Assembly (NCBI GenBank): GCA_048885535.1
Contig: JBHLLO010000001.1
Coordinates: 52,698 to 116,697 of the forward strand
Length of the DNA stretch: 64,000 nt
Direction: 5' to 3'
DNA from: Candidatus Hermodarchaeota archaeon
GTDB lineage: Archaea; Asgardarchaeota; Lokiarchaeia; Sigyniarchaeales; SOKP01
Under the pieces are notes generated by a model. It was not told where the DNA came from, ran no database searches, and saw nothing but the letters and a program-made list of their open reading frames with translations. The translations under genes were made by a program, and so were the position numbers. This document shows positions 1 through 64,000 of the stretch, piece by piece. Position 1 is the first letter of the stretch. Each line of letters starts with the position of its first letter.

Positions 1-159
1 CGAGACTTTTTCGTTGAATTAGGTCGAAATAACATTATGGTAGCTATCGGATGTGATTCTCATAATTTAGTTAATCTAAATAATATCAAAGAACTTGTCA
101 GTACAATAAGAAATTATGGACTTATAAACAACTTATTTTCTCTAATTAATAAGCTTTAA
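1..159 (+). CDS. 3' fragment of a PHP-family phosphoesterase-like protein (5' end outside window)
   Basis: Frame 1 is open from base 1 (RDFFVELGRNNIMVAIGCDSHNL...) to TAA at 157-159; GCDSH resembles the PHP C-terminal GSDxH motif. Confidence 0.5.
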   Translation, partial: RDFFVELGRNNIMVAIGCDSHNLVNLNNIKELVSTIRNYGLINNLFSLINKL

Positions 160-191
160 ATTAAAGGGATTGAACTATAGAATAAAAAAGG

Positions 192-536
192 TTATCTTCG
201 GATTCTATTTACATAATTCATATAATACCTAAAAGCTTTTTCAAATATAATATCAAGTAATTGTTCATTTTGATCTACTGGCTCGGTTATTATAGCCTTT
301 AACTTTCCTTTTGCTATATCAAAAATCTCTTTAGCAGCAATAAGATTTTCATTTAGAGGTAAATCCATTATCTCTGAAATAGTTTTCTTATTCTTAATCT
401 GCCATTGATTTAGTGCACGCCAAATCATTCCTCTCATGGCTAAAAGAGGAACATTCATCAGTTCGCATAAACCATTAGAAATGTCTCGAATGACTTTTAA
501 TTGAATAGGATCAACTTTTAGTTTAATATATTCCAT
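192..536 (-). CDS. Hypothetical helical protein (start may lie further upstream)
   Basis: 114-aa ORF with no recognisable motif. Confidence 0.55.
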   Translation of the reverse strand: MEYIKLKVDPIQLKVIRDISNGLCELMNVPLLAMRGMIWRALNQWQIKNKKTISEIMDLPLNENLIAAKEIFDIAKGKLKAIITEPVDQNEQLLDIIFEKAFRYYMNYVNRIRR

Positions 537-762
537 TTCAGTATTTCTAAGAGCTGTATCATCAAAATTGACTAAAAAAGTAATACAAACCTCAACCCAC
601 TTGTTTTATTATTACTTCGCTAAAATAATATTTAAAAATTTAGGAATTTTTAAAACTAATTAGATATTAATTTTCAATCTATTTAAAATACTCTAGTTTA
701 GTCAAAAGAATTAAAAAAAAAATAAAAATATCTTTTTATTAATTCATCCTTAATTTATATAT

Positions 763-1521
763 ATGGATTTAGATGAAAGGATTGATTTAGCAGCGAAATG
801 GATTGCTGAATCAAAGCGATTGGTTGTATTTACTGGAGCGGGAATATCAACTGATTCTGGATTACCTGATTATCGTGGTCCTGATGGTGTATGGACAAGG
901 CGAGATAAAGGGTTGCCTCCACCTAAGTCCCCACCTTGGGACCAAGTTAAACCAAATCCCAATCATTATGCGATAGTAGAATTATTAGAATTGGGAAAGC
1001 TAGATTTTCTTATATCCCAAAATGTAGATGGATTACATGCAAAATCTGGAATCCCTTTTGACAAACTAGCAGAATTACATGGCAATAGGTATTTTATGAA
1101 GTGTTTAGATTGCAATAAAAAAATGACATTTGAAGATGCAGGATGGGATAAGGCTATATGGGGACCTGGATATCGGACTGATAGAGTTCGTAGAAACCAA
1201 CCAACATGCCCCCACTGTAGTGGCAGAATAATTTCAAGTATAGTTAATTTTGGAGATCAGTTGCCTTATGACGAATTAGAAGAATCTAAAAAGCGTTCTG
1301 AAGATGCAGATGTATTTTTTGTAATTGGTTCGTCTTTAGTAGTTACACCCGCAGCTAATATGCCTGGTTATGCCAAAAATAATGGCGCAAAGTTGATTAT
1401 TCTAAATAAAGGTGATACTCCTTATGATTATATAGCCGATATAAGATTTGATAATTTAATTGAAGAAGTTTTACCTCCAATAATAGAAAAAGTGAGAGAA
1501 ATTATAAAAAGGAGTATGTAA
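763..1521 (+). CDS. NAD-dependent protein deacylase, sirtuin family (SIRT6/class IV-like)
   Basis: [28 protein letters not shown], ELHGN, two CxxC zinc pairs, GSSL. Confidence 0.95.
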   Translation: [252 protein letters not shown]

Positions 1522-1546
1522 TTTCTTAGGAACCTTTTTAAAAATA

Positions 1547-3214
1547 CTATTGCTTTAATTTCCCATATATATTTTTCTTTGCATTATATTCTTTTAGAAC
1601 TTTTTTTCCTTCTTTATTGGTTAAGGATAATGAAATTTCACTATTACGGCTTAATGAACCCGTAAAAATTTGTTGATTATTAGCATAAACTATTATATTA
1701 CTGCTTGCATATTCTTGATCTGCTCTTAATACTAATCTATTTCTTAGGATTTCTATGTCTAAGTCTATTTTGTCTTCAATTGTCTTTTTTCCTACAGTAA
1801 ATTCCTCTAATCGCCTATATTTCTTAGATTTTATTGGGCTAATTGGATTTATAACTATATCTTGTCCAAAAGAATAAATTTCATATTCTAATTGTTTAGT
1901 CTTATAATCTCTTACTTCCACAACAGGTCGAGCGAGATCCTTATCTCTAAAACCGTGTGGTACTTTTACGGTCATCTTTATGGCTAAAACCCTGGAGATA
2001 TCTCCATCTTCAATAAATATTATAGTATCTATTATTGAGGGAAGCATACCGAGCTCGATTCTACCAATAAACCTTTGAAGACCATCAATTGCAGAGGATG
2101 AGTGAACTACCCCAACCATTCCTACTCCAGATAATCGAAAGTCGGCATAGACTTGAAAATCGTTGGTAGTTCTTACTTCATCAAATATAGTAAAATCAGG
2201 TCTTACTAAAAGGAGTATATCTGCTGAATTTTCAAGACTTCCTTCTAGCTTAGTGTATTGTGTAATTTCTGGGTCAACTTGCAAATCTCTTACACTCTCA
2301 AGTGTTTTTACTACTTTATTTTGCTGTAAATAGAAGTTTGCTAACGCTGCTGAAAAAGTACTCTTACCAGCACCGGGTGGTCCCGCAACTAAGATTCCCT
2401 CTGCTTTCTCCAAGCGACTACGCAATCTAGAGTCAATAGAATAATCTGACAATTTTAAATTAACAAGTGGACGTACAGCAGTTATTTCTAGATCATTTGA
2501 AAAAGGAGGGCGAGTAATTACAATTCTAAATTCTCTTAATTGAGCTACAAGAGCACCAAACTTTTCAATTTCAATGAAAGAATGAGTATCCTCTCGAGTA
2601 AATTCTACAATCTCCATAGCTATCTCTTCAAGCTGGTTTTTAGATATTGATTCCTCCATTACTTTCTCTAAATACCAGTTACCTGGACTGCCCTTCTTGG
2701 CATATGGTGGTAATTCTTGCTTCAAATGGATACTCATCGTATTTTTATCAAAAAATTTAATTAATGTAAGCGAGGAAGAATCAATTTTTTTTGGTGGTAT
2801 TTTTTCTTTTACAGGTATTACTTCAATTCCTTCGAAAATTCCTACATCTCCCTGTATTTTATCTGAAGTGATTAAAACAGCTTTATTTTCACGAGCAGTT
2901 TCCCTAATTAAGGCATCTAATTCTCCTCCTGGAGCCATCTTAATTTCCTCACGAGTTGGCCTTTTTCCAATTATATGTAATTTAATTTTATTCTTATTAT
3001 GATATTCTCTGAGTTTTTTTAAAACATTTAAACCCAAAAAGCCAATTTCCTTTTGGATGTTTGTTCTATACTCTACTTCAGCCACAACAATATTCGGAAT
3101 AAAAATTTCTGGATATTCACCTAATTCTTCATCTTCAATCAAATCTAAAATAAGCCCGTTAAAAATAACTGAAGTATCACACACAAATTTATCTGGCATA
3201 TTCTTCTTCATCAA
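1547..3214 (-). CDS. PINc/VapC-domain ATPase (PINA-like)
   Basis: N-terminal PIN domain (VCDTSV...ELDALI...TSD), Walker A GPPGAGKST, LLLVRPDFTIFDEVR, GVGMVGVVH. Confidence 0.9.
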   Translation of the reverse strand: MMKKNMPDKFVCDTSVIFNGLILDLIEDEELGEYPEIFIPNIVVAEVEYRTNIQKEIGFLGLNVLKKLREYHNKNKIKLHIIGKRPTREEIKMAPGGELDALIRETARENKAVLITSDKIQGDVGIFEGIEVIPVKEKIPPKKIDSSSLTLIKFFDKNTMSIHLKQELPPYAKKGSPGNWYLEKVMEESISKNQLEEIAMEIVEFTREDTHSFIEIEKFGALVAQLREFRIVITRPPFSNDLEITAVRPLVNLKLSDYSIDSRLRSRLEKAEGILVAGPPGAGKSTFSAALANFYLQQNKVVKTLESVRDLQVDPEITQYTKLEGSLENSADILLLVRPDFTIFDEVRTTNDFQVYADFRLSGVGMVGVVHSSSAIDGLQRFIGRIELGMLPSIIDTIIFIEDGDISRVLAIKMTVKVPHGFRDKDLARPVVEVRDYKTKQLEYEIYSFGQDIVINPISPIKSKKYRRLEEFTVGKKTIEDKIDLDIEILRNRLVLRADQEYASSNIIVYANNQQIFTGSLSRNSEISLSLTNKEGKKVLKEYNAKKNIYGKLKQ

Positions 3215-3806
3215 TATCTATTTTAGTTATTATTTCAAACTTATTTACACTATAATAAATTGGCTTACTTAACCGGTCTACAGTGGCAACTATTAATGCC
3301 TTTCGAGAGCTCATTGCCACGCGAGACATTTTATCTAAGTCTTTTAATTCGATCGGATATCCTTCAAATACGGGATATATTAAATATTTTGCTGCATCTG
3401 TGTTGATATCTGCTCCCCTTTTATAAACTCGAAAATCAATTCCATCACCATATCCAGCTCTAACAATATAACCCCGTTTGCGCAAATCCATATAAATGAT
3501 ATACTTTTGCCACAATCTAGGGTCATACTGTGTGAATTCTATTAATAAATCTTCAAAACTATACATTTGGTTAGTTTTGTTATTGTCTTTCCATAACAAT
3601 AACCTGTTTCGTTCACATAAAAGCAATACTTCAATAGGTTCTAAAATTAGTGATTGTTCACCAGTATCTTTCTCTTCTAAAGTTCCAATATAGGAATTAT
3701 TATAAAATTCATCTATTGCTTTTTCATCAAAAATATATACTTTATCTTCCTTGATAATTGCTTCAAACTGAGCTTTCTCTACCTTTTCATCAGCTTTTTC
3801 TGTCAT
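3189..3806 (-). CDS. endA: tRNA-splicing endonuclease subunit, probably the non-catalytic (beta) subunit
   Basis: YMDLRKRGYIVRAGYGDGIDFRVY and RVAMSSRKALIVATVD match the EndA C-terminal domain; Ala sits at the catalytic His position. Confidence 0.85.
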   Translation of the reverse strand: MTEKADEKVEKAQFEAIIKEDKVYIFDEKAIDEFYNNSYIGTLEEKDTGEQSLILEPIEVLLLCERNRLLLWKDNNKTNQMYSFEDLLIEFTQYDPRLWQKYIIYMDLRKRGYIVRAGYGDGIDFRVYKRGADINTDAAKYLIYPVFEGYPIELKDLDKMSRVAMSSRKALIVATVDRLSKPIYYSVNKFEIITKIDIDEEEYAR

Positions 3807-3950
3807 TTTCCTATTTATTATAGAGTTTTATATTTAATGAACTTAATCATAATAAGGAGATAATAATTATCATAAATTACATAAAATAAACTGTATTTTT
3901 ATCTCTATCATCAGTTGATCTATTATAGAATAAATAATTAAGAAAAAATT

Positions 3951-4835
3951 CTATTTATTTGATCTAGATATTATAAAATCTATGAATTTACCGACATCTT
4001 TGACATTTTCATAGACTTTTGGAGCCTTTTCTTCTAAATAACCTTTAAAAACATCCCAATTTTCCTTCTTACCTATAGGCGCTTCTGTTAATAACTTTTT
4101 AGCTTCAAAAATGTCATAACTGAAGATTAGAGCATTATCGACTCTATTAGCATCGCTACTTAATAAAAAGATGTAAAACTCATTTAAATCCCAAGGATTT
4201 AATACATGAGCAGGTTTATTTCCATCCCCCGCTTTCTTACCTCTTAATGCACGTGTATCTACCTGTGTTGGTAACACCATATTAAAAGTTATATTCTCTC
4301 GCTTATATTCTAAAGCCATAGCTTTTTGCATTCCTACAATAGCATATTTACTTGCAGCATATGCAGTAAATTTTGGTGGAGCGTTCGGATATGCTTCACT
4401 TCCAGTTATTATGAATCTTGCTTTATTATTTTTATCTTCTTTATACATATAAGGATATGCTGCTTTAAACGTGAAAAATACCCCTAATACGTTAGTATTT
4501 AAAATTTGAGAGAACTTTTCATTATCAAATTCATGAGTAGCCCACATTCGAGAATAACCCGCATTAGCAACAACGCCATTTAACGGACCAAGTTCTTCAA
4601 AAAAGGTTTTAAATGTAACTTCAACTTCATCATACTTGCTGATATCTGCTGTTTTGACAACTACTTTCACATTAATCCCAAGAGAAATTATTTCTTGTTT
4701 AGTGTTGTTTAATTCTTCTAATGTACGAGACATTAAACCAATATTTGCGCCCTCCTTAGCGCAAGCTATAGCAACAGCTTTACCTATGCCTCTCCCGGAG
4801 CCAGTTATCACAATATTTTTACCTTTTAATAACAT
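3951..4835 (-). CDS. SDR family NAD(P)-dependent oxidoreductase
   Basis: TGSGRGIG, NAG, YAASK. Confidence 0.92.
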   Translation of the reverse strand: MLLKGKNIVITGSGRGIGKAVAIACAKEGANIGLMSRTLEELNNTKQEIISLGINVKVVVKTADISKYDEVEVTFKTFFEELGPLNGVVANAGYSRMWATHEFDNEKFSQILNTNVLGVFFTFKAAYPYMYKEDKNNKARFIITGSEAYPNAPPKFTAYAASKYAIVGMQKAMALEYKRENITFNMVLPTQVDTRALRGKKAGDGNKPAHVLNPWDLNEFYIFLLSSDANRVDNALIFSYDIFEAKKLLTEAPIGKKENWDVFKGYLEEKAPKVYENVKDVGKFIDFIISRSNK

Positions 4836-4920
4836 AATTGAATCAAAAATTATTGAAATAAAAGATTTACTTTAATTGATAATAAATAATTAATACATCT
4901 TCTACTTTTTTTCCTTAATA

Positions 4921-5514
4921 ATGAATGAGTCGTTTGAAAAGTTTAAGGATTATTTTAAGGATTCATCCAAAGTGGTATTTATGGGTATTGGGGAAGAAAA
5001 ATTAAGAGATGATGGAGTGGGTCCTTATATTATTGGTGAACTCTTAAAACATTATAATATGAGAAATCCCTTAAACGACATGTTTTTATTTATAAATGCT
5101 GGAACTGACCCCATGTCAAGAGTGGACGAAATAGTTAAATTCAACCCTTCGCATCTAATCATCGTTGATACCTGTACATTAAATAAACCCCCTGGAACAG
5201 TTGCAATTCTAGAACGTGAAAATATAGGTGAATATGTGCCAATTTCCTCTCATACAGTCCCTATACATATTGTTATTGATTTTCTTCTAAACAGGATTCC
5301 ACAGTTAGAAGTATTTATGATTGGATTTGTTCCAGAAAGTCTCGAAGGCTTTGAAGATTTAGAATTCTATAAGGGAGATAGAATTAATTTTGAAGAGTTA
5401 GATAAGAATATCGATTTACCCTTTTTTAAAATTAATTTGACTAGCAAAATAGAAAAAGCAGCACTAAAAGTTATAGAATTCATAAAAAATGTAATTGAAG
5501 AATTGAGAAAATGA
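4921..5514 (+). CDS. Hydrogenase maturation protease (HycI-like)
   Basis: MGIGEEKLRDDGVGP, IIVD, SSHTVP. Confidence 0.85.
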   Translation: MNESFEKFKDYFKDSSKVVFMGIGEEKLRDDGVGPYIIGELLKHYNMRNPLNDMFLFINAGTDPMSRVDEIVKFNPSHLIIVDTCTLNKPPGTVAILERENIGEYVPISSHTVPIHIVIDFLLNRIPQLEVFMIGFVPESLEGFEDLEFYKGDRINFEELDKNIDLPFFKINLTSKIEKAALKVIEFIKNVIEELRK

Positions 5515-5528
5515 ATACCCTTTCTTTT

Positions 5529-6749
5529 TTAGAATATCCAAATTAAGAGTAAAATTATGGATATAAGTCCTACCAAAAAGGTAATACATCCCCAGGAGGT
5601 TAAAGCATTTTTAATATAATTTATTCTAAAGTCAACAGCCTCGTAAGGACATAACTCTACACAGCAATAGCACATTATACATTTCTCTTTAATCCATCTA
5701 GGTACATTTCCTTTCTTTAATTCTTCTGGTGGAATGATTGCCTTTCCAGGGCAATTACTCCAACAAGTTGAGCATAGTTTACAGTTTTCTTGTTTAAACC
5801 TAACTCTAGCTTTAAATATAGTTCTACCAACATAATCTGCAAGCCATCTGGGTAATGGCATTGAAATTGGTCGCTTAGTGGGACGTTTAAAATCTCTTCT
5901 TATAGTCTGAATATCTTCACCTAATAATTCAGTCTTTGTTAAATTTGTTGTTCCTAAACCTTTCTGCTCTGCTTTGGTTAAATAGAAAACATCCTTGGGA
6001 TCAAAACCAATTATTTTACATACAGTTGTATCTAAAGCAACACCATCAAAACCAGCTAAAATCAAATCTAATTTCACGACATCTCCTTGGGAGGGTCCTT
6101 TACCTTCCTGACATAAATATCCATCTATAACTGTTAATTGCGGATTCGAAACAGAATAAATATCTGCCAATGCTGAACTAAATCTATCTAATGTTGGAAA
6201 TTGAGCATGGGTTTTAGCTTTATTCCCTAGTAACATAGTGCCAAACATATTTTTAATACAGCAAGTAAGAAGACACTGCCAATGTGTCTTTATTTTTGGA
6301 ATATTAATAATTAAATCTGCTTTTTTAATCAAATCTGAGCTTACAAATTCTTTTAATTCTAAAGGATTATTAACTTAATAATGTTCTCTCTCCGTTTTTT
6401 CAAAATGTATACATTCTACTCCCTCTTCTTGACAAACAGAGAGAATCCCGCTTTCTTTCATCGCTAATTCAGTAATTCCTGGTTTTTGGCCCCCTGCTGA
6501 ATCACATACATATACTTCTAAAGGATTAAACGATTTTACCCACTGAATTACTGATCTTACTACTTCTGGATGAGTATTTACAGCTCTTTCCGTTGGCTTT
6601 CCTATAAGCAAGTTTGGTTTTATTAAAATAACCATGTCCTTTTTTATCATTAATTCCTGAGCATTTATTAGTTTAAGGGCGTTAAAAACAGCAGTTTTTA
6701 TATCATCATTGCTTATCTTCTGAATAGCAATTTTAGTCCTACTAATCAT
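5529..6749 (-). pseudogene. DUF362 + 4Fe-4S ferredoxin-domain protein interrupted by one in-frame TAA (6375-6377)
   Basis: ORFs 6375..6749 (IKPN, THPEVV) and 5529..6332 (NIPKIKTH, KNMFG, DGVALD, two CxxCxxCxxxCP) share a frame, separated only by TAA plus 14 sense codons. Confidence 0.8.
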
Positions 6750-6880
6750 TTTTGTAACCCAATCCTACATAATAAATGAGCCTTTTATTAAATTTATGGA
6801 CTGATATTTTAATTTTGAAAATATTTCAATCGGATAATTTTAAAAAAAGAAAAAGTAAAAAATAAAAAAAGAAAATTTAT

Positions 6881-7135
6881 TTAAATGCCACCTGCTTGTG
6901 TAGCCATGACGGTTATAACATCCTTTTTTGGATGAATCCCTACTTTTGCGAATTTAAGATCATCTGGAAGTACTTTTCCTTTAAAAATGAACTGAATTGC
7001 TAAGATTGGGTTTAACTTATATTCTCTCTGAACTGTCTTTTTGATATCTGCGATAGACTGATTTGGATCAACTTCAATTAATTTTATAGCTTGATCTGGT
7101 GGCACCCCAGTAAGTCTAAATCTATATTGAGTCAT
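6881..7135 (-). CDS. Ubiquitin-like protein
   Basis: 84 aa; SIADIKKTV helix, QFIFKGKVLPDD (cf. ubiquitin LIFAGKQLED), C-terminal GG followed by Ile. Confidence 0.75.
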   Translation of the reverse strand: MTQYRFRLTGVPPDQAIKLIEVDPNQSIADIKKTVQREYKLNPILAIQFIFKGKVLPDDLKFAKVGIHPKKDVITVMATQAGGI

Positions 7136-7286
7136 TTTTTTTAACCTACTCTTTACTTTATATATATATTTATTAAATTGTAGATTAACTATAATAAAAG
7201 GTCAGCGGTATTGTTAACTTAACTTTAGTCCATTTTTAATCTTTTTAACAGACAAAAATCAAATTTGTTTATTTAAGTAATCTTAT

Positions 7287-7484
7287 TTAGAACTTAAATG
7301 GTTCTGGAGGTGGACCTGGGGGGCTAGGTCGATCTGGTGGTGGGAATGGGCTAGGTTGAGGTGATGGTTGAATAGGTAACCGACTTAATCTATTTTCAAT
7401 TAATGAAATACGATTTTCTAGCTCGTTTAGTCTTTTTTCAATTTTAACAATTCTTTCCAATAAATTTGGGTTTTCTCTCGACAT
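7287..7484 (-). CDS. Small coiled-coil + polyproline protein
   Basis: Heptad run LLERIVKIEKRLNELENRISLIENRL then PSPQPSPFPPPDRPSPPGPPP; GC-rich Pro codons in an AT-rich background argue it is coding. Confidence 0.7.
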   Translation of the reverse strand: MSRENPNLLERIVKIEKRLNELENRISLIENRLSRLPIQPSPQPSPFPPPDRPSPPGPPPEPFKF

Positions 7485-7652
7485 TTACTATCAAAATAAA
7501 AATTCAATATTTAGATATTTATTCTTAACTATAACTTAAAAAAGAAAAAAAATAAGTATACCATATTTGCATTAATTAGTATTTTATAATTTTTTAGTTC
7601 GAGTTTAGTAAAAAAGTATAATTTTATATTTTCTGGTTCTTTCATTATTATT

Positions 7653-8753
7653 ATGGAAAGTTGGAACATCTCGAAAAAGTTAAAGAGTGAGTTACTTAAA
7701 AAATCCAGTAGTATTGAGGATAATAGTAGGAGAATATTGTATATTCTTAGAAACTTAGGTCCACAAAGATTCACTAATATTATAAAATATTCAAATTTAA
7801 GTAGGTCAACAGTATCTAAGTATCTTAATTATCATCGAAAGGAAAAAAATATTGAGCAAAGATTAATTACAGATAAAGATACCAATAAACAATATCAGGG
7901 TTATGTTATTACTGAAAAGGGCATAGAAATTTTGGGAGAATTTCCTTTAAAGTTAAAAGATGAGTTATATGTTATTAATGAATTAAAAGAGAATGTCCGA
8001 AAGCTAGAAAGCTTAATCGACTTTTACAAAAAGATAAATCTTGAGGATCCCTTTATAATCCATATAGTACGTATCATCTCTAAAATTGGAGATAACTTCT
8101 TTAAATTACACCAAGATAGAGATCTATATTTATCTCTTTTTTATATATTTTATAACTCAATTTTAGGACAAGGAGCCTTAGCACGAAAATATTGGCATTT
8201 TGAAGATTCTAGTTCTCAAAAATTTGTTGGTTATAAATTGAATTTAGACCAATTTTGTGAATTATATCATGTTTCTAAAGAAGCGATAAGTTATTTAGCA
8301 CGAATTAAACTAATTACTCCTGATTTCGGATTTTATCTTATTAAACGTGAAGCGAATGATTTTTTTTTCCATGAGGAAGATTTGTTGGGCACTACTACAA
8401 TTAGATTGATTAAAGATAGATTAATAGATGAAATTATTAATCTTCAAGAGGGTATTTATGATATGATTTATGATCTAGATATCATAGCTGAAGATTTAAC
8501 AAACCAGTTGAAAGAAATGGGCTTGATTTGGGATGCTATAAGAGAACATTTCCAAATGTTGGTTCTAAATCTTTTTATTAAGAATGCTATTGAAATGGGG
8601 TTCTTGGATATAGAACGCGATAAATTAATGGAAGGAATTGCTCAATCAAAAAAATTTTCAATGTCAGAAGAAGGAAAAATACTTCAAAAGTCAATATTAA
8701 AAGGCTTGAAATTGGAAGTAAATCTGAATATCCTTACACTAATCATGGATTGA
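7653..8753 (+). CDS. Winged helix-turn-helix DNA-binding protein
   Basis: N-terminal wHTH (LSRSTVSKYL...YVITEKG) plus uncharacterised helical domain. Confidence 0.7.
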   Translation: MESWNISKKLKSELLKKSSSIEDNSRRILYILRNLGPQRFTNIIKYSNLSRSTVSKYLNYHRKEKNIEQRLITDKDTNKQYQGYVITEKGIEILGEFPLKLKDELYVINELKENVRKLESLIDFYKKINLEDPFIIHIVRIISKIGDNFFKLHQDRDLYLSLFYIFYNSILGQGALARKYWHFEDSSSQKFVGYKLNLDQFCELYHVSKEAISYLARIKLITPDFGFYLIKREANDFFFHEEDLLGTTTIRLIKDRLIDEIINLQEGIYDMIYDLDIIAEDLTNQLKEMGLIWDAIREHFQMLVLNLFIKNAIEMGFLDIERDKLMEGIAQSKKFSMSEEGKILQKSILKGLKLEVNLNILTLIMD

Positions 8754-8927
8754 GAAGAGTTGGTTGTTAAGTTTAATACAAATTAAGAAGGGGTATTTCT
8801 ATATAATTTTCATTTTTTCACTAAATTCAAAAAGACTAGAGTTTTTAATACCTAATTTAACATAAATGCTATAGAGTTAGCAAATCTCTATTAAATTTCT
8901 TCACTGACAAAAATCCTTACTGAAAAA

Positions 8928-10592
8928 ATGATAATTGTAAGCTTAATTTTATTCACAATTTTATCTATTGGGGTATGCACCTTCATACATTCTAATCATC
9001 ATCCAGTAAAAGAGTTTAAAGTCAACGAATTTTTAAAACTAAAATTAGAAAATGGAAAAACAAATATTTATGTAAAAAACCGGGTATTTAGACAGTGTAT
9101 GTATTTACTCTTGAACATTCCTAAGGATAAAATTCATAAGTATGATCATATTGAATCAATTGATGAAGCTGCAGAATCATTAGATAGATCAATGGAGAGA
9201 GATTTTAGAGTTAGAAGTCAAATTACACCTGAGGAAGAATTTTTAGGACATTGTTCCAATATTCAAGCTTGGGCTGATAATGACTACGATACTCGCATAT
9301 TACATAGAAATCTAGCATTCCCTCTCTTAAAAAGGCTAGCCGATATTGGAGACCCCCTTGCTATGAAAAGATTTAAAGAAGAGGTTGCAATTAGATATGC
9401 TAGTGGTTATCCCTCAGTAATGCAGTATTTAACTCAACGTGGTTATTTAAATTACCTTACTAGTGAAGAGTTTGAAAGTATTATTAATGATATAGAATCT
9501 CCTTTAATTACTGATATCAGTAAGAAAATAAATTTATACTTAAATCAATCTGATAATGCAAATGTAATTAAGGAAATATCTTATTCTATAGGGGGTTTAT
9601 TAAAGACTCTTAAATTTAAGCATAGTTATCTATTATTAACTCGAGTTTTAAAAGAAATACCAGAAGAAGCTAGACAAAAATTTATAGAAATTATTTGTTA
9701 TAATTTTCAAAGTAGTAAGAGTTTTCCAATGCTAGACTTTGTAAAATCCATCGAAAATCATTATAATAATATAAAATTAAATTACATCTGTTATGAAAGT
9801 AAGTTTATTGGATTTTTAACAGGAAATAAATTAAATTTGAGACAAAGGGGAATAACTGAGTTCGAAAAAGTTGAAGGAATTCGAAAAAATGCCAATGAGG
9901 TTGAAGAAATTGATTTAAGCAAAAATCACATATCAAAAGTTAAAGGTTTTGAGGAATTCTTAAATTTACATACTTTAAAGTTAAATTACAACAATATAAG
10001 AGAAATTAATGGATTGGAGCTATGTGAAAAACTTAGAATTTTAGAACTTAATAATAATCAAATTTCATCTTTAGATAGTCTAAATAAGTTAAAATATTTA
10101 GAAAAGCTGTCAATTAGGAATAATTCAATTGAGGAAATTAGTGAAATAAGTAGCCTTAAACACTTAGAGTTTCTTGATCTTTCAGGAAATATTGGTATTA
10201 GTAAGATACCAGAAATGTTAAAAGATCATCCTTCATTAAAGATATTAAAATTATCTGGGTGCCCCCTAAGCAAGTATACTGAATCAACATCAAAATTCTT
10301 CTGGATGGAAGCTAATTATAGTTATTATTCAAATTTTTCCTCAAAGGATATCCTCCAATATCAACATACCTTTAATAAAAATGCTCTTTATGGTAATAGA
10401 TTATATAAACATTTTGTGAAGTGGTTACTAAATATTCAATCAATCAAAATGAAATTTAAATGTGGTTATAAAACTATTAATCAATATGAGATTGAAAGTA
10501 ATAAGAGTGCAATTTGGAACGGTAAACCAACAAAAGCATTTATAACTTGGTTAGAAAACAAGAAACAAACTAGAATTACTGACTTTTTATAA
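8928..10592 (+). CDS. Leucine-rich repeat protein (Lokiarchaeal family)
   Basis: Six or more LxxLxLxxNxI repeats; N-terminal EFKVNEFLKLKLENGKTNIYV...FxGHCSNIQAW module. Confidence 0.85.
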   Translation: MIIVSLILFTILSIGVCTFIHSNHHPVKEFKVNEFLKLKLENGKTNIYVKNRVFRQCMYLLLNIPKDKIHKYDHIESIDEAAESLDRSMERDFRVRSQITPEEEFLGHCSNIQAWADNDYDTRILHRNLAFPLLKRLADIGDPLAMKRFKEEVAIRYASGYPSVMQYLTQRGYLNYLTSEEFESIINDIESPLITDISKKINLYLNQSDNANVIKEISYSIGGLLKTLKFKHSYLLLTRVLKEIPEEARQKFIEIICYNFQSSKSFPMLDFVKSIENHYNNIKLNYICYESKFIGFLTGNKLNLRQRGITEFEKVEGIRKNANEVEEIDLSKNHISKVKGFEEFLNLHTLKLNYNNIREINGLELCEKLRILELNNNQISSLDSLNKLKYLEKLSIRNNSIEEISEISSLKHLEFLDLSGNIGISKIPEMLKDHPSLKILKLSGCPLSKYTESTSKFFWMEANYSYYSNFSSKDILQYQHTFNKNALYGNRLYKHFVKWLLNIQSIKMKFKCGYKTINQYEIESNKSAIWNGKPTKAFITWLENKKQTRITDFL

Positions 10593-10603
10593 ATTAATCT
10601 TTA

Positions 10604-11560
10604 TTATGAATAATCTAACATTTTTTCAATCGGTTCTAGGGCTCTTTTAGCTATTTCAGAAGGGACCTTCACTTCAAAAGGATTCTCGGCTAGATTTTCC
10701 AAAATATATTTAATTAATTCAAGATTATGCTTTTTCATATTGTAACAAATCAATTTATCTTTAGCTAGATATAACTTTTGACTTGGAAAATCTTCCTGCA
10801 AACGATTTAATAATCCAACTTCGGTTCCTATTATGAATTCATCAAATTTTGAAGAATTCTCCTTAACAAAATTATACATACGCGTTGTAGAACCTACAAA
10901 ATCTGCTAGTTCTCTTACTTTTCTTATACATTCTGGATGAACAAGAACTTTTGCTTGAGGATATTTAGCTTTGATAATAATAATGTCATTTTCAGTTATT
11001 TGTGAATGTACATAACAATGTCCATTCTCAGGCATTTTTATAGTTTTAACGTTAGATAACTGTTCAGCATAGTCTGCTAAGTTTGCATCCGGCCCAAATA
11101 ACACAGAATTAACATCATATTCTCTACTAATCTCTTCAACGACCTTTACAGCATTAGATGATGTACAACAGACATCTGACTCTGCTTTCACTGCAGCAGT
11201 TGAGTTTACATACATTACTACAGGGTGATCAGGAAATTTCCTTTTGAAATCTATAACTTTTTCAGGAGTTAGAAAAGCTGCCATAGGACAGCAAGATTCT
11301 GGATTTGGGATTAAAACATGCTTATCTTGGTTTAGAATTGATGCTGTTTCTGCCATGAAGTCCACTCCTGCAAAGATAATATATTTCGTATCAACCTTAT
11401 CCTTAGCTATACGAGATAAACCAAGGGAGTCACCTAAATAATCTGCTATTTGTTGTATTTCAATAGGTTGATAATAGTGTCCTAAAATAGTCACATCATT
11501 TACTTTTTTTAATCTTAAAATCTCTTCTTGGAGTTCATTCACTTTCAATTCTTTCATCAC
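10604..11560 (-). CDS. nadA: Quinolinate synthase A
   Basis: HYYQ, GDSLGL, FMAETA, CPMA, YVNS, CTSSNA, CYVH, HPEC, GTEVG. Confidence 0.97.
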   Translation of the reverse strand: MMKELKVNELQEEILRLKKVNDVTILGHYYQPIEIQQIADYLGDSLGLSRIAKDKVDTKYIIFAGVDFMAETASILNQDKHVLIPNPESCCPMAAFLTPEKVIDFKRKFPDHPVVMYVNSTAAVKAESDVCCTSSNAVKVVEEISREYDVNSVLFGPDANLADYAEQLSNVKTIKMPENGHCYVHSQITENDIIIIKAKYPQAKVLVHPECIRKVRELADFVGSTTRMYNFVKENSSKFDEFIIGTEVGLLNRLQEDFPSQKLYLAKDKLICYNMKKHNLELIKYILENLAENPFEVKVPSEIAKRALEPIEKMLDYS

Positions 11561-11561
11561 C

Positions 11562-12782
11562 TCACAAAATTAGATTGAATTTTTTAGCAATTTCAAGGAA
11601 TGAGTTTGCGAAGTGTTTTACTTGTTCCCATGTTAGACCGTATATGTTAAATTTCAGTTCTTTGGAAATCCCTGGGGCCAATCCTATAATTCCCCTCTCT
11701 TTAAATTCTTGTCTAACAAAAAAGCCTTTTCGTGGATGAGTTTTAGCAACTTCAGCGAATGAATCTGTTTTAATATTTGTTAAAGGATGAATTTTTGGTA
11801 ATTTACCTTGAACTTCAATACCTCTTACTTTTTTGATGTTTTCAATTACAAAATTTGCCTTCTTGGATTCTTGAATGATATTTTCTCTTTTAGTTCGTTT
11901 TACAATTGTAGGAAAACTTGCCATTAAAGTAATTAGAGGTGCTCCATAAACGGGAGGGCATCCCATTAAGGTACAAATTTTGTTTGGAAATGATTTACTT
12001 GTTAAATTTCCTTGGATCTGGGAACTTACCATAATATCATTATAATATTCATTACTAAATCCAAGAAGTCCGATTGGACCAGAAGCTGCCATAGATTTAT
12101 GACCACTACATGCGATAAAGTCTATATTATTAGTTTTACAATCAATTGGTAAAACTCCTGCTGAATAAGCCGCATTCAAAAGAAAGGGTACTTCGTAATC
12201 TCGGCATATATCACCTATCGGTTTGGGATCGTTAAAATTTCCGTACTTATAATCAACATGGGTTAATATAACTAATAATGGTAATTGTCCCGTTTCTTTC
12301 TTAACAGCATCGATTGTCTCTTTATAATCAGTACTATTAATTATAAACTCTGGTTCTCCAGAATTAGGAACTTCTCTGACTTCTAAATTATTTGACTCGA
12401 TTGCTAAATAAGTTGTATAGTGAGCTAGACTATCTATAATTATCACTTTTCTTTTTGGATATCTTTTTGATAAAGATTCTATTATAAGTCGTTTTGATTC
12501 TCTTGCGGCTGCGGTTGGAATTACTTTATCAATGTTTAAAAAATTAGCCATATCAACTAAAAAATCAATAACTGGTGGATTTTCAATTTCGTCGATTCTA
12601 CCTTTAAGGCAATTATCACAAATTGAATAGCCATCTCCAAATTTTATTAACGCTTTAAACGCTTCTTTTGTTAATAGACCTCCTCTCTGAATAGGATGAA
12701 CATTTATGAACTCTTCATTAACAAATCGAGAAAGATTAGAATATTTTTGAACGAGAGAATTATTATATTCGATTTTATTCAT
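11562..12782 (-). CDS. pscS: O-phosphoseryl-tRNA:Cys-tRNA synthase (SepCysS)
   Basis: PIQRGG, GDGYSICDNC, HYTTY, LLNAAY, PLP lysine motif SGHKSMAASGPIG. Confidence 0.93.
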   Translation of the reverse strand: MNKIEYNNSLVQKYSNLSRFVNEEFINVHPIQRGGLLTKEAFKALIKFGDGYSICDNCLKGRIDEIENPPVIDFLVDMANFLNIDKVIPTAAARESKRLIIESLSKRYPKRKVIIIDSLAHYTTYLAIESNNLEVREVPNSGEPEFIINSTDYKETIDAVKKETGQLPLLVILTHVDYKYGNFNDPKPIGDICRDYEVPFLLNAAYSAGVLPIDCKTNNIDFIACSGHKSMAASGPIGLLGFSNEYYNDIMVSSQIQGNLTSKSFPNKICTLMGCPPVYGAPLITLMASFPTIVKRTKRENIIQESKKANFVIENIKKVRGIEVQGKLPKIHPLTNIKTDSFAEVAKTHPRKGFFVRQEFKERGIIGLAPGISKELKFNIYGLTWEQVKHFANSFLEIAKKFNLIL

Positions 12783-12929
12783 CTTCCTAATTATTAATTT
12801 ATTAAAACATATTCTTTGATTAGAAATAGTGTTTTACTTTATAAAAATTAAAACATTATACCTCATCACAAAATTATATTATTTGTTGTTAACTCTTATT
12901 CAAAAAGCAGAACTTTTAAGTGATAAAAT

Positions 12930-13478
12930 TTGCCAATTATAATGCCAAGTCCTCAAACAGGTAAAACTCCCCAAATACATGAAACTGTATATATTGCACC
13001 TACAGCTATTATAATAGGTGATGTTACTATAGATAAAGGGAGTAATATTTGGTTTGGGGCTGTACTCAGAGGAGATTGGGGTACAATTATTATCGGAAAG
13101 AACACTAGTGTGCAAGAAAACGTTACAATCCATAATGAAATGGGCTCAACAGTTAAAATTGGTGATAATTGCATAATTGGTCATCATGCTATGGTTCATG
13201 GACCATGTACAATTGAAAATGGATGTGTAGTAGGTATTGGATCTAACGTTTTACACAGATCCAGGATGGGAGAAGGCTCCCAAATTGGTGCTGGAGCAGT
13301 ATTAGTTAATAAAGAGATTCCACCAAGAGTTTTAGCTGTTGGGGTTCCTGCAGAAATCAAGAAAGAATTACCACAAACAGGTAAACTAGTTGGAGAAAAA
13401 ACATCTGATGAATATGCTAAAAATGGAAAAAATTTCAAGGAGTTTTATAGGAAAAATCCTCAGTATCTCAAATGGTAA
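12930..13478 (+). CDS. Gamma carbonic anhydrase family hexapeptide-repeat protein
   Basis: IWFGAVLRGD, VQENVTIH, IGHHAMVHG. Confidence 0.92.
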   Translation: MPIIMPSPQTGKTPQIHETVYIAPTAIIIGDVTIDKGSNIWFGAVLRGDWGTIIIGKNTSVQENVTIHNEMGSTVKIGDNCIIGHHAMVHGPCTIENGCVVGIGSNVLHRSRMGEGSQIGAGAVLVNKEIPPRVLAVGVPAEIKKELPQTGKLVGEKTSDEYAKNGKNFKEFYRKNPQYLKW

Positions 13479-13681
13479 TCTTTTCTCTTTTTTTTAAAAG
13501 TCATCTTAGTATAAAATATCTCTGTATTATCATTGCTTTTAAGGAAATTTAACCTACTAAATTCAAAAATCTAAAAAAAATAAATTAAATTCCTCTAAAA
13601 TATTTATATATTTAAAAGGATTAAGTTATAATTATAGAAATCTAGAACTCTAATAAATTAAAAAAACTAGGTTAGGTTTTA

Positions 13682-14251
13682 ATGAATTTTATAAAAACAT
13701 TTCTCGTATCGTTATTAATTTATCTAGGATTGAATCTGGTCTTCGCTTTTATAATGGTATATACCAATCCAATATTAGCTGCCCAACCAGATGCAGGGCT
13801 TCTTATAATAGCGATGATGTTTGGTCCTATTACAATATCTCCAGTGAATGCTTGGGTACATTTTCCTCTCCCTCTTGGTTATCCTTATAATTCTGGAATC
13901 GTTGGTATTATAGAAACAATCTCTCTTGGAGGAGATTATTTGGCAGCTATAATAATGTTTCTTTACTTGGTAATTCCTCCATTAATGTCAGTTATAATCG
14001 GAGGAGTCGTAGCAGATAGTACCACTATTGCTTTTGGATCTTGGTTTCTTATCGCAATTATCTCCACAGCAGCTTTTGCTATACTAATCGGTACTATGGG
14101 AACTAGTCCATCCATCTTTATTATGTTTACTAATCACCTAATATGGCTAAACGGGCCAACAGATTTATATATTGCACTGGTTTTAACAGGTTTAATTAAT
14201 GCTTTCGTGTATGGGTGTATTTCATTCCTAGTTACTAGAAAAAAGCTTTAA
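13682..14251 (+). CDS. Membrane protein
   Basis: About 5 hydrophobic segments. Confidence 0.7.
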   Translation: MNFIKTFLVSLLIYLGLNLVFAFIMVYTNPILAAQPDAGLLIIAMMFGPITISPVNAWVHFPLPLGYPYNSGIVGIIETISLGGDYLAAIIMFLYLVIPPLMSVIIGGVVADSTTIAFGSWFLIAIISTAAFAILIGTMGTSPSIFIMFTNHLIWLNGPTDLYIALVLTGLINAFVYGCISFLVTRKKL

Positions 14252-14293
14252 ATTATGAAATAAATTAAAAATTTTCTTTTTTTCCTTTATACT

Positions 14294-15040
14294 TCATTGG
14301 TTCGAGCAAAGGCATTGTTCACTTTTAACAAGATCTATTTTATCAAACGTAAGATTAATTAGATTAACCATAAGTAACTTGTTTTCTAAATTGGGAAGTC
14401 CTAATGTTGTTTTGATAACCTCAAGAGCTTCTAAAGTACCTAAAACACCCGGGGTTACTCCAATTACTGGTAAAGGGTCTGATTCTTGAGGTAATATTTC
14501 TGGTTCACTGAAAACGCATTGGTAGCATGCTGTTCTTTTTGGATTGATTGTCATTATTTGACCATAGAAATCTTTAATTCCAGCTATTACACATTTTAAG
14601 TTTGCTTCAATCGCGATTTTATTTACTAAAAATTTAGTTTTAAAATTATCACTACAATCTACAATAAAATCTTTATTATCAATATATTTTTTAATTGTTT
14701 TTTCCTCTACATAATCTTTATTTACAATAATTTTTACCTCAGAATTAAAATTCAATAGGACTTTTTCAGCAGCATCAACCTTATCCTTGCCAATTTGAGT
14801 CTCATTATAGAGAATCTGACGTTGTAAATTCGAAATTGAAACGATATCATTATCTATTATTGTAAGTTCTCCTATACCTGCTGCAACTAAGTAATAAGCA
14901 AATGGTGATCCCAAACCTCCAGCCCCAATTTGGAGTACTCTAATCTTTGATAATTTTTCTTGACCTTCTTCACCAATAGAAGGAGACAAAATTTGTCTTG
15001 AATATCTTTCTTTTTGCTTCTTAGTAAGAAACTTAATCAC
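14294..15040 (-). CDS. HesA/MoeB/ThiF family adenylyltransferase (E1-like)
   Basis: RYSRQI, GAGGLG, SNLQRQIL, DCSDNF, CYQC. Confidence 0.93.
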   Translation of the reverse strand: MIKFLTKKQKERYSRQILSPSIGEEGQEKLSKIRVLQIGAGGLGSPFAYYLVAAGIGELTIIDNDIVSISNLQRQILYNETQIGKDKVDAAEKVLLNFNSEVKIIVNKDYVEEKTIKKYIDNKDFIVDCSDNFKTKFLVNKIAIEANLKCVIAGIKDFYGQIMTINPKRTACYQCVFSEPEILPQESDPLPVIGVTPGVLGTLEALEVIKTTLGLPNLENKLLMVNLINLTFDKIDLVKSEQCLCSNQ

Positions 15041-15407
15041 CTTTCATGAAATTTTTTACTTTTTTTAAGCATTCTTCAATTTCAATGAAAATTAAGCCCA
15101 AATCTATGTTAAGATCAACAACTGATACTATTATACTATCCTCATCAATAGAGAGCATAATTAATTGGTAATCATTATATTCCACCGTTATATTGATTAA
15201 TTTGTCAATTAATGTTGAGATAGCGCTTTCCATGGCTCCAAAGGTAGTCGCTGCCATTGCTCCTAATTTTCTCTCATCAATATTTCTAGGTAAATTAGAG
15301 ATAATTGTAAGACCATTACGATTAACTATAGCTGCTCCGATAATTCCATTTACTAGTTCTAGCTTTTCCAATTCTTTATGAAGATTTTCCAATGAAATTG
15401 AATTCAT
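15033..15407 (-). CDS. Roadblock/LC7 domain protein
   Basis: GIIGAAIVNRNGLTIIS, LGAMAA, C-terminal DLGLIFIEI. Confidence 0.88.
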   Translation of the reverse strand: MNSISLENLHKELEKLELVNGIIGAAIVNRNGLTIISNLPRNIDERKLGAMAATTFGAMESAISTLIDKLINITVEYNDYQLIMLSIDEDSIIVSVVDLNIDLGLIFIEIEECLKKVKNFMKGD

Positions 15408-15508
15408 TTATATTGGAATTATAAAATAATGATTAATAGTATGTATGAATTATATTATTTTGAATGTAAAGTTTCTGTTAAAAATTAAGTATAAAAACAA
15501 ATTCCTAA

Positions 15509-15709
15509 CTATCTATAGAATCCTTTGTTCCCATTAAATGGACGATATCTATTTCTCCAACTAGGTTGTCTTAACTTGGTTGTTCTACCAAAACCACAAC
15601 TTGCACAAAACCTTTTCCTCCTGTGATAACTATGCTTACCACATCTCCGACATGTTTTATGAGATGCTGCTTTACCTTTTTTTCCCTTACTTGGAGTCCC
15701 CTTACCCAT
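15509..15709 (-). CDS. rpl37e: 50S ribosomal protein L37e
   Basis: KGTPS, CRRCG, CASCGFG. Confidence 0.96.
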   Translation of the reverse strand: MGKGTPSKGKKGKAASHKTCRRCGKHSYHRRKRFCASCGFGRTTKLRQPSWRNRYRPFNGNKGFYR

Positions 15710-15722
15710 TTATACCCATCTC

Positions 15723-16037
15723 CTAACTCTCTTCGCTTTCTTCTCTGTACATTAATTTATCTTCATCATTTTCAGAGAAAATCAATTTTTCTCGGTCTTG
15801 ACCAATAAAAATTACTGAAGCCCCTCTTATCATAACTTTTCCGAGATCTTTACTCCTTTTACCGCCACGACCAAAATAGATTTCTTTTGCATCATCAACA
15901 ATCAAATTCATATAATTATCAAACATCTCTAATTTCCCAGTTAAATACGTGTTCCAGATCTTTAACTTAATACGAACTTCCGGTTTCAAAATTGCTTTGC
16001 TTAAAGTTCTGTGAATTGTTTGCTGAGACATTTTCAA
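15723..16037 (-). CDS. Sm-like (LSm) RNA-binding protein
   Basis: Sm1 GKLEMFDNYMNLIV and Sm2 LGKVMIRGASV; sits directly upstream of rpl37e as in many archaea. Confidence 0.88.
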   Translation of the reverse strand: MKMSQQTIHRTLSKAILKPEVRIKLKIWNTYLTGKLEMFDNYMNLIVDDAKEIYFGRGGKRSKDLGKVMIRGASVIFIGQDREKLIFSENDEDKLMYREESEES

Positions 16038-16159
16038 AATAAGAAAATAATTTGAATATCCTAATAAATGTAGTAAAAATATAAATATTTTTTTATTCTA
16101 AAGGATTTAATTAACCAATTAAACTAACCTTATACATTTAAATTAGACGGAAATTAGAA

Positions 16160-17197
16160 ATGAAGAAGATTGGGATATTTGACAGTGGCGTAGAAACTCC
16201 AGAAGAAATTATCATGGCCGCAAATTTTATACCTTTCAGACTTTTCGGTGATCCTTCTATAGAACCTGATAAAGCAAATGAACATATTCCACCAACTCAT
16301 TGCATATGGACCAGGAATCTTCTTGAACGTGCGATTAATGGACTAGATGATGATATTATCGGCATTATAGGAACACACGGCTGTGATCGAACAAACAGAG
16401 AATTTGATATTTGGATAGAATGTTTAAATCTTGATTTCATGTTTTTCCTTAATTCACCCCGAAAGAGAGATAATCTTGCATTGAAGTTCTTTATCGATGA
16501 TATGAAAGAGTTAATCGTTCAGTTAGAAGAAAAATTTCAAATAAAAATTAGTTTGGACAAAATTAAAGATTCCATCAAATTAATGAATAGAATTAGGGTT
16601 CTTTTAAAAAATCTATCTGAGTTTAGAAAAGAGATGAAATTAGAAGGATCTGAGTTTCATTCGTTGGTAAAAGCATCTCAACAGGAAGATAAGAATATAG
16701 TAATAAATCAATTGGAATCTAAATTAGAGGAATTCAAAAGAAGAGAATCATTTGAAAATAAGAAATTTAAAAATATCTTGTTAACCGGTTCAGAGATAGA
16801 TGATACGGAATTCATTAAATATCTTGAAGATTTAGGGTTCCATATTATCATCGATGATCTTGGGGTAGGCACTAAATATTTTTGGAATACCGTGAAAGAA
16901 AATGGGAATCCAGTAGAAAATTTAGCTGAGTATCATTTAACAAAGCCAATTAATTCGATAAAGTTTCCAGCATATGAAAGATTTGAAGTCTTGAAAAATT
17001 TAGCTATTGACTATAACGTCGATGGAGTAATTAATATTGCTCAAAAATTCTGCGAACCGGTGTTGTATGATCATCCCTTCTTAAATAAGAAATTTAAAGA
17101 GTTGGATATCCCGTATTTATTCGTAGAAGTCACCTATAATCGAGAATCTTATAAACAATTATCTACTAGATTTTCTGCCTTCGCAGAGATAATTTAG
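16160..17197 (+). CDS. 2-hydroxyacyl-CoA dehydratase / benzoyl-CoA reductase subunit (HgdB/BcrC-like)
   Basis: PEEIIMAA, HGCD, VDGVI, KFCEP, STRFSAF. Confidence 0.85.
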   Translation: MKKIGIFDSGVETPEEIIMAANFIPFRLFGDPSIEPDKANEHIPPTHCIWTRNLLERAINGLDDDIIGIIGTHGCDRTNREFDIWIECLNLDFMFFLNSPRKRDNLALKFFIDDMKELIVQLEEKFQIKISLDKIKDSIKLMNRIRVLLKNLSEFRKEMKLEGSEFHSLVKASQQEDKNIVINQLESKLEEFKRRESFENKKFKNILLTGSEIDDTEFIKYLEDLGFHIIIDDLGVGTKYFWNTVKENGNPVENLAEYHLTKPINSIKFPAYERFEVLKNLAIDYNVDGVINIAQKFCEPVLYDHPFLNKKFKELDIPYLFVEVTYNRESYKQLSTRFSAFAEII

Positions 17198-17206
17198 AGG
17201 TGAATT

Positions 17207-18463
17207 ATGTCCAAAATAGAACATAAAAAAATGTTGGATGCCACCCAAGGTTTAAAAAATGTTATGGGTCGCCACTTTTTAGCAATTGAACAAGCGTATA
17301 GAGACGGAAAACCAACTGCATGGGCAACTTCTGGGGCTCCCGTTGAAATGCTATACGCAATGGATGTTCAACCAATCTTGCCTGAAAATAGCGCCACAAT
17401 AAGTGCTGCCCAAAAATTTTCGCAAAATTTCATAGAAATAGCTGAACAGGAAGGCTATTCCTACGATTTATGCTCGTATTTCAAAACAAATGTGGGAGCG
17501 GTGGTAAGTAACGCAGATATGGCAAAAGGAGGGACAAGAAAACCTACATTTATGTTATCTGCTGATGTGATCTGCGATACACATGTTAATTGGTTTGAAG
17601 TTCAAGCTGAGCGATTTGGTGTGCCACATTATACGATTGATGTTCCTCATGTTGTGAGCAACCTTACTAACAGGCAATATAACTATTTCAAAAAATATAT
17701 TGTTGAACAATTATACGAATTTCTTGATTTTATGCAGGAAGTCACTGGACATGAATATAGTGAAAAGAAGACTCTTGAGGTAACTCAGAATTCATGGGAT
17801 TTGAGTATGATATGGCAAGATATATACGAATTAAGAAAGAATGTCCCGTGTCCAATTTCTACGCGTGATACTTTTGGAGGTCTGTTTCCTCTGTTCACAA
17901 TGCCTGGCTTAAAAGCTCCTATTAAATTATACAAAAGGATGTATCAAGAAGCAAAACAGCGTGTTGATAACGGCATAGGAGCTTTAGAAAATGAGGAGTT
18001 TCGTTTACTTTTTGAAGGTATCCCGTTCTGGTACAACTTAAAGTATTTCTCCATGCTCGAAAGATATGGAGCCATTATAGTTTATGAACCTTATACTTAT
18101 GCTTTTAGTAAATACATGAATCCAAAAGTCACAAAAGAAATGGTCTTTAATGAACCAATAGAGGCTATGTCTGAATTGATGTTAAGTTTCTGGTATATAT
18201 ATGACTTGCAGACTCGAATTAGTAAGTTTGAAGAAACTGTACGAGAATGGAAGATTGATGGAGTGCTATTGCATAATAATATGTCATGTCGACCAAACTC
18301 ATGTGGATTATATGATTTAAAACGACATCTTATGGATGATTATGATATTCCTTGCCTTATCATTGATGCGGACATGAACGATCCGCGTAAACTGAATGCA
18401 GAACAAGTTACAAACCAAATTGAAAGCTTCATAGAGTTATTAAAAGCAAGAAGAAAAAGATAA
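17207..18463 (+). CDS. 2-hydroxyacyl-CoA dehydratase / benzoyl-CoA reductase subunit (HgdA/BcrB-like)
   Basis: PEN, DLCSY, ICD, IDGV...SCRP, DADMNDPR. Confidence 0.85.
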   Translation: MSKIEHKKMLDATQGLKNVMGRHFLAIEQAYRDGKPTAWATSGAPVEMLYAMDVQPILPENSATISAAQKFSQNFIEIAEQEGYSYDLCSYFKTNVGAVVSNADMAKGGTRKPTFMLSADVICDTHVNWFEVQAERFGVPHYTIDVPHVVSNLTNRQYNYFKKYIVEQLYEFLDFMQEVTGHEYSEKKTLEVTQNSWDLSMIWQDIYELRKNVPCPISTRDTFGGLFPLFTMPGLKAPIKLYKRMYQEAKQRVDNGIGALENEEFRLLFEGIPFWYNLKYFSMLERYGAIIVYEPYTYAFSKYMNPKVTKEMVFNEPIEAMSELMLSFWYIYDLQTRISKFEETVREWKIDGVLLHNNMSCRPNSCGLYDLKRHLMDDYDIPCLIIDADMNDPRKLNAEQVTNQIESFIELLKARRKR

Positions 18464-18526
18464 AAAGGCAATAATTAATAAAGTCAGGAAGAGAGTGAGA
18501 ATAATGCTGTTAGTATTGAAGAAATT

Positions 18527-19105
18527 TCAAATTTTGAAAAAACGGACATGGTAAAATATTTGTTTTTCTTTTTTATGGGAGTTTATCTCACCCTTTTTAA
18601 CTAAATTATCCAAAATTTTTTTAAGTTTTTCTTGTGTTAAATCGAAATCTTTTATTTCTGCACATCGGTTATATATGCTTTCAGATGTAAAAGCCTTGTC
18701 CTCATTCTCTTTTAGATAATCAAAAATAATTTCTTCTATATGTTTATGCTTTTTTAATTTCAGGTGTTTTCTAATCGTAAAAAATAGACCAATGCCTCCC
18801 AATAAAATCAGAGTTAATCCGATATATATCATAATTATATTTTGAAAAAAAACATAAAAGTAAAATAGTATAAACATTAATCCAGAGCTTAAGATTACAC
18901 CCCAACCTGCTATCTTATCTCCATCTTTTTTTCCAAGTGTTTTTCTAAGCAGTAACCCTAATATCCCATCAATTACACAAAAAACACCAAGAATAACTAA
19001 AAAGTCAATGCTAATAAAAAATCCAAGCATGATAAGAATTATTCCGATAACAAGAAATGCATACCATCCTAATAACCAAAATATTCCATAAAGTGCTAAT
19101 TGCAC
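18527..19105 (-). CDS. Membrane protein with C-terminal winged-helix-like domain
   Basis: 4-5 TM segments followed by IIFDYLKEN...ILDNLVKKGEI...FY. Confidence 0.65.
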   Translation of the reverse strand: MQLALYGIFWLLGWYAFLVIGIILIMLGFFISIDFLVILGVFCVIDGILGLLLRKTLGKKDGDKIAGWGVILSSGLMFILFYFYVFFQNIIMIYIGLTLILLGGIGLFFTIRKHLKLKKHKHIEEIIFDYLKENEDKAFTSESIYNRCAEIKDFDLTQEKLKKILDNLVKKGEINSHKKEKQIFYHVRFFKI

Positions 19106-19191
19106 AAGATCACTAATATTTAATCCTCCTCTTTTTAGAGTCTAGATATATGTAAATTACAATATTGAGTATTTTAATAAAAGACTAGATG

Positions 19192-19704
19192 TTACATTAA
19201 AAAAATATTACTTATAATGGATTGCAATTCATCAAGATCGTTGTAATAGAACAAACTATCTCCAAGTTTAAAAAATGGTTTTAATAAACCTCCTTTTTTT
19301 AGCATATGTGTCATTTCCACGTTTCTTAACACAAAAACTTTAGTCTTATTATAGAACTCAGGAAAAGCTACTATGATACCCATTTCTATCATCTGACCTC
19401 CTTTATCATGCTCAAGCACCATAATAATCTCATCAGAAAATTTAGCGATTAAGTCAAATTTAAGGATCAAGTTCTCGTTATGTGTACGTCGAAATTGGTT
19501 TTCAAAAAAAGCGAGAGTTCTTTCTCTCTTGTTTAAAAGATCCTTTATCTGAATTAAACTAGGAAAATTTGCTTCACTATATGATCCACAAATAAAAATT
19601 TTATAGTTTAAGAGCTTATAAATTGAAAATACATCAATAAATTCATCAAGGAATTCTTCCCAAGTTTCTTCATGTGAATGCTCCATCTTAGACCTCAAAA
19701 TCAA
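19192..19704 (-). CDS. Hypothetical protein, nucleoside 2-deoxyribosyltransferase/TIR-like fold suspected
   Basis: KIFICGSY ... SDEIIMVL ... GGQMIEMG pattern. Confidence 0.5.
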   Translation of the reverse strand: MILRSKMEHSHEETWEEFLDEFIDVFSIYKLLNYKIFICGSYSEANFPSLIQIKDLLNKRERTLAFFENQFRRTHNENLILKFDLIAKFSDEIIMVLEHDKGGQMIEMGIIVAFPEFYNKTKVFVLRNVEMTHMLKKGGLLKPFFKLGDSLFYYNDLDELQSIISNIFLM

Positions 19705-19731
19705 CTTTATATAAATATCTTTAATATCCCA

Positions 19732-19760
19732 AACTCAATTGACTCAATACAAATTGAGTT
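19732..19760. promoter_or_regulatory. Inverted repeat AACTCAATT-N11-AATTGAGTT, candidate operator
   Basis: Perfect 9-bp arms in the divergent intergenic region upstream of an ArsR-like gene; an extra ACTCAAT copy lies in the spacer. Confidence 0.4.
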
Positions 19761-19837
19761 AAATATAAATATCCAAAATAATTATTTTTTTATAGAAGTA
19801 ATGAAAAATTAAATAAAAACGTGAAGGGTGAGTAAAA

Positions 19838-20179
19838 TTGGAAACTCCTAAAAAGCTTGAAAAAATGAGGAAGGACTTAGAAATAATATCAGAAAAGACT
19901 CGCTATAAAATATTACTTACTCTATTAGCAAGTGGAAAAAAGTTATCTTTTAATCAACTGAAAGAATTGCTTCCTTCAATTCCAGATAATAACCTAAATT
20001 ATCACCTTAGTGTATTAAAGGAACACGAATTTATCAACAATGAAAAAAAATCAGAATATAAACGTATGGAACCCCGTTCTTTTTATTCGTTGAGTAAACG
20101 AGCAATAACATTACTTGAGAATTTAGGTCTTAATGCTGTTAAAAAAGAGTTTCAAGCACTGTTTCAACAAATGACGTAA
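19838..20179 (+). CDS. ArsR-family winged-helix transcriptional regulator
   Basis: RYKILLTL, LSFNQLK, NLNYHLSVL, FYSLS. Confidence 0.85.
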   Translation: METPKKLEKMRKDLEIISEKTRYKILLTLLASGKKLSFNQLKELLPSIPDNNLNYHLSVLKEHEFINNEKKSEYKRMEPRSFYSLSKRAITLLENLGLNAVKKEFQALFQQMT

Positions 20180-20197
20180 AAAAAGTGTATGGATTAG

Positions 20198-20869
20198 ATG
20201 CCAAGCTCAATACTCTCTCACCAAGCACCTGCGTTATTAATTAAGGTAAAATATCCATATAAATTCGACGGTACTGCACTCTGCATCAGTACATTTATTC
20301 CCGATATTGATGTTATTATTGAACTCCTTTTTCCGATCACACTAAGAGGAATTACTCATAGTTTTTTAGGGTTGTTCATTTGGACCATCCCATTAACAAT
20401 ACTTTTAACAATGTTATTTTCTAGGTATATTGGACCATTATCTGCTACTATTGCTAAAGAGAAATCAAAAATCTTCAAACCTTTGAGATATTTTGGTATC
20501 AATAAGTGGGATCTTCTCAACAAAAAAAAATTTAATTATAGATTTTTTATTGTAGCATCTTATTCGGCATTACTAGGTGGATTAACTCATATTTTGCTTG
20601 ATCTCCCTTCACATGGAAGAATATATTTATTTTTTCCTTGGGCTATACTACAATCTCCTGATTTCTTGTTATTTTCTATTGTAAATCATGGTACTTTTTA
20701 CATTGGGCAATTTCAAATCGAGGCTAATCTGACAGTATATAGGCTTATATGGAGTATTGAAACACTAATAACACTAATTATCTCACTTTATCTAATTAGA
20801 TATATAAAAAAGAACAACTTAATTAGTGAATGGTACAAAGAGATTAAATCTACTGACGATGACCTTTAA
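20198..20869 (+). CDS. DUF4184-like membrane metal-dependent hydrolase
   Basis: SHQAP, FIPD, THSF, THILLDLPSH. Confidence 0.75.
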   Translation: MPSSILSHQAPALLIKVKYPYKFDGTALCISTFIPDIDVIIELLFPITLRGITHSFLGLFIWTIPLTILLTMLFSRYIGPLSATIAKEKSKIFKPLRYFGINKWDLLNKKKFNYRFFIVASYSALLGGLTHILLDLPSHGRIYLFFPWAILQSPDFLLFSIVNHGTFYIGQFQIEANLTVYRLIWSIETLITLIISLYLIRYIKKNNLISEWYKEIKSTDDDL

Positions 20870-20904
20870 AATTACAAGAGTGAAAGATCATCAAATTATA
20901 ATTG

Positions 20905-21246
20905 TTAATTAGCAATTTTAACAAGTGAATTTGGAGTGAGAATTAAATACTCCTCCCCGATACGGGCCATAGAGCCCCCATTTTCCCTTAAAAATGATTT
21001 TAGATCTTCAATTCCCCTTTTAAGTTTAGTGACGTCTACGTTTTCAAGTAAAGTTTTAGTGTTAACAATTAGGATTCTACGCCCTAACAATTCTTTTTTT
21101 ATTTCTTCAATTTGATCTAATGATGAGAAATCATACTTTTTAATTAAGAAACTTTGTTTTAGTGAAGGAAAATCTCTCGAGAAACCCATAGTCTCCTCAG
21201 GGGAACCCAGAAGGACTTCATCAATTTTTTTCCAAAATTTACCCAA
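20905..21246 (-). CDS. sepF: Archaeal cell division protein SepF
   Basis: N-terminal amphipathic GKFWKKI; ILIVN, LKRGIEDLK, GGSMARIGEEYLILTP. Confidence 0.75.
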   Translation of the reverse strand: MGKFWKKIDEVLLGSPEETMGFSRDFPSLKQSFLIKKYDFSSLDQIEEIKKELLGRRILIVNTKTLLENVDVTKLKRGIEDLKSFLRENGGSMARIGEEYLILTPNSLVKIAN

Positions 21247-21572
21247 TTTTAGATAACTCCCAATTTATGTTTTGTAATAGTTATGGTAAAGGTGTATGTG
21301 GTTTAGTATTTAAATTAAAAGGTTATCTGGATGTATGCTTCTCAAATATAGAAATGTTATTCAGAAAATACTCTACTTTACTTACGTGTTTCTTATGATT
21401 CTAACTTATTTAAGACATATAAAGTTAAATTTTACACTTTAACTATTGTAATATGCAGATAACATCGCTGATTTCAAATATATTGAAATTCAGAATTTGA
21501 AATAAATCCTTATTTACTACAATTCATAATTAATCATTATAAAATTAAAAAGAATAAATTTCGATAAAAAAT

Positions 21573-22031
21573 ATGAGCGAAAAAGTTATTGTAACAAACA
21601 AAGGTTTAATAAGAGCAGAGTTTAACTTTTGGGTCGGGATTTATATGGATAAATTTTTTGATGCTCTTGAAAACAAGGAACTAATTGGAATCAAATGCCC
21701 GAGATGTGGTGATGTATTTGTTCCACCCAGAAAAATCTGTGGAAGATGTAATTCTGTTATACCCATTGATGATAATTGGGTTGATTTACCAGATACAGGC
21801 ACACTATTGAACTTTACTATTACATCATATCGAGTTAATGAACGAAGTCATAGAAAGGCTAAACCACAAATAATTGGAATGATAAGGATCGACGGAAGTA
21901 GTACCGCATTGATATATAGGTTATTAGGTCTAGAGCCTGAAGATGTTAAGATAGGGATGAAATTAAAGATCGATTGGGATGATAAACCTAAAGGAGGTCC
22001 TTCAGATATAAAGGGCTTCCTAAAAGTGTGA
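21573..22031 (+). CDS. DUF35 Zn-ribbon/OB-fold protein
   Basis: CPRCG...PPRKICGRC, GTL, VKIGMKL. Confidence 0.9.
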   Translation: MSEKVIVTNKGLIRAEFNFWVGIYMDKFFDALENKELIGIKCPRCGDVFVPPRKICGRCNSVIPIDDNWVDLPDTGTLLNFTITSYRVNERSHRKAKPQIIGMIRIDGSSTALIYRLLGLEPEDVKIGMKLKIDWDDKPKGGPSDIKGFLKV

Positions 22032-22034
22032 GAG

Positions 22035-23189
22035 GTGATTGAATTAATGCAAAGAGTTGGTATTGTTGGATACTATCAAGTGAAAATGTATTCGGATGCT
22101 AATTATGGGCGCTACGAGATGATTTTTGAGGCAGTAAGAGGGGCTTTAGATAGAGCAGGTTTAAAAAAAAAAGATATCTCAACTGTGGTATCTGCCACAA
22201 ATGATTATTATGATGGGCGGACTATCTCAAATGCACTAACTGTGGAACCAGGGGGTGGATACTTAGTTGATGAATCTAAGGTAGAAATGGATGGTGCATA
22301 TGCAGTATTATACGGATTAATGAGAATTCTATCTGGAAATCATAAGCTAGCAGTCATATGGGGTGGGAGTATGGCATCATGCTTTCCATATCATTCTGCT
22401 AGATTGTATGAGACAGATCCTATATGGGAGCGCCCACTTGCTTATGTGAACGATATAACCTCTGCAGGATTTCAGATGAGAGCCTACATGGAGAAATTTG
22501 GAGTAAGTGCTGAAGACATAGCGGATATAGCGGTTAAAAATCGAAAAAATGCAGCAAAAAATCCTTTAGCTTTAGAAGAAGCTCAAAACCCAAACTTATC
22601 GATTAAAGACATTATAGATTCTGAGATTTATGCAGATCCAGTGACAGAACTAATGGTAGCTCAACCTTGTGATGGGGTAGCTGCTCTATTATTAGCACCT
22701 GAAAAGCAAGCCTTAAGTATCACAGACAATCCTGTCTGGATTACTGGTGTGGGTTATAATCAAGAGACATATTACCTAGGGGAGAGAGATTTATCAATTA
22801 GCAAATCTATGGATTTGGCGGGTAAAATGGCTTTTAAAGCAGCTGGGATTAAGGATCCTTTGAACCAAATTGATGTAGCTGAGTTATTTGAAGCCTATGC
22901 TCATGAGGAATTAATTCTTAGCGAAGCTTTGGGTTTAGCAGAAAAAGGTAAGGGAATAACTCTGAATTCTAAACTTGATGGAAGTTTACCGATTAATCCT
23001 TCGGGAGGTGCTATTGGTGGAAATCCCGCTTGTGCTACAGGTATAATAAGAATTATAGAAGCAGTGAAACAATTAAGAGGAGAAGCAAATGGATACCAAG
23101 TGAAAGGAGCAAAGAAAGCAATTGCTTCTGGTCAAACAGGATTTTGTGCCCAAAGTAATATAGTATATGTATTAGAAGGAGGTAATTAG
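22035..23189 (+). CDS. Thiolase-family protein, SCP2/Ltp4-like
   Basis: ESKVEMDGAYA replaces the catalytic CxSG; DGVAAL, INPSGG. Confidence 0.85.
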   Translation: MIELMQRVGIVGYYQVKMYSDANYGRYEMIFEAVRGALDRAGLKKKDISTVVSATNDYYDGRTISNALTVEPGGGYLVDESKVEMDGAYAVLYGLMRILSGNHKLAVIWGGSMASCFPYHSARLYETDPIWERPLAYVNDITSAGFQMRAYMEKFGVSAEDIADIAVKNRKNAAKNPLALEEAQNPNLSIKDIIDSEIYADPVTELMVAQPCDGVAALLLAPEKQALSITDNPVWITGVGYNQETYYLGERDLSISKSMDLAGKMAFKAAGIKDPLNQIDVAELFEAYAHEELILSEALGLAEKGKGITLNSKLDGSLPINPSGGAIGGNPACATGIIRIIEAVKQLRGEANGYQVKGAKKAIASGQTGFCAQSNIVYVLEGGN

Positions 23190-23191
23190 AA

Positions 23192-24439
23192 ATGGGACGG
23201 CAAGTATGTGTTGCAAGTGCAGGATTTAGTGAACATGCTTCGAAGCGGTCAGATGTAAGTATGCCAGAACTAGTGAGTGAAGCAATCGAAGATTGTTTAA
23301 AAAAGGTTCCTAACCTTGAGATAAAAAACATTGATGCTTTTGTAAATGGTAATATGCCCGCATTTGAAGGATCAAATATTCCTGAACTGTGGATGACGGA
23401 TTGGATAGGTGCAAGGAACAAACCGTTAATGCGAGTAACAACAGGCGGAACTACAGGTGGTTCAGTTGCAATCGCGGGATATTATTCAGTTGCAGCTGGT
23501 TTACCTGGTATTGATACTGTATTAGCTATTGCTTTTGAACAACAATCTCAGGGTGATACCAGCGTTGGGCTAGCAAGTACTGCCTATGGAGAAATATCTG
23601 TAATGAACTCCCTTGGAATACCTTATGATCAATTAACAATTATTCTATCAGGAGGTGCTGCAATAGGGATAGCTTCTTATCAAGCTACTAATTATATGCG
23701 TAAAAGTAAGATTACAGAAGAAGATTTAGCTCGAGTCGTAGTTCAAAACAGACATAATGCAGCAAAGACATGGTGGGCTCATCTCAAAATGCCTAATATT
23801 ACAATTGAGGATGTTTTAGACACGCCTTATATTTCATACCCTTTAAGATATGGGATGGTTTGCCCAACATCTGATGGTGCTTGTGTTATGCTCTTCACAA
23901 CTGAAGAAAAAGCAAAAGACTTATGTGATGTTCCCGTATATGTGAATGGTGTAGGCAGTGTAGCAAATGAAACTGCTCTCATTGGATATGGTGGTAGTGG
24001 ATCTGGGCAATTAGACCTCTCTGAACAATTGGGAGCCCAATTAACATCTGATTTAGCCTTTAAGCAAGCAGGTATTCACTTTCCAAGAAAAGAAATTGAT
24101 TATGCTGAAGTTTATTCACCATTTCCCAATCAAGAACTTATGTGGGTTGAAAAGTTAGGGTTATTCGAACAAAACACTGCACCTAGTATGTATGAAACAG
24201 GAGTAACTGCTCTAGATGGTGAATTACCTATCAATTGCTCAGGAGGCGTCAATTCTACCAATGCTATTGGCGCAGCAGCTTTAGAAAGACCAGCAGAAGC
24301 AGCCTTACAGATCATGGGAAAGGCTAGTAATCAAGTCCCTAAAACTGTGCATACTTCTTTAGGACATGGATGGGGAGGGTATGTTAACTTAGTTACAATG
24401 ATGGTTATGGCCGATGAACCAGGTAGAAAATTTAAATAA
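23192..24439 (+). CDS. Thiolase-family protein, SCP2/Ltp3-like
   Basis: RVTTGGTTGGS, CPTSDGAC, EVYSPF, INCSGG, GHGWGG. Confidence 0.85.
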   Translation: MGRQVCVASAGFSEHASKRSDVSMPELVSEAIEDCLKKVPNLEIKNIDAFVNGNMPAFEGSNIPELWMTDWIGARNKPLMRVTTGGTTGGSVAIAGYYSVAAGLPGIDTVLAIAFEQQSQGDTSVGLASTAYGEISVMNSLGIPYDQLTIILSGGAAIGIASYQATNYMRKSKITEEDLARVVVQNRHNAAKTWWAHLKMPNITIEDVLDTPYISYPLRYGMVCPTSDGACVMLFTTEEKAKDLCDVPVYVNGVGSVANETALIGYGGSGSGQLDLSEQLGAQLTSDLAFKQAGIHFPRKEIDYAEVYSPFPNQELMWVEKLGLFEQNTAPSMYETGVTALDGELPINCSGGVNSTNAIGAAALERPAEAALQIMGKASNQVPKTVHTSLGHGWGGYVNLVTMMVMADEPGRKFK

Positions 24440-24456
24440 AAAAGAGGTTATATAAA

Positions 24457-24987
24457 ATGTCTAAAAGAACGTTAAGGAAGTCAATGGATTATATTAAAAA
24501 GGAATATATTAAAACACGGACCATACCAGCGAACTGGTATTTAACTAGTTATAAATTTAAATTTAATATCTCTCACATGAAACCTTTTCTCGACAAATTA
24601 AAGCAAAAAAAGCTTATTGGGAATCAATGTTCAAGTTGTAATAAGGTTTTCTTCCCACCAAGACAAATTTGTGGTAAATGTCTTGTAAAACCAGATAGAT
24701 GGGTTGACTTACGTGAAACTGGAAGAGTAGCTTCCTTTACCGCAACTTATTTGAAGGATCCTGAAACTGGTGAGGTAGTAGAAAGGCCTATTGTGTGTGC
24801 TCAATTAGATGGGGCGGATACTTCATATCCAGCGCAGTTAAATCCTAATATTGCATTTAAGGACACATATATAGGTATGCCTATAAAAGTTCATTGGGCA
24901 GACGATCTCAAGGGTGGAATGATGGATATCGAATATTATGATCCTATTGAAGATGATGCCAAGGATTTAAGACCTAAAGAAGATTAA
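24457..24987 (+). CDS. DUF35 Zn-ribbon/OB-fold protein
   Basis: CSSC...PPRQICGKC, IGMPIK. Confidence 0.9.
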   Translation: MSKRTLRKSMDYIKKEYIKTRTIPANWYLTSYKFKFNISHMKPFLDKLKQKKLIGNQCSSCNKVFFPPRQICGKCLVKPDRWVDLRETGRVASFTATYLKDPETGEVVERPIVCAQLDGADTSYPAQLNPNIAFKDTYIGMPIKVHWADDLKGGMMDIEYYDPIEDDAKDLRPKED

Positions 24988-25002
24988 TACAAAAAACTTT
25001 AT

Positions 25003-26676
25003 TTATTTTAAAATTATTCCCTCAAAGGGGCTTAAATTAATTCTTGCTTTATTAGTTTTTAAATCTAAATCAACTCGGTTAATCAAAGTTGAAAATAGTA
25101 ATTGTTTATCTTGGTTAGGATAATCTAACATTATTGTGGTTTTATTGAAGTTCAGATATATATCTACTTGAACATTATCAATATACCTACGATAAGCTAA
25201 ACATTTATTCTTTAATTTCTTAACGTCGATAAATTCAAATGCTCCTTCAGATAGTGGTCTATTTTCTATGCGTATTTTTAATAATTTCCGATAAAAATTG
25301 AAAAGTGAACTTGGATCCTCTTTTTCTTTTTCAACATTTATCATCTTATAGGAATCTGGTATTCTTAACCAAGGTTCAACCGTTCTACTTACGCTAAAAC
25401 CAGCATTCTGTTCAGATGTCCATTGCATAGGTGTTCTGCACCTATCACGCGTCAATGAAAATCCGAAGACCCTTGCTAAAAAAGTAACTGGAAAAAAAGC
25501 TAATTTCTGGGCTATAGGATCTTGACTCTCTTTTAGATTAAAAAAGACATTCGACATTCCAATTTCTTCTCCATAATAGATAAATGGTATTCCCCTTAAA
25601 GTCAGTTGCAACATCACTAAAAGTTTAGTTTTTTGAATATCATTGTTTACGAGGGAAATATATCGGTTTCTATCATGATTTCCATACACATAGGTAGGTG
25701 TAAAAGGAGTTGGTAATGCATCTTCTACTCTAGAAATTATCCTTCTAATTTTTTTAGGCTTAAAGGATGGTATTGTTGAGGTAAATTCAAATAAGAAAAC
25801 TGTGTGTAATCCATTATTATTTGGACCATAGTATCGTGCTAATTCTTCTATAGTTCCAAAGACTTCACCCACTAAAAATCTTTCTGGCTCATATTCATCC
25901 ATAATACATCTTAAATCCATAGCAAAATCGAATGTTTCGGGAAGATTCAAATCATATTTATGCTTGTAAAATAAGGTATCAACATGTTTATCTGAAGGTA
26001 ATAATCTCCAACTTAACTTATCGTTCCTTAATTCCTCATCTTCATAAATCGAATGTAAGATGTCCAATCTAAATCCATCTACTCCTTTATCAAGCCAAAA
26101 ACGCATTGTATTAAACATTTCCTCCTTGACTTCAGGATTTCGGTAGTTTAAATCAGGTTGGAAAGGTAAAAAATGAAAATAATACCATTGATCAGTAAGA
26201 TTATCATATTTCCATGCAGATCCTCCAGTCATAGATTTCCAATTATTTGGAGGTCTTTTTCCGTCAGACTTTCTACCATCTCGCCAAATATACCAATTCC
26301 GTTTAGAATTACCTCTACTAGAAGAAGATTCCCTAAACCATGGATGCTCATCTGATGTATGATTAAGTACAAGATCTAAAACCATTTTCATATTTTTATT
26401 ATGTATTCTTGAGAGTAATTCATCGAAGTCTCGTAATGTTCCATATACAGGATCAATAGAACGAAAATCTGAAACATCATAACCATGATCTTTTTGAGGA
26501 GATTTAAAAAATGGACTAATCCAAATTGTTTCAACACCTAAATCTTCTAAATAGTCTAATTTCTCGATTATTCCTCTTAAATCCCCTATTCCATTACCAG
26601 TTGTATCGTTAAAACTTCTAGGATAAATTTGATATACTACTGTTTTTTGCCACCATTTTACTTTATCCCCATCCAT
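25003..26676 (-). CDS. GH13 alpha-glucosidase / oligo-1,6-glucosidase
   Basis: WWQKTVVYQIYPRSF, DLVLNHTS, QPDLN, GVDGFRLD, GNHD, RTPMQW. Confidence 0.95.
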   Translation of the reverse strand: MDGDKVKWWQKTVVYQIYPRSFNDTTGNGIGDLRGIIEKLDYLEDLGVETIWISPFFKSPQKDHGYDVSDFRSIDPVYGTLRDFDELLSRIHNKNMKMVLDLVLNHTSDEHPWFRESSSSRGNSKRNWYIWRDGRKSDGKRPPNNWKSMTGGSAWKYDNLTDQWYYFHFLPFQPDLNYRNPEVKEEMFNTMRFWLDKGVDGFRLDILHSIYEDEELRNDKLSWRLLPSDKHVDTLFYKHKYDLNLPETFDFAMDLRCIMDEYEPERFLVGEVFGTIEELARYYGPNNNGLHTVFLFEFTSTIPSFKPKKIRRIISRVEDALPTPFTPTYVYGNHDRNRYISLVNNDIQKTKLLVMLQLTLRGIPFIYYGEEIGMSNVFFNLKESQDPIAQKLAFFPVTFLARVFGFSLTRDRCRTPMQWTSEQNAGFSVSRTVEPWLRIPDSYKMINVEKEKEDPSSLFNFYRKLLKIRIENRPLSEGAFEFIDVKKLKNKCLAYRRYIDNVQVDIYLNFNKTTIMLDYPNQDKQLLFSTLINRVDLDLKTNKARINLSPFEGIILK

Positions 26677-26781
26677 AGATTATTCAATAATGAAAACCAT
26701 AAAATCTTTTTTCATTAATATAAAACCCAGACAAAAATTTTGGGAAAAGTATAAATTAGTTTTAATAAATTAATATAAATT

Positions 26782-27303
26782 ATGGAATCAATGATTGAAT
26801 TTATTAAATCTCGAAAGAGCATAAGAAATTTTATATATCAAAAGATTGACAAGGATATACTAATAAAAATATTAGAGTGTGGACGTTGGGCACCTTCAGG
26901 TCAAAATAATCAACCTTGGAAAGTATGTGTGGTTATCCATCCAACTGTAAAAAGAATGATTGCTGAACAATCTCAATATGGAGGTATTATAGAAAGTGCA
27001 TATGCTAATTTTGTAATCTTTTTAGATCTTGAGCGTTGCTACGATCGAACGAAGGATCTTCAATCTATGGGAGCTTTTATTCAAAATATACTCTTAGCTA
27101 TTCATGCCAACGAATTAGGAGGTATATGGATTGGAGAAATTCTAAAAAATAAGGAGAAAATAAATGAAATATTTAAATTATCAAACGACAAATTTGAGCT
27201 TATGTGTGTAATTGCATTAGGTGTGATTGATGAAGCAATGGAGGCAAAAAAAGAGGAAGAGAGAGAGAGAAGACCTCTTGACAGTTTTATAGATTGGTTT
27301 TGA
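26782..27303 (+). CDS. Nitroreductase family protein
   Basis: RKSIRNF, WAPSGQNNQPW, QNILLA...LGGIW. Confidence 0.92.
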   Translation: MESMIEFIKSRKSIRNFIYQKIDKDILIKILECGRWAPSGQNNQPWKVCVVIHPTVKRMIAEQSQYGGIIESAYANFVIFLDLERCYDRTKDLQSMGAFIQNILLAIHANELGGIWIGEILKNKEKINEIFKLSNDKFELMCVIALGVIDEAMEAKKEEERERRPLDSFIDWF

Positions 27304-27459
27304 TTCTAAAAATCTTGTTTGTATCTTTTTTTAAGTAATAAAATTAATACTAACTTTATTTTAGTTAATAAATATTCCAGCATTAAGTTTTACTAAAAGT
27401 ATTCATATGTCAAATTATTAAGTTTTTTTATTTAATCAAGAATTTCTATTTGAAGTATT

Positions 27460-28725
27460 ATGAAAAGAGAAGAACGATATACTCATGATTTTAATAATAT
27501 GATTAAAATTGTAATTTTCAACAGTTTTGGCTTCTTTTTCTTGGAATTTTTAATTCCTTTCCATGTTAGTCAAGTATTAGGAGCAACAGGAACGGAATTA
27601 GGAGTTATTTTTGCAATGAATCTTATTGGGCATATCATTAGTTCATCTTTTACTGGTTTTTTAACTGATAGGCTGAAATCGAAAACTAGACTAATTTTAC
27701 TAGGGTCTTTTGGTAGAGGTATTGCCTATTTTTGGCTTTATGGAGCATTTATTTTGAATTCTCTCATTGGTATTATGCTGGGGAACTTTTTTATCGGCTT
27801 TTTTGTTGGATTTTTTTGGATACCTTTTGATACTTTAATTGCCGAAAAATCAAACAAAAATAATCGTGCTAATGCTTATGGGAAGAGAAATTCCGCAATA
27901 GGTATAGGTATGTTGATAGGATCATTGATAGGATTTCCTATTTTTAGTTTTTTCGTTTCTCTTTCATCCAATCCACTTCTAATTTACATCCCAATTGTGC
28001 TTTTTGGTATTTCAAATTTTTTCGCAGGAATTCAATTCATTAGAAAAGTTGATGAGTCAATCAAATTCAATAATTTTGAAGTCAGTTTAGAAAAAAGTAA
28101 TAATCAAAAAAGAACTTCAAAATTATCAGCACATTTCTTAGTGGGGCTAATATTCATTTCATTTGTTTTATTTTTGGCTAATATTAATGGATCTTTAGCA
28201 AAACCTTTTTTAAATCTTTATCTATTAAAGAATATTGTAAATGACCCTACAATAGCTGTTTGGGTATATTTACCTTCCGGCATTGTGTCAATGCTTTTAG
28301 CTCCTAAATTAGGAAATCTTGTCGACCGTTTAAAACCATCAGTAGGGATAAGTATAGCTAGTACTTTAGGAGCAATAATCACGTGGTTCTTAATCAATAC
28401 TACAAATTTATGGCTCTTTTCTCTTCTATTAATTTTTGACATGACGGTTATACATACAGCAAATTTAGTAATTCAGAATTTACTGAGTAGAATTTCTTTA
28501 AAACATCGTGGGAAGATATTCAGTGTATTTAGAGTCTTTTTAAATATTGGAAACATAATTGGACCAATATTAGGTGGTCTTGTATGGGATTTTTTAGGAA
28601 TGAAAGCTCCATTCATAATTTCAATTATAGTAGAACTGTGTTTAATCCCTTTTTATATACTAGGGGTATATGTATTGAAACCATTTTTAAAGGAAAAGTA
28701 TGAAGAAAAGAAAGAACTGCTATAA
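27460..28725 (+). CDS. MFS transporter
   Basis: About 12 TM; GFLTDR and GNLVDR motifs, GPILGG. Confidence 0.9.
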   Translation: MKREERYTHDFNNMIKIVIFNSFGFFFLEFLIPFHVSQVLGATGTELGVIFAMNLIGHIISSSFTGFLTDRLKSKTRLILLGSFGRGIAYFWLYGAFILNSLIGIMLGNFFIGFFVGFFWIPFDTLIAEKSNKNNRANAYGKRNSAIGIGMLIGSLIGFPIFSFFVSLSSNPLLIYIPIVLFGISNFFAGIQFIRKVDESIKFNNFEVSLEKSNNQKRTSKLSAHFLVGLIFISFVLFLANINGSLAKPFLNLYLLKNIVNDPTIAVWVYLPSGIVSMLLAPKLGNLVDRLKPSVGISIASTLGAIITWFLINTTNLWLFSLLLIFDMTVIHTANLVIQNLLSRISLKHRGKIFSVFRVFLNIGNIIGPILGGLVWDFLGMKAPFIISIIVELCLIPFYILGVYVLKPFLKEKYEEKKELL

Positions 28726-28759
28726 TGAATTAACATAAAAAATATATTATAAAGAAAAA

Positions 28760-29413
28760 TTACAAATACATCCAAAAATGGAAAATTCTGGAAAAGATTG
28801 GACCAATCCAATAATAAAACCAAACCCAGTAAACATACGTAAATCCTAGATATAAAATTGCATATATAAACGCAAAAATAAATCCAAATATAACATCTAC
28901 TGGGAAATGTACTCCAAGTATTAATCGAGAAATTGCCATTATAATATCCAAACCTAAAAATACAAAAAATATTATCCAATTATTGAAATACCATCCAAAT
29001 ATTATTCCAAAAAATAAAAAGAAAGTAACATGTCCACTAGGAAAAGACCTCTTCTCAGATTCTGACATAAGGTAAGGGATTCGTATAAAATCATCATGTT
29101 TTTTAACTCCCCTGCTTTCGAGTGTGATATATGGTCTTTTTCTTCTTATTAATCGATATCGAATTAAGCTATGGATAATTATCGATTGATCAAAACCTCC
29201 CGTAAATATCACTAATAGATAATAATCCTTCGTTATATAACCATATAGAAACCAGAGGCACCACAGACCTCCCCAGAAGTAAAAACTACCAAAGAAGCTA
29301 TAAATTTTAGCAAAAGCTTTCGTTCTTCTACTAAAATCACTATTATATAAACTTAGGAAAACTTTAATATCCCAATTCTCAAGTTTCTCTATATATTGTG
29401 TAATATTTGACAT
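28760..29413 (-). CDS. PAP2 family membrane phosphatase
   Basis: RKRP, SFPSGH, SRLILGVHFPVDV. Confidence 0.92.
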   Translation of the reverse strand: MSNITQYIEKLENWDIKVFLSLYNSDFSRRTKAFAKIYSFFGSFYFWGGLWCLWFLYGYITKDYYLLVIFTGGFDQSIIIHSLIRYRLIRRKRPYITLESRGVKKHDDFIRIPYLMSESEKRSFPSGHVTFFLFFGIIFGWYFNNWIIFFVFLGLDIIMAISRLILGVHFPVDVIFGFIFAFIYAILYLGFTYVYWVWFYYWIGPIFSRIFHFWMYL

Positions 29414-29607
29414 AGCATTGAATAGTTTTTGGATGATTTACTTTTATAAATTGAGTTATTAAAATTTTATCCTACGATTAATAATTTTGATACTTTTAAT
29501 CATGTCTTTAGAAGTAGAGTTATACTATGTAGATTCAACAATATTTATATAGAATAAACAACATTTCTAATTTAAGAAATAAAAAAATTTTTCATTTAAT
29601 ATATAAA

Positions 29608-30144
29608 TTGAAGTTGGATGTGGATAGAACTATGGGGGAAAATAAGTATGTTGGATTCTCTGAAGAACACCTGCGCAGGATCGCTTTAAAGAAAGTATAT
29701 TTTCGGATGTCAGTTAGCATCCATATTGGAATTTTTATTACGACTATAATATTAATGCTAATATTAAACTTAATTTTTACTCCAACAATCTTATGGATAT
29801 TTTTTCCATTTTTTGCATGGTTAATTGGTGTTGGTGTACATATCACTGCTTATCTAGTTTACGCTAGAGGAGTGTATCCCGGAGCTAAACGAGGTATTAT
29901 TTTTCATTTAGTTGCTTATTTTTTTGTGATATTATTTCTTTTCATAATAAATATTATAGTAACTCCTGAGTTTTATTGGGCTATTTTTCCAGCAATTTTT
30001 TGGGGCACAGGACTAACGATCCATTTAATATTATATTTCATTTACCATCGCACTGCTAGTGATGAAGAGGGCACGATAAAATCAAGAACTCAACGTGCTG
30101 TCGAAAGAGAAATGGAAAAAATGAGAAAAAGACTGAATAACTAG
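29608..30144 (+). CDS. 2TM-domain (duplicated) membrane protein
   Basis: Two copies of H...IN...W..FP...W..G...H and a C-terminal VEREMEK. Confidence 0.75.
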   Translation: MKLDVDRTMGENKYVGFSEEHLRRIALKKVYFRMSVSIHIGIFITTIILMLILNLIFTPTILWIFFPFFAWLIGVGVHITAYLVYARGVYPGAKRGIIFHLVAYFFVILFLFIINIIVTPEFYWAIFPAIFWGTGLTIHLILYFIYHRTASDEEGTIKSRTQRAVEREMEKMRKRLNN

Positions 30145-30166
30145 AAATGAAATAGGTGTTTATCAA

Positions 30167-30793
30167 GTGTGGTTAGGGAGATTTTTGGACTTAGAAGAGG
30201 ATTTAAATGAACTTAAGGACAAAATAAAGAAAGAAGTTCTAGAGAGTATAACAAAAAGCAAAATTACTCCGCTTGAATTCACCATTATAGAGACAATCTT
30301 CAATAATAAAGAACTGTCTGGCTATGATCTTATTTTAAGTTTAAATAAACATTTTGCTGGTACATGGACAGCTCAGTCGGGAACCATTTACCCTATTTTA
30401 TCAAAATTGAAGAAAGAAGGATTCCTCAAATCTAGGCCCGTTAAAAGTCCAATAGGTCCTATCAGGACCGTATATTCTTTAACAGAAGCTGGGGAACAGA
30501 TACTTAAAACGAAAGTTAATAAAGCCTTTGAAGATCAAATTAATTTTATTGAAAATTTTCTCATAGAATTATCATCAGTATATATCCAATCATTTCCTAA
30601 AAGTGAAAGAATTATTAGGGTTGAGGAGGTAATTAATCTTTTAGGTCAAACTTTTGAAAATATTAAGAAAAATATCCCTCCTACGCTTGAATTTAAAACT
30701 TTATGTCCGAATTGTGGCGCCGAAATAACCAGGAAAGCTTTGTATTGTCCAATATGTGGAGATGCAATAATACAAGATGAAGATAATAAGTAA
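30167..30793 (+). CDS. PadR-family regulator with C-terminal zinc ribbon
   Basis: SGYDLI, GTIYPILSKL, YSLTEAG; CPNCG...CPICG. Confidence 0.88.
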   Translation: MWLGRFLDLEEDLNELKDKIKKEVLESITKSKITPLEFTIIETIFNNKELSGYDLILSLNKHFAGTWTAQSGTIYPILSKLKKEGFLKSRPVKSPIGPIRTVYSLTEAGEQILKTKVNKAFEDQINFIENFLIELSSVYIQSFPKSERIIRVEEVINLLGQTFENIKKNIPPTLEFKTLCPNCGAEITRKALYCPICGDAIIQDEDNK

Positions 30794-30796
30794 TAA

Positions 30797-30830
30797 AATA
30801 ACAATATAAACTAGCTAGTTTTATGTTATT
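30797..30830. terminator. Imperfect palindrome between convergent genes
   Basis: AATAACA...AAACTAG/CTAGTTT...TGTTATT. Confidence 0.3.
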
Positions 30831-30877
30831 ATTTAAAGAAATCAGAATAAAAAGATAATTTAAAAAAATAAAATCGT

Positions 30878-31453
30878 TTATGATTCTTTTGCAGTAAATT
30901 TAGCTAATATGAAAGTAAAGATTACCATAATAATTCCTGTAATTAAATATATTAATCGCCAGTAGATCAATCCAAAATAATTGAATATCAAAAATGAAAC
31001 TATTATATATAACCCTACTATAATCAATGTTGTTATTACCTTAGTGTTAGTTTCCTGTCCCAAAAACACATCTTCTGCAATGAATTTCATAGTTACTGGT
31101 ATCGTAAATCCAAATAGCGCACCACTTAATATAGTTAAAATTATATAGATTTCAAGCATACTTCCAACAGCTAAATAAATTAGAATTAGGCTCGTTATCA
31201 TTAAACTTATTAGTACAGTTAATTTATTGGAAATCTTTTCTATGTATCTAATAGTTAGTAAAAAGACGAATACAAAGATAATAAATGACATTGTGGTATA
31301 AGTTGCTATCATCTCGATGTTCATAAACCAAGAGTAATAGTACTCGGGAATAATAGGAGATGTAAATGAAAAAAACGTATAAATCGGTCCCAAAAGCACG
31401 CTATAAAGCATAATTAGCTTGGCAACAAAATTAATAATATTTTTATTATTCAT
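30878..31453 (-). CDS. Membrane protein (about 6 TM, half-MFS-like)
   Basis: Hydrophobic throughout; WRLIYLITG. Confidence 0.6.
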   Translation of the reverse strand: MNNKNIINFVAKLIMLYSVLLGPIYTFFSFTSPIIPEYYYSWFMNIEMIATYTTMSFIIFVFVFLLTIRYIEKISNKLTVLISLMITSLILIYLAVGSMLEIYIILTILSGALFGFTIPVTMKFIAEDVFLGQETNTKVITTLIIVGLYIIVSFLIFNYFGLIYWRLIYLITGIIMVIFTFILAKFTAKES

Positions 31454-31553
31454 AGAAATTATTTATGTTAAATTCTTTATATTTTTTTTTGAAAATATGA
31501 AGAGTTACTATTTACTAGTAAAAGTTTATAAAGTTTTTAATATACAAATTATT

Positions 31554-33560
31554 ATGTCTAATCGATTAAATTTAAGAATTTCTGTCATCTTAATAGTTCT
31601 TGGTATTGGTTTAATACCAACAGCATATTTAATCAGTGGATACATGCGAGATCAAGCTAACGCTGAGATTCCTAGAACGTTATTGTTAATTAATGATGGA
31701 GCAACAAAATATATTGAAGATAATTATATAGGTGTCGGAATACCTGAATTACTTGAGGAAATTAAAGATGATCAAATAAATTATATTGATACTACTCTTG
31801 TCAGAGTGGGTAAAATCCCTTTCTTCGCACTAATGATAAGAGAGAATATGCTCGATGATTTACCTGAATTGATAAACAGTTCTGGTGCAGCGCGAAAAAT
31901 TAGTGATTTAATTAACGTAATTGTTGATGAAAATTCAACAACTGAAGCTTTTGCTAGAAGAGAATTCTTTAATAATTATACACTTCAAGATAATTATTCA
32001 ACTTCTCTCGAAGGTATCTCAGAATATTCTTTAGGGAGTACAACATTTAACTTTACAAATGCAGCTGTAACTAGGATATTGGATGGCTATAATGACTATC
32101 CAGGCTTGATTGAAGACCCTGAATTAGGTCTTGGTGTTTTAGATTGGCTAGAGTTTTATGATTTAGCAGAAGCTAATATTAGTGATAATAGATCTTTGAT
32201 GGAAGGTATATACAATTGTACATGGAGATCTGGACAATTACAAAATGTATCAAACTATATAAAAAGCTACTTATGGGATACTATTATTAAAGCAGAATAT
32301 TTTCCCACTCCAATCGATGAATATGCACTTAATACATTTTATGCTCAATGGGCAAATTTGAGTTTTTATAACAATCGTCTTGAATTAAACCTTTTTATCG
32401 AACCATTAAATACTTCTGTTTCTGGTATTGAAGTATTTTTTATAACAAACCTTGATTTAAATACATCGAAAAACCTTTGGAATTCAACAAATCCGTTATC
32501 ATTCACTAATGAATCAGGGATATTTCGATGGTTTGAATCGTTTTTTAATGATATAAATGCTACAAATGAAATAAGATCTGAATTTGGTATCACACCTGCC
32601 CAAACTGATGCAATTGAAGCGTGGTTGTTTTTAAGAATGAGAAATACTGTTTTGCCTCAACTTTCTAGTTTGCCTAAACCATATGGTTTTGGAATGACAA
32701 TACCCGAATACAGTGAGAGTTTATTCCTAGATCAATGGGCAAATGGCACACTTGATGAAACTGGATTTGAACTTGATGGAGGTATCAAAGGATTTGAAGT
32801 AGGTATTCCCACTAAAACAAACATATCATTAGAAATAGCAAAATCTCTTTTTGATACTACTAATAGTTCTGCTTTCATCAATTTAGACGGCATCCTATCT
32901 TGGGTGAAAGCTGAACAAGGAGATTTACCAGCTGAAAATGATTTAATTAATACTTTCAAGTTAAGTGGAGCACAATTTAATTTAATACTTACTTGGCTAT
33001 TTACCACTTTTAAAGATGATGTTTTACCAAACGTCCTTACATCAATTACAGGAAGAACTTTATATGAAATTGCTTATTATGCTACTCTACGTCAATGGGC
33101 TTTTGGAAATATTTTTGAGAGTGGTATCAACCTTTCAAACTATTCTTCCTCGGGGCTAAGTTTTGAAGGATGGGAAATTGGAATACCAACTGCCATTGAT
33201 TTAAATTTTACTCAATTAGAGTACCTGTGGGATTCATCAAATGCTTTATCATTCGTTAATCGTCGAGGTATCTCAATTTGGCTCAAATCAATCGAAAATC
33301 AAGATTATTATAATCAGTTAACTGTCAATGGGAAAGGTGAATTCAATTTAACTAATACAGAATATTTAGATATTTATAATTGGTTGATTTACACAAGAAA
33401 TAATTTTGTACTTTCTCAAATTCAAATAGAATCATTGTTTGATGTTGATATAGATACTTTAAGCGAATTATATCAAATGGGAATTCTAATCGGAGGAATT
33501 GTTTTCATTGCTGCTGGTATTTGTTTTGGTGTTTTAGGTTATTTTAGGAGAAAGCGTTAA
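31554..33560 (+). CDS. Two-TM-anchored extracellular repeat glycoprotein
   Basis: Likely start at ATG 31554 (in frame with the track ORF from 31419); N- and C-terminal TM helices, many NxS/T sequons, ~120-aa QWA repeats. Confidence 0.75.
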   Translation: MSNRLNLRISVILIVLGIGLIPTAYLISGYMRDQANAEIPRTLLLINDGATKYIEDNYIGVGIPELLEEIKDDQINYIDTTLVRVGKIPFFALMIRENMLDDLPELINSSGAARKISDLINVIVDENSTTEAFARREFFNNYTLQDNYSTSLEGISEYSLGSTTFNFTNAAVTRILDGYNDYPGLIEDPELGLGVLDWLEFYDLAEANISDNRSLMEGIYNCTWRSGQLQNVSNYIKSYLWDTIIKAEYFPTPIDEYALNTFYAQWANLSFYNNRLELNLFIEPLNTSVSGIEVFFITNLDLNTSKNLWNSTNPLSFTNESGIFRWFESFFNDINATNEIRSEFGITPAQTDAIEAWLFLRMRNTVLPQLSSLPKPYGFGMTIPEYSESLFLDQWANGTLDETGFELDGGIKGFEVGIPTKTNISLEIAKSLFDTTNSSAFINLDGILSWVKAEQGDLPAENDLINTFKLSGAQFNLILTWLFTTFKDDVLPNVLTSITGRTLYEIAYYATLRQWAFGNIFESGINLSNYSSSGLSFEGWEIGIPTAIDLNFTQLEYLWDSSNALSFVNRRGISIWLKSIENQDYYNQLTVNGKGEFNLTNTEYLDIYNWLIYTRNNFVLSQIQIESLFDVDIDTLSELYQMGILIGGIVFIAAGICFGVLGYFRRKR

Positions 33561-33642
33561 AATATAAAAATATCAAAAGAATTACAGCTAATTTTTATTT
33601 TTTTTCTGACTTTTCTAATTTTTAAAACGAGAAGATAACAAA

Positions 33643-33666
33643 TAAATTTAGTTTAAACTAAATTTA
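33643..33666. terminator. Perfect 24-bp palindrome between convergent genes
   Basis: TAAATTTAGTTTAAACTAAATTTA equals its own reverse complement. Confidence 0.4.
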
Positions 33667-33696
33667 AAGAAAAAATATAATTAGGAATTAGGAATT

Positions 33697-34992
33697 CTAT
33701 TCAATGCTAATTCCATACTTTTTAAAAATTTTAATCAATTCTTCTCCAGCTAATAGTTTCATAATATCTTCCATTGGAGCCAATACTTCATCTTTCCTGG
33801 TTCGTCTATTTTTACTTATTCTTCCTTCCTTTACCTCAAAAGCAGATTGACTCCAAGAACTTTCATCATTAAACGTAAACCATATTTCCCTATATGCTCC
33901 TTCCTGACCACCATTTCTGGCTAATGGTTTTTCTTCAATGGTAACCTCGGGATCTTGTAAATAACACCAATCTAGAATAACCCATTCTAATTTCCTCTCA
34001 GATTCGGGCCTATCTGCAAGATAGATACAATAAGCATGACCTCCAAGTTCCGAATCAGAGGGTGCAAAAACAGGGTCTGCCATAACTTGAGCTGCACACA
34101 CCTTAACACGCCATGAGGGGATTCCCGCATTGATTAATAAACTGGCAATAAGAATTGCACCATCTTCACAATCTCCAATTTCAGACTGTATAGATTCAAA
34201 TGGGAATTGCCAAAATTCAGGACAATCTTCAGTTTCATCATCATATTTATATTTGAGAAAGTTGCATACAAAGTTTTGTATCATGAAAGCAGTTTCATTA
34301 GGGGTTTCCTTCCTTAAACCAACTTGAGTTATAACATGCCAGAGGATGGCATCATCTTTTTTTATAAAAGTTTTTACATCTGCATCAATTTGTTTACTAT
34401 ATGATTTACCTCTCAACGCTCTCCCAGTGTAAATAATTGGCGCTTTTTCCCATTTATTCTCCCAATATTCTGGACCGTATTGACCATACTCTTTCTCAAA
34501 AACTTCAATAGGTTTATAGTCTGGTATTATTGGAATACTTGGAGCTGTAGGTTCAATTATTGTTGGTTTCTTTTTTACTTTTTCATCTTTTTTTGGTATT
34601 TCAGCCAGGCTTTTTGCTTCATCTATCCATTTTTGGATTTCTTTTTGAGCAGGAACTTTTGTAAGACTATTTGGTCTTTCAACTTTTAATTTTTTTAGTT
34701 TTTCAAAAGTAGTTTTTGGGTTTCTATAGGCAAATTCTTTAACCGAATCAATCCCTATTAGATTTAAGGCATTAGCTAATTCTGGATCAACTCCAGTTAT
34801 TCGCATTAAATCTGCATGTTCTTGCCAAGTATCTAGTGTTCTGACTGAAACCCCTATACTTCTTGCTAGTTGCTTTATTTGATATGCTGTTAATGGGAGT
34901 AAATCTTCGACTTCTTTAATCCCGGCTTTCGCTAATAGTTGGGCATGTTTCTCTTCCAAACCAATAATATCAGTTAATTTCATTTCACTCAC
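33697..34992 (-). CDS. DUF4332 (HhH) domain fused to a transglutaminase-like cysteine protease domain
   Basis: IIGLEEKHAQLLAKAGI and DLMRITGVDPELA; GDCEDGAILIASLL, GHAY, WVILDW (Cys-His-Asp). Confidence 0.8.
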   Translation of the reverse strand: MSEMKLTDIIGLEEKHAQLLAKAGIKEVEDLLPLTAYQIKQLARSIGVSVRTLDTWQEHADLMRITGVDPELANALNLIGIDSVKEFAYRNPKTTFEKLKKLKVERPNSLTKVPAQKEIQKWIDEAKSLAEIPKKDEKVKKKPTIIEPTAPSIPIIPDYKPIEVFEKEYGQYGPEYWENKWEKAPIIYTGRALRGKSYSKQIDADVKTFIKKDDAILWHVITQVGLRKETPNETAFMIQNFVCNFLKYKYDDETEDCPEFWQFPFESIQSEIGDCEDGAILIASLLINAGIPSWRVKVCAAQVMADPVFAPSDSELGGHAYCIYLADRPESERKLEWVILDWCYLQDPEVTIEEKPLARNGGQEGAYREIWFTFNDESSWSQSAFEVKEGRISKNRRTRKDEVLAPMEDIMKLLAGEELIKIFKKYGISIE

Positions 34993-35193
34993 TCCTTAAT
35001 ATATTTCGTTAGTTAAAATGATTTTGATTAGTATTTATATTTGCGTCTTATTTTTTAACTTTTTTCTAAAAAAATAAAACAAAATATTTGCTTTACAATG
35101 AAGGATAAAAAAATTAAAAAGATTAAAAATATTATTTTTAGCAAATAATAATTGGTAAAGAGTTATAATAAGACAATTCGAACTAAAAATTAA

Positions 35194-35372
35194 GGCGGGA
35201 TTACCGAGTCTGGTCAATGGTTGCGTCTAAGAATGGGTCAAGACCGATTATAGGTGCTGGACTTAAGGACTAACTTAGTTATGGAAGTATAGTGAAGTAA
35301 TCCAGTGGCAATAACAGTTAAGTTAAAGCTCTTGCCAAGAGGCCTTCGGGAGTTCAAATCTCCCTCCCGCCA
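35194..35372 (+). tRNA. tRNA-Leu(UAA) with three introns; exons 35194-35217, 35252-35267, 35300-35311, 35340-35372 (85 nt mature)
   Basis: Acceptor GGCGGGA/TCCCGCC + discriminator A; D arm ACCG..AGGT; anticodon arm CTGGA-CTTAAG|A-TCCAG; variable arm GGC-AAAG-GCC; T arm GGGAG-TTCAAAT-CTCCC; each insertion forms a BHB-like junction. Confidence 0.88.
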
Positions 35373-35619
35373 TCTTTTTCAATTTTTATTAATAGGCTTA
35401 TTTAAACTAATATTAAGTTTAACTTCAAATATTAAGGCTCAATTTTAATCCTTTTTAACAGGTAATCATAAACAGATATATTTCTTATATTATACAAGTT
35501 AACATTAAAATTTAGTAGAAAATATATAGTAAAAATAAAAATAAATAAATAATAGCAAGATATTAAAATTATATCATAAGAAATAATTGTGTATTTTAAT
35601 TCACAAAGAGGTTTATAAT

Positions 35620-35997
35620 TTGCCTGTTGGGATTTTAGTAATTCGATGGGATAATGAGATTGGTCCAATAAACGAAGGATTTTATCCAGATAACTTGAAA
35701 ATTACCAATAACCTACTTACACAAGTATATTCATCACATAGATACCAGAGCTTAAAACCGGGGTTCGCAAGTATTGCCCTAAAGAACAATAAGGTCGTTT
35801 CTTTTTTCTCTGGAGTTGGTACAGATCATATAAGTGTTGAAAATTATGTTGTTGCTCTTTTACTCAGAAGAGATGAGAAACCCAATAAATACAGAGAAAT
35901 ATTAAAAACAATTGCTGCTGAAATCTTAGATAAAATACCTGATGGTAAATTTAAAAAAGTCTTACCCGATTTGTATAAAGATTTAGCAAAAATATAA
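35620..35997 (+). CDS. Longin/uDENN-like small domain protein
   Basis: Likely TTG start at 35620; GILVIRWDNEIGP...YP matches the FD..GP N-terminal motif of uDENN/longin domains. Confidence 0.6.
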   Translation: MPVGILVIRWDNEIGPINEGFYPDNLKITNNLLTQVYSSHRYQSLKPGFASIALKNNKVVSFFSGVGTDHISVENYVVALLLRRDEKPNKYREILKTIAAEILDKIPDGKFKKVLPDLYKDLAKI

Positions 35998-36013
35998 ACT
36001 TTTAATTAAAACA

Positions 36014-37051
36014 TTAAGAGATTTGAACTTTTTTTAAGGAAATCTTACCAGTTTCATCTAATTCAATAAGATCTACACTTTTTAATTTTTCAACAAGCCT
36101 TCTAACTAAAACTATTGGAGAACCAAGTGCGTTTCTTAAATCATCTATACTCATCGAGCCAACTTTTTCAATTATTAAAAATGCTTTAAATTGTGCTTCT
36201 TGTTCCATTAGATCAGCAAGTTTATCGAAATAAACAATCTTTTTCATATTTTCATTCTTAAATTTATCCACTTCGTCAACCCTTTCCTGTAGTTGCCGAA
36301 TTAATGTTTCTGCGGCTCTCTTTTCATCTCTTAGTTGTTCTACCTTATTAATCAATTCTTCATATTTTCTATGAATTTCTTCGAATCTAGACTTTACATC
36401 CTTAGCTTCAGATGTAGCTTCTGTTGATACCAATTTAAAATCTAAAAGGAATTTATCTAACTCGGCAATTTTAGAAGTTAATTCTTTTTTTTCTTCAAAA
36501 TGTTCTTTTTTCATTCTTTCGAGTTCATTTTTCCATTTTTGATCCATATCAGACAAGAGTTTCACTTGCTCATCTTGAAGTTTGTCAGCAAAAGCCTGAA
36601 TTTCTTGAACTTTATTTTCAAGATTCTTAAGGCTCTCATCTTTTAATAATAATTCACTATTCTTTTCTGCTATTTCTGCCTTTAGGTTTCCTATTGTTTC
36701 AAAAGCTTCTTCAAGTTTTCTATGAGTAGGTATATTTTGCTTTTTGGAAAAATCAAGTTCTCGTTGAGCTTCTAAAGCGGTACCCTTCGCTAATTCTAAT
36801 TCTCTTTCTTTTTCATTAATAATAGCCCTCTGTGTTCCAATTAATTCTTTTAATTCCAAGACATCATCTGGAATATCATACATTTTAGAAATCTTCGCCT
36901 TTTGGTCTTTTATTATATTTTCTTGATCTGCAATAACCCTTTTTTGTTTTTCAATTAATTCAGTTAACCTATCAATTTTTGCATGCAAAGATGCAGTTTC
37001 TTTCTCACTTGATTCGATTTCATCAATAATATTTTTTAAATCCTTAGGCAT
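36014..37051 (-). CDS. Long coiled-coil protein with C-terminal winged helix
   Basis: About 280 aa of heptads then MSIDDLRNALGSPIVLVRRLVEKL. Confidence 0.75.
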   Translation of the reverse strand: MPKDLKNIIDEIESSEKETASLHAKIDRLTELIEKQKRVIADQENIIKDQKAKISKMYDIPDDVLELKELIGTQRAIINEKERELELAKGTALEAQRELDFSKKQNIPTHRKLEEAFETIGNLKAEIAEKNSELLLKDESLKNLENKVQEIQAFADKLQDEQVKLLSDMDQKWKNELERMKKEHFEEKKELTSKIAELDKFLLDFKLVSTEATSEAKDVKSRFEEIHRKYEELINKVEQLRDEKRAAETLIRQLQERVDEVDKFKNENMKKIVYFDKLADLMEQEAQFKAFLIIEKVGSMSIDDLRNALGSPIVLVRRLVEKLKSVDLIELDETGKISLKKVQIS

Positions 37052-37319
37052 TGTAAAATAACTCTCTAAATTTATGTAAAAGATTAAATTGGCGTCTTTT
37101 AAATAAAAACTGACTTATAATATTTTAATTATTAAAGATAATTAATATTAATAGAGAGATAATAAATTTAATTTATATATTTATCGAAGTGATAAATTAA
37201 AATCATCCATGGTGTAAAAAAAGATTACAGCCTATTATTTTAAATCTGATCAAATTAATTCTTTTATCCTTATTTCATATAAGTATCTAAAAAGTAAAAA
37301 AAGAATTAAACTGGAGGAA

Positions 37320-37814
37320 TTGACTATAGTCAAAAATCAAAAAGAAGCAGATGAATATATCATCTCACGAAACCTTAATAAAAGTTCCCAAGTTAACCCT
37401 AATGAACTCATTATTCTTTCTCAAATAGAGAAACTGATTACAACCTATCTAAAAGGTACAAAACTTAACTTATATGAAGAAATTTTAAAATTAGATGTTG
37501 ACCTAGGTATAAAAGACAAATTTAAAACCGAGTTTTCTCAAAAAGTCGTAAATGTTCTTCTCAATGTTAAATCTGGAGAAATAACAACATATTTTAATAT
37601 TGGGAAAAAAATTCAATCTAAAGCCTTTCGTGCGATAGGAAATGTTTGTAAAGCAAATCCAATACCTCTAATAATTCCTTGCCATCGTGTTTTAAGAAAG
37701 AATGGAGAAATTGGAGGTTTTATGGGAAAATCTGACAAAACATGGGAAACTTCTCTCAAAAAAACCTTATTAAGAATAGAAGGATATAAAGTAAAAAATT
37801 CGCCTTATGATTAA
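37320..37814 (+). CDS. ogt: Methylated-DNA--protein-cysteine methyltransferase
   Basis: RAIGN, NPIPLIIPCHRV, GGF, LLRIEG. Confidence 0.92.
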   Translation: MTIVKNQKEADEYIISRNLNKSSQVNPNELIILSQIEKLITTYLKGTKLNLYEEILKLDVDLGIKDKFKTEFSQKVVNVLLNVKSGEITTYFNIGKKIQSKAFRAIGNVCKANPIPLIIPCHRVLRKNGEIGGFMGKSDKTWETSLKKTLLRIEGYKVKNSPYD

Positions 37815-37854
37815 ACGAAATTAATATATTAATTTACACCTTTTATTTAATATT

Positions 37855-39048
37855 ATGGTAGATATATCTCCTATTAGACCATATATTCCTATTAATCCAG
37901 AGGAATTTTGTACCAATCCTTATGATGTAATTACTAAAGAAGAAGAATATGAACTAAAGAGAATCCCTAATTCTTTGATTCACTTAATTTTACCTGATGG
38001 AAAAAATGATGAAGTTTATCGAAATGCTGCTAAAGCCTATAGTTATTTTAAAGAAAATAAAATCATTGAACGTGAGGAAAAGTCAAGTATCTTCGTATAT
38101 CGTCAAGAATCGGCTCAATTTTGTCATCAAGGTTTAATTATGGGGGTTTCTCTTCGAGATTATGAAGATGGTAACATATTAATACATGAGTACACACGCG
38201 AAAAACCTCTTAAAGACAGAACAAATCATATTGTCGCCACTAATGTAGCTGCAGGATTAGTTTGGACTGTTTTTCAAGCCAATAGAGAGATAAATGCTTT
38301 AATTGAGCAAATAAAACAAAAAAAATCAAGATTCCAATTTATGAAATATGGATACAAACATATACTTTGGCAAGAAGCTGATTCTAACACAATTCAGAAA
38401 CTAATAGAGCTATTTCGTAGTAAAAGAATATATATTGCTGATGGACATCACCGTGCAGCAAGTGCAGCGGAATATCGTAAGTTGCAATTACGAGATAATA
38501 ATGAAATTAAAGAGGCCTCTTGGCAATATTTATTATCTTATGTTGCTTCAGATGACCAAATACAGATATTACCCTATAACCGAGTTATTAAAAAATTAGT
38601 TTTATCAGAGAAGGAGTTCTTAAAAAGGATTGAAAAAAACTTTAAAATAATTTCAATGAATAATGCTTTTAATCCAGAAAAAAAGAATGAGATAGCAATT
38701 TGTTTAAAAGGTAAGTGGTATAAATTATTAGTTAAAAATAAAAACTTTAAAACTAAACGAGAAAGTTTGGATGTTGCTATTATTCAGGATACGTTTTTAG
38801 AACCGGTTTTAAAGATTAAAGATCCTCGTTCAGATGAGAACTTATTTTTTATAGGAGGTATACAAGATCCAAAGGAAATGGAGAAATTTGTGACAGATAA
38901 AGGTAATGATTTGTTTATTAACTTATATCCTGTAGATATAAGAGATTTAGAACTAATTGCAGAGAATGGAGGTATAATGCCCCCAAAATCAACTTATTTC
39001 TCTCCTAAACTACTTTCAGGATTGATCTTACACGATCTGACTTATTAA
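37855..39048 (+). CDS. DUF1015 family protein
   Basis: PYDVI, HEYT, YIADGHHR, PYNRV, MPPKSTYFSPKL. Confidence 0.92.
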   Translation: MVDISPIRPYIPINPEEFCTNPYDVITKEEEYELKRIPNSLIHLILPDGKNDEVYRNAAKAYSYFKENKIIEREEKSSIFVYRQESAQFCHQGLIMGVSLRDYEDGNILIHEYTREKPLKDRTNHIVATNVAAGLVWTVFQANREINALIEQIKQKKSRFQFMKYGYKHILWQEADSNTIQKLIELFRSKRIYIADGHHRAASAAEYRKLQLRDNNEIKEASWQYLLSYVASDDQIQILPYNRVIKKLVLSEKEFLKRIEKNFKIISMNNAFNPEKKNEIAICLKGKWYKLLVKNKNFKTKRESLDVAIIQDTFLEPVLKIKDPRSDENLFFIGGIQDPKEMEKFVTDKGNDLFINLYPVDIRDLELIAENGGIMPPKSTYFSPKLLSGLILHDLTY

Positions 39049-39059
39049 AAAATAATAGA

Positions 39060-39992
39060 TTATAAGTTTTTTAGAAAGTTTGACATTTTTTCTGCTATCA
39101 TAGTAGCTGCGACAGTTTGATTTTCAATACTCTGAGAGGCAATATGGGGAGTAAGTATGAGATTTTCATCCCATTCTATTAATTCTTGATTTTTTAAGGG
39201 TTCTTCATGATATACATCAAGAGCAGCACCAGCGATATCTTTATTTTTCAATGCCTTCAATAAAGCCTTCTCGTCAATTAAATTGCCTCTTGCTGTATTA
39301 ATCAATATTGCATCTTTCCTCATTAACTTTAATCGCTCTTCATTGATTGTATTTTCAGTTTGGGGTGAAGAAGGAAGATGCAATGAGATAATCTGAGCCT
39401 CTTTTAGTAAATCTTCAATTGAAGGATAAATAGAACATCCAATATTTTTCGCTTCATCAATAGCTACTTGACCCTTACTAAATCTAGAATAAACTCCAAC
39501 ATCCATACCTAAAGCAATTGAAATTTTTGCCAGATGTTTAGCTATATTTCCAAATCCTACTAAACCAAGTTTTTTCCCGTTTAATGTGTATCCTAAACAT
39601 TCATTTTTATTCCACTGTGCTTCATGAGTTGTTCGATCAGCATATGAAATTTTTCTTGCTAAAGCAAGCATCAATCCTAGTGCAAATTCTGCAACTGAAA
39701 CAGCTGGAGCTTCAGGAGTATTTAAAACTTCAATATTCATTTCAGCTGCCTTTTTTCGATCCACATTATCTAAGCCAACTCCTGCTCTGCCAATAACTTT
39801 AAGATTTTTGGCGTTTTCTAAAACATCAGCAGTTAATTTTGTTCTTGAACGAACTACTATACCATCATAATCTCCTATTTCCTGTTTCAACTCTTCTTTG
39901 GTAATTGTAAACTTTTTAATAACTTCAAATCCATTATCCTCAAATATCTTGATACCCTCTTCTTGAAGTTCATCACTAATTAATATTTTCAT
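39060..39992 (-). CDS. serA: D-3-phosphoglycerate dehydrogenase (short form)
   Basis: VRSRTK, RAGVGLDNVD, GFGNI, INTARG, ALDV, TPHIA. Confidence 0.85.
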   Translation of the reverse strand: MKILISDELQEEGIKIFEDNGFEVIKKFTITKEELKQEIGDYDGIVVRSRTKLTADVLENAKNLKVIGRAGVGLDNVDRKKAAEMNIEVLNTPEAPAVSVAEFALGLMLALARKISYADRTTHEAQWNKNECLGYTLNGKKLGLVGFGNIAKHLAKISIALGMDVGVYSRFSKGQVAIDEAKNIGCSIYPSIEDLLKEAQIISLHLPSSPQTENTINEERLKLMRKDAILINTARGNLIDEKALLKALKNKDIAGAALDVYHEEPLKNQELIEWDENLILTPHIASQSIENQTVAATMIAEKMSNFLKNL

Positions 39993-40153
39993 TTACATCA
40001 CATAGAATAATTTTAATTAGATTGAATACATTTTTTAGTTTTCAAGTCTATATAGAGTTTTTGATATTTTAACTATCCTCATTTCAAATTATAAAGCAGT
40101 AATTGAAAAAAATAAAGTAGATAGAGTCTAAAGTTTTATCCATTGATTTGCTT

Positions 40154-41269
40154 TTATTTTATATCAATTAATATATTTGCTAATACATCTAACATCTCTT
40201 GAAGGTCTTTGAGTTGAATTTCTCCCATATGACCAATTCGAAATGTTTTATTTGCAAGATCTCCATACCCATTAACAATTCGAAAACCTTTTTCTAGAAG
40301 TAAAGAAACCATTTGGGGAATATTAAGATCTAACGAATTTTTGATTGTAGAAACAGTATTGGACTCATAACCTTTCTCAGGAAACATATCAAGATTGACA
40401 TTTTCTACCCATTTGCGAGTTATTTCCCCTAATTGTCTATGTCTCTCAAATCTTTTTTCTAAACCTTCAATATTAAGAATATAATCTAATTGTGCAGTTA
40501 ACCCTCTTATTTGAGGTATAGGAGGAGTTGTTGGAGTTTGATGTTTAGCAACATGTCTTTTATGCAAGTCAATGAAATCAAAATATAAACCCCTATTTTT
40601 TACATTTTTTGCTTTCTCTACAGCGACATCAGAAATAGAGCAAACAGCTAGCCCTGGAGGTAAAGCAAAACATTTTTGAACAGAAGCTAAACAAACATCT
40701 ATTTTTAATTTATCTACCTCAATTTTTACTCCTGCCATCGAAGATGTAGCATCTACACACAATAAAGCGCCTGAGTCTTTAACTACTGGTGCTATTTTTT
40801 CGATTGGATTATAAACTCCAGTAGAAGTTTCATTTGCTTGAATGAACACTACTGAATATTTTTCCTTACTTAAAGCTTTTTGAGCGAATTCGGGTGTTAT
40901 TGCTTTACCCCACTCAACTCCTTCTTTAATAGAATCTTTTCCATTGGTTTCTCCTATTTCAAACCATCGATCTCCAAAAGCTCCAATCGAGAAGAATAAA
41001 CCTTTTTCATCCTCCTTAATTAAATTTCTTACACACGCTTCCATTATCCCCGTTGCACTTGATGTAAAAATTAAACATTCATTTTTAGTATATAGTAATT
41101 TTTGAAGACCTTCTGTGGCTAATTGGTGCATTTCTGAATAAGGTTTAGATCTATGAGTGTCATTTGGCTTTGCCATCTCTTTTAATATTCTTTCTGGCAC
41201 ATAAACTGGACCTGGAGTAAACAATTTTAATTGCGAACCTTCTTCCCTATTAAAATGAATTTCGGACAT
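40154..41269 (-). CDS. Class V PLP aminotransferase (archaeal phosphoserine/serine-pyruvate aminotransferase)
   Basis: LFTPGP, NETSTGV, VDATSS, SVQKCFALPPGL, FRIGHMG; adjacent to serA. Confidence 0.9.
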   Translation of the reverse strand: MSEIHFNREEGSQLKLFTPGPVYVPERILKEMAKPNDTHRSKPYSEMHQLATEGLQKLLYTKNECLIFTSSATGIMEACVRNLIKEDEKGLFFSIGAFGDRWFEIGETNGKDSIKEGVEWGKAITPEFAQKALSKEKYSVVFIQANETSTGVYNPIEKIAPVVKDSGALLCVDATSSMAGVKIEVDKLKIDVCLASVQKCFALPPGLAVCSISDVAVEKAKNVKNRGLYFDFIDLHKRHVAKHQTPTTPPIPQIRGLTAQLDYILNIEGLEKRFERHRQLGEITRKWVENVNLDMFPEKGYESNTVSTIKNSLDLNIPQMVSLLLEKGFRIVNGYGDLANKTFRIGHMGEIQLKDLQEMLDVLANILIDIK

Positions 41270-41345
41270 AATCGTTTTATATTTTAGATTAGTTAAAAAT
41301 TTTTAGTAGAATATGATAAATTTAACTTTAGTGTTGTTATAATTT

Positions 41346-42026
41346 TTATTCTTTGGCTAACTTTCTCAGTTCTATCATTCGGTTGATGTCGTACTGAGAA
41401 TAATCACCTAAGATATAGAAAAAGTATTTAAAATTTCTCAATCTTAAAGATAATTCATATTCACTTAAATACATAATTGCCCGGAAAATGATATTAATTA
41501 ATAAAGAAATAGAAAATGCAACAATATAAAAAAGATAAAAATATTCTGCCGAAGCAAATGCCATAATTGTAAGAATAATTGTAAAAGTTCCAGCTATTAT
41601 ATTCATTAAGCGATATCTGAATGGATATTCTTTTATAATAAGACCTTTTATTGTTCCAGCTATACCAACGAGTAACAGGGGAAAACTCATGAGATATATT
41701 ACTTCAGCTATACCAACGTTTGGTCGTGAAAAAATTATAAGTAGAACGTAAAAACTAAAAGCTGTAAAGGCTACTCCAAGTATAATTTGTAACGCATTTA
41801 AAGCTTTTTCTCTAAGCTTTTTGAATAAACCTTTACCAATCTTGTAAATTCCATAAAAGAAAAGCGTAATTATGGGGTATACAATAATTGACATTAAAGC
41901 GACTAACTTTAAGAATATAGCTAATATAAAGAAATTTATAATTAAAATAATTGACATTACATTATCAGCACGTATTTTTTGCTTAAGCATTACATTCTCA
42001 ATAATATAGCTCAAAGAAATATTCAC
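41346..42026 (-). CDS. Membrane protein (DUF308-like)
   Basis: About 6 TM segments. Confidence 0.6.
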   Translation of the reverse strand: MNISLSYIIENVMLKQKIRADNVMSIILIINFFILAIFLKLVALMSIIVYPIITLFFYGIYKIGKGLFKKLREKALNALQIILGVAFTAFSFYVLLIIFSRPNVGIAEVIYLMSFPLLLVGIAGTIKGLIIKEYPFRYRLMNIIAGTFTIILTIMAFASAEYFYLFYIVAFSISLLINIIFRAIMYLSEYELSLRLRNFKYFFYILGDYSQYDINRMIELRKLAKE

Positions 42027-42130
42027 CTAAATAAAATAATAGTTATGAAAACTTATTAAATTATTGAGTAAGTTTATTTTTATAAATTTTATTCAAATAA
42101 TAACCCAAAAAACTTTACTAATAGCAGGGA

Positions 42131-43081
42131 TTATAAGAAAAGTATTATATAATTACCTAAAATGATTAATATAACAGCGAGTAAAAATCTTTTTCTAAAT
42201 TTTTCTTTCAGGATTAAAATTGAAAAAATTTGTTGAACCATGGGGGTATTAGCAGTAATTGTTGCAGTTAAAACTAAGCCATTTATTTCAGCAGCTTTTA
42301 TAAATATTGCATCAGCCAAACCCAAAGATAATATGCCTGCAATTCCTATTAAAATGAAATACTTTAAATTTTTCCGATTTTCCTTCCTAAATCCATCGTA
42401 ATATTCTTTTTTAAAAACTCCAAGAATTGTAACCATTACAAAACCGAAACCAACTCTGAAGAAATTAGAGACAAAAACATCTCCAATTAATATATTAGCT
42501 GGGTTAAATGTGACATAAGCAAACGTAATATATGCAACTGCCCAAAAAAAAGCTGTACCAATTGCTAATAATACACCTATAATTAGATCCTCTGATATTT
42601 TTTCTTTAAGACTTCCTCTTGCATTTATTCGCGTAGGTTTATCTTTTGAACTTAATATAAACACACTTGATAAAATTAGAGCTCCTCCGATTAATATAGA
42701 AATAGTTATTTCATCTCCAAAGAGAAAGAAAGAGAAGGGATATACAAATACTAGTGATAATTGAGTAAGTGGATAAGCTCTAGATGCATCAATCTTCTTC
42801 AAGGACATATAATATAATAAATCTCCAATTGTTACACTCAAACCAGATATAAAACATATAAAAATAAACATTAGAACTTCTATGTAAGGCATATTTTGAA
42901 GAAATAAATAACTCCCAAAAATTATTGAGATTATAAATGTGCTTAGGCTGACACAACACAACCTAAAGAATAAATTTGGTTTTGCTTGAGTTTTTTGAAG
43001 ACCCCATTTATAGACTAGTGAAGCTAAAGCCCATGTAAATAAGGCATCCATAGCTAGTAAATAACCAATTAATTCAGCCAT
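42131..43081 (-). CDS. DMT/EamA family transporter
   Basis: Two EamA repeats, about 10 TM. Confidence 0.88.
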   Translation of the reverse strand: MAELIGYLLAMDALFTWALASLVYKWGLQKTQAKPNLFFRLCCVSLSTFIISIIFGSYLFLQNMPYIEVLMFIFICFISGLSVTIGDLLYYMSLKKIDASRAYPLTQLSLVFVYPFSFFLFGDEITISILIGGALILSSVFILSSKDKPTRINARGSLKEKISEDLIIGVLLAIGTAFFWAVAYITFAYVTFNPANILIGDVFVSNFFRVGFGFVMVTILGVFKKEYYDGFRKENRKNLKYFILIGIAGILSLGLADAIFIKAAEINGLVLTATITANTPMVQQIFSILILKEKFRKRFLLAVILIILGNYIILFL

Positions 43082-43143
43082 AATCTATAAGGTATTTAAT
43101 ATTATTTTAAAACTATATCAAATGCTAAATAATTGAAAACAAG

Positions 43144-43761
43144 TTAAGGCTTTTTAACCAACAAATAAATTGACACACTCAAAATCCATGTAGAAATCGC
43201 AAAAGTCATAATCCATTCAATAAAAGGTATCCATGTTAATATAAATAATATAATAATTATAATAGTGGTAAATCCCAGATATGAAAGAAATCTATCAAAA
43301 TGATTGCTTTTAAGAAAGAGAATACTATATAAGAATATGTACAAAATTGCCGTAATCATGCATATTAAAAAGAATATTCCGTGTAAATTATAGAATAAGC
43401 TATTATAAAGTAGCGAAGGAAAAATTCCAATCAAAGAAAAAAAGATACAAGAATTTAATGCTGCCATAATAGCAGTCTTTCTAAAATTGTTATTATATTT
43501 TTCTATTCTTAGTGTCCTATCAATATGGACGTACAAAGGAATAGCAAAGATACCCGAAAAAAAAACTCCCAAATTGAAATATATTGCCCCAGGAGAGTAT
43601 TCACCACCCAACCAACTTATCATACAACTAAAATCAAATCCAGTAAAAAGTATGAAAGATAAAATAATACCAGAAAAATATATTATTACAGATAACAAAC
43701 CAAATAATGGTCCAAATATATAATCCATGAAATTGTTATTATAAATCTTTTTAGCTTTCAT
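43144..43761 (-). CDS. DUF998 family membrane protein
   Basis: ISWLG, FNLG, IGIFP, LHG, EW. Confidence 0.75.
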   Translation of the reverse strand: MKAKKIYNNNFMDYIFGPLFGLLSVIIYFSGIILSFILFTGFDFSCMISWLGGEYSPGAIYFNLGVFFSGIFAIPLYVHIDRTLRIEKYNNNFRKTAIMAALNSCIFFSLIGIFPSLLYNSLFYNLHGIFFLICMITAILYIFLYSILFLKSNHFDRFLSYLGFTTIIIIILFILTWIPFIEWIMTFAISTWILSVSIYLLVKKP

Positions 43762-44945
43762 AATCCCTGTTTTTCTTCTTTTATTTTTAAGATTAACTCT
43801 CTTGATGGAACCTGATTAAATAAAAACATATTAATAACTTCTTCTTTAAATCTTTCATTTGTTGATGCTAACCTTAACATCGTCGAAAAATTAATACCTC
43901 CATTTTCAAAAAAGAAATCTACCATCAAAGCTTTCATTTTAAAAATCTTAATAATTTTTTTGATGCTTGGAGAGGAGTAATAACGTCTTAAAGTTTCTTT
44001 AGCAATACATTCCTTTTCTAAAGCACTAATAGCGGTTTCAGCAGCCTCTTTTCCCGATACGACACTTGAATGGATACCTTCACCACTAATAGGAGATACA
44101 AATCCAGCAGCATCACCAATAATCATAATATTTTCACCAAATAAAGAATTCACTTTTACTCCTAATGCTGGTAAAGGATAAGCTGCTTCCCATATATTTT
44201 TATAGTTTGTATTTGAAATCAAATTTACTATAAAAGGTTCTCTAATGAATTCATTATAGAGTTGATTAATATTATAGTTAATATTTTCTTCTTGCCAAGT
44301 TCCGCAACCAATGTTTAATCGTTTTTCACCTATGGGGAATATCCAACCATATCCTTTATATGGTTTAAAAAAGAGATACATACAATCCTTCTTTAAATTG
44401 TTTTCTCCCTCTAGAATCGCACATTTACCTATACCAATTTCATTAATATTCCACTTCTCTCGTAAACCTGATTTTAATGCTAATTTTGAACTCATTCCAT
44501 CAGCAATAATGATTATTTTTCCTAAATACTCTTCTGTTCCTATAGATGTCTTTGTTTTTATTCCAACCAATTTACGATTTTTTGATAAAAAATCAAAAGA
44601 AAAATTTTTATCAAATAGTTCAGCTCCCGCATCTACAGCAGCCTCTCGAATAATATTGTCAAAGAGTAGACGATCAACATTGATTGAATAATCTCGAATA
44701 TTTTTCCATGAATATTTCAACAAATTATAATCTGCAGAGTATAAATTCATTCCTGTAATCTGTAAATAGTTTGATTTGCGTAACTGAGGATAGTATTTGA
44801 AAATTCTAGAACTAACGGCACCCCCACAAGGTTTACGCCAATTTGAGTTCTTTTCTATTAAAGCAACCCTAAATCCTGCTTTTGCAAGAGTTTCAGCACA
44901 TTTCGATCCAGAGGGACCAGCCCCAGAGATAATTACATCATACAT
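43758..44945 (-). CDS. Geranylgeranyl reductase family FAD oxidoreductase
   Basis: GAGPSG, KPCGG, ADG, GYGWIFP, GDAAGFVSPISGEGI. Confidence 0.92.
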   Translation of the reverse strand: MYDVIISGAGPSGSKCAETLAKAGFRVALIEKNSNWRKPCGGAVSSRIFKYYPQLRKSNYLQITGMNLYSADYNLLKYSWKNIRDYSINVDRLLFDNIIREAAVDAGAELFDKNFSFDFLSKNRKLVGIKTKTSIGTEEYLGKIIIIADGMSSKLALKSGLREKWNINEIGIGKCAILEGENNLKKDCMYLFFKPYKGYGWIFPIGEKRLNIGCGTWQEENINYNINQLYNEFIREPFIVNLISNTNYKNIWEAAYPLPALGVKVNSLFGENIMIIGDAAGFVSPISGEGIHSSVVSGKEAAETAISALEKECIAKETLRRYYSSPSIKKIIKIFKMKALMVDFFFENGGINFSTMLRLASTNERFKEEVINMFLFNQVPSRELILKIKEEKQGL

Positions 44946-45108
44946 AATTACATCCTACAGTTTTGATTAGTAACTTGAGAAATCAAGTTTAACTTTTCAA
45001 TTTTTATTTTTTAGCTCTATTTAGGACCAATTAATAATTCTGATCATTAATCAAAATTTATTAAAAATTACGAAAAAGTTATTAAAATAGAAGTAATTTA
45101 AAACTATT

Positions 45109-45798
45109 ATGAGAGATGAAGATATCTTAAAACCTTCTAAATCTGTATTTTTAAATAATTCAAATTTGAATGCCAAAGATGAGGAAAAAGGGTTAACGTA
45201 TAAAACTGGAACTACAACAGTAGGATTAATTTGTAAAGATGCAGTAATTCTTGCTACAGACAAAAGAGCTTCAATGGCTTACTTTGTATCAAGTAAAACC
45301 GCTGAAAAACTTCATATGGTTCAAGATTACCTCTATATGACTATTGCAGGGAGTGTAGCAGACGCCTTATATCTTGTCGATATTTTAAGAGCAGAGACTA
45401 GCTTATATCAACTAACGCATGAGAAAACCATTAAAGTAAAATCAGCTGCAAGATTATTGAGCAATATTTTATATCAAAACAAGCTATTTCCTTTCGAAGT
45501 TGGACTAATTCTTGGAGGAGTTACCGAAGAAGAGGGTCCTACCCTATTAGATATTGGAGCCTATGGTTCAATTCTGTCAGAGAAATTTTGTGCAGTTGGT
45601 AGTGGACAGAACTTTTCATACGGAGTTTTAGAAGCAAAGTATAAAGATAATCTATCAGTGAAAGAAGGAAAAGACATTGTAATTAAAGCTGTAACTTCTT
45701 CTATCATAAGAGATATGGCTTCAGGTAATGGTATTGATATTGCTGTTATAAAAAAAGAAGGACCAGCAGAAAGAGAATTCATATCCATCAAAGAATAG
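45109..45798 (+). CDS. psmB: Proteasome beta subunit
   Basis: Propeptide then KTG|TTTVG, DKRAS, TIAGSVADA, GSG, RDMASG. Confidence 0.96.
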   Translation: MRDEDILKPSKSVFLNNSNLNAKDEEKGLTYKTGTTTVGLICKDAVILATDKRASMAYFVSSKTAEKLHMVQDYLYMTIAGSVADALYLVDILRAETSLYQLTHEKTIKVKSAARLLSNILYQNKLFPFEVGLILGGVTEEEGPTLLDIGAYGSILSEKFCAVGSGQNFSYGVLEAKYKDNLSVKEGKDIVIKAVTSSIIRDMASGNGIDIAVIKKEGPAEREFISIKE

Positions 45799-46139
45799 TA
45801 TATATCTATTAAAAAACAATATAAAGTCTTTTTAAATTTAACTGGATTTGAAGTTCAAGAACTTTTACTCATTAATGATAAATATACTAGAACCTTTTGA
45901 TGTATAATCGTATAAATCAGTTTTTATAAGCCATTCCATATGTATTTGCTCTTTCTCTATTTAAATATTTTGTAATAATAAAGCTTAAATCTTAGGATTT
46001 CAATAAATTTAAAAAGAATAGCATATCTTTAAAAAATAAATTACAAATTATAAAGATAGAAGAATCAACTGGTTAAGCTCTCAATTACTTATAAAAACAC
46101 AAATTGCCTAATAAAAGTTTTATTTGGGGTTCCATCAAG

Positions 46140-46871
46140 ATGAGTTACAGCATTATTATTGATTTATCTCACAAGGAGAAAGTTGAAGAATTTCCAGAAA
46201 TTTCTTTGGGCGAAGAAGATATTGAAATTGATTATATAGATAAAAATGAAGGTCCTATCGATTTTGAAACAATTGAGGATTATGACATACTATTTATTGG
46301 AAACATACAGCATACAAAAAATGGACCTAATGATAAATTTACTAAAGATGAATTATTAGCAATAAAGAAATATGTAGGAGAGGGTGGAGGACTGCTCTTA
46401 ACTAGTGGTGATGGTGGCGATAAAGACATATCTATGAAAGATGGCTCAATAAGAGTCTTGTATAAAATAACAGGTGTAAAAAGGTTCTGGAATGGTGTGA
46501 TTCAAGAAGCACCTTCTAATTTTTTAGTAAATAGAAATAATCTCTTAATAAATGAGATCTTTAGCCATCCTATATCTAGTGGGGTCACTGAAGTAGTCTT
46601 TCCAAATTGTACATTTTTTACTATCACAGAAGAGGATGTTGAGGATATAATCGTCACCTCTGAAAAAGCAGAGTTCAAATATTTTATTGATGATGATATA
46701 AGTGCTATTGGACCAGTTCCTATATGTGTAGTTTCTGATTTTTACAATGGGAGAAGCATTACAATAGGTTCTTCAGATTTTTTGATTGAGGATTCAGATT
46801 TTGGGCTTGATGCGGGAGATAATCTCCTATTTCTTGAAAATGTTATTAAATGGTTAACATTTGAAATTTAG
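46140..46871 (+). CDS. GATase-like GIFT (GldG/IFT52-type) domain protein
   Basis: Likely ATG at 46140; IIIDLSHKE, KFTKDELLAIKKYVGEGGGLL, HPISSGV, GRSITIGSSDF, DNLLFLENVIKWL. Confidence 0.65.
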   Translation: MSYSIIIDLSHKEKVEEFPEISLGEEDIEIDYIDKNEGPIDFETIEDYDILFIGNIQHTKNGPNDKFTKDELLAIKKYVGEGGGLLLTSGDGGDKDISMKDGSIRVLYKITGVKRFWNGVIQEAPSNFLVNRNNLLINEIFSHPISSGVTEVVFPNCTFFTITEEDVEDIIVTSEKAEFKYFIDDDISAIGPVPICVVSDFYNGRSITIGSSDFLIEDSDFGLDAGDNLLFLENVIKWLTFEI

Positions 46872-48010
46872 TGATTTTTTCTATCTCTAATGGTATTATG
46901 GTATTTAGAATTATTCGTCCTAATGCAGAAAGCGTTTGGCAGGATAAAAATATTTTAGCTAGATTTCCCTATTATAAAAATATAATTGATGGTAATCAAA
47001 TAGCAAGATATTTAGTTGCTAAGAGCTTAGAATGCGTATTTAGTCCACAAGATTCCATTAGCGATCTAGAGCAATTATTAAACGATAAGTCAAAAGAGTT
47101 TAAAAACCTCGTGTTGTTAGAATTCAGTGATTTAAAAAATAGAGAAATAGTTGCAAATTCTTATCTCAAATTAGCTGAAACTATAGCAATTAAATACCTT
47201 GAAGATTGTATATTTTGTGAGAGACAGTGCAAAGTAAATAGAATTGATGGGGAAAAAGGTTATTGCTTATTAACTAAAGACTCCTACGTTTCAAGCGCAT
47301 TTCTTCATATGGGAGAAGAGAGCGTACTAATTCCCAGTGGTACAATTTTTTTCCAAAGCTGTAATTTTGGATGTGTATTTTGTCAAAATTATGATATTTC
47401 TCAAGCATGGAAAAAGGTTAAAGCAATCGAAGATGTCGCTCGAAAGGTTAAAGAAAAAGAATTGGCAATTTTAGCTGAAAAATTAGCAGAGAGAGGAGCT
47501 ATTAATATCAATTATGTTGGCGGAGATCCAATACCAAATATTCATACCATCTTAGGAAGTCTCACTTATCAAAAAACTAATATTTGCCAGCTATGGAATT
47601 CTAATTTTTATTTAACAGAACAATCGCTCTCATTAATTATAGATTTTATGGATTTTTGGCTTCCTGATTTTAAATATGGGAATAACAAATGCGGGGAAAA
47701 ATATTCAGGAATTAAGAATTACTATGTTATCATTACGAGAAATCTTAAAAAAATTCACGATGAAGGTAGTGGTGAGATCATAATCAGGCATCTAGTGATG
47801 CCTAATCACATTGAGTGTTGCTCTAAACCGATTTTAGATTTTGTAGCAAAAGAGGTACCCAAATGTGTTGTTAATATAATGGGACAATATAGGCCAGAAT
47901 ATAAAGCAAATCAATTTCATGAAATTAATCGCCGACCTACTTCTCAAGAAATGCAAGAAGTTAGAAATTATGCCGATAAACTTGGAATACTTTGGAAACC
48001 AGTATCATAA
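46871..48010 (+). CDS. Radical SAM protein, PflX family
   Basis: HMGEE, SGTIFF, CNFGCVFCQNYDIS, PDFKYG, RHLVMP, MGQYRP. Confidence 0.92.
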   Translation: MIFSISNGIMVFRIIRPNAESVWQDKNILARFPYYKNIIDGNQIARYLVAKSLECVFSPQDSISDLEQLLNDKSKEFKNLVLLEFSDLKNREIVANSYLKLAETIAIKYLEDCIFCERQCKVNRIDGEKGYCLLTKDSYVSSAFLHMGEESVLIPSGTIFFQSCNFGCVFCQNYDISQAWKKVKAIEDVARKVKEKELAILAEKLAERGAININYVGGDPIPNIHTILGSLTYQKTNICQLWNSNFYLTEQSLSLIIDFMDFWLPDFKYGNNKCGEKYSGIKNYYVIITRNLKKIHDEGSGEIIIRHLVMPNHIECCSKPILDFVAKEVPKCVVNIMGQYRPEYKANQFHEINRRPTSQEMQEVRNYADKLGILWKPVS

Positions 48011-48055
48011 AAGGATATTAGTTTTAATTTAAAAATAAAAAAAAGTAATTATAAT

Positions 48056-49588
48056 TTAGGGCTTACGTTTTTTCCTTTTCACTATTACTATGCTTACTAT
48101 AATTAAGAAAAGGACTCCAGCAGTTATTCCTACTATGAGATAGATATAAAAATCTGGGAAACGTTCTGGACATGCTATGCAAGTGTTATTCTCAAGCACA
48201 GTTCCGTCACAGTTGAATTCAGAAATGCAGAGGCTATTACAATAGAGATAATTATTGGCGACATATGTTAGGTTGCAACGATCTAAATTGATCCCAATCT
48301 GATTATAATTAATAGTGTTTCCAATAATGTTAGTAGCATTACTATTATCTATGAAGATACCATTTTTAGTATTACTCATTATTTTATTATTTGTTATATT
48401 TACCCTCTGAGAAAAGATAACTTCCACTCCATGTTCGTTATGATTTACATTATTTTCAGATACGCTAATGTTATTACAATAGAAGATCTCTATTCCAGAA
48501 CCAACACAATAACTAATATTATTTCTTAAGATATTAGCATGACTAAAATGTTCTACATGCATGCCCCTACTTTCAAAATCTTGTAATGCATTATCGATTA
48601 TTCGACTATTATTTAGGTTGATAGAATGAATACCAAAGTAAGAATCCTGGATAAAATTATGAGTAATTCTATTATAATTACCATCTGATATACTTATCCC
48701 GGCCCAATAATCTGCAATGAGAGTATTATCAGAAATTAAAGAATTACTGCAAGAGTAAGCTTTCAATCCGTCTTGATCACAATCAGTAATTGTATTCCCA
48801 ATTACCTTACAATCGTTGATATTCCCCATTGAAATTCCACATTCTTCAGCAAAAGATACTGTATTTCCAATAATCGTGTGGTTATGTGTAACTCCTTGTA
48901 TATCAATTCCATTATAATAACTATTATTAATTGTATTTTGGATAATCCGAGCATAATTGCTAGCATAAATATGGATCCCAAATAATCCATTATTATTTGT
49001 AGTACATTCTTTCACCGTATTGTTATCGCTTCCTATACCTGAATTCCAATATATAGCAATTCCCCAATCCTTATTATCATTAGCTATACAATCCCAAACT
49101 GTATTGTTAATACTTTTTTCTACCACAATACCTGCTTGGTTGTTAAATGAACACGTGTTATTATGGATTCTACCATTATTAGTATAATCAAGATGGATTC
49201 CTGCGTATTTTACGCCAAAATCTCCATCAGCAGCATTAGTTAAAGTACAGTTTCGAATTTCAAAGTATGCTTGAGAATTTCGAATTCTAATACAGCTAGT
49301 TGTGTTTAATCCATCGATGTATACATTTTCAATTAAATATGGGTCATTCCATGTTCCTGAACCAGAACACCAATCAAAGTTCAAGGCAGTGTAAGACCAA
49401 TTCTGTGATGGATTTGCCTCATTAATATCTATAGGTGTTCCTGTGAGATCCCAGTAAGCAGCTACTTTAAAGTCTTTTTTTTCTTTAAAAACTAAGTCTA
49501 CTTTAAAATTAATGCTACATATCGCAGTTAATATTAGGATAATAAAAATTACGATAAATCTTACCTTAGATTTACTAAAACTTTTCAT
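48056..49588 (-). CDS. Cell-surface right-handed beta-helix (NosD/CASH) protein with C-terminal TM anchor
   Basis: Signal peptide, WCSGSGTWNDPYLIEN motif, many GI-x-I...N repeats, TM helix + KRKKRK. Confidence 0.85.
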   Translation of the reverse strand: MKSFSKSKVRFIVIFIILILTAICSINFKVDLVFKEKKDFKVAAYWDLTGTPIDINEANPSQNWSYTALNFDWCSGSGTWNDPYLIENVYIDGLNTTSCIRIRNSQAYFEIRNCTLTNAADGDFGVKYAGIHLDYTNNGRIHNNTCSFNNQAGIVVEKSINNTVWDCIANDNKDWGIAIYWNSGIGSDNNTVKECTTNNNGLFGIHIYASNYARIIQNTINNSYYNGIDIQGVTHNHTIIGNTVSFAEECGISMGNINDCKVIGNTITDCDQDGLKAYSCSNSLISDNTLIADYWAGISISDGNYNRITHNFIQDSYFGIHSINLNNSRIIDNALQDFESRGMHVEHFSHANILRNNISYCVGSGIEIFYCNNISVSENNVNHNEHGVEVIFSQRVNITNNKIMSNTKNGIFIDNSNATNIIGNTINYNQIGINLDRCNLTYVANNYLYCNSLCISEFNCDGTVLENNTCIACPERFPDFYIYLIVGITAGVLFLIIVSIVIVKRKKRKP

Positions 49589-49805
49589 TAGATTTCCCCA
49601 AAAAATTTATGATCGAAATAAATAATTATGTTCTAATATTTAACAATTTTGTTAAAGAATTGGCTTTTATATTAAAACTAGATTTTAAATGATGATTTTA
49701 ATAATTTTTAACTAATTATAGAAAAATCTAAAAACTATCATTTATTTTTAACTTTAACTAATTAATTAACATGATTCTTAAATTTTGAATTGAGATTGGT
49801 TCCAA

Positions 49806-50906
49806 ATGAGCTTAAAACTAGAAGACGTTAAAGGTCTGGGTAAAAAAGTAGAAATTCTAAAAAGTGCTGGAATTGATTCAGTTGAGAAGTTAGCAAATGC
49901 AAAAATTGAGGATTTATTGGAAATAAAAGGAATAGGGAAAACTACAGCTCAAAAATATATAGATAATGCAAATTTATTACTTGAGGAAGGTAGTGTAAGC
50001 AAAATTCCTGAAGTTATTAAAGAAAAGAAAGAAGAAAGAGTTAAAGAAGATAAAAAAGTTGAAGAAGAAGCCAAAAAATTAGAAAAAAGGAAGAACTTAG
50101 AAGGAAAGACTGTAGAAAAAGGAGATTTTGTCTTAGTAAAAATTACAGGTAAAACACAGAAAGGTACAGTTTTTCAGGTTTCCTCTGAGGAAGACGCCAA
50201 GAAAGCAGGCATTTACGACGAACAAAAGGCAAAACAAGGATATTATTCACCTGAATTTATTATTGTTGGCAAACCAGGATTCCTTAATGAAGGACTGACA
50301 GAAACTATTGAAAAACTGGCGTTTTTCGAAAAAAAGTCCGTAAGAATTCCTCCAGCAAAAGCTTTTGGTAAAAGAGACCCTCAAAAAATAGAACGAATTG
50401 GGATTGCAAAATTTCGAAAATTGAATGATGGGAAAAATCCAGAATTAGGGCAAGAATTTATTAAAAAGTCGACTGGTCAAAGAGGTGTAGTAACTAATAT
50501 AGTTCAAGGAAGGGTTATTGTAGACTACAATCATCCTTTAGCTGGTCAATCTGTTGATTATAATGTTGAAATAGTTGATAAAGTTGAAGATTTCAATGAA
50601 AAGGTAGAATATTTTATGATCTCTAAAGGTATTTCAAAAGAAAATATTTCAGAATTTAATATACTATATAATAAGGACAATAAATCTCTTGATATCACAA
50701 TCCCGAAATCCTTTCTGTTCCAAAATCTAACATATTTTAAGTTTGGATTAGCCTATGATTTACAAACTCATATGTTAGACGAAATAAACGATGTTAGATT
50801 TATTGAAGTATATGAAAAAATGCCTCTTCCAACTGCACCTGAGGAATCAGTTAAACAAAAAATTGATGAATATAATAAGGATCACAACCATAATCATGAA
50901 CACTGA
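49806..50906 (+). CDS. Long-type FKBP peptidyl-prolyl isomerase with N-terminal HhH domain
   Basis: GDFVLV, IPPAKAFGKRDP, VDYNHPLAGQ; N-terminal KGLGKK...IKGIGKTTA; His-rich tail. Confidence 0.9.
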   Translation: MSLKLEDVKGLGKKVEILKSAGIDSVEKLANAKIEDLLEIKGIGKTTAQKYIDNANLLLEEGSVSKIPEVIKEKKEERVKEDKKVEEEAKKLEKRKNLEGKTVEKGDFVLVKITGKTQKGTVFQVSSEEDAKKAGIYDEQKAKQGYYSPEFIIVGKPGFLNEGLTETIEKLAFFEKKSVRIPPAKAFGKRDPQKIERIGIAKFRKLNDGKNPELGQEFIKKSTGQRGVVTNIVQGRVIVDYNHPLAGQSVDYNVEIVDKVEDFNEKVEYFMISKGISKENISEFNILYNKDNKSLDITIPKSFLFQNLTYFKFGLAYDLQTHMLDEINDVRFIEVYEKMPLPTAPEESVKQKIDEYNKDHNHNHEH

Positions 50907-50939
50907 GAATCTGAATCTAAAATTTAATAAGCAATTAAT

Positions 50940-51935
50940 TTAATCTAATTTTATTTTCGAAACAAGCTGCTGTTTTTTCAACCGTTTTTGTTCTTTATAC
51001 TTATGTTTTTTTTTTTCATATTCTGCTTTTCTCTTTTGGAATTCAAATCTTTTTTTTAATGCTTTTTTTTTATTATGTTTCTTTTTTAAATACTCCTTTT
51101 TTGCTTTTTTAAACTCTTTTTTTGCTTTTTTATATTCTTTTTTACTCTTTTTATACTTTTCATACTTTTTTTTAAATTCTCTTCTTAAGTTAGGGCTGAT
51201 TTTCTGGATTCCAAGGTCGCTTAACTGTTTCCTAAATTTTTCAAAAGACTCAAACCTCAAAACTATTATCCCTAACTCACGAGCAGGAATAAGATTTCTT
51301 ATTTTATCATCAATAAACACACATTTTTTAGGCTTTGTATCTAACCTTTTTAGGACATGTTTATATTTCTCAATATCCGGTTTTATTAAACCAATTTCAT
51401 TTGATAAAAATACATAATCAAACATATCATAAAAACCTCTTAATTCATTAGACTTTGCATAAATATCATGTGTATTTGACATTAAACTTACCGTATAACC
51501 TGCATTATGCAACCTTTCAACAACTTCAGCCATTTCTAAAGATAAATGAGTGACTTTGGTATACAAATTAAACCAAAGCTCTACATAATATGCAACATTA
51601 ACCTTTTTAGGAGGTAATGCCCCATTCTTTGGTTGAAATGGATAATAATACTTTTCTAAAACTTTTTTTAGAAATTCTTCAGGAGAAATAATTCCTGAAC
51701 TTAATCTACGCTTTAATTTTCTTATATAAGGCTCATCATCAATTCTAGGGATGTTTATGTTTAAATCATGTTCCAGGAGTTCAAAAAGATTTTTAAGTAC
51801 AAAAGTCTTCTCTATTAAAACACCTCCAAAGTCAAAAATGAAATGCTTAATTTTATATAGTTTAACCTTCTGTTTCTTATTAATATTAGCTTTAGTCAGG
51901 TCCTCAGATTTATCAAAATCTATTTCATTTTTCAT
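50940..51935 (-). CDS. HAD-family phosphatase with lysine-rich coiled-coil tail
   Basis: FDFGGVL, MSNT, KPD, FIDDK...N; last ~80 aa consist of KKE[YF]KK repeats. Confidence 0.88.
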   Translation of the reverse strand: MKNEIDFDKSEDLTKANINKKQKVKLYKIKHFIFDFGGVLIEKTFVLKNLFELLEHDLNINIPRIDDEPYIRKLKRRLSSGIISPEEFLKKVLEKYYYPFQPKNGALPPKKVNVAYYVELWFNLYTKVTHLSLEMAEVVERLHNAGYTVSLMSNTHDIYAKSNELRGFYDMFDYVFLSNEIGLIKPDIEKYKHVLKRLDTKPKKCVFIDDKIRNLIPARELGIIVLRFESFEKFRKQLSDLGIQKISPNLRREFKKKYEKYKKSKKEYKKAKKEFKKAKKEYLKKKHNKKKALKKRFEFQKRKAEYEKKKHKYKEQKRLKKQQLVSKIKLD

Positions 51936-51948
51936 GATTTAAACTTTA

Positions 51949-52728
51949 TCAATTCTTTTGGGATTTATATTCTTCAATTATCATATTACATATCTTAGAT
52001 ATTGGGTTATAATTACCCTCCCAATTAGAAAATTCAGGAAAAGTGCCAGGATCTACAACATACAACTTATTAGATGAAGTTTCTCGAACCATATCTAGAT
52101 GTCCAAATAATAATTTATACTTTTCTTTCCATTTTAAAGTAATCTCTCTGATATCCCTTGGAGTATCTATTATTTCAATTGGAGCATGTTCATTTTTTAA
52201 TGGTTTCTTCTGACAGACACATATATCATTATCGATAAAATATACTAAATAATGTGTTCCATAAATAAATCTTTCTAGATAAAATATTTCATTAGGACCT
52301 TTTTTAAGTTCTTTAAATGAATTAACAAATTTAACTCCTTTACTACCTGATCCAATAATTGGCTTCACTAGTAAGGAAAATGAATCATTTAAATTTCTTT
52401 TTAACGTATCAAATGTGCCTAAGTAGATTTCAGGGACATTAAAATTAAGCTCTTTTAATAAGAAAGACGCTTCGACTCTATTTTTACACCTACAGGAGAT
52501 GTCTGTGTTAGGAATTACAGGTATATTATTTGCTTCTAAAAAGTATCCTGCATAAAGAAAATGTAATTGTTTTGATTTTAGGATAAAAAGATCGTTTTCA
52601 ACTAGGGATTTATCAATGCATAAATTCTCCTTAGTGTATATTTTTACTTTAAAACCTTTTTTTTCATAATAATTTTTCATTTTTCCAGTGAACTGAGTCG
52701 TTCTTTTTGACAATATTCCTATTTTCAC
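51949..52728 (-). CDS. ATP-grasp protein, divergent ITPK1-like
   Basis: VKPIIGSGSKGV, YLERFI, FGHLDMVR, VVDPGTFPEF. Confidence 0.7.
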   Translation of the reverse strand: MKIGILSKRTTQFTGKMKNYYEKKGFKVKIYTKENLCIDKSLVENDLFILKSKQLHFLYAGYFLEANNIPVIPNTDISCRCKNRVEASFLLKELNFNVPEIYLGTFDTLKRNLNDSFSLLVKPIIGSGSKGVKFVNSFKELKKGPNEIFYLERFIYGTHYLVYFIDNDICVCQKKPLKNEHAPIEIIDTPRDIREITLKWKEKYKLLFGHLDMVRETSSNKLYVVDPGTFPEFSNWEGNYNPISKICNMIIEEYKSQKN

Positions 52729-52740
52729 TTCTCTACACTC

Positions 52741-53559
52741 CTACTTCTTAGCCTGATCAATTAAAAAATCAGTCACTATTTTAGGACCATTCTTAATATA
52801 ATTGAAATTAGGTATTGAATTAACATCAGTTACATAGAATTTACCTTCTATAGATTTTAGAAAATCTACTGAAATAATTTTTATATCGAAAATCTCCTTA
52901 ATTTTTTTAACTTTATCTTTTAATTCTGATATTGGATTAATTTCTTTTCTTGATTTCATCTTATCTGCATCAATTAAAACAGGTATCTGTTTATAGAAGT
53001 AATATTTATCCCCTATGCTATACACCTTATACTCCCATTTAGTTTTGATAAACTTTTGGTAATAAAAAAAATGATAGTTTTTTGTTCCTCCAAATGCCTC
53101 AGTTAAAGCCCTTTCATCGATAATATTAAGATGTCCATCTTTTTTCTTAATATTTGCTTTTAAAGCATAATTTTTTTGATCCACAACATTTTTTATGATA
53201 TAGTCTTCAAAAGGAGGATGAATTCCAACAGGAATTATACCATAATCGGGTGTATCAATTCCTGTTTTAGCCAATAATAAGCTAGCCATGAATCTATGAC
53301 ACGATAACCAAATTCCTCTTGATGAATTTATAACTGGGATTGAAGTCTCATTTTCAATTAATTTTATTAGGCTTAATATTAAATCTCCTTTACCTTTTAC
53401 AAAAAATATATCCTCTTCAAAATTTATCTCTGAAAAATCCAATAGGAAAGATTCTTCTAAATAAATTGATACTTTAGCACGTCTTTTTGAATGCTGTAAA
53501 AAAGCGTTAACTTTCTTTTCTAAATGGTATTTGTCAATAATCAATCCTATTTTAGTCAA
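52741..53559 (-). CDS. ATP-grasp protein, ITPK1-like
   Basis: YQKFI, EYKVYSIG, SVDFL, VTDVNSIPNF. Confidence 0.72.
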   Translation of the reverse strand: MTKIGLIIDKYHLEKKVNAFLQHSKRRAKVSIYLEESFLLDFSEINFEEDIFFVKGKGDLILSLIKLIENETSIPVINSSRGIWLSCHRFMASLLLAKTGIDTPDYGIIPVGIHPPFEDYIIKNVVDQKNYALKANIKKKDGHLNIIDERALTEAFGGTKNYHFFYYQKFIKTKWEYKVYSIGDKYYFYKQIPVLIDADKMKSRKEINPISELKDKVKKIKEIFDIKIISVDFLKSIEGKFYVTDVNSIPNFNYIKNGPKIVTDFLIDQAKK

Positions 53560-53766
53560 AACGTCTACCTTCTCAATACTTTTATGAAGAAAAATTCTTC
53601 TGTTTATTTACAAATTATATTAAATAGTTTTAATATAAATAAGTGTTAAAGAATAATAAATTTAGATACCAGAAGGGATTTATGATTATAGAATTTGGTT
53701 TTTAAAATCAATAGATTTATATAATATAATTTGCTTTTTAGAAATTAAATTAATAGGGTTTTTGAA

Positions 53767-54681
53767 ATGGCTAATAATATCAAAAGAATTTATATTGGAG
53801 CCATTTGCAATAGAGATCTTGAGGTTTTGGAAAAATTAAAGAAATTTTTGTTAAAAAACTACAACATCTTTATCGTTGATCTTTTAAAAAAAGGTTCTAA
53901 TTCATTTGATATTAAATATCTTTTAAAGCAAATTAAAAAATATCCATTATCCTTCTTAATAGTAAAACTTACAACCACCAGTTCTAATACAGCAATTTAT
54001 GAAACGATAAAAGAATATATTCCCAATGTTCCAATTTTAAATAGCTTAAGTTCTGTTAAAATTTGTGAAAGCCGTAAAGAAACTTTTAAGTTAATTAGCC
54101 ATAAATGTAAAAATGTAAAAATTCCAGCGCCATATTTTTCCTTAGAGGAGGCTATAAGAGCGTGCAAAACTGGAAATAGAGTAATCATCAAACTTGATTC
54201 TCACAATATCCCGGATTTTCCAAAGAATGATAGAATAGTAGGTATCGCCCACAATGTTAACGATCTTTATGAGTTAATAAAAAATTATGATAAAAAAAGT
54301 TTATTTTTTCAAGAATATTTGGGAGAGTTTGATATCATCTATAAAGTATATGTGATTGGACGGTGGATGGTTTCAATTACTTCTCATAATAGATTACAAG
54401 ATATTGAAAATTTAACGCCCCTTGAACTAATTCATATAAGAGTACCTATTGAGAAGCAGTTTAAAAGCAGAATAAAGAGATTAGGTCGCAAATTTGGAAT
54501 GTCCATATTTGGTCTAGACTATATTTTAACAAATGAGGGACCATATATTATAGATATTAATGATTTTCCAAGCTTTAGAAGTATTCCAGAAGCTATTAGC
54601 CTGATTTCGGATTACATATATAATCTCATTTCATTGCGAGAACAATATATTCAAATTCTTGCAAAAGTAAAAGCTAAATAG
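53767..54681 (+). CDS. Inositol-phosphate kinase, ITPK1-like ATP-grasp
   Basis: QEYL...YKVYVIG, IFGLDYI, IIDINDFPSF (cf. ITPK1 VIDINYFPG). Confidence 0.8.
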   Translation: MANNIKRIYIGAICNRDLEVLEKLKKFLLKNYNIFIVDLLKKGSNSFDIKYLLKQIKKYPLSFLIVKLTTTSSNTAIYETIKEYIPNVPILNSLSSVKICESRKETFKLISHKCKNVKIPAPYFSLEEAIRACKTGNRVIIKLDSHNIPDFPKNDRIVGIAHNVNDLYELIKNYDKKSLFFQEYLGEFDIIYKVYVIGRWMVSITSHNRLQDIENLTPLELIHIRVPIEKQFKSRIKRLGRKFGMSIFGLDYILTNEGPYIIDINDFPSFRSIPEAISLISDYIYNLISLREQYIQILAKVKAK

Positions 54682-54689
54682 AAAATAAC

Positions 54690-55781
54690 TTATCTTTCTC
54701 GTTTATTTTCTAAAAATTCTATTAATCTCTCTTTCGCTATGTAATCCTTTAATTGTTCAGGTGGATGTTTAGCAAAAAATGAACACGCAGAATGTAGTAT
54801 GCCGCCTATATTACGATCTTTAGCGATTTTACTTACTCGTATACAATCTACAATTACACCTGCAGAATTATTTCCATCTTCTACGAATAATGTGATATCA
54901 ATTCTTACAGGAGCTCCACCAAAAACCCGCCCTTCAAGTCTCATGTATGCTTCTTTTTGGTTTTTTAAAAATGGAATGTAATCTACTGCTGAAATTTGAC
55001 AATCTACCAAATCTTTATTTTCTAAGTTAGCGATTACTGAATCTGTTTTAGATTGGCGTTTTCCTTCTTCATATCTTAGAAGACCATCTTTCATAGGTGT
55101 TAATAAATTGCAAAAATCACTAGATCCCCCCCAATCAAGCTGTAATGTGCGATCTAAGACCGCCCCTCTCATAGGAAAAAGGTTAGCGAGTGATCTATGA
55201 ACAATTGTTGCCCCTATTTGTGATTTAACATCATCGCCGATAAGATTAAGATTTAATCCTTCAGCTTTTACAACTATTTCTTGATCCTTCACAACATAAG
55301 AAGGCATTCCATTTACAACACAGGCTCCTGCATCAAGAGCCGCCATTGCATAATATTTTACCGCTTTATGACTTCCAGTAGGAAGCAGTATGACGGCAAC
55401 ATCAACGTTTCTATACCTTAATTCCTCTACAATATCAATTGGCTTTTGATCATCATCAATAGGAATAATATCTCTTATATTACTGTCCAAGCCATCCATA
55501 ATTGGGCCTTTAACTACAGGCGCGTCTAAGAAATTAGGCTCAAACAACATCATATTGCAATTGGGCTCAATAAAAATTGCCTTACTTAGATCTTTACCGA
55601 CTTTTTTTGAATTTACATCTACTCCTAGTACAAAATTTATATCATTTATAGTGTATTGGGTGATTTCTGGTAGGATTCCAATGATTTTGTCGGGATTTTG
55701 CTTGTAATTCTCAACTCCTTGTACTAAAGCTGAGGCAACGTCTCCAACTCCAATAAGAGCAACGTTGATTTTTTTCGCCAT
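54690..55781 (-). CDS. ino1: myo-inositol-1-phosphate synthase
   Basis: GVGDVASALVQG, LPTGS, IGDDVKSQIGATIVHR, GGSSDF, NSAGVIVD. Confidence 0.95.
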   Translation of the reverse strand: MAKKINVALIGVGDVASALVQGVENYKQNPDKIIGILPEITQYTINDINFVLGVDVNSKKVGKDLSKAIFIEPNCNMMLFEPNFLDAPVVKGPIMDGLDSNIRDIIPIDDDQKPIDIVEELRYRNVDVAVILLPTGSHKAVKYYAMAALDAGACVVNGMPSYVVKDQEIVVKAEGLNLNLIGDDVKSQIGATIVHRSLANLFPMRGAVLDRTLQLDWGGSSDFCNLLTPMKDGLLRYEEGKRQSKTDSVIANLENKDLVDCQISAVDYIPFLKNQKEAYMRLEGRVFGGAPVRIDITLFVEDGNNSAGVIVDCIRVSKIAKDRNIGGILHSACSFFAKHPPEQLKDYIAKERLIEFLENKRER

Positions 55782-55983
55782 ATTATCTTCTATAATAAAA
55801 GGATTATATTTAAATCATTTTAATATACCATAAAAATTTAATATTATATTCTTGAATTAGAACCCATGAAAAAATCAAAAAATTGATAATTACTTTTTTA
55901 GTAAATTCATTTAAAATTAATATTATTATTATCAACTGCAAATCAGTAGAAAAACAATAAACATACTTAGGAGAAAGCAAATT

Positions 55984-58794
55984 TTGGATGTTAAGGAAAA
56001 AAAAATATATTTTGTGATATCACCTCATATTAATTATTATCATTCTTATAGAGGAGATTCACGAGGAATAACTGGATTTGGTAAGGATCTTGAATTAATG
56101 CAAGCATTTATAGATAAATTGGATGAAATCGAAGATATCGGATACTCCTTTGGAAATATGCGAGTTACATGGGATTACGCAGACACCTTTTGGTCTATCC
56201 AATTGCAAAAGGAATATCAACAAGATGTGCTTGATCGCGTAATAGAAAGATGTATAAAAGGAAAGGATGAAGTACTAATCGGTTCCTGGAGTAATGTAGC
56301 CCAGCCCATATTAGATACTGAAGAATTCATTAAACAACATGAGTGGTATCTAGAAAATGAAATGGGTATTGGTTTAAATCAGTTATTTCCAGGTAGAGTT
56401 GCTCCGTATGCTCGTACACAGGAATGTATGTTCACTCAAGGTATGATAGAATTATATAATCAACTAGGCGTTAAAGGCGTGTGTTTATATTATTCTACGT
56501 ACCCATTTGATGCTACGAGACCTTTTCTTAATCCTCGATTGGATGGAAATCAGAGATATGGACTATTTAAACTTAATTCATCAATTTCCGATGCTTCTAC
56601 TATTTTCATCCCAACCTATGGTTTTGGTGATATTATTGATTTCTTTTCTATAAAAAGATGGTTTAAAATAATAAGAAAATTGCAGGAAAAAGATGATATA
56701 CAAGAACATGCTCTTTTATTTTTGAATTATGATATGGATTACAATGATTGGATAGGTCGTAAATTACCTAAATTTCTCCAATGGATGCCAAAAACTAGAG
56801 GGCTAGAGGAGTTTGCTGAGGCTGTAGATGAATTAAATTATGTAGAATTTACTAATTTGCTAGATATCGTGCCTAAATTAAGGTTAAATGGCGAACGGAC
56901 ATTATATCCAGATGTAGCTGATGGAAATTGGAATGGATTTCATAACTGGGCTCAAAAGTTTAATAATACCAAATTTTGGACAGTTGCACAAAGAGCAAGA
57001 TGGTTAAAATGTATTTCAGATACTATAAAATCCAATAATCTCATTGATAATAAAGAATTAAGAATCGATAAAATGCTTCGATGTAAAAGTGATAAAGAAG
57101 AAACCTATATTCGAAATAAATTATTATTCGCATCAACAACCAATTTTGGTATGTCAGTTCCCTTCCAGCATCCCCATAGAAACCAAACTGCTATGAGGTA
57201 TGGATTAAAAGCATATGAAGCTGCTCAAAAAGCTACATTGATATCTATTAATGAAATGTTCAAGAGTAATAATAATCTTATCAACACTAATGATTATTAC
57301 TTATTTCTAATTCCTATTTTAAACAGAGGGCTCTCTATCAATGAAAAAGCAGAATTAAATTTCCCATTATTTATAAAAACCAACCTTCCAAAAGAGTTAT
57401 CCAATATAATAAATGAAAGTAATAAAACAATTGATTTTAATGATTCTAATATTCGGTTTAAGTTATATCAAAACCATTCCGAACACACTTTGAATATTGA
57501 AGGATTCATAAATCCTAATATTTTCAAAGAAAAGGATTATCTTTCTATAGCATTTTCTATATCAGACTTACCAGCCTCTATTAAAGCCGAAAAAAATCCG
57601 TTAAGTGGGACTAAAAATATTTTGAGAAATCAAATGATAGAAATAGAATTTAATCAAGAAGGAAAAATTAGCACTTTCAAATATGATGGGGAGAACTTAG
57701 GATGTCCAAGATTTTTGGAATCTTCGATATCTTTTGGAAAATTGGGGAAAGAAAAGGTACTTGCTTCTAAAATAGATACTATCAATATATTGAGAGATGG
57801 AAGTGATGGATTTTCAGCCTCGCTTGAAGTAATAAGTAATATTAAAGTTCTAGAGGGTGCTTATATATACTGTAAAAAAATATTAACTCTTTATTCAAAT
57901 ATCCCTATACTCTTTCTAAATGTTACAATGAGGATTTGTGACATTAAAGGTGAATCAAGCAGTGTCGATGGTACTTCTTATGTTAAAGAATCCTATGATA
58001 AACGATGGCAAGAAATTATTCCTTGTGAAGTTAGACCGAATCTTATCGGTAATGGAAGACCATTAAGAATTTGGAAAAAAAATTTCTTGGGACATATCTC
58101 TTATTTCGATCTTGATATGAAGGAAGTAGATTCAAGAAATGCTGATATTGATTGTATGGTTGCTAATATCTCTGATGGCTGGATGGCTGTATCAGATTTG
58201 AATAGAGGTGTTCTGATAGGCTTTAATTCATTGAAGTCAGCCAATTTTGCCTTCTCTCCGATAAAAGTGAGAGATAAGGGTTTTGGGGATATAGGAAAGA
58301 AGGGTCAACAGATAAGAATTAATCCTTTTGGAACCTATTATGGCAAACTTTTCCGTTATTGGACAGAAGGATCAGGACATGCAGAACAAATAACTTCGAA
58401 ATTTTTAGGGACTGAGCATTCTACGGCAGCAACTTTTAGTGGAAAAGAAGTTGATTTTGACCTCATTCTTGCTCCTTATAATGGAGATAAACCCCCAGTA
58501 CCCATACAATCCTTTGCTGATCATATATCATTACCGCCAATGATCATAATTGGTAATAAAGAACACCATGATTTGGTTAATAATTATTCAATTTATAATG
58601 AAATTGCAGAAAAATTAAAGATAGAATATAATATTGAAGAGCTATTAAGTATGAACTATATGGAATGGGTTAGAGAGATAAATAAAGATTTTGATCCAAA
58701 TTATGTAGAAGAAAGTTCAGGAAAGGGTCTAATTTCACGTTTAGGTATTTGGAACCTTTTAAAGATGTTAATTGATGGAATTAGAGGGAGATAA
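55984..58794 (+). CDS. Large glycoside hydrolase, GH38/GH57-like
   Basis: N-terminal HINYYHS...WD (GH38/57-type barrel), followed by a beta-rich region beginning LRNQMIEIEFNQEGKISTF, as in the GH38 C-terminal supersandwich. Confidence 0.6.
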   Translation: MDVKEKKIYFVISPHINYYHSYRGDSRGITGFGKDLELMQAFIDKLDEIEDIGYSFGNMRVTWDYADTFWSIQLQKEYQQDVLDRVIERCIKGKDEVLIGSWSNVAQPILDTEEFIKQHEWYLENEMGIGLNQLFPGRVAPYARTQECMFTQGMIELYNQLGVKGVCLYYSTYPFDATRPFLNPRLDGNQRYGLFKLNSSISDASTIFIPTYGFGDIIDFFSIKRWFKIIRKLQEKDDIQEHALLFLNYDMDYNDWIGRKLPKFLQWMPKTRGLEEFAEAVDELNYVEFTNLLDIVPKLRLNGERTLYPDVADGNWNGFHNWAQKFNNTKFWTVAQRARWLKCISDTIKSNNLIDNKELRIDKMLRCKSDKEETYIRNKLLFASTTNFGMSVPFQHPHRNQTAMRYGLKAYEAAQKATLISINEMFKSNNNLINTNDYYLFLIPILNRGLSINEKAELNFPLFIKTNLPKELSNIINESNKTIDFNDSNIRFKLYQNHSEHTLNIEGFINPNIFKEKDYLSIAFSISDLPASIKAEKNPLSGTKNILRNQMIEIEFNQEGKISTFKYDGENLGCPRFLESSISFGKLGKEKVLASKIDTINILRDGSDGFSASLEVISNIKVLEGAYIYCKKILTLYSNIPILFLNVTMRICDIKGESSSVDGTSYVKESYDKRWQEIIPCEVRPNLIGNGRPLRIWKKNFLGHISYFDLDMKEVDSRNADIDCMVANISDGWMAVSDLNRGVLIGFNSLKSANFAFSPIKVRDKGFGDIGKKGQQIRINPFGTYYGKLFRYWTEGSGHAEQITSKFLGTEHSTAATFSGKEVDFDLILAPYNGDKPPVPIQSFADHISLPPMIIIGNKEHHDLVNNYSIYNEIAEKLKIEYNIEELLSMNYMEWVREINKDFDPNYVEESSGKGLISRLGIWNLLKMLIDGIRGR

Positions 58795-58800
58795 AGATAT

Positions 58801-58993
58801 ATGAAAGAAAAGATGCGAGCACTTGTATTTCCTGAACCTTGGGTAGTTAAATTGATAGAGGTTGAAATCCCTTAACCAAGTCCAAAAGAAGTTCTTGCAG
58901 AAACTAAATCCCTAATAATTTGCGGTAGCAAAATGGGATGCATTTAAATTCTATGATCGCGAAGCATGGATAAAAATTATAGTGGAACCTTAG
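58801..58993 (+). pseudogene. Remnant of a Zn-dependent (MDR) alcohol/polyol dehydrogenase
   Basis: MKEKMRALVFPEPWVVKLIEVEIP*PSPKEVLAETKSLIICGS (MDR N-terminus, in-frame TAA 58873-75) joined out of frame to DAFKFYDREAWIKIIVEP* (MDR C-terminus). Confidence 0.7.
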
Positions 58994-59026
58994 AGATAAT
59001 CAAAAAACAAAAAAAATATTATATTG

Positions 59027-60364
59027 TTATTCTTTTGAATCTTTCTTAATCAGAGTTTCTTTTACTTTAAGAAATAGTGGGATTGAAGCTAGAAAAAATA
59101 GTGGTGCAAAGACAAAAACAAAAGATTCTGGAACAAATCCCCCTATGAGAAAATATTGAGCAACTAAACCCCCAATTGTAGAACCAATTATTTGTGATAT
59201 TGTAAATATTATATTCAAAATACCAAAAAATTTTCCTCTCTTGTCCTCTGGAATAAGATCCTGTGCCCAAGCATTCATTGGTGTAATTAAACCTAAAATT
59301 GCCACCAAAACAAATGGTAATACAAAAAATGCTAATACTAGGTTGGTAATTCCTCCCAATTTTACGAATGGAGCAATAAACAAACCAATGCATGTTATTA
59401 TGATTGAAATTGGTATATACTTTCTCCGTCCATGTTTATCTGCTAAGTTACCTAAAAGTGTTGTTGTACCAAATAATATAACAAATGAGGTTAACACAAT
59501 AAGTATTAAAATTTCAGTCTCAAAGCCTAAAGCAAAAATCCAAATAAATAAGAATGGCATAATTACAGAAATTCCTGTCCTAAATACAGTCAAAGCAAGT
59601 ACGATCTTGAAAAAATCTTTATTAGCTTTAAATTGCTCAACATCGAAAATTTCTTTTATCTCAGTGAAAAAACTCTTTTTTGGAAGTAATTCGGAAACAG
59701 ATTTTTCTTTTATAAAAAAAAATCCTAATAATCCAGTCAGCATGAATGCTGCACCTCCAATTGAAAGAGCAAAAATATGACCCGCTTGACCAATATGAGT
59801 TTCATCCCCAGGTGCATCGTAACCAAATAACAATTCCGAAATAACAAAAACAGCAACAGCTATTAATAATCCTAAATATCCTACATTGTTTACAACTCCA
59901 TTTGCTCTTCCTCTCCGTTCCATATCAACAGTATCAGGAATTAGTGATCTTTCAGAGACATAATAAGCATTTGAAGTAATTCCAATTATGATCACATCTA
60001 AAATAATACAAAAAATGTAAGCTAACATGTTATCCCCAGCAGCTAAATTAATTGAGAACGCAAAGAGAATCATTGCTACACCAGAAACAAGACTAAATAG
60101 AAGGTATGGTCGTCTTCTGCCATATTTAGAACGGGTATTATCACTAGTTATCCCCCAAGAAATATTTGTAATAAGTCCTACTACTGCTGATAAACTAACC
60201 ATTAGACTGATAAAGAGAGGTTGTAAAAACAAGACCTGGTCCAAATAAGTATTTAAATAATTCTGTTCAAAAAAGCCGAAAATTTGATCACCTGCAAAAA
60301 GCATACCTATTAACAAAACTTGATTTCGTAAGAATTTACTAAAAATCTTCTCTCTTTTTCCCAT
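59027..60364 (-). CDS. MFS transporter (GPH/SLC45-like sugar porter)
   Basis: SDNTRSKYGRRRPY, ADKHGRRK, 12 TM. Confidence 0.9.
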   Translation of the reverse strand: MGKREKIFSKFLRNQVLLIGMLFAGDQIFGFFEQNYLNTYLDQVLFLQPLFISLMVSLSAVVGLITNISWGITSDNTRSKYGRRRPYLLFSLVSGVAMILFAFSINLAAGDNMLAYIFCIILDVIIIGITSNAYYVSERSLIPDTVDMERRGRANGVVNNVGYLGLLIAVAVFVISELLFGYDAPGDETHIGQAGHIFALSIGGAAFMLTGLLGFFFIKEKSVSELLPKKSFFTEIKEIFDVEQFKANKDFFKIVLALTVFRTGISVIMPFLFIWIFALGFETEILILIVLTSFVILFGTTTLLGNLADKHGRRKYIPISIIITCIGLFIAPFVKLGGITNLVLAFFVLPFVLVAILGLITPMNAWAQDLIPEDKRGKFFGILNIIFTISQIIGSTIGGLVAQYFLIGGFVPESFVFVFAPLFFLASIPLFLKVKETLIKKDSKE

Positions 60365-60431
60365 TTTATATATCCCTTCTTCTCTTTTTGAATAGATTTT
60401 AATTTTAATTACATTTTATTACTTAAAAGCA

Positions 60432-60470
60432 TATCATTTTTACTTTAATGCATTATCATTTTTACTTTAA
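60432..60470. repeat. 17-bp direct repeat TATCATTTTTACTTTAA x2, 22-bp period
   Basis: Exact copies at 60432-60448 and 60454-60470 in a divergent promoter region. Confidence 0.75.
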
Positions 60471-60519
60471 ATCAAGAGGATAAATTAAAGAATAAAAAAC
60501 AATAATTTAGGATTAACAA

Positions 60520-61413
60520 ATGGTAAAAAAAATCATATTCTCAGCCAGACAAGATCATGAAGTTATAACCCGATTAATAGACGAACTCCGTAAAATTCAA
60601 GATTTTGATCTATTTATTCATGATCCTAAAAAGGACTTCTTTAATCTTTCAGATATGCCAGCTTCTTTTAAAAAAGCTAATCTGATTATTGTAAAAGTGA
60701 GAAACGAGTGTTCTATTGATCTTCTTCATTATGCAAAGATACATAAGATACCTACTCTTCATAATGTAGATACTGTTTTAATGTGTAAGAATAAAATAGC
60801 TCTTGATTATGCTTTAAGAAATACTTTCAGTAAAAATCCGTATGTTAATAGATATTTTTCATTACCAATGTCTTGGAATCAAAATGTCTCTAATATCTCA
60901 GAATTTAAGAGATGGGCAGCACATAAATTACCAATTGTCATAAAAAGTCATTATCAGCATGACAAATTTAATAGATACAACTTTTTAGTAAGAGAGATTA
61001 AAGAAATAGATAAGTTCTGTGAACGATATAAGAACTTCATATACTATGATGTCTATATTCAAGAGTTCATTGAAAGTGATGGAATAGAAAGAAAAGTCTA
61101 TGTAGTAGGTGATAAAGTTTTTGGTATTAAGAGAGATAATCCAATATATGTTTATCTTAGAGAAAAGCCTGAAAATATTGATGTTGATGTTTTAAATAGA
61201 AAGGAATTTAAAATAACAGAAAGTATAAAAAAATTAGCAAATTTTTTAGCAAAAGAATTAGATCTGAAAATTTTTGGATTTGACCTTATAAAACCCTTAA
61301 ATAAACGAAAATACTATTTAGTAGATTTAAACGATTTCCCTGGGTTTAAGGGGATTCCTAATATAGAAAGAGTAATTGCAGAATTTCTTATAAATTATAT
61401 TTCAGGCATTTAA
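60520..61413 (+). CDS. Inositol-phosphate kinase, ITPK1-like ATP-grasp
   Basis: PIVIKS, IQEFIESDGIERKVYVVG, IFGFDLI, YYLVDLNDFPGFKG. Confidence 0.82.
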   Translation: MVKKIIFSARQDHEVITRLIDELRKIQDFDLFIHDPKKDFFNLSDMPASFKKANLIIVKVRNECSIDLLHYAKIHKIPTLHNVDTVLMCKNKIALDYALRNTFSKNPYVNRYFSLPMSWNQNVSNISEFKRWAAHKLPIVIKSHYQHDKFNRYNFLVREIKEIDKFCERYKNFIYYDVYIQEFIESDGIERKVYVVGDKVFGIKRDNPIYVYLREKPENIDVDVLNRKEFKITESIKKLANFLAKELDLKIFGFDLIKPLNKRKYYLVDLNDFPGFKGIPNIERVIAEFLINYISGI

Positions 61414-61544
61414 CTCAAGTTAGTAATAATAGTGTTAAAACATTCTTAGTAAACTGAATTTTGACATAAAACTTACTTCTATGTCTAAATCTATAAATAT
61501 TAATAATTCTTAAAAATTATTTATTACAGTTTTGGAGAAATCTT

Positions 61545-64000
61545 ATGAAAAGAAAAATTTGTACAACATTTTTAGTTTTTTTATTGTTAATCTCTACTTT
61601 CTCTATGCTTTTCAGGCAAACCAATTTACCAGAACAGATAAATTCTATAAAAGAAGAAAAAAGTAAATCAATAATTACAAAAAAATTATCTGATCACCCT
61701 ATTGATATTCCTTTTATTTATGGTACGCAACGCGGTCCACATGACCTTGATCCACATAATAGCTGGGATACTGATTCTTTTGATGTAATACAACAAGTTT
61801 GCGAAGGATTATTTGGCTACAATTTTTCGGATCCTGAAATGGAAATTATTCCTTATTTAGCAACAACAGAAGGAACCTGGTCACTTGATGGTTTAAATTA
61901 TACTGTACCACTAAGAACAGGAGTTTCATTCCATGATGGAGCACCTTTTAATGCAACAGCAGTTAAATTCTCGTTTGATAGATTAACGTACTTGATGGAT
62001 AATTATATGTCAGTTGTAGATACTTTATATGAAGCCTATGATCCTGAAATTGATTCCTATAAACGGATTATAAACAGAACTGAGGTAATAGATACTTATA
62101 CTATTAGATTCATATTAAATAAGCCTTTTGGCGCGTTTGATGCTTTATTATGTTTTCCAGCTTCTTACATATTATCACCAAGATCAACACCCGCAACAAC
62201 CAACATAGATATAGCAACTGGAGACTTAGTAGGAACAGGTCCTTTTGTTTATGATAATTATTCAGTTGATGTGGAAGTTAATTTTCATGCATATAATAAT
62301 TATTGGCAAGGAAAAGCAGCTATTGATCAGATGAAATTTAGAATCATTCAAAACACAAAACAGAGACAAATGGCATTAATTAATGGAGATGTCCATTTCA
62401 TTTCTAGCCTTGATCCTGATTATTATAGGGCTTTTGAAGCTTTACCAGATATTACCTTCTTGAATACCGGACAAACTAGCGGTTGGATTTCTTACCTTGG
62501 GATGAATAATCGACAAATTAATCCTGTTTTCAGAGAAGCTGTTTCTTATGCGATTGATTATAATTACATTATCAATGAAATTAGAGAAGGGTATGTTGAA
62601 AGATTAAAATCACCCGTTCCAGAGGGTATAAGATACGCAAATTCGACATTTGATTATCCTGTCTTAGATCTACCACATGCTAGGTCAATGGTTCAATCCT
62701 TGGGATATGGTATTGGATTTGATATATACAATGATGCACAATGGGAAACTCAGGCACTTAATGCTCCTTTTGCGACTTGGAACTATACCTACAATTTCGG
62801 AAATGAGATTCGCGAAGATATATTTTATTTACTCAAAGACAATCTAGCAAAGATTGGAATTAAGGTAACTAACGCTGGTATGACATGGACGGAATTCCTC
62901 TATAGGTTATTTGAGGTTGGTGGTTACAGCAGAAATTATCTTCAGCTTTATTGGCTAACTTGGGTAGCTGATTATAATGATCCAAGCAATTTTCTTAATA
63001 CTTTATTTACTAATCGTAGTGTTGCATATAATTCTGCTCAGGTTAATGATCCCATTGTACAACAATGGATGGAGGAAGCTATTGAAGAAACAGATCAAAC
63101 CCAAAGAGAAGCACTTTATGATAATATTCAAAAACGTCTTGTAGAGGAAGTTTATCCATGGGTTTGGGGCACAGTCGAGAAATTATATTATGCTCATCAC
63201 ATTAATTTAACAGGCTTTCAACCAAATACGTTAAAAATAAATTATTTCTACCCATGTCAGTGGAATCCATGGTATATATCTCCTAGAGTTGACGCAACCT
63301 TTATAGTCGGTGTACGAGCTGGTCCTTTTGATCTTGATCCTCATGTTGCTTGGGATAGCTGGTCATATCAGACAATAGATCAAGTCTGTGAAGGACTATA
63401 TGGATATAATTATTCAGATCCAGAAATGCCAATCATTCCATATTTAGCTACAGCCGATGGTGTCTGGTCACCTGATGGTCTAAATTATACTATACCATTA
63501 AGATCGGGAGTTACATTCCACGATGGAGCACCATTTAATGCATCAGCAGTTAAATTCTCTTTTGATAGGTTAAGATATCTTATAGAGAATGGAATATCTT
63601 TTCTAGATGGATTGTATGATTTTGCATTGGACGGAACGCCCATTATCAATCGAACTGAAGTTATTGATACTTACATTATAAGATTTGTTTTAAATGCTCC
63701 ATATTCTCCGCTCCAAGCTTTATTATGCTTCAGTGGCTCTTATATATTGTCACCAAAATCAACCCCCGCAACAACTGTCATAGATACGGGAACAGGAGAT
63801 TTAGTAGGAACAGGTCCCTTCGTGTATGATAATTATTCTATTGATTTGGAGGTTAATTTTCATGCATATAGTAATTATTGGCGAGGAAAAGCAGATATTG
63901 AATTAATGAAGTTTAAAGTTTATAGTAATCCTGATGATAGAATGGCAGCATTAGTAACTGGAGAAGTAGATTTCATCGATGAAGTGCTTCCAGATTGGGT
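61545..64000 (+). CDS. ABC-transporter family 5 (Opp/Dpp) substrate-binding protein with tandem duplicated domain; 3' partial
   Basis: ATG 61545, signal peptide, DLDP...QVCEGL...FHDGAPFNA.AVKFSFDR and VGTGPF; the whole set recurs in frame 1587 nt later; the frame appears open to the window end. Confidence 0.88.
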   Translation, partial: MKRKICTTFLVFLLLISTFSMLFRQTNLPEQINSIKEEKSKSIITKKLSDHPIDIPFIYGTQRGPHDLDPHNSWDTDSFDVIQQVCEGLFGYNFSDPEMEIIPYLATTEGTWSLDGLNYTVPLRTGVSFHDGAPFNATAVKFSFDRLTYLMDNYMSVVDTLYEAYDPEIDSYKRIINRTEVIDTYTIRFILNKPFGAFDALLCFPASYILSPRSTPATTNIDIATGDLVGTGPFVYDNYSVDVEVNFHAYNNYWQGKAAIDQMKFRIIQNTKQRQMALINGDVHFISSLDPDYYRAFEALPDITFLNTGQTSGWISYLGMNNRQINPVFREAVSYAIDYNYIINEIREGYVERLKSPVPEGIRYANSTFDYPVLDLPHARSMVQSLGYGIGFDIYNDAQWETQALNAPFATWNYTYNFGNEIREDIFYLLKDNLAKIGIKVTNAGMTWTEFLYRLFEVGGYSRNYLQLYWLTWVADYNDPSNFLNTLFTNRSVAYNSAQVNDPIVQQWMEEAIEETDQTQREALYDNIQKRLVEEVYPWVWGTVEKLYYAHHINLTGFQPNTLKINYFYPCQWNPWYISPRVDATFIVGVRAGPFDLDPHVAWDSWSYQTIDQVCEGLYGYNYSDPEMPIIPYLATADGVWSPDGLNYTIPLRSGVTFHDGAPFNASAVKFSFDRLRYLIENGISFLDGLYDFALDGTPIINRTEVIDTYIIRFVLNAPYSPLQALLCFSGSYILSPKSTPATTVIDTGTGDLVGTGPFVYDNYSIDLEVNFHAYSNYWRGKADIELMKFKVYSNPDDRMAALVTGEVDFIDEVLPDW

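Follow-up and report, generated by a model that had tools for sequence, protein, structure and literature searches.

A four-exon tRNA-Leu(UAA) gene

Positions 35194 to 35372 on the plus strand of the window (the whole 64,000-nucleotide stretch of DNA analysed here) very probably hold a class II tRNA-Leu(UAA) gene of a Lokiarchaeial (Promethearchaeota, Asgard) archaeon, interrupted by three introns that are predicted to be spliced out. Exon 1 (35194–35217) carries the 5′ strand of the acceptor stem, U8–U9, the 5′ strand of the D-stem and the D-loop as far as A21, and is followed by the 34-nt intron 1 (35218–35251) at position 21/22 of the D-loop. Exon 2 (35252–35267) contributes the 3′ strand of the D-stem, G26, the 5′ strand of the anticodon stem, C32 and U33, the anticodon U34 A35 A36, and G37. 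The 32-nt intron 2 (35268–35299) occupies the canonical position 37/38 and separates exon 2 from exon 3 (35300–35311), a stretch of 12 nt that contains A38, the 3′ strand of the anticodon stem and the start of the variable arm. Intron 3 (28 nt, 35312–35339) interrupts the 4-nt loop of the long variable arm, and exon 4 (35340–35372) completes the molecule with the remaining variable arm, the T-arm, the 3′ strand of the acceptor stem and the discriminator A73. The two acceptor strands are GGCGGGA (7 nt), beginning at 35194, and TCCCGCC, which is followed by the A at 35372; the T-arm in exon 4 (GGGAG TTCAAAT CTCCC) lies just 5′ of the latter strand, and CCA is absent from the encoded 3′ end. The intron and exon coordinates and sequences proposed in an earlier, sequence-only reading of this DNA all match the window.

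The flanks carry candidate transcription signals. The string TTATAATAA at 35163–35171 (+), about 23–31 nt 5′ of the mature 5′ end and recognised by eye, is possibly an archaeal TATA box, in a genome of 30% G+C where A+T strings are common. Directly 3′ of the gene, a run of five T residues (35375–35379, +) is likely to act as a transcription stop; T-runs also follow the orthologous genes.

Cutting the three introns out by their coordinates yielded an 85-nt product that ARAGORN calls as tRNA-Leu(taa), in agreement with the well-formed type II tRNA that the earlier reading had expected. It forms a canonical cloverleaf, in which the acceptor stem has 7 bp, the anticodon and T stems have 5 bp each and the T-loop reads TTCAAAT. 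As expected of class II, there is a variable arm, with a stem of 3 bp and a loop of 4 nt; the anticodon is taa, and an A follows the acceptor stem. Its D-arm parallels those of the Leu(GAG) and Leu(UAG) tRNAs of the same genome. When all eight combinations of retained and removed introns were submitted to ARAGORN, Leu(taa) was returned solely upon full removal; retaining intron 2 alone led to a mis-call as Ile(tat) with a 32-nt intron, and the remaining six combinations returned nothing.

In its unspliced form, the locus escaped the scanners, as the sequence-only reading had anticipated for genes of this kind. ARAGORN made no tRNA call across the entire 64-kb window, and Rfam at its gathering score left the locus unmatched. 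A permissive Rfam E-value search of 35100–35470 gave six weak matches, with tRNA among none of them, and a genome-wide search with RF00005 produced 34 matches, a list to which the locus does not belong.

Orthologues define the boundaries of introns 2 and 3

Orthologues were collected by a DNA search over 60 relatives, and the gene was found in most genomes of the same genus. Of 36 loci, 35 could be parsed; the remaining locus, L032, has a truncated end and was interpreted by eye. Ten same-genus orthologues, each 119–120 nt long, begin with exon 1, intron 1 and exon 2 and run on without interruption into exons 3 and 4, and their contiguous exons 2-3-4 match the predicted spliced product. Because a one-base shift of either intron 2 or intron 3 breaks this match, their boundaries are exact to the base. 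The comparison thus fixes both predicted introns without using the splicing motif. The exons of the orthologues are near-identical, with few base differences that lie mostly in the acceptor stem and the T-loop. Exon 1 is conserved, and the 12-mer of exon 3 is identical and links exons 2 and 4.

The same comparison decides against a gene of two introns, in which a 36-nt D-loop intron would be combined with a 61-nt intron that takes in all of intron 2 and exon 3 together with parts of the anticodon loop and of intron 3. Such a solution was returned by a rule that minimises the number of introns (see the tRNA census below), and ARAGORN accepts its 82-nt product as Leu(taa). However, the 61-nt intron discards conserved exon sequence and is contradicted by the orthologues, which join the 12-nt exon 3 to exons 2 and 4 in precisely the way that the three-intron product does. 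We regard a two-intron gene as next to impossible and retain the three-intron layout.

The predicted junctions carry splicing motifs

A BHB motif consists of a 4-bp helix between two 3-nt bulges. Each junction was scored for its central helix H (out of 4), the intron-internal helix h′ (out of 5) and the exon helix h (out of 5), a pass being H of at least 3 out of 4 plus a flanking helix of at least 4 out of 5. The scores were H4, h′4, h2 for intron 1, H3, h′4, h5 for intron 2 and H4, h′4, h0 for intron 3. All three junctions pass, compared with 2.6% of 20,000 random cuts of 25–40 nt at the same loci. For introns 2 and 3, this test is independent, because their boundaries came from the orthologues.

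The helices and bulges named in the sequence-only reading are present at each junction (arrows mark the predicted cuts). At intron 1, H is GGTC/GATT, with two G·U pairs and the bulges AA↓T and AT↓A, and h′ is GGTT/GACC. In relatives, the 3′ strand of this H reads GATT, GATC, GACT or GACC, each of which pairs with the exon sequence GGTC; a GAAT variant gives one mismatch (G·A) in some of them. Intron 2 has the full hBHBh′ motif, with H formed by CTTA/GAAG, including one A·G mismatch, and an inner helix ACTA/TAGT. At intron 3, H is TGGC/GCCA with the bulges AA↓T and AG↓A, h′ is AACAG/CTCTT with one C·C mismatch, and the outer helix h is missing. The full motif is therefore confined to intron 2, and introns 1 (h 2/5) and 3 (h 0/5) have relaxed motifs of the HBh′ type. 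Folded without constraints, the precursor reaches its energy minimum (−56.7 kcal/mol; z-score −2.22) in a structure other than the BHB fold, one that has the acceptor and T stems and none of the BHBs. Enforcing the three BHBs gives −44.5 kcal/mol, a cost of about 12 kcal/mol.

For intron 1, the register has to be weighed separately. One base wider on each side, it would be a 36-nt intron (23↓24 ... 59↓60), leaving a tRNA of 83 nt whose D-loop has 9 nt and lacks A21. The BHB scorer slightly favours this shifted register (H4, h′5, h2), ARAGORN accepts the 83-nt product as Leu(taa), and a 5-bp helix, TGGTC/GATTA, is compatible with both registers. The two predict different mature D-loops, GGUCAAAGGU in the 85-nt register and GGUCAGGU in the 83-nt register. 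Against the shift stand two intronless paralogues in this genome, Leu(GAG) and Leu(UAG), which have an 11-nt D-loop ending in GGTCAA followed by N-GG, an arrangement that only the 85-nt product reproduces. When the L117 orthologue, from another family of the order, is cut at 21/22, its D-arm reads GCCAAGCCTGGTCAACGGCG, which differs by one base from that of Leu(GAG) in the present genome. The 83-nt product would also lose A21, a near-universal position in tRNAs. As the D-loops of Leu(GAG) and Leu(UAG) and the L117 orthologue agree, we kept intron 1 at 21/22 and consider the wider intron unlikely.

Candidate splicing enzymes are encoded

The genome contains two PF01974 genes. The product of the first (200 aa) aligns end to end with PDB chain 3p1z_B (E 3e-35), with Tyr, His and Lys conserved, and its best matches among solved structures are 3p1z_B and 3ajv_B, which we take to be chains of the heterotetrameric Aeropyrum pernix EndA. 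These two chains, 3ajv_B and 3p1z_B, differ at the aligned His (DAAP and DHAP, respectively), and the first EndA has the His. Its ISKPR stretch aligns with VEKPR of 3p1z_B, which presumably lies in the specificity loop. We assign this protein as the catalytic, alpha-type subunit. Its relatives carry, almost without exception, the names of Promethearchaeota or Promethearchaeia MAGs, apart from a few with other Asgard labels, which places the genome among the Lokiarchaeial Asgard archaea.

The second EndA paralogue (205 aa; 3189–3806, minus strand) matches the Pfam families tRNA_int_endo (68.3 bits) and tRNA_int_endo_N (27.8 bits). It is 34% identical to the catalytic paralogue over 89 residues and has no His at the aligned catalytic position; from this one pairwise alignment, it is probably a structural, non-catalytic beta-type subunit. 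Its best PDB matches are to chains other than the crenarchaeal beta chains, and 3p1z_A is matched at an E-value of only 0.0025. The gene lies in the same window as the tRNA gene, 31 kb upstream of it, and shares 26 nt with the end of a 555-aa ORF (1547–3214, minus strand). RtcB, the ligase for RNA ends with a 2′,3′-cyclic phosphate and a 5′-OH, is encoded as well, with a PF01139 match of 560.9 bits at C2:49044–50351, in a 492-aa open frame. Asgard archaea have been described as having an (alpha-beta)2 EndA with an L1 loop (PMC5829648). The broad-specificity endonuclease that the sequence-only reading called for thus has candidates in a catalytic EndA and a second paralogue.

Introns are common in the tRNA genes of this genome

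The tRNA genes of the genome were surveyed with a script that anchors on the T-arm and acceptor stem, allows BHB-scored insertions and checks the spliced products with ARAGORN. From 73 anchors at 63 T-loops, 32 tRNA genes were resolved; four anchors that the script had solved were dropped upon rejection by ARAGORN. The reversed genome, used as a control, gave 17 anchors, none of which was resolved.

Two rules were applied to choose among solutions. Preferring the fewest introns, the script assigned no intron to 7 genes, one to 15, two to 8, three to 2 and four to none. Preferring the best score, the corresponding numbers were 6, 13, 5, 7 and 1. The fewest-introns rule mis-solves Leu(UAA) and Val(CAC); the best-score rule over-splits Trp(CCA), and its single four-intron gene is a false solution around Lys(UUU). 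Because both rules make known errors, counts are given as ranges: at least one intron is present in 25 of the 32 resolved genes and at least two in 10–13. Other candidates for three introns are Val(CAC), Asn(GUU) and Leu(CAA). In tRNA-Val(CAC) (C8:62093–62259), three BHB introns follow mature nucleotides 28, 44 and 58; it resembles Leu(UAA) in their number, but is a class I tRNA with other intron positions. By this census, a three-intron Leu(UAA) gene is not unusual within such an intron-rich tRNA set.

A number of tRNA genes are found no more than 200 nt from a contig end, for example at C8:40–192 and C2:8–110. Intron-rich tRNA loci may act as assembly break points, and the set of 32 resolved genes is incomplete. 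Other features were seen in passing. U at tRNA position 33 is near-universal; the intronless tRNA-Gln(UUG) (C17:39781–39853, minus strand) has the anticodon loop CCTTGAA and the intronless tRNA-Leu(GAG) (C2:61216–61300, minus strand) the loop CCGAGGC, both with C at this position. ARAGORN also called a tRNA-SeC(tca) at C73:9476–9568 (minus strand; RF00005, 34.6 bits), and the organism probably uses selenocysteine.

The only copy found would serve a frequent codon

The assembly comprises 3.09 Mb in 112 contigs, is 91.6% complete and has about 30% G+C. Codon usage was counted over 1,487 open frames with a minimum length of 250 aa; of their 653,700 codons, 33,165 are TTA, or 50.7 per 1000. TTA makes up 50.2% of the Leu codons and is the fourth most used codon overall, which bears out the earlier statement that UUA is frequent. 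Exons 1, 2 and 4 of the tRNA gene are unique in the assembly, at up to three, two and four mismatches, respectively. The sequence-only reading had named an intronless Leu(UAA) gene elsewhere, combined with silence of this locus, as an observation that would count against it; neither the exon searches nor the ARAGORN calls turned up a second Leu(UAA) gene in the 91.6%-complete assembly. Two other ARAGORN calls of 'Leu(taa)' were rejected as class I tRNAs of 74 and 76 nt, of the Pro-UGG and Ile-UAU type, with a misplaced intron. A second gene in the missing part of the genome is possible.

That missing part gives some room to the view that the locus is a decayed or silent pseudogene filled with junk insertions, a working Leu(UAA) gene being located elsewhere. 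We consider this very improbable. Orthologues have almost the same exon sequences, each of the three insertions shows BHB geometry, and no further copy of exon 1, 2 or 4 is present in the assembly. Moreover, an intron at the site of intron 1 is found in every parsed orthologue, which argues that the lineage has no intronless version, and UUA is the fourth most used codon. A functional three-intron gene remains the reading that we follow.

Intron sets differ among close relatives

Across the orthologues, five insertion sites are occupied in differing combinations: 15/16 and 21/22 in the D-loop, 37/38, the variable-arm loop and the T-loop. The site of intron 1 (21/22) holds an intron of 27–63 nt in every one of the 35 parsed orthologues, two of which (L117 and L118) belong to other families of the order; on this distribution, the intron there is old and common to the order. 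The T-loop intron was found in 10 of the 35, the D-loop 15/16 intron in 6 and the canonical 37/38 intron in 5. A variable-loop intron is likewise present in 5 of 35, a biased count in that four of the five came from a pattern scan targeting that site.

Introns 2 and 3 have a much narrower distribution. Intron 2 is missing in 24 of the 28 parsed same-genus orthologues, in which exons 2 and 3 are contiguous; the 37/38 introns of the remaining four are unrelated to it in sequence. A variable-loop intron is missing in all 28, a set that was found by similarity. Searches of the 41 other genomes of the genus yielded no sequence similar to introns 2 and 3 at E ≤ 0.01, a result that concerns similar sequence and says nothing on whether those sites hold introns. 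Both introns are missing from species that are 95–96% identical over the first 74 nt of the gene. Recent gain is the simplest explanation for introns 2 and 3, since no sampled species of the genus has them; gain rather than loss is the direction that this distribution suggests.

Some matches to the introns were discarded. Identities of 18 nt to intron 3 in two genomes (G030 and G017) lie in A+T-rich intergenic sequence with no tRNA features (E 0.03–0.06 per genome) and were regarded as chance, as were matches to intron 2 in L122 and L123, which fall in coding-like sequence. Within the same genome, no copy of any of the three introns was found (best non-self E 0.05, 0.18 and 0.15 for introns 1, 2 and 3), and transposition from such a copy was rejected on that ground.

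The variable-loop site is also used elsewhere. Insertions of 28–30 nt with other sequences occupy it in at least five archaeal records (L133, L153, L168, L179 and L193), four labelled Promethearchaeota or Thorarchaeota and one 'uncultured archaeon'. They were among the matches listed from a scan with a 19-base pattern, which hit at least 119 stretches; the bacterial records among the matches listed were taken as chance matches to that pattern. The five variable-loop introns have unrelated interiors, and all score H4 with h′ of at least 4. A variable-loop intron is thus, as judged from these putative junctions, not unique to this genome. At the T-loop site, introns of 29–39 nt follow TTCRAA (59/60) in L010, L016, L018, L022, L025, L026, L029, L030, L119 and L168; eight of these ten are alike, of the type ATTGTTAGGG...CCTAACATCGAAA, and look like one inherited intron.

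DNA contigs from metagenomic runs provide a further view of the locus. In three sediment metagenomes (runs X1, X2 and X4), several alleles run from exon 2 through exon 4 without an intron, with loose ends at 35267 and 35340, and others have a D-loop intron, seen as the loose end GCATCGGGAA before 35209. Relatives that differ in their introns therefore occur together in these metagenomes. Contigs of these three runs leave 35269–35333 uncovered. Together with their contiguous alleles, this could be taken to mean that the insertions arose by chimeric joining of sequences within a metagenome bin. Yet a 167-nt contig from another study (run X5) spans 35284–35450 with no gaps and 10 differences, taking in exons 3 and 4 and intron 3 along with the 3′ portion of intron 2 and flanking sequence. 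Two of its differences fall in intron 3 (35316 A>G and 35318 T>C) and keep the pairs of h′, turning an A-U into a G·U and a U·G into a C-G pair (read by eye). Other Promethearchaeota assemblies have insertions at the same variable-loop site, and BHB geometry at three junctions is not expected from chimeric joins. An assembly artefact is therefore exceedingly improbable, and we treat the insertions as introns present in the organism.

Discussion

Our analysis indicates that the three-intron tRNA-Leu(UAA) gene described here is real, with a layout that is already known for Asgard archaea. Its expression can be outlined as follows, with transcription, the actual cuts and the order of splicing inferred from the DNA. 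The single-copy gene would be transcribed as a precursor of about 179 nt containing three protein-spliced introns, each exon–intron junction of which would fold into a BHB or relaxed BHB motif and be cut after the second base of the bulge. A heterotetramer-type endonuclease, composed of the EndA alpha subunit and the second paralogue, would cut at six sites. Once RtcB had ligated the four exons and CCA had been attached, an 85-nt class II tRNA that reads UUA would result.

The sequence-only reading had stated that multi-intron tRNAs are known mainly from Thermoproteales. This no longer holds, as such tRNAs have now been published for Asgard archaea (PMC11291895; bioRxiv 10.64898/2026.10.13.758758). 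In three Atabeyarchaeia and Freyarchaeia genomes, introns were reported in 92–95% of tRNA genes, and several introns per gene in over half (PMC11291895). A census of 90 Asgard genomes described up to five insertions per gene, and 129 intron gains, 71 of them terminal, with an enrichment at BHB boundaries; the route of arrival was not found, according to its text (bioRxiv 10.64898/2026.10.13.758758). Between them, these papers also describe D-arm introns that software overlooks. The Leu(UAA) gene shares with the Atabeyarchaeia and Freyarchaeia tRNAs an Asgard host and short, protein-spliced introns at canonical and non-canonical sites, several per gene. It differs in coming from a Lokiarchaeial genome, outside what these two sources present as their focal families, and the intron burden of this genome (25 of 32 genes with an intron, 10–13 with two or more) looks lower than that reported there. 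The word stem 'Lokiarchae' is missing from the main text of the preprint. In the main texts covered by our search, no paper on this gene in Lokiarchaeia was found; supplementary tables may list the gene or the genus.

In Thermoproteales, whose multi-intron tRNA genes are credited to Sugahara et al. 2008 in the papers named here, tRNA genes have at most three introns (PMC4033280, PMC8450103), at non-canonical sites that include 20/21, 22/23, 45/46 and 59/60 (PMC4090602). Splicing of these multi-intron tRNAs reportedly requires an (alpha-beta)2 EndA that has an additional loop (PMC4033280, PMC4090602, PMC8450103). The likeness to the present gene lies in the number of BHB introns, up to three per gene, and the difference in the phylum. 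Similar introns recur across thermoproteal tRNA genes, which has been read as transposition, whereas introns 1–3 are without similar copies here. The loop of the class II variable arm is missing from the non-canonical sites as listed in PMC4090602.

This is no new kind of system: multi-intron tRNAs in Asgard archaea, the type of endonuclease and repeated intron gains have all been published. What the locus adds is a set of orthologues with and without each intron, which amounts to proof of the intron boundaries that is independent of the splicing motif, and which provides a small, clean case of introns recently gained or lost among Asgard archaea. For this organism, the gene would supply the tRNA needed for its commonest leucine codon, and annotations made with ARAGORN, Rfam or similar tools may miss tRNAs that such genomes actually encode.

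Of most interest is that close relatives carry introns at five sites of this gene in a mosaic pattern, and that the variable loop has been used repeatedly. It is possible, though on present evidence somewhat doubtful, that tRNA-Leu(UAA) in this Lokiarchaeial group is a hot spot of intron turnover. If the variable-loop introns represent independent hits, arrival would be directed to the site, for example by reverse splicing into a pre-formed BHB-like fold followed by DNA copying. Were this true, the gene family would offer a natural series for catching the mechanism of intron arrival, which the 2026 preprint left open.
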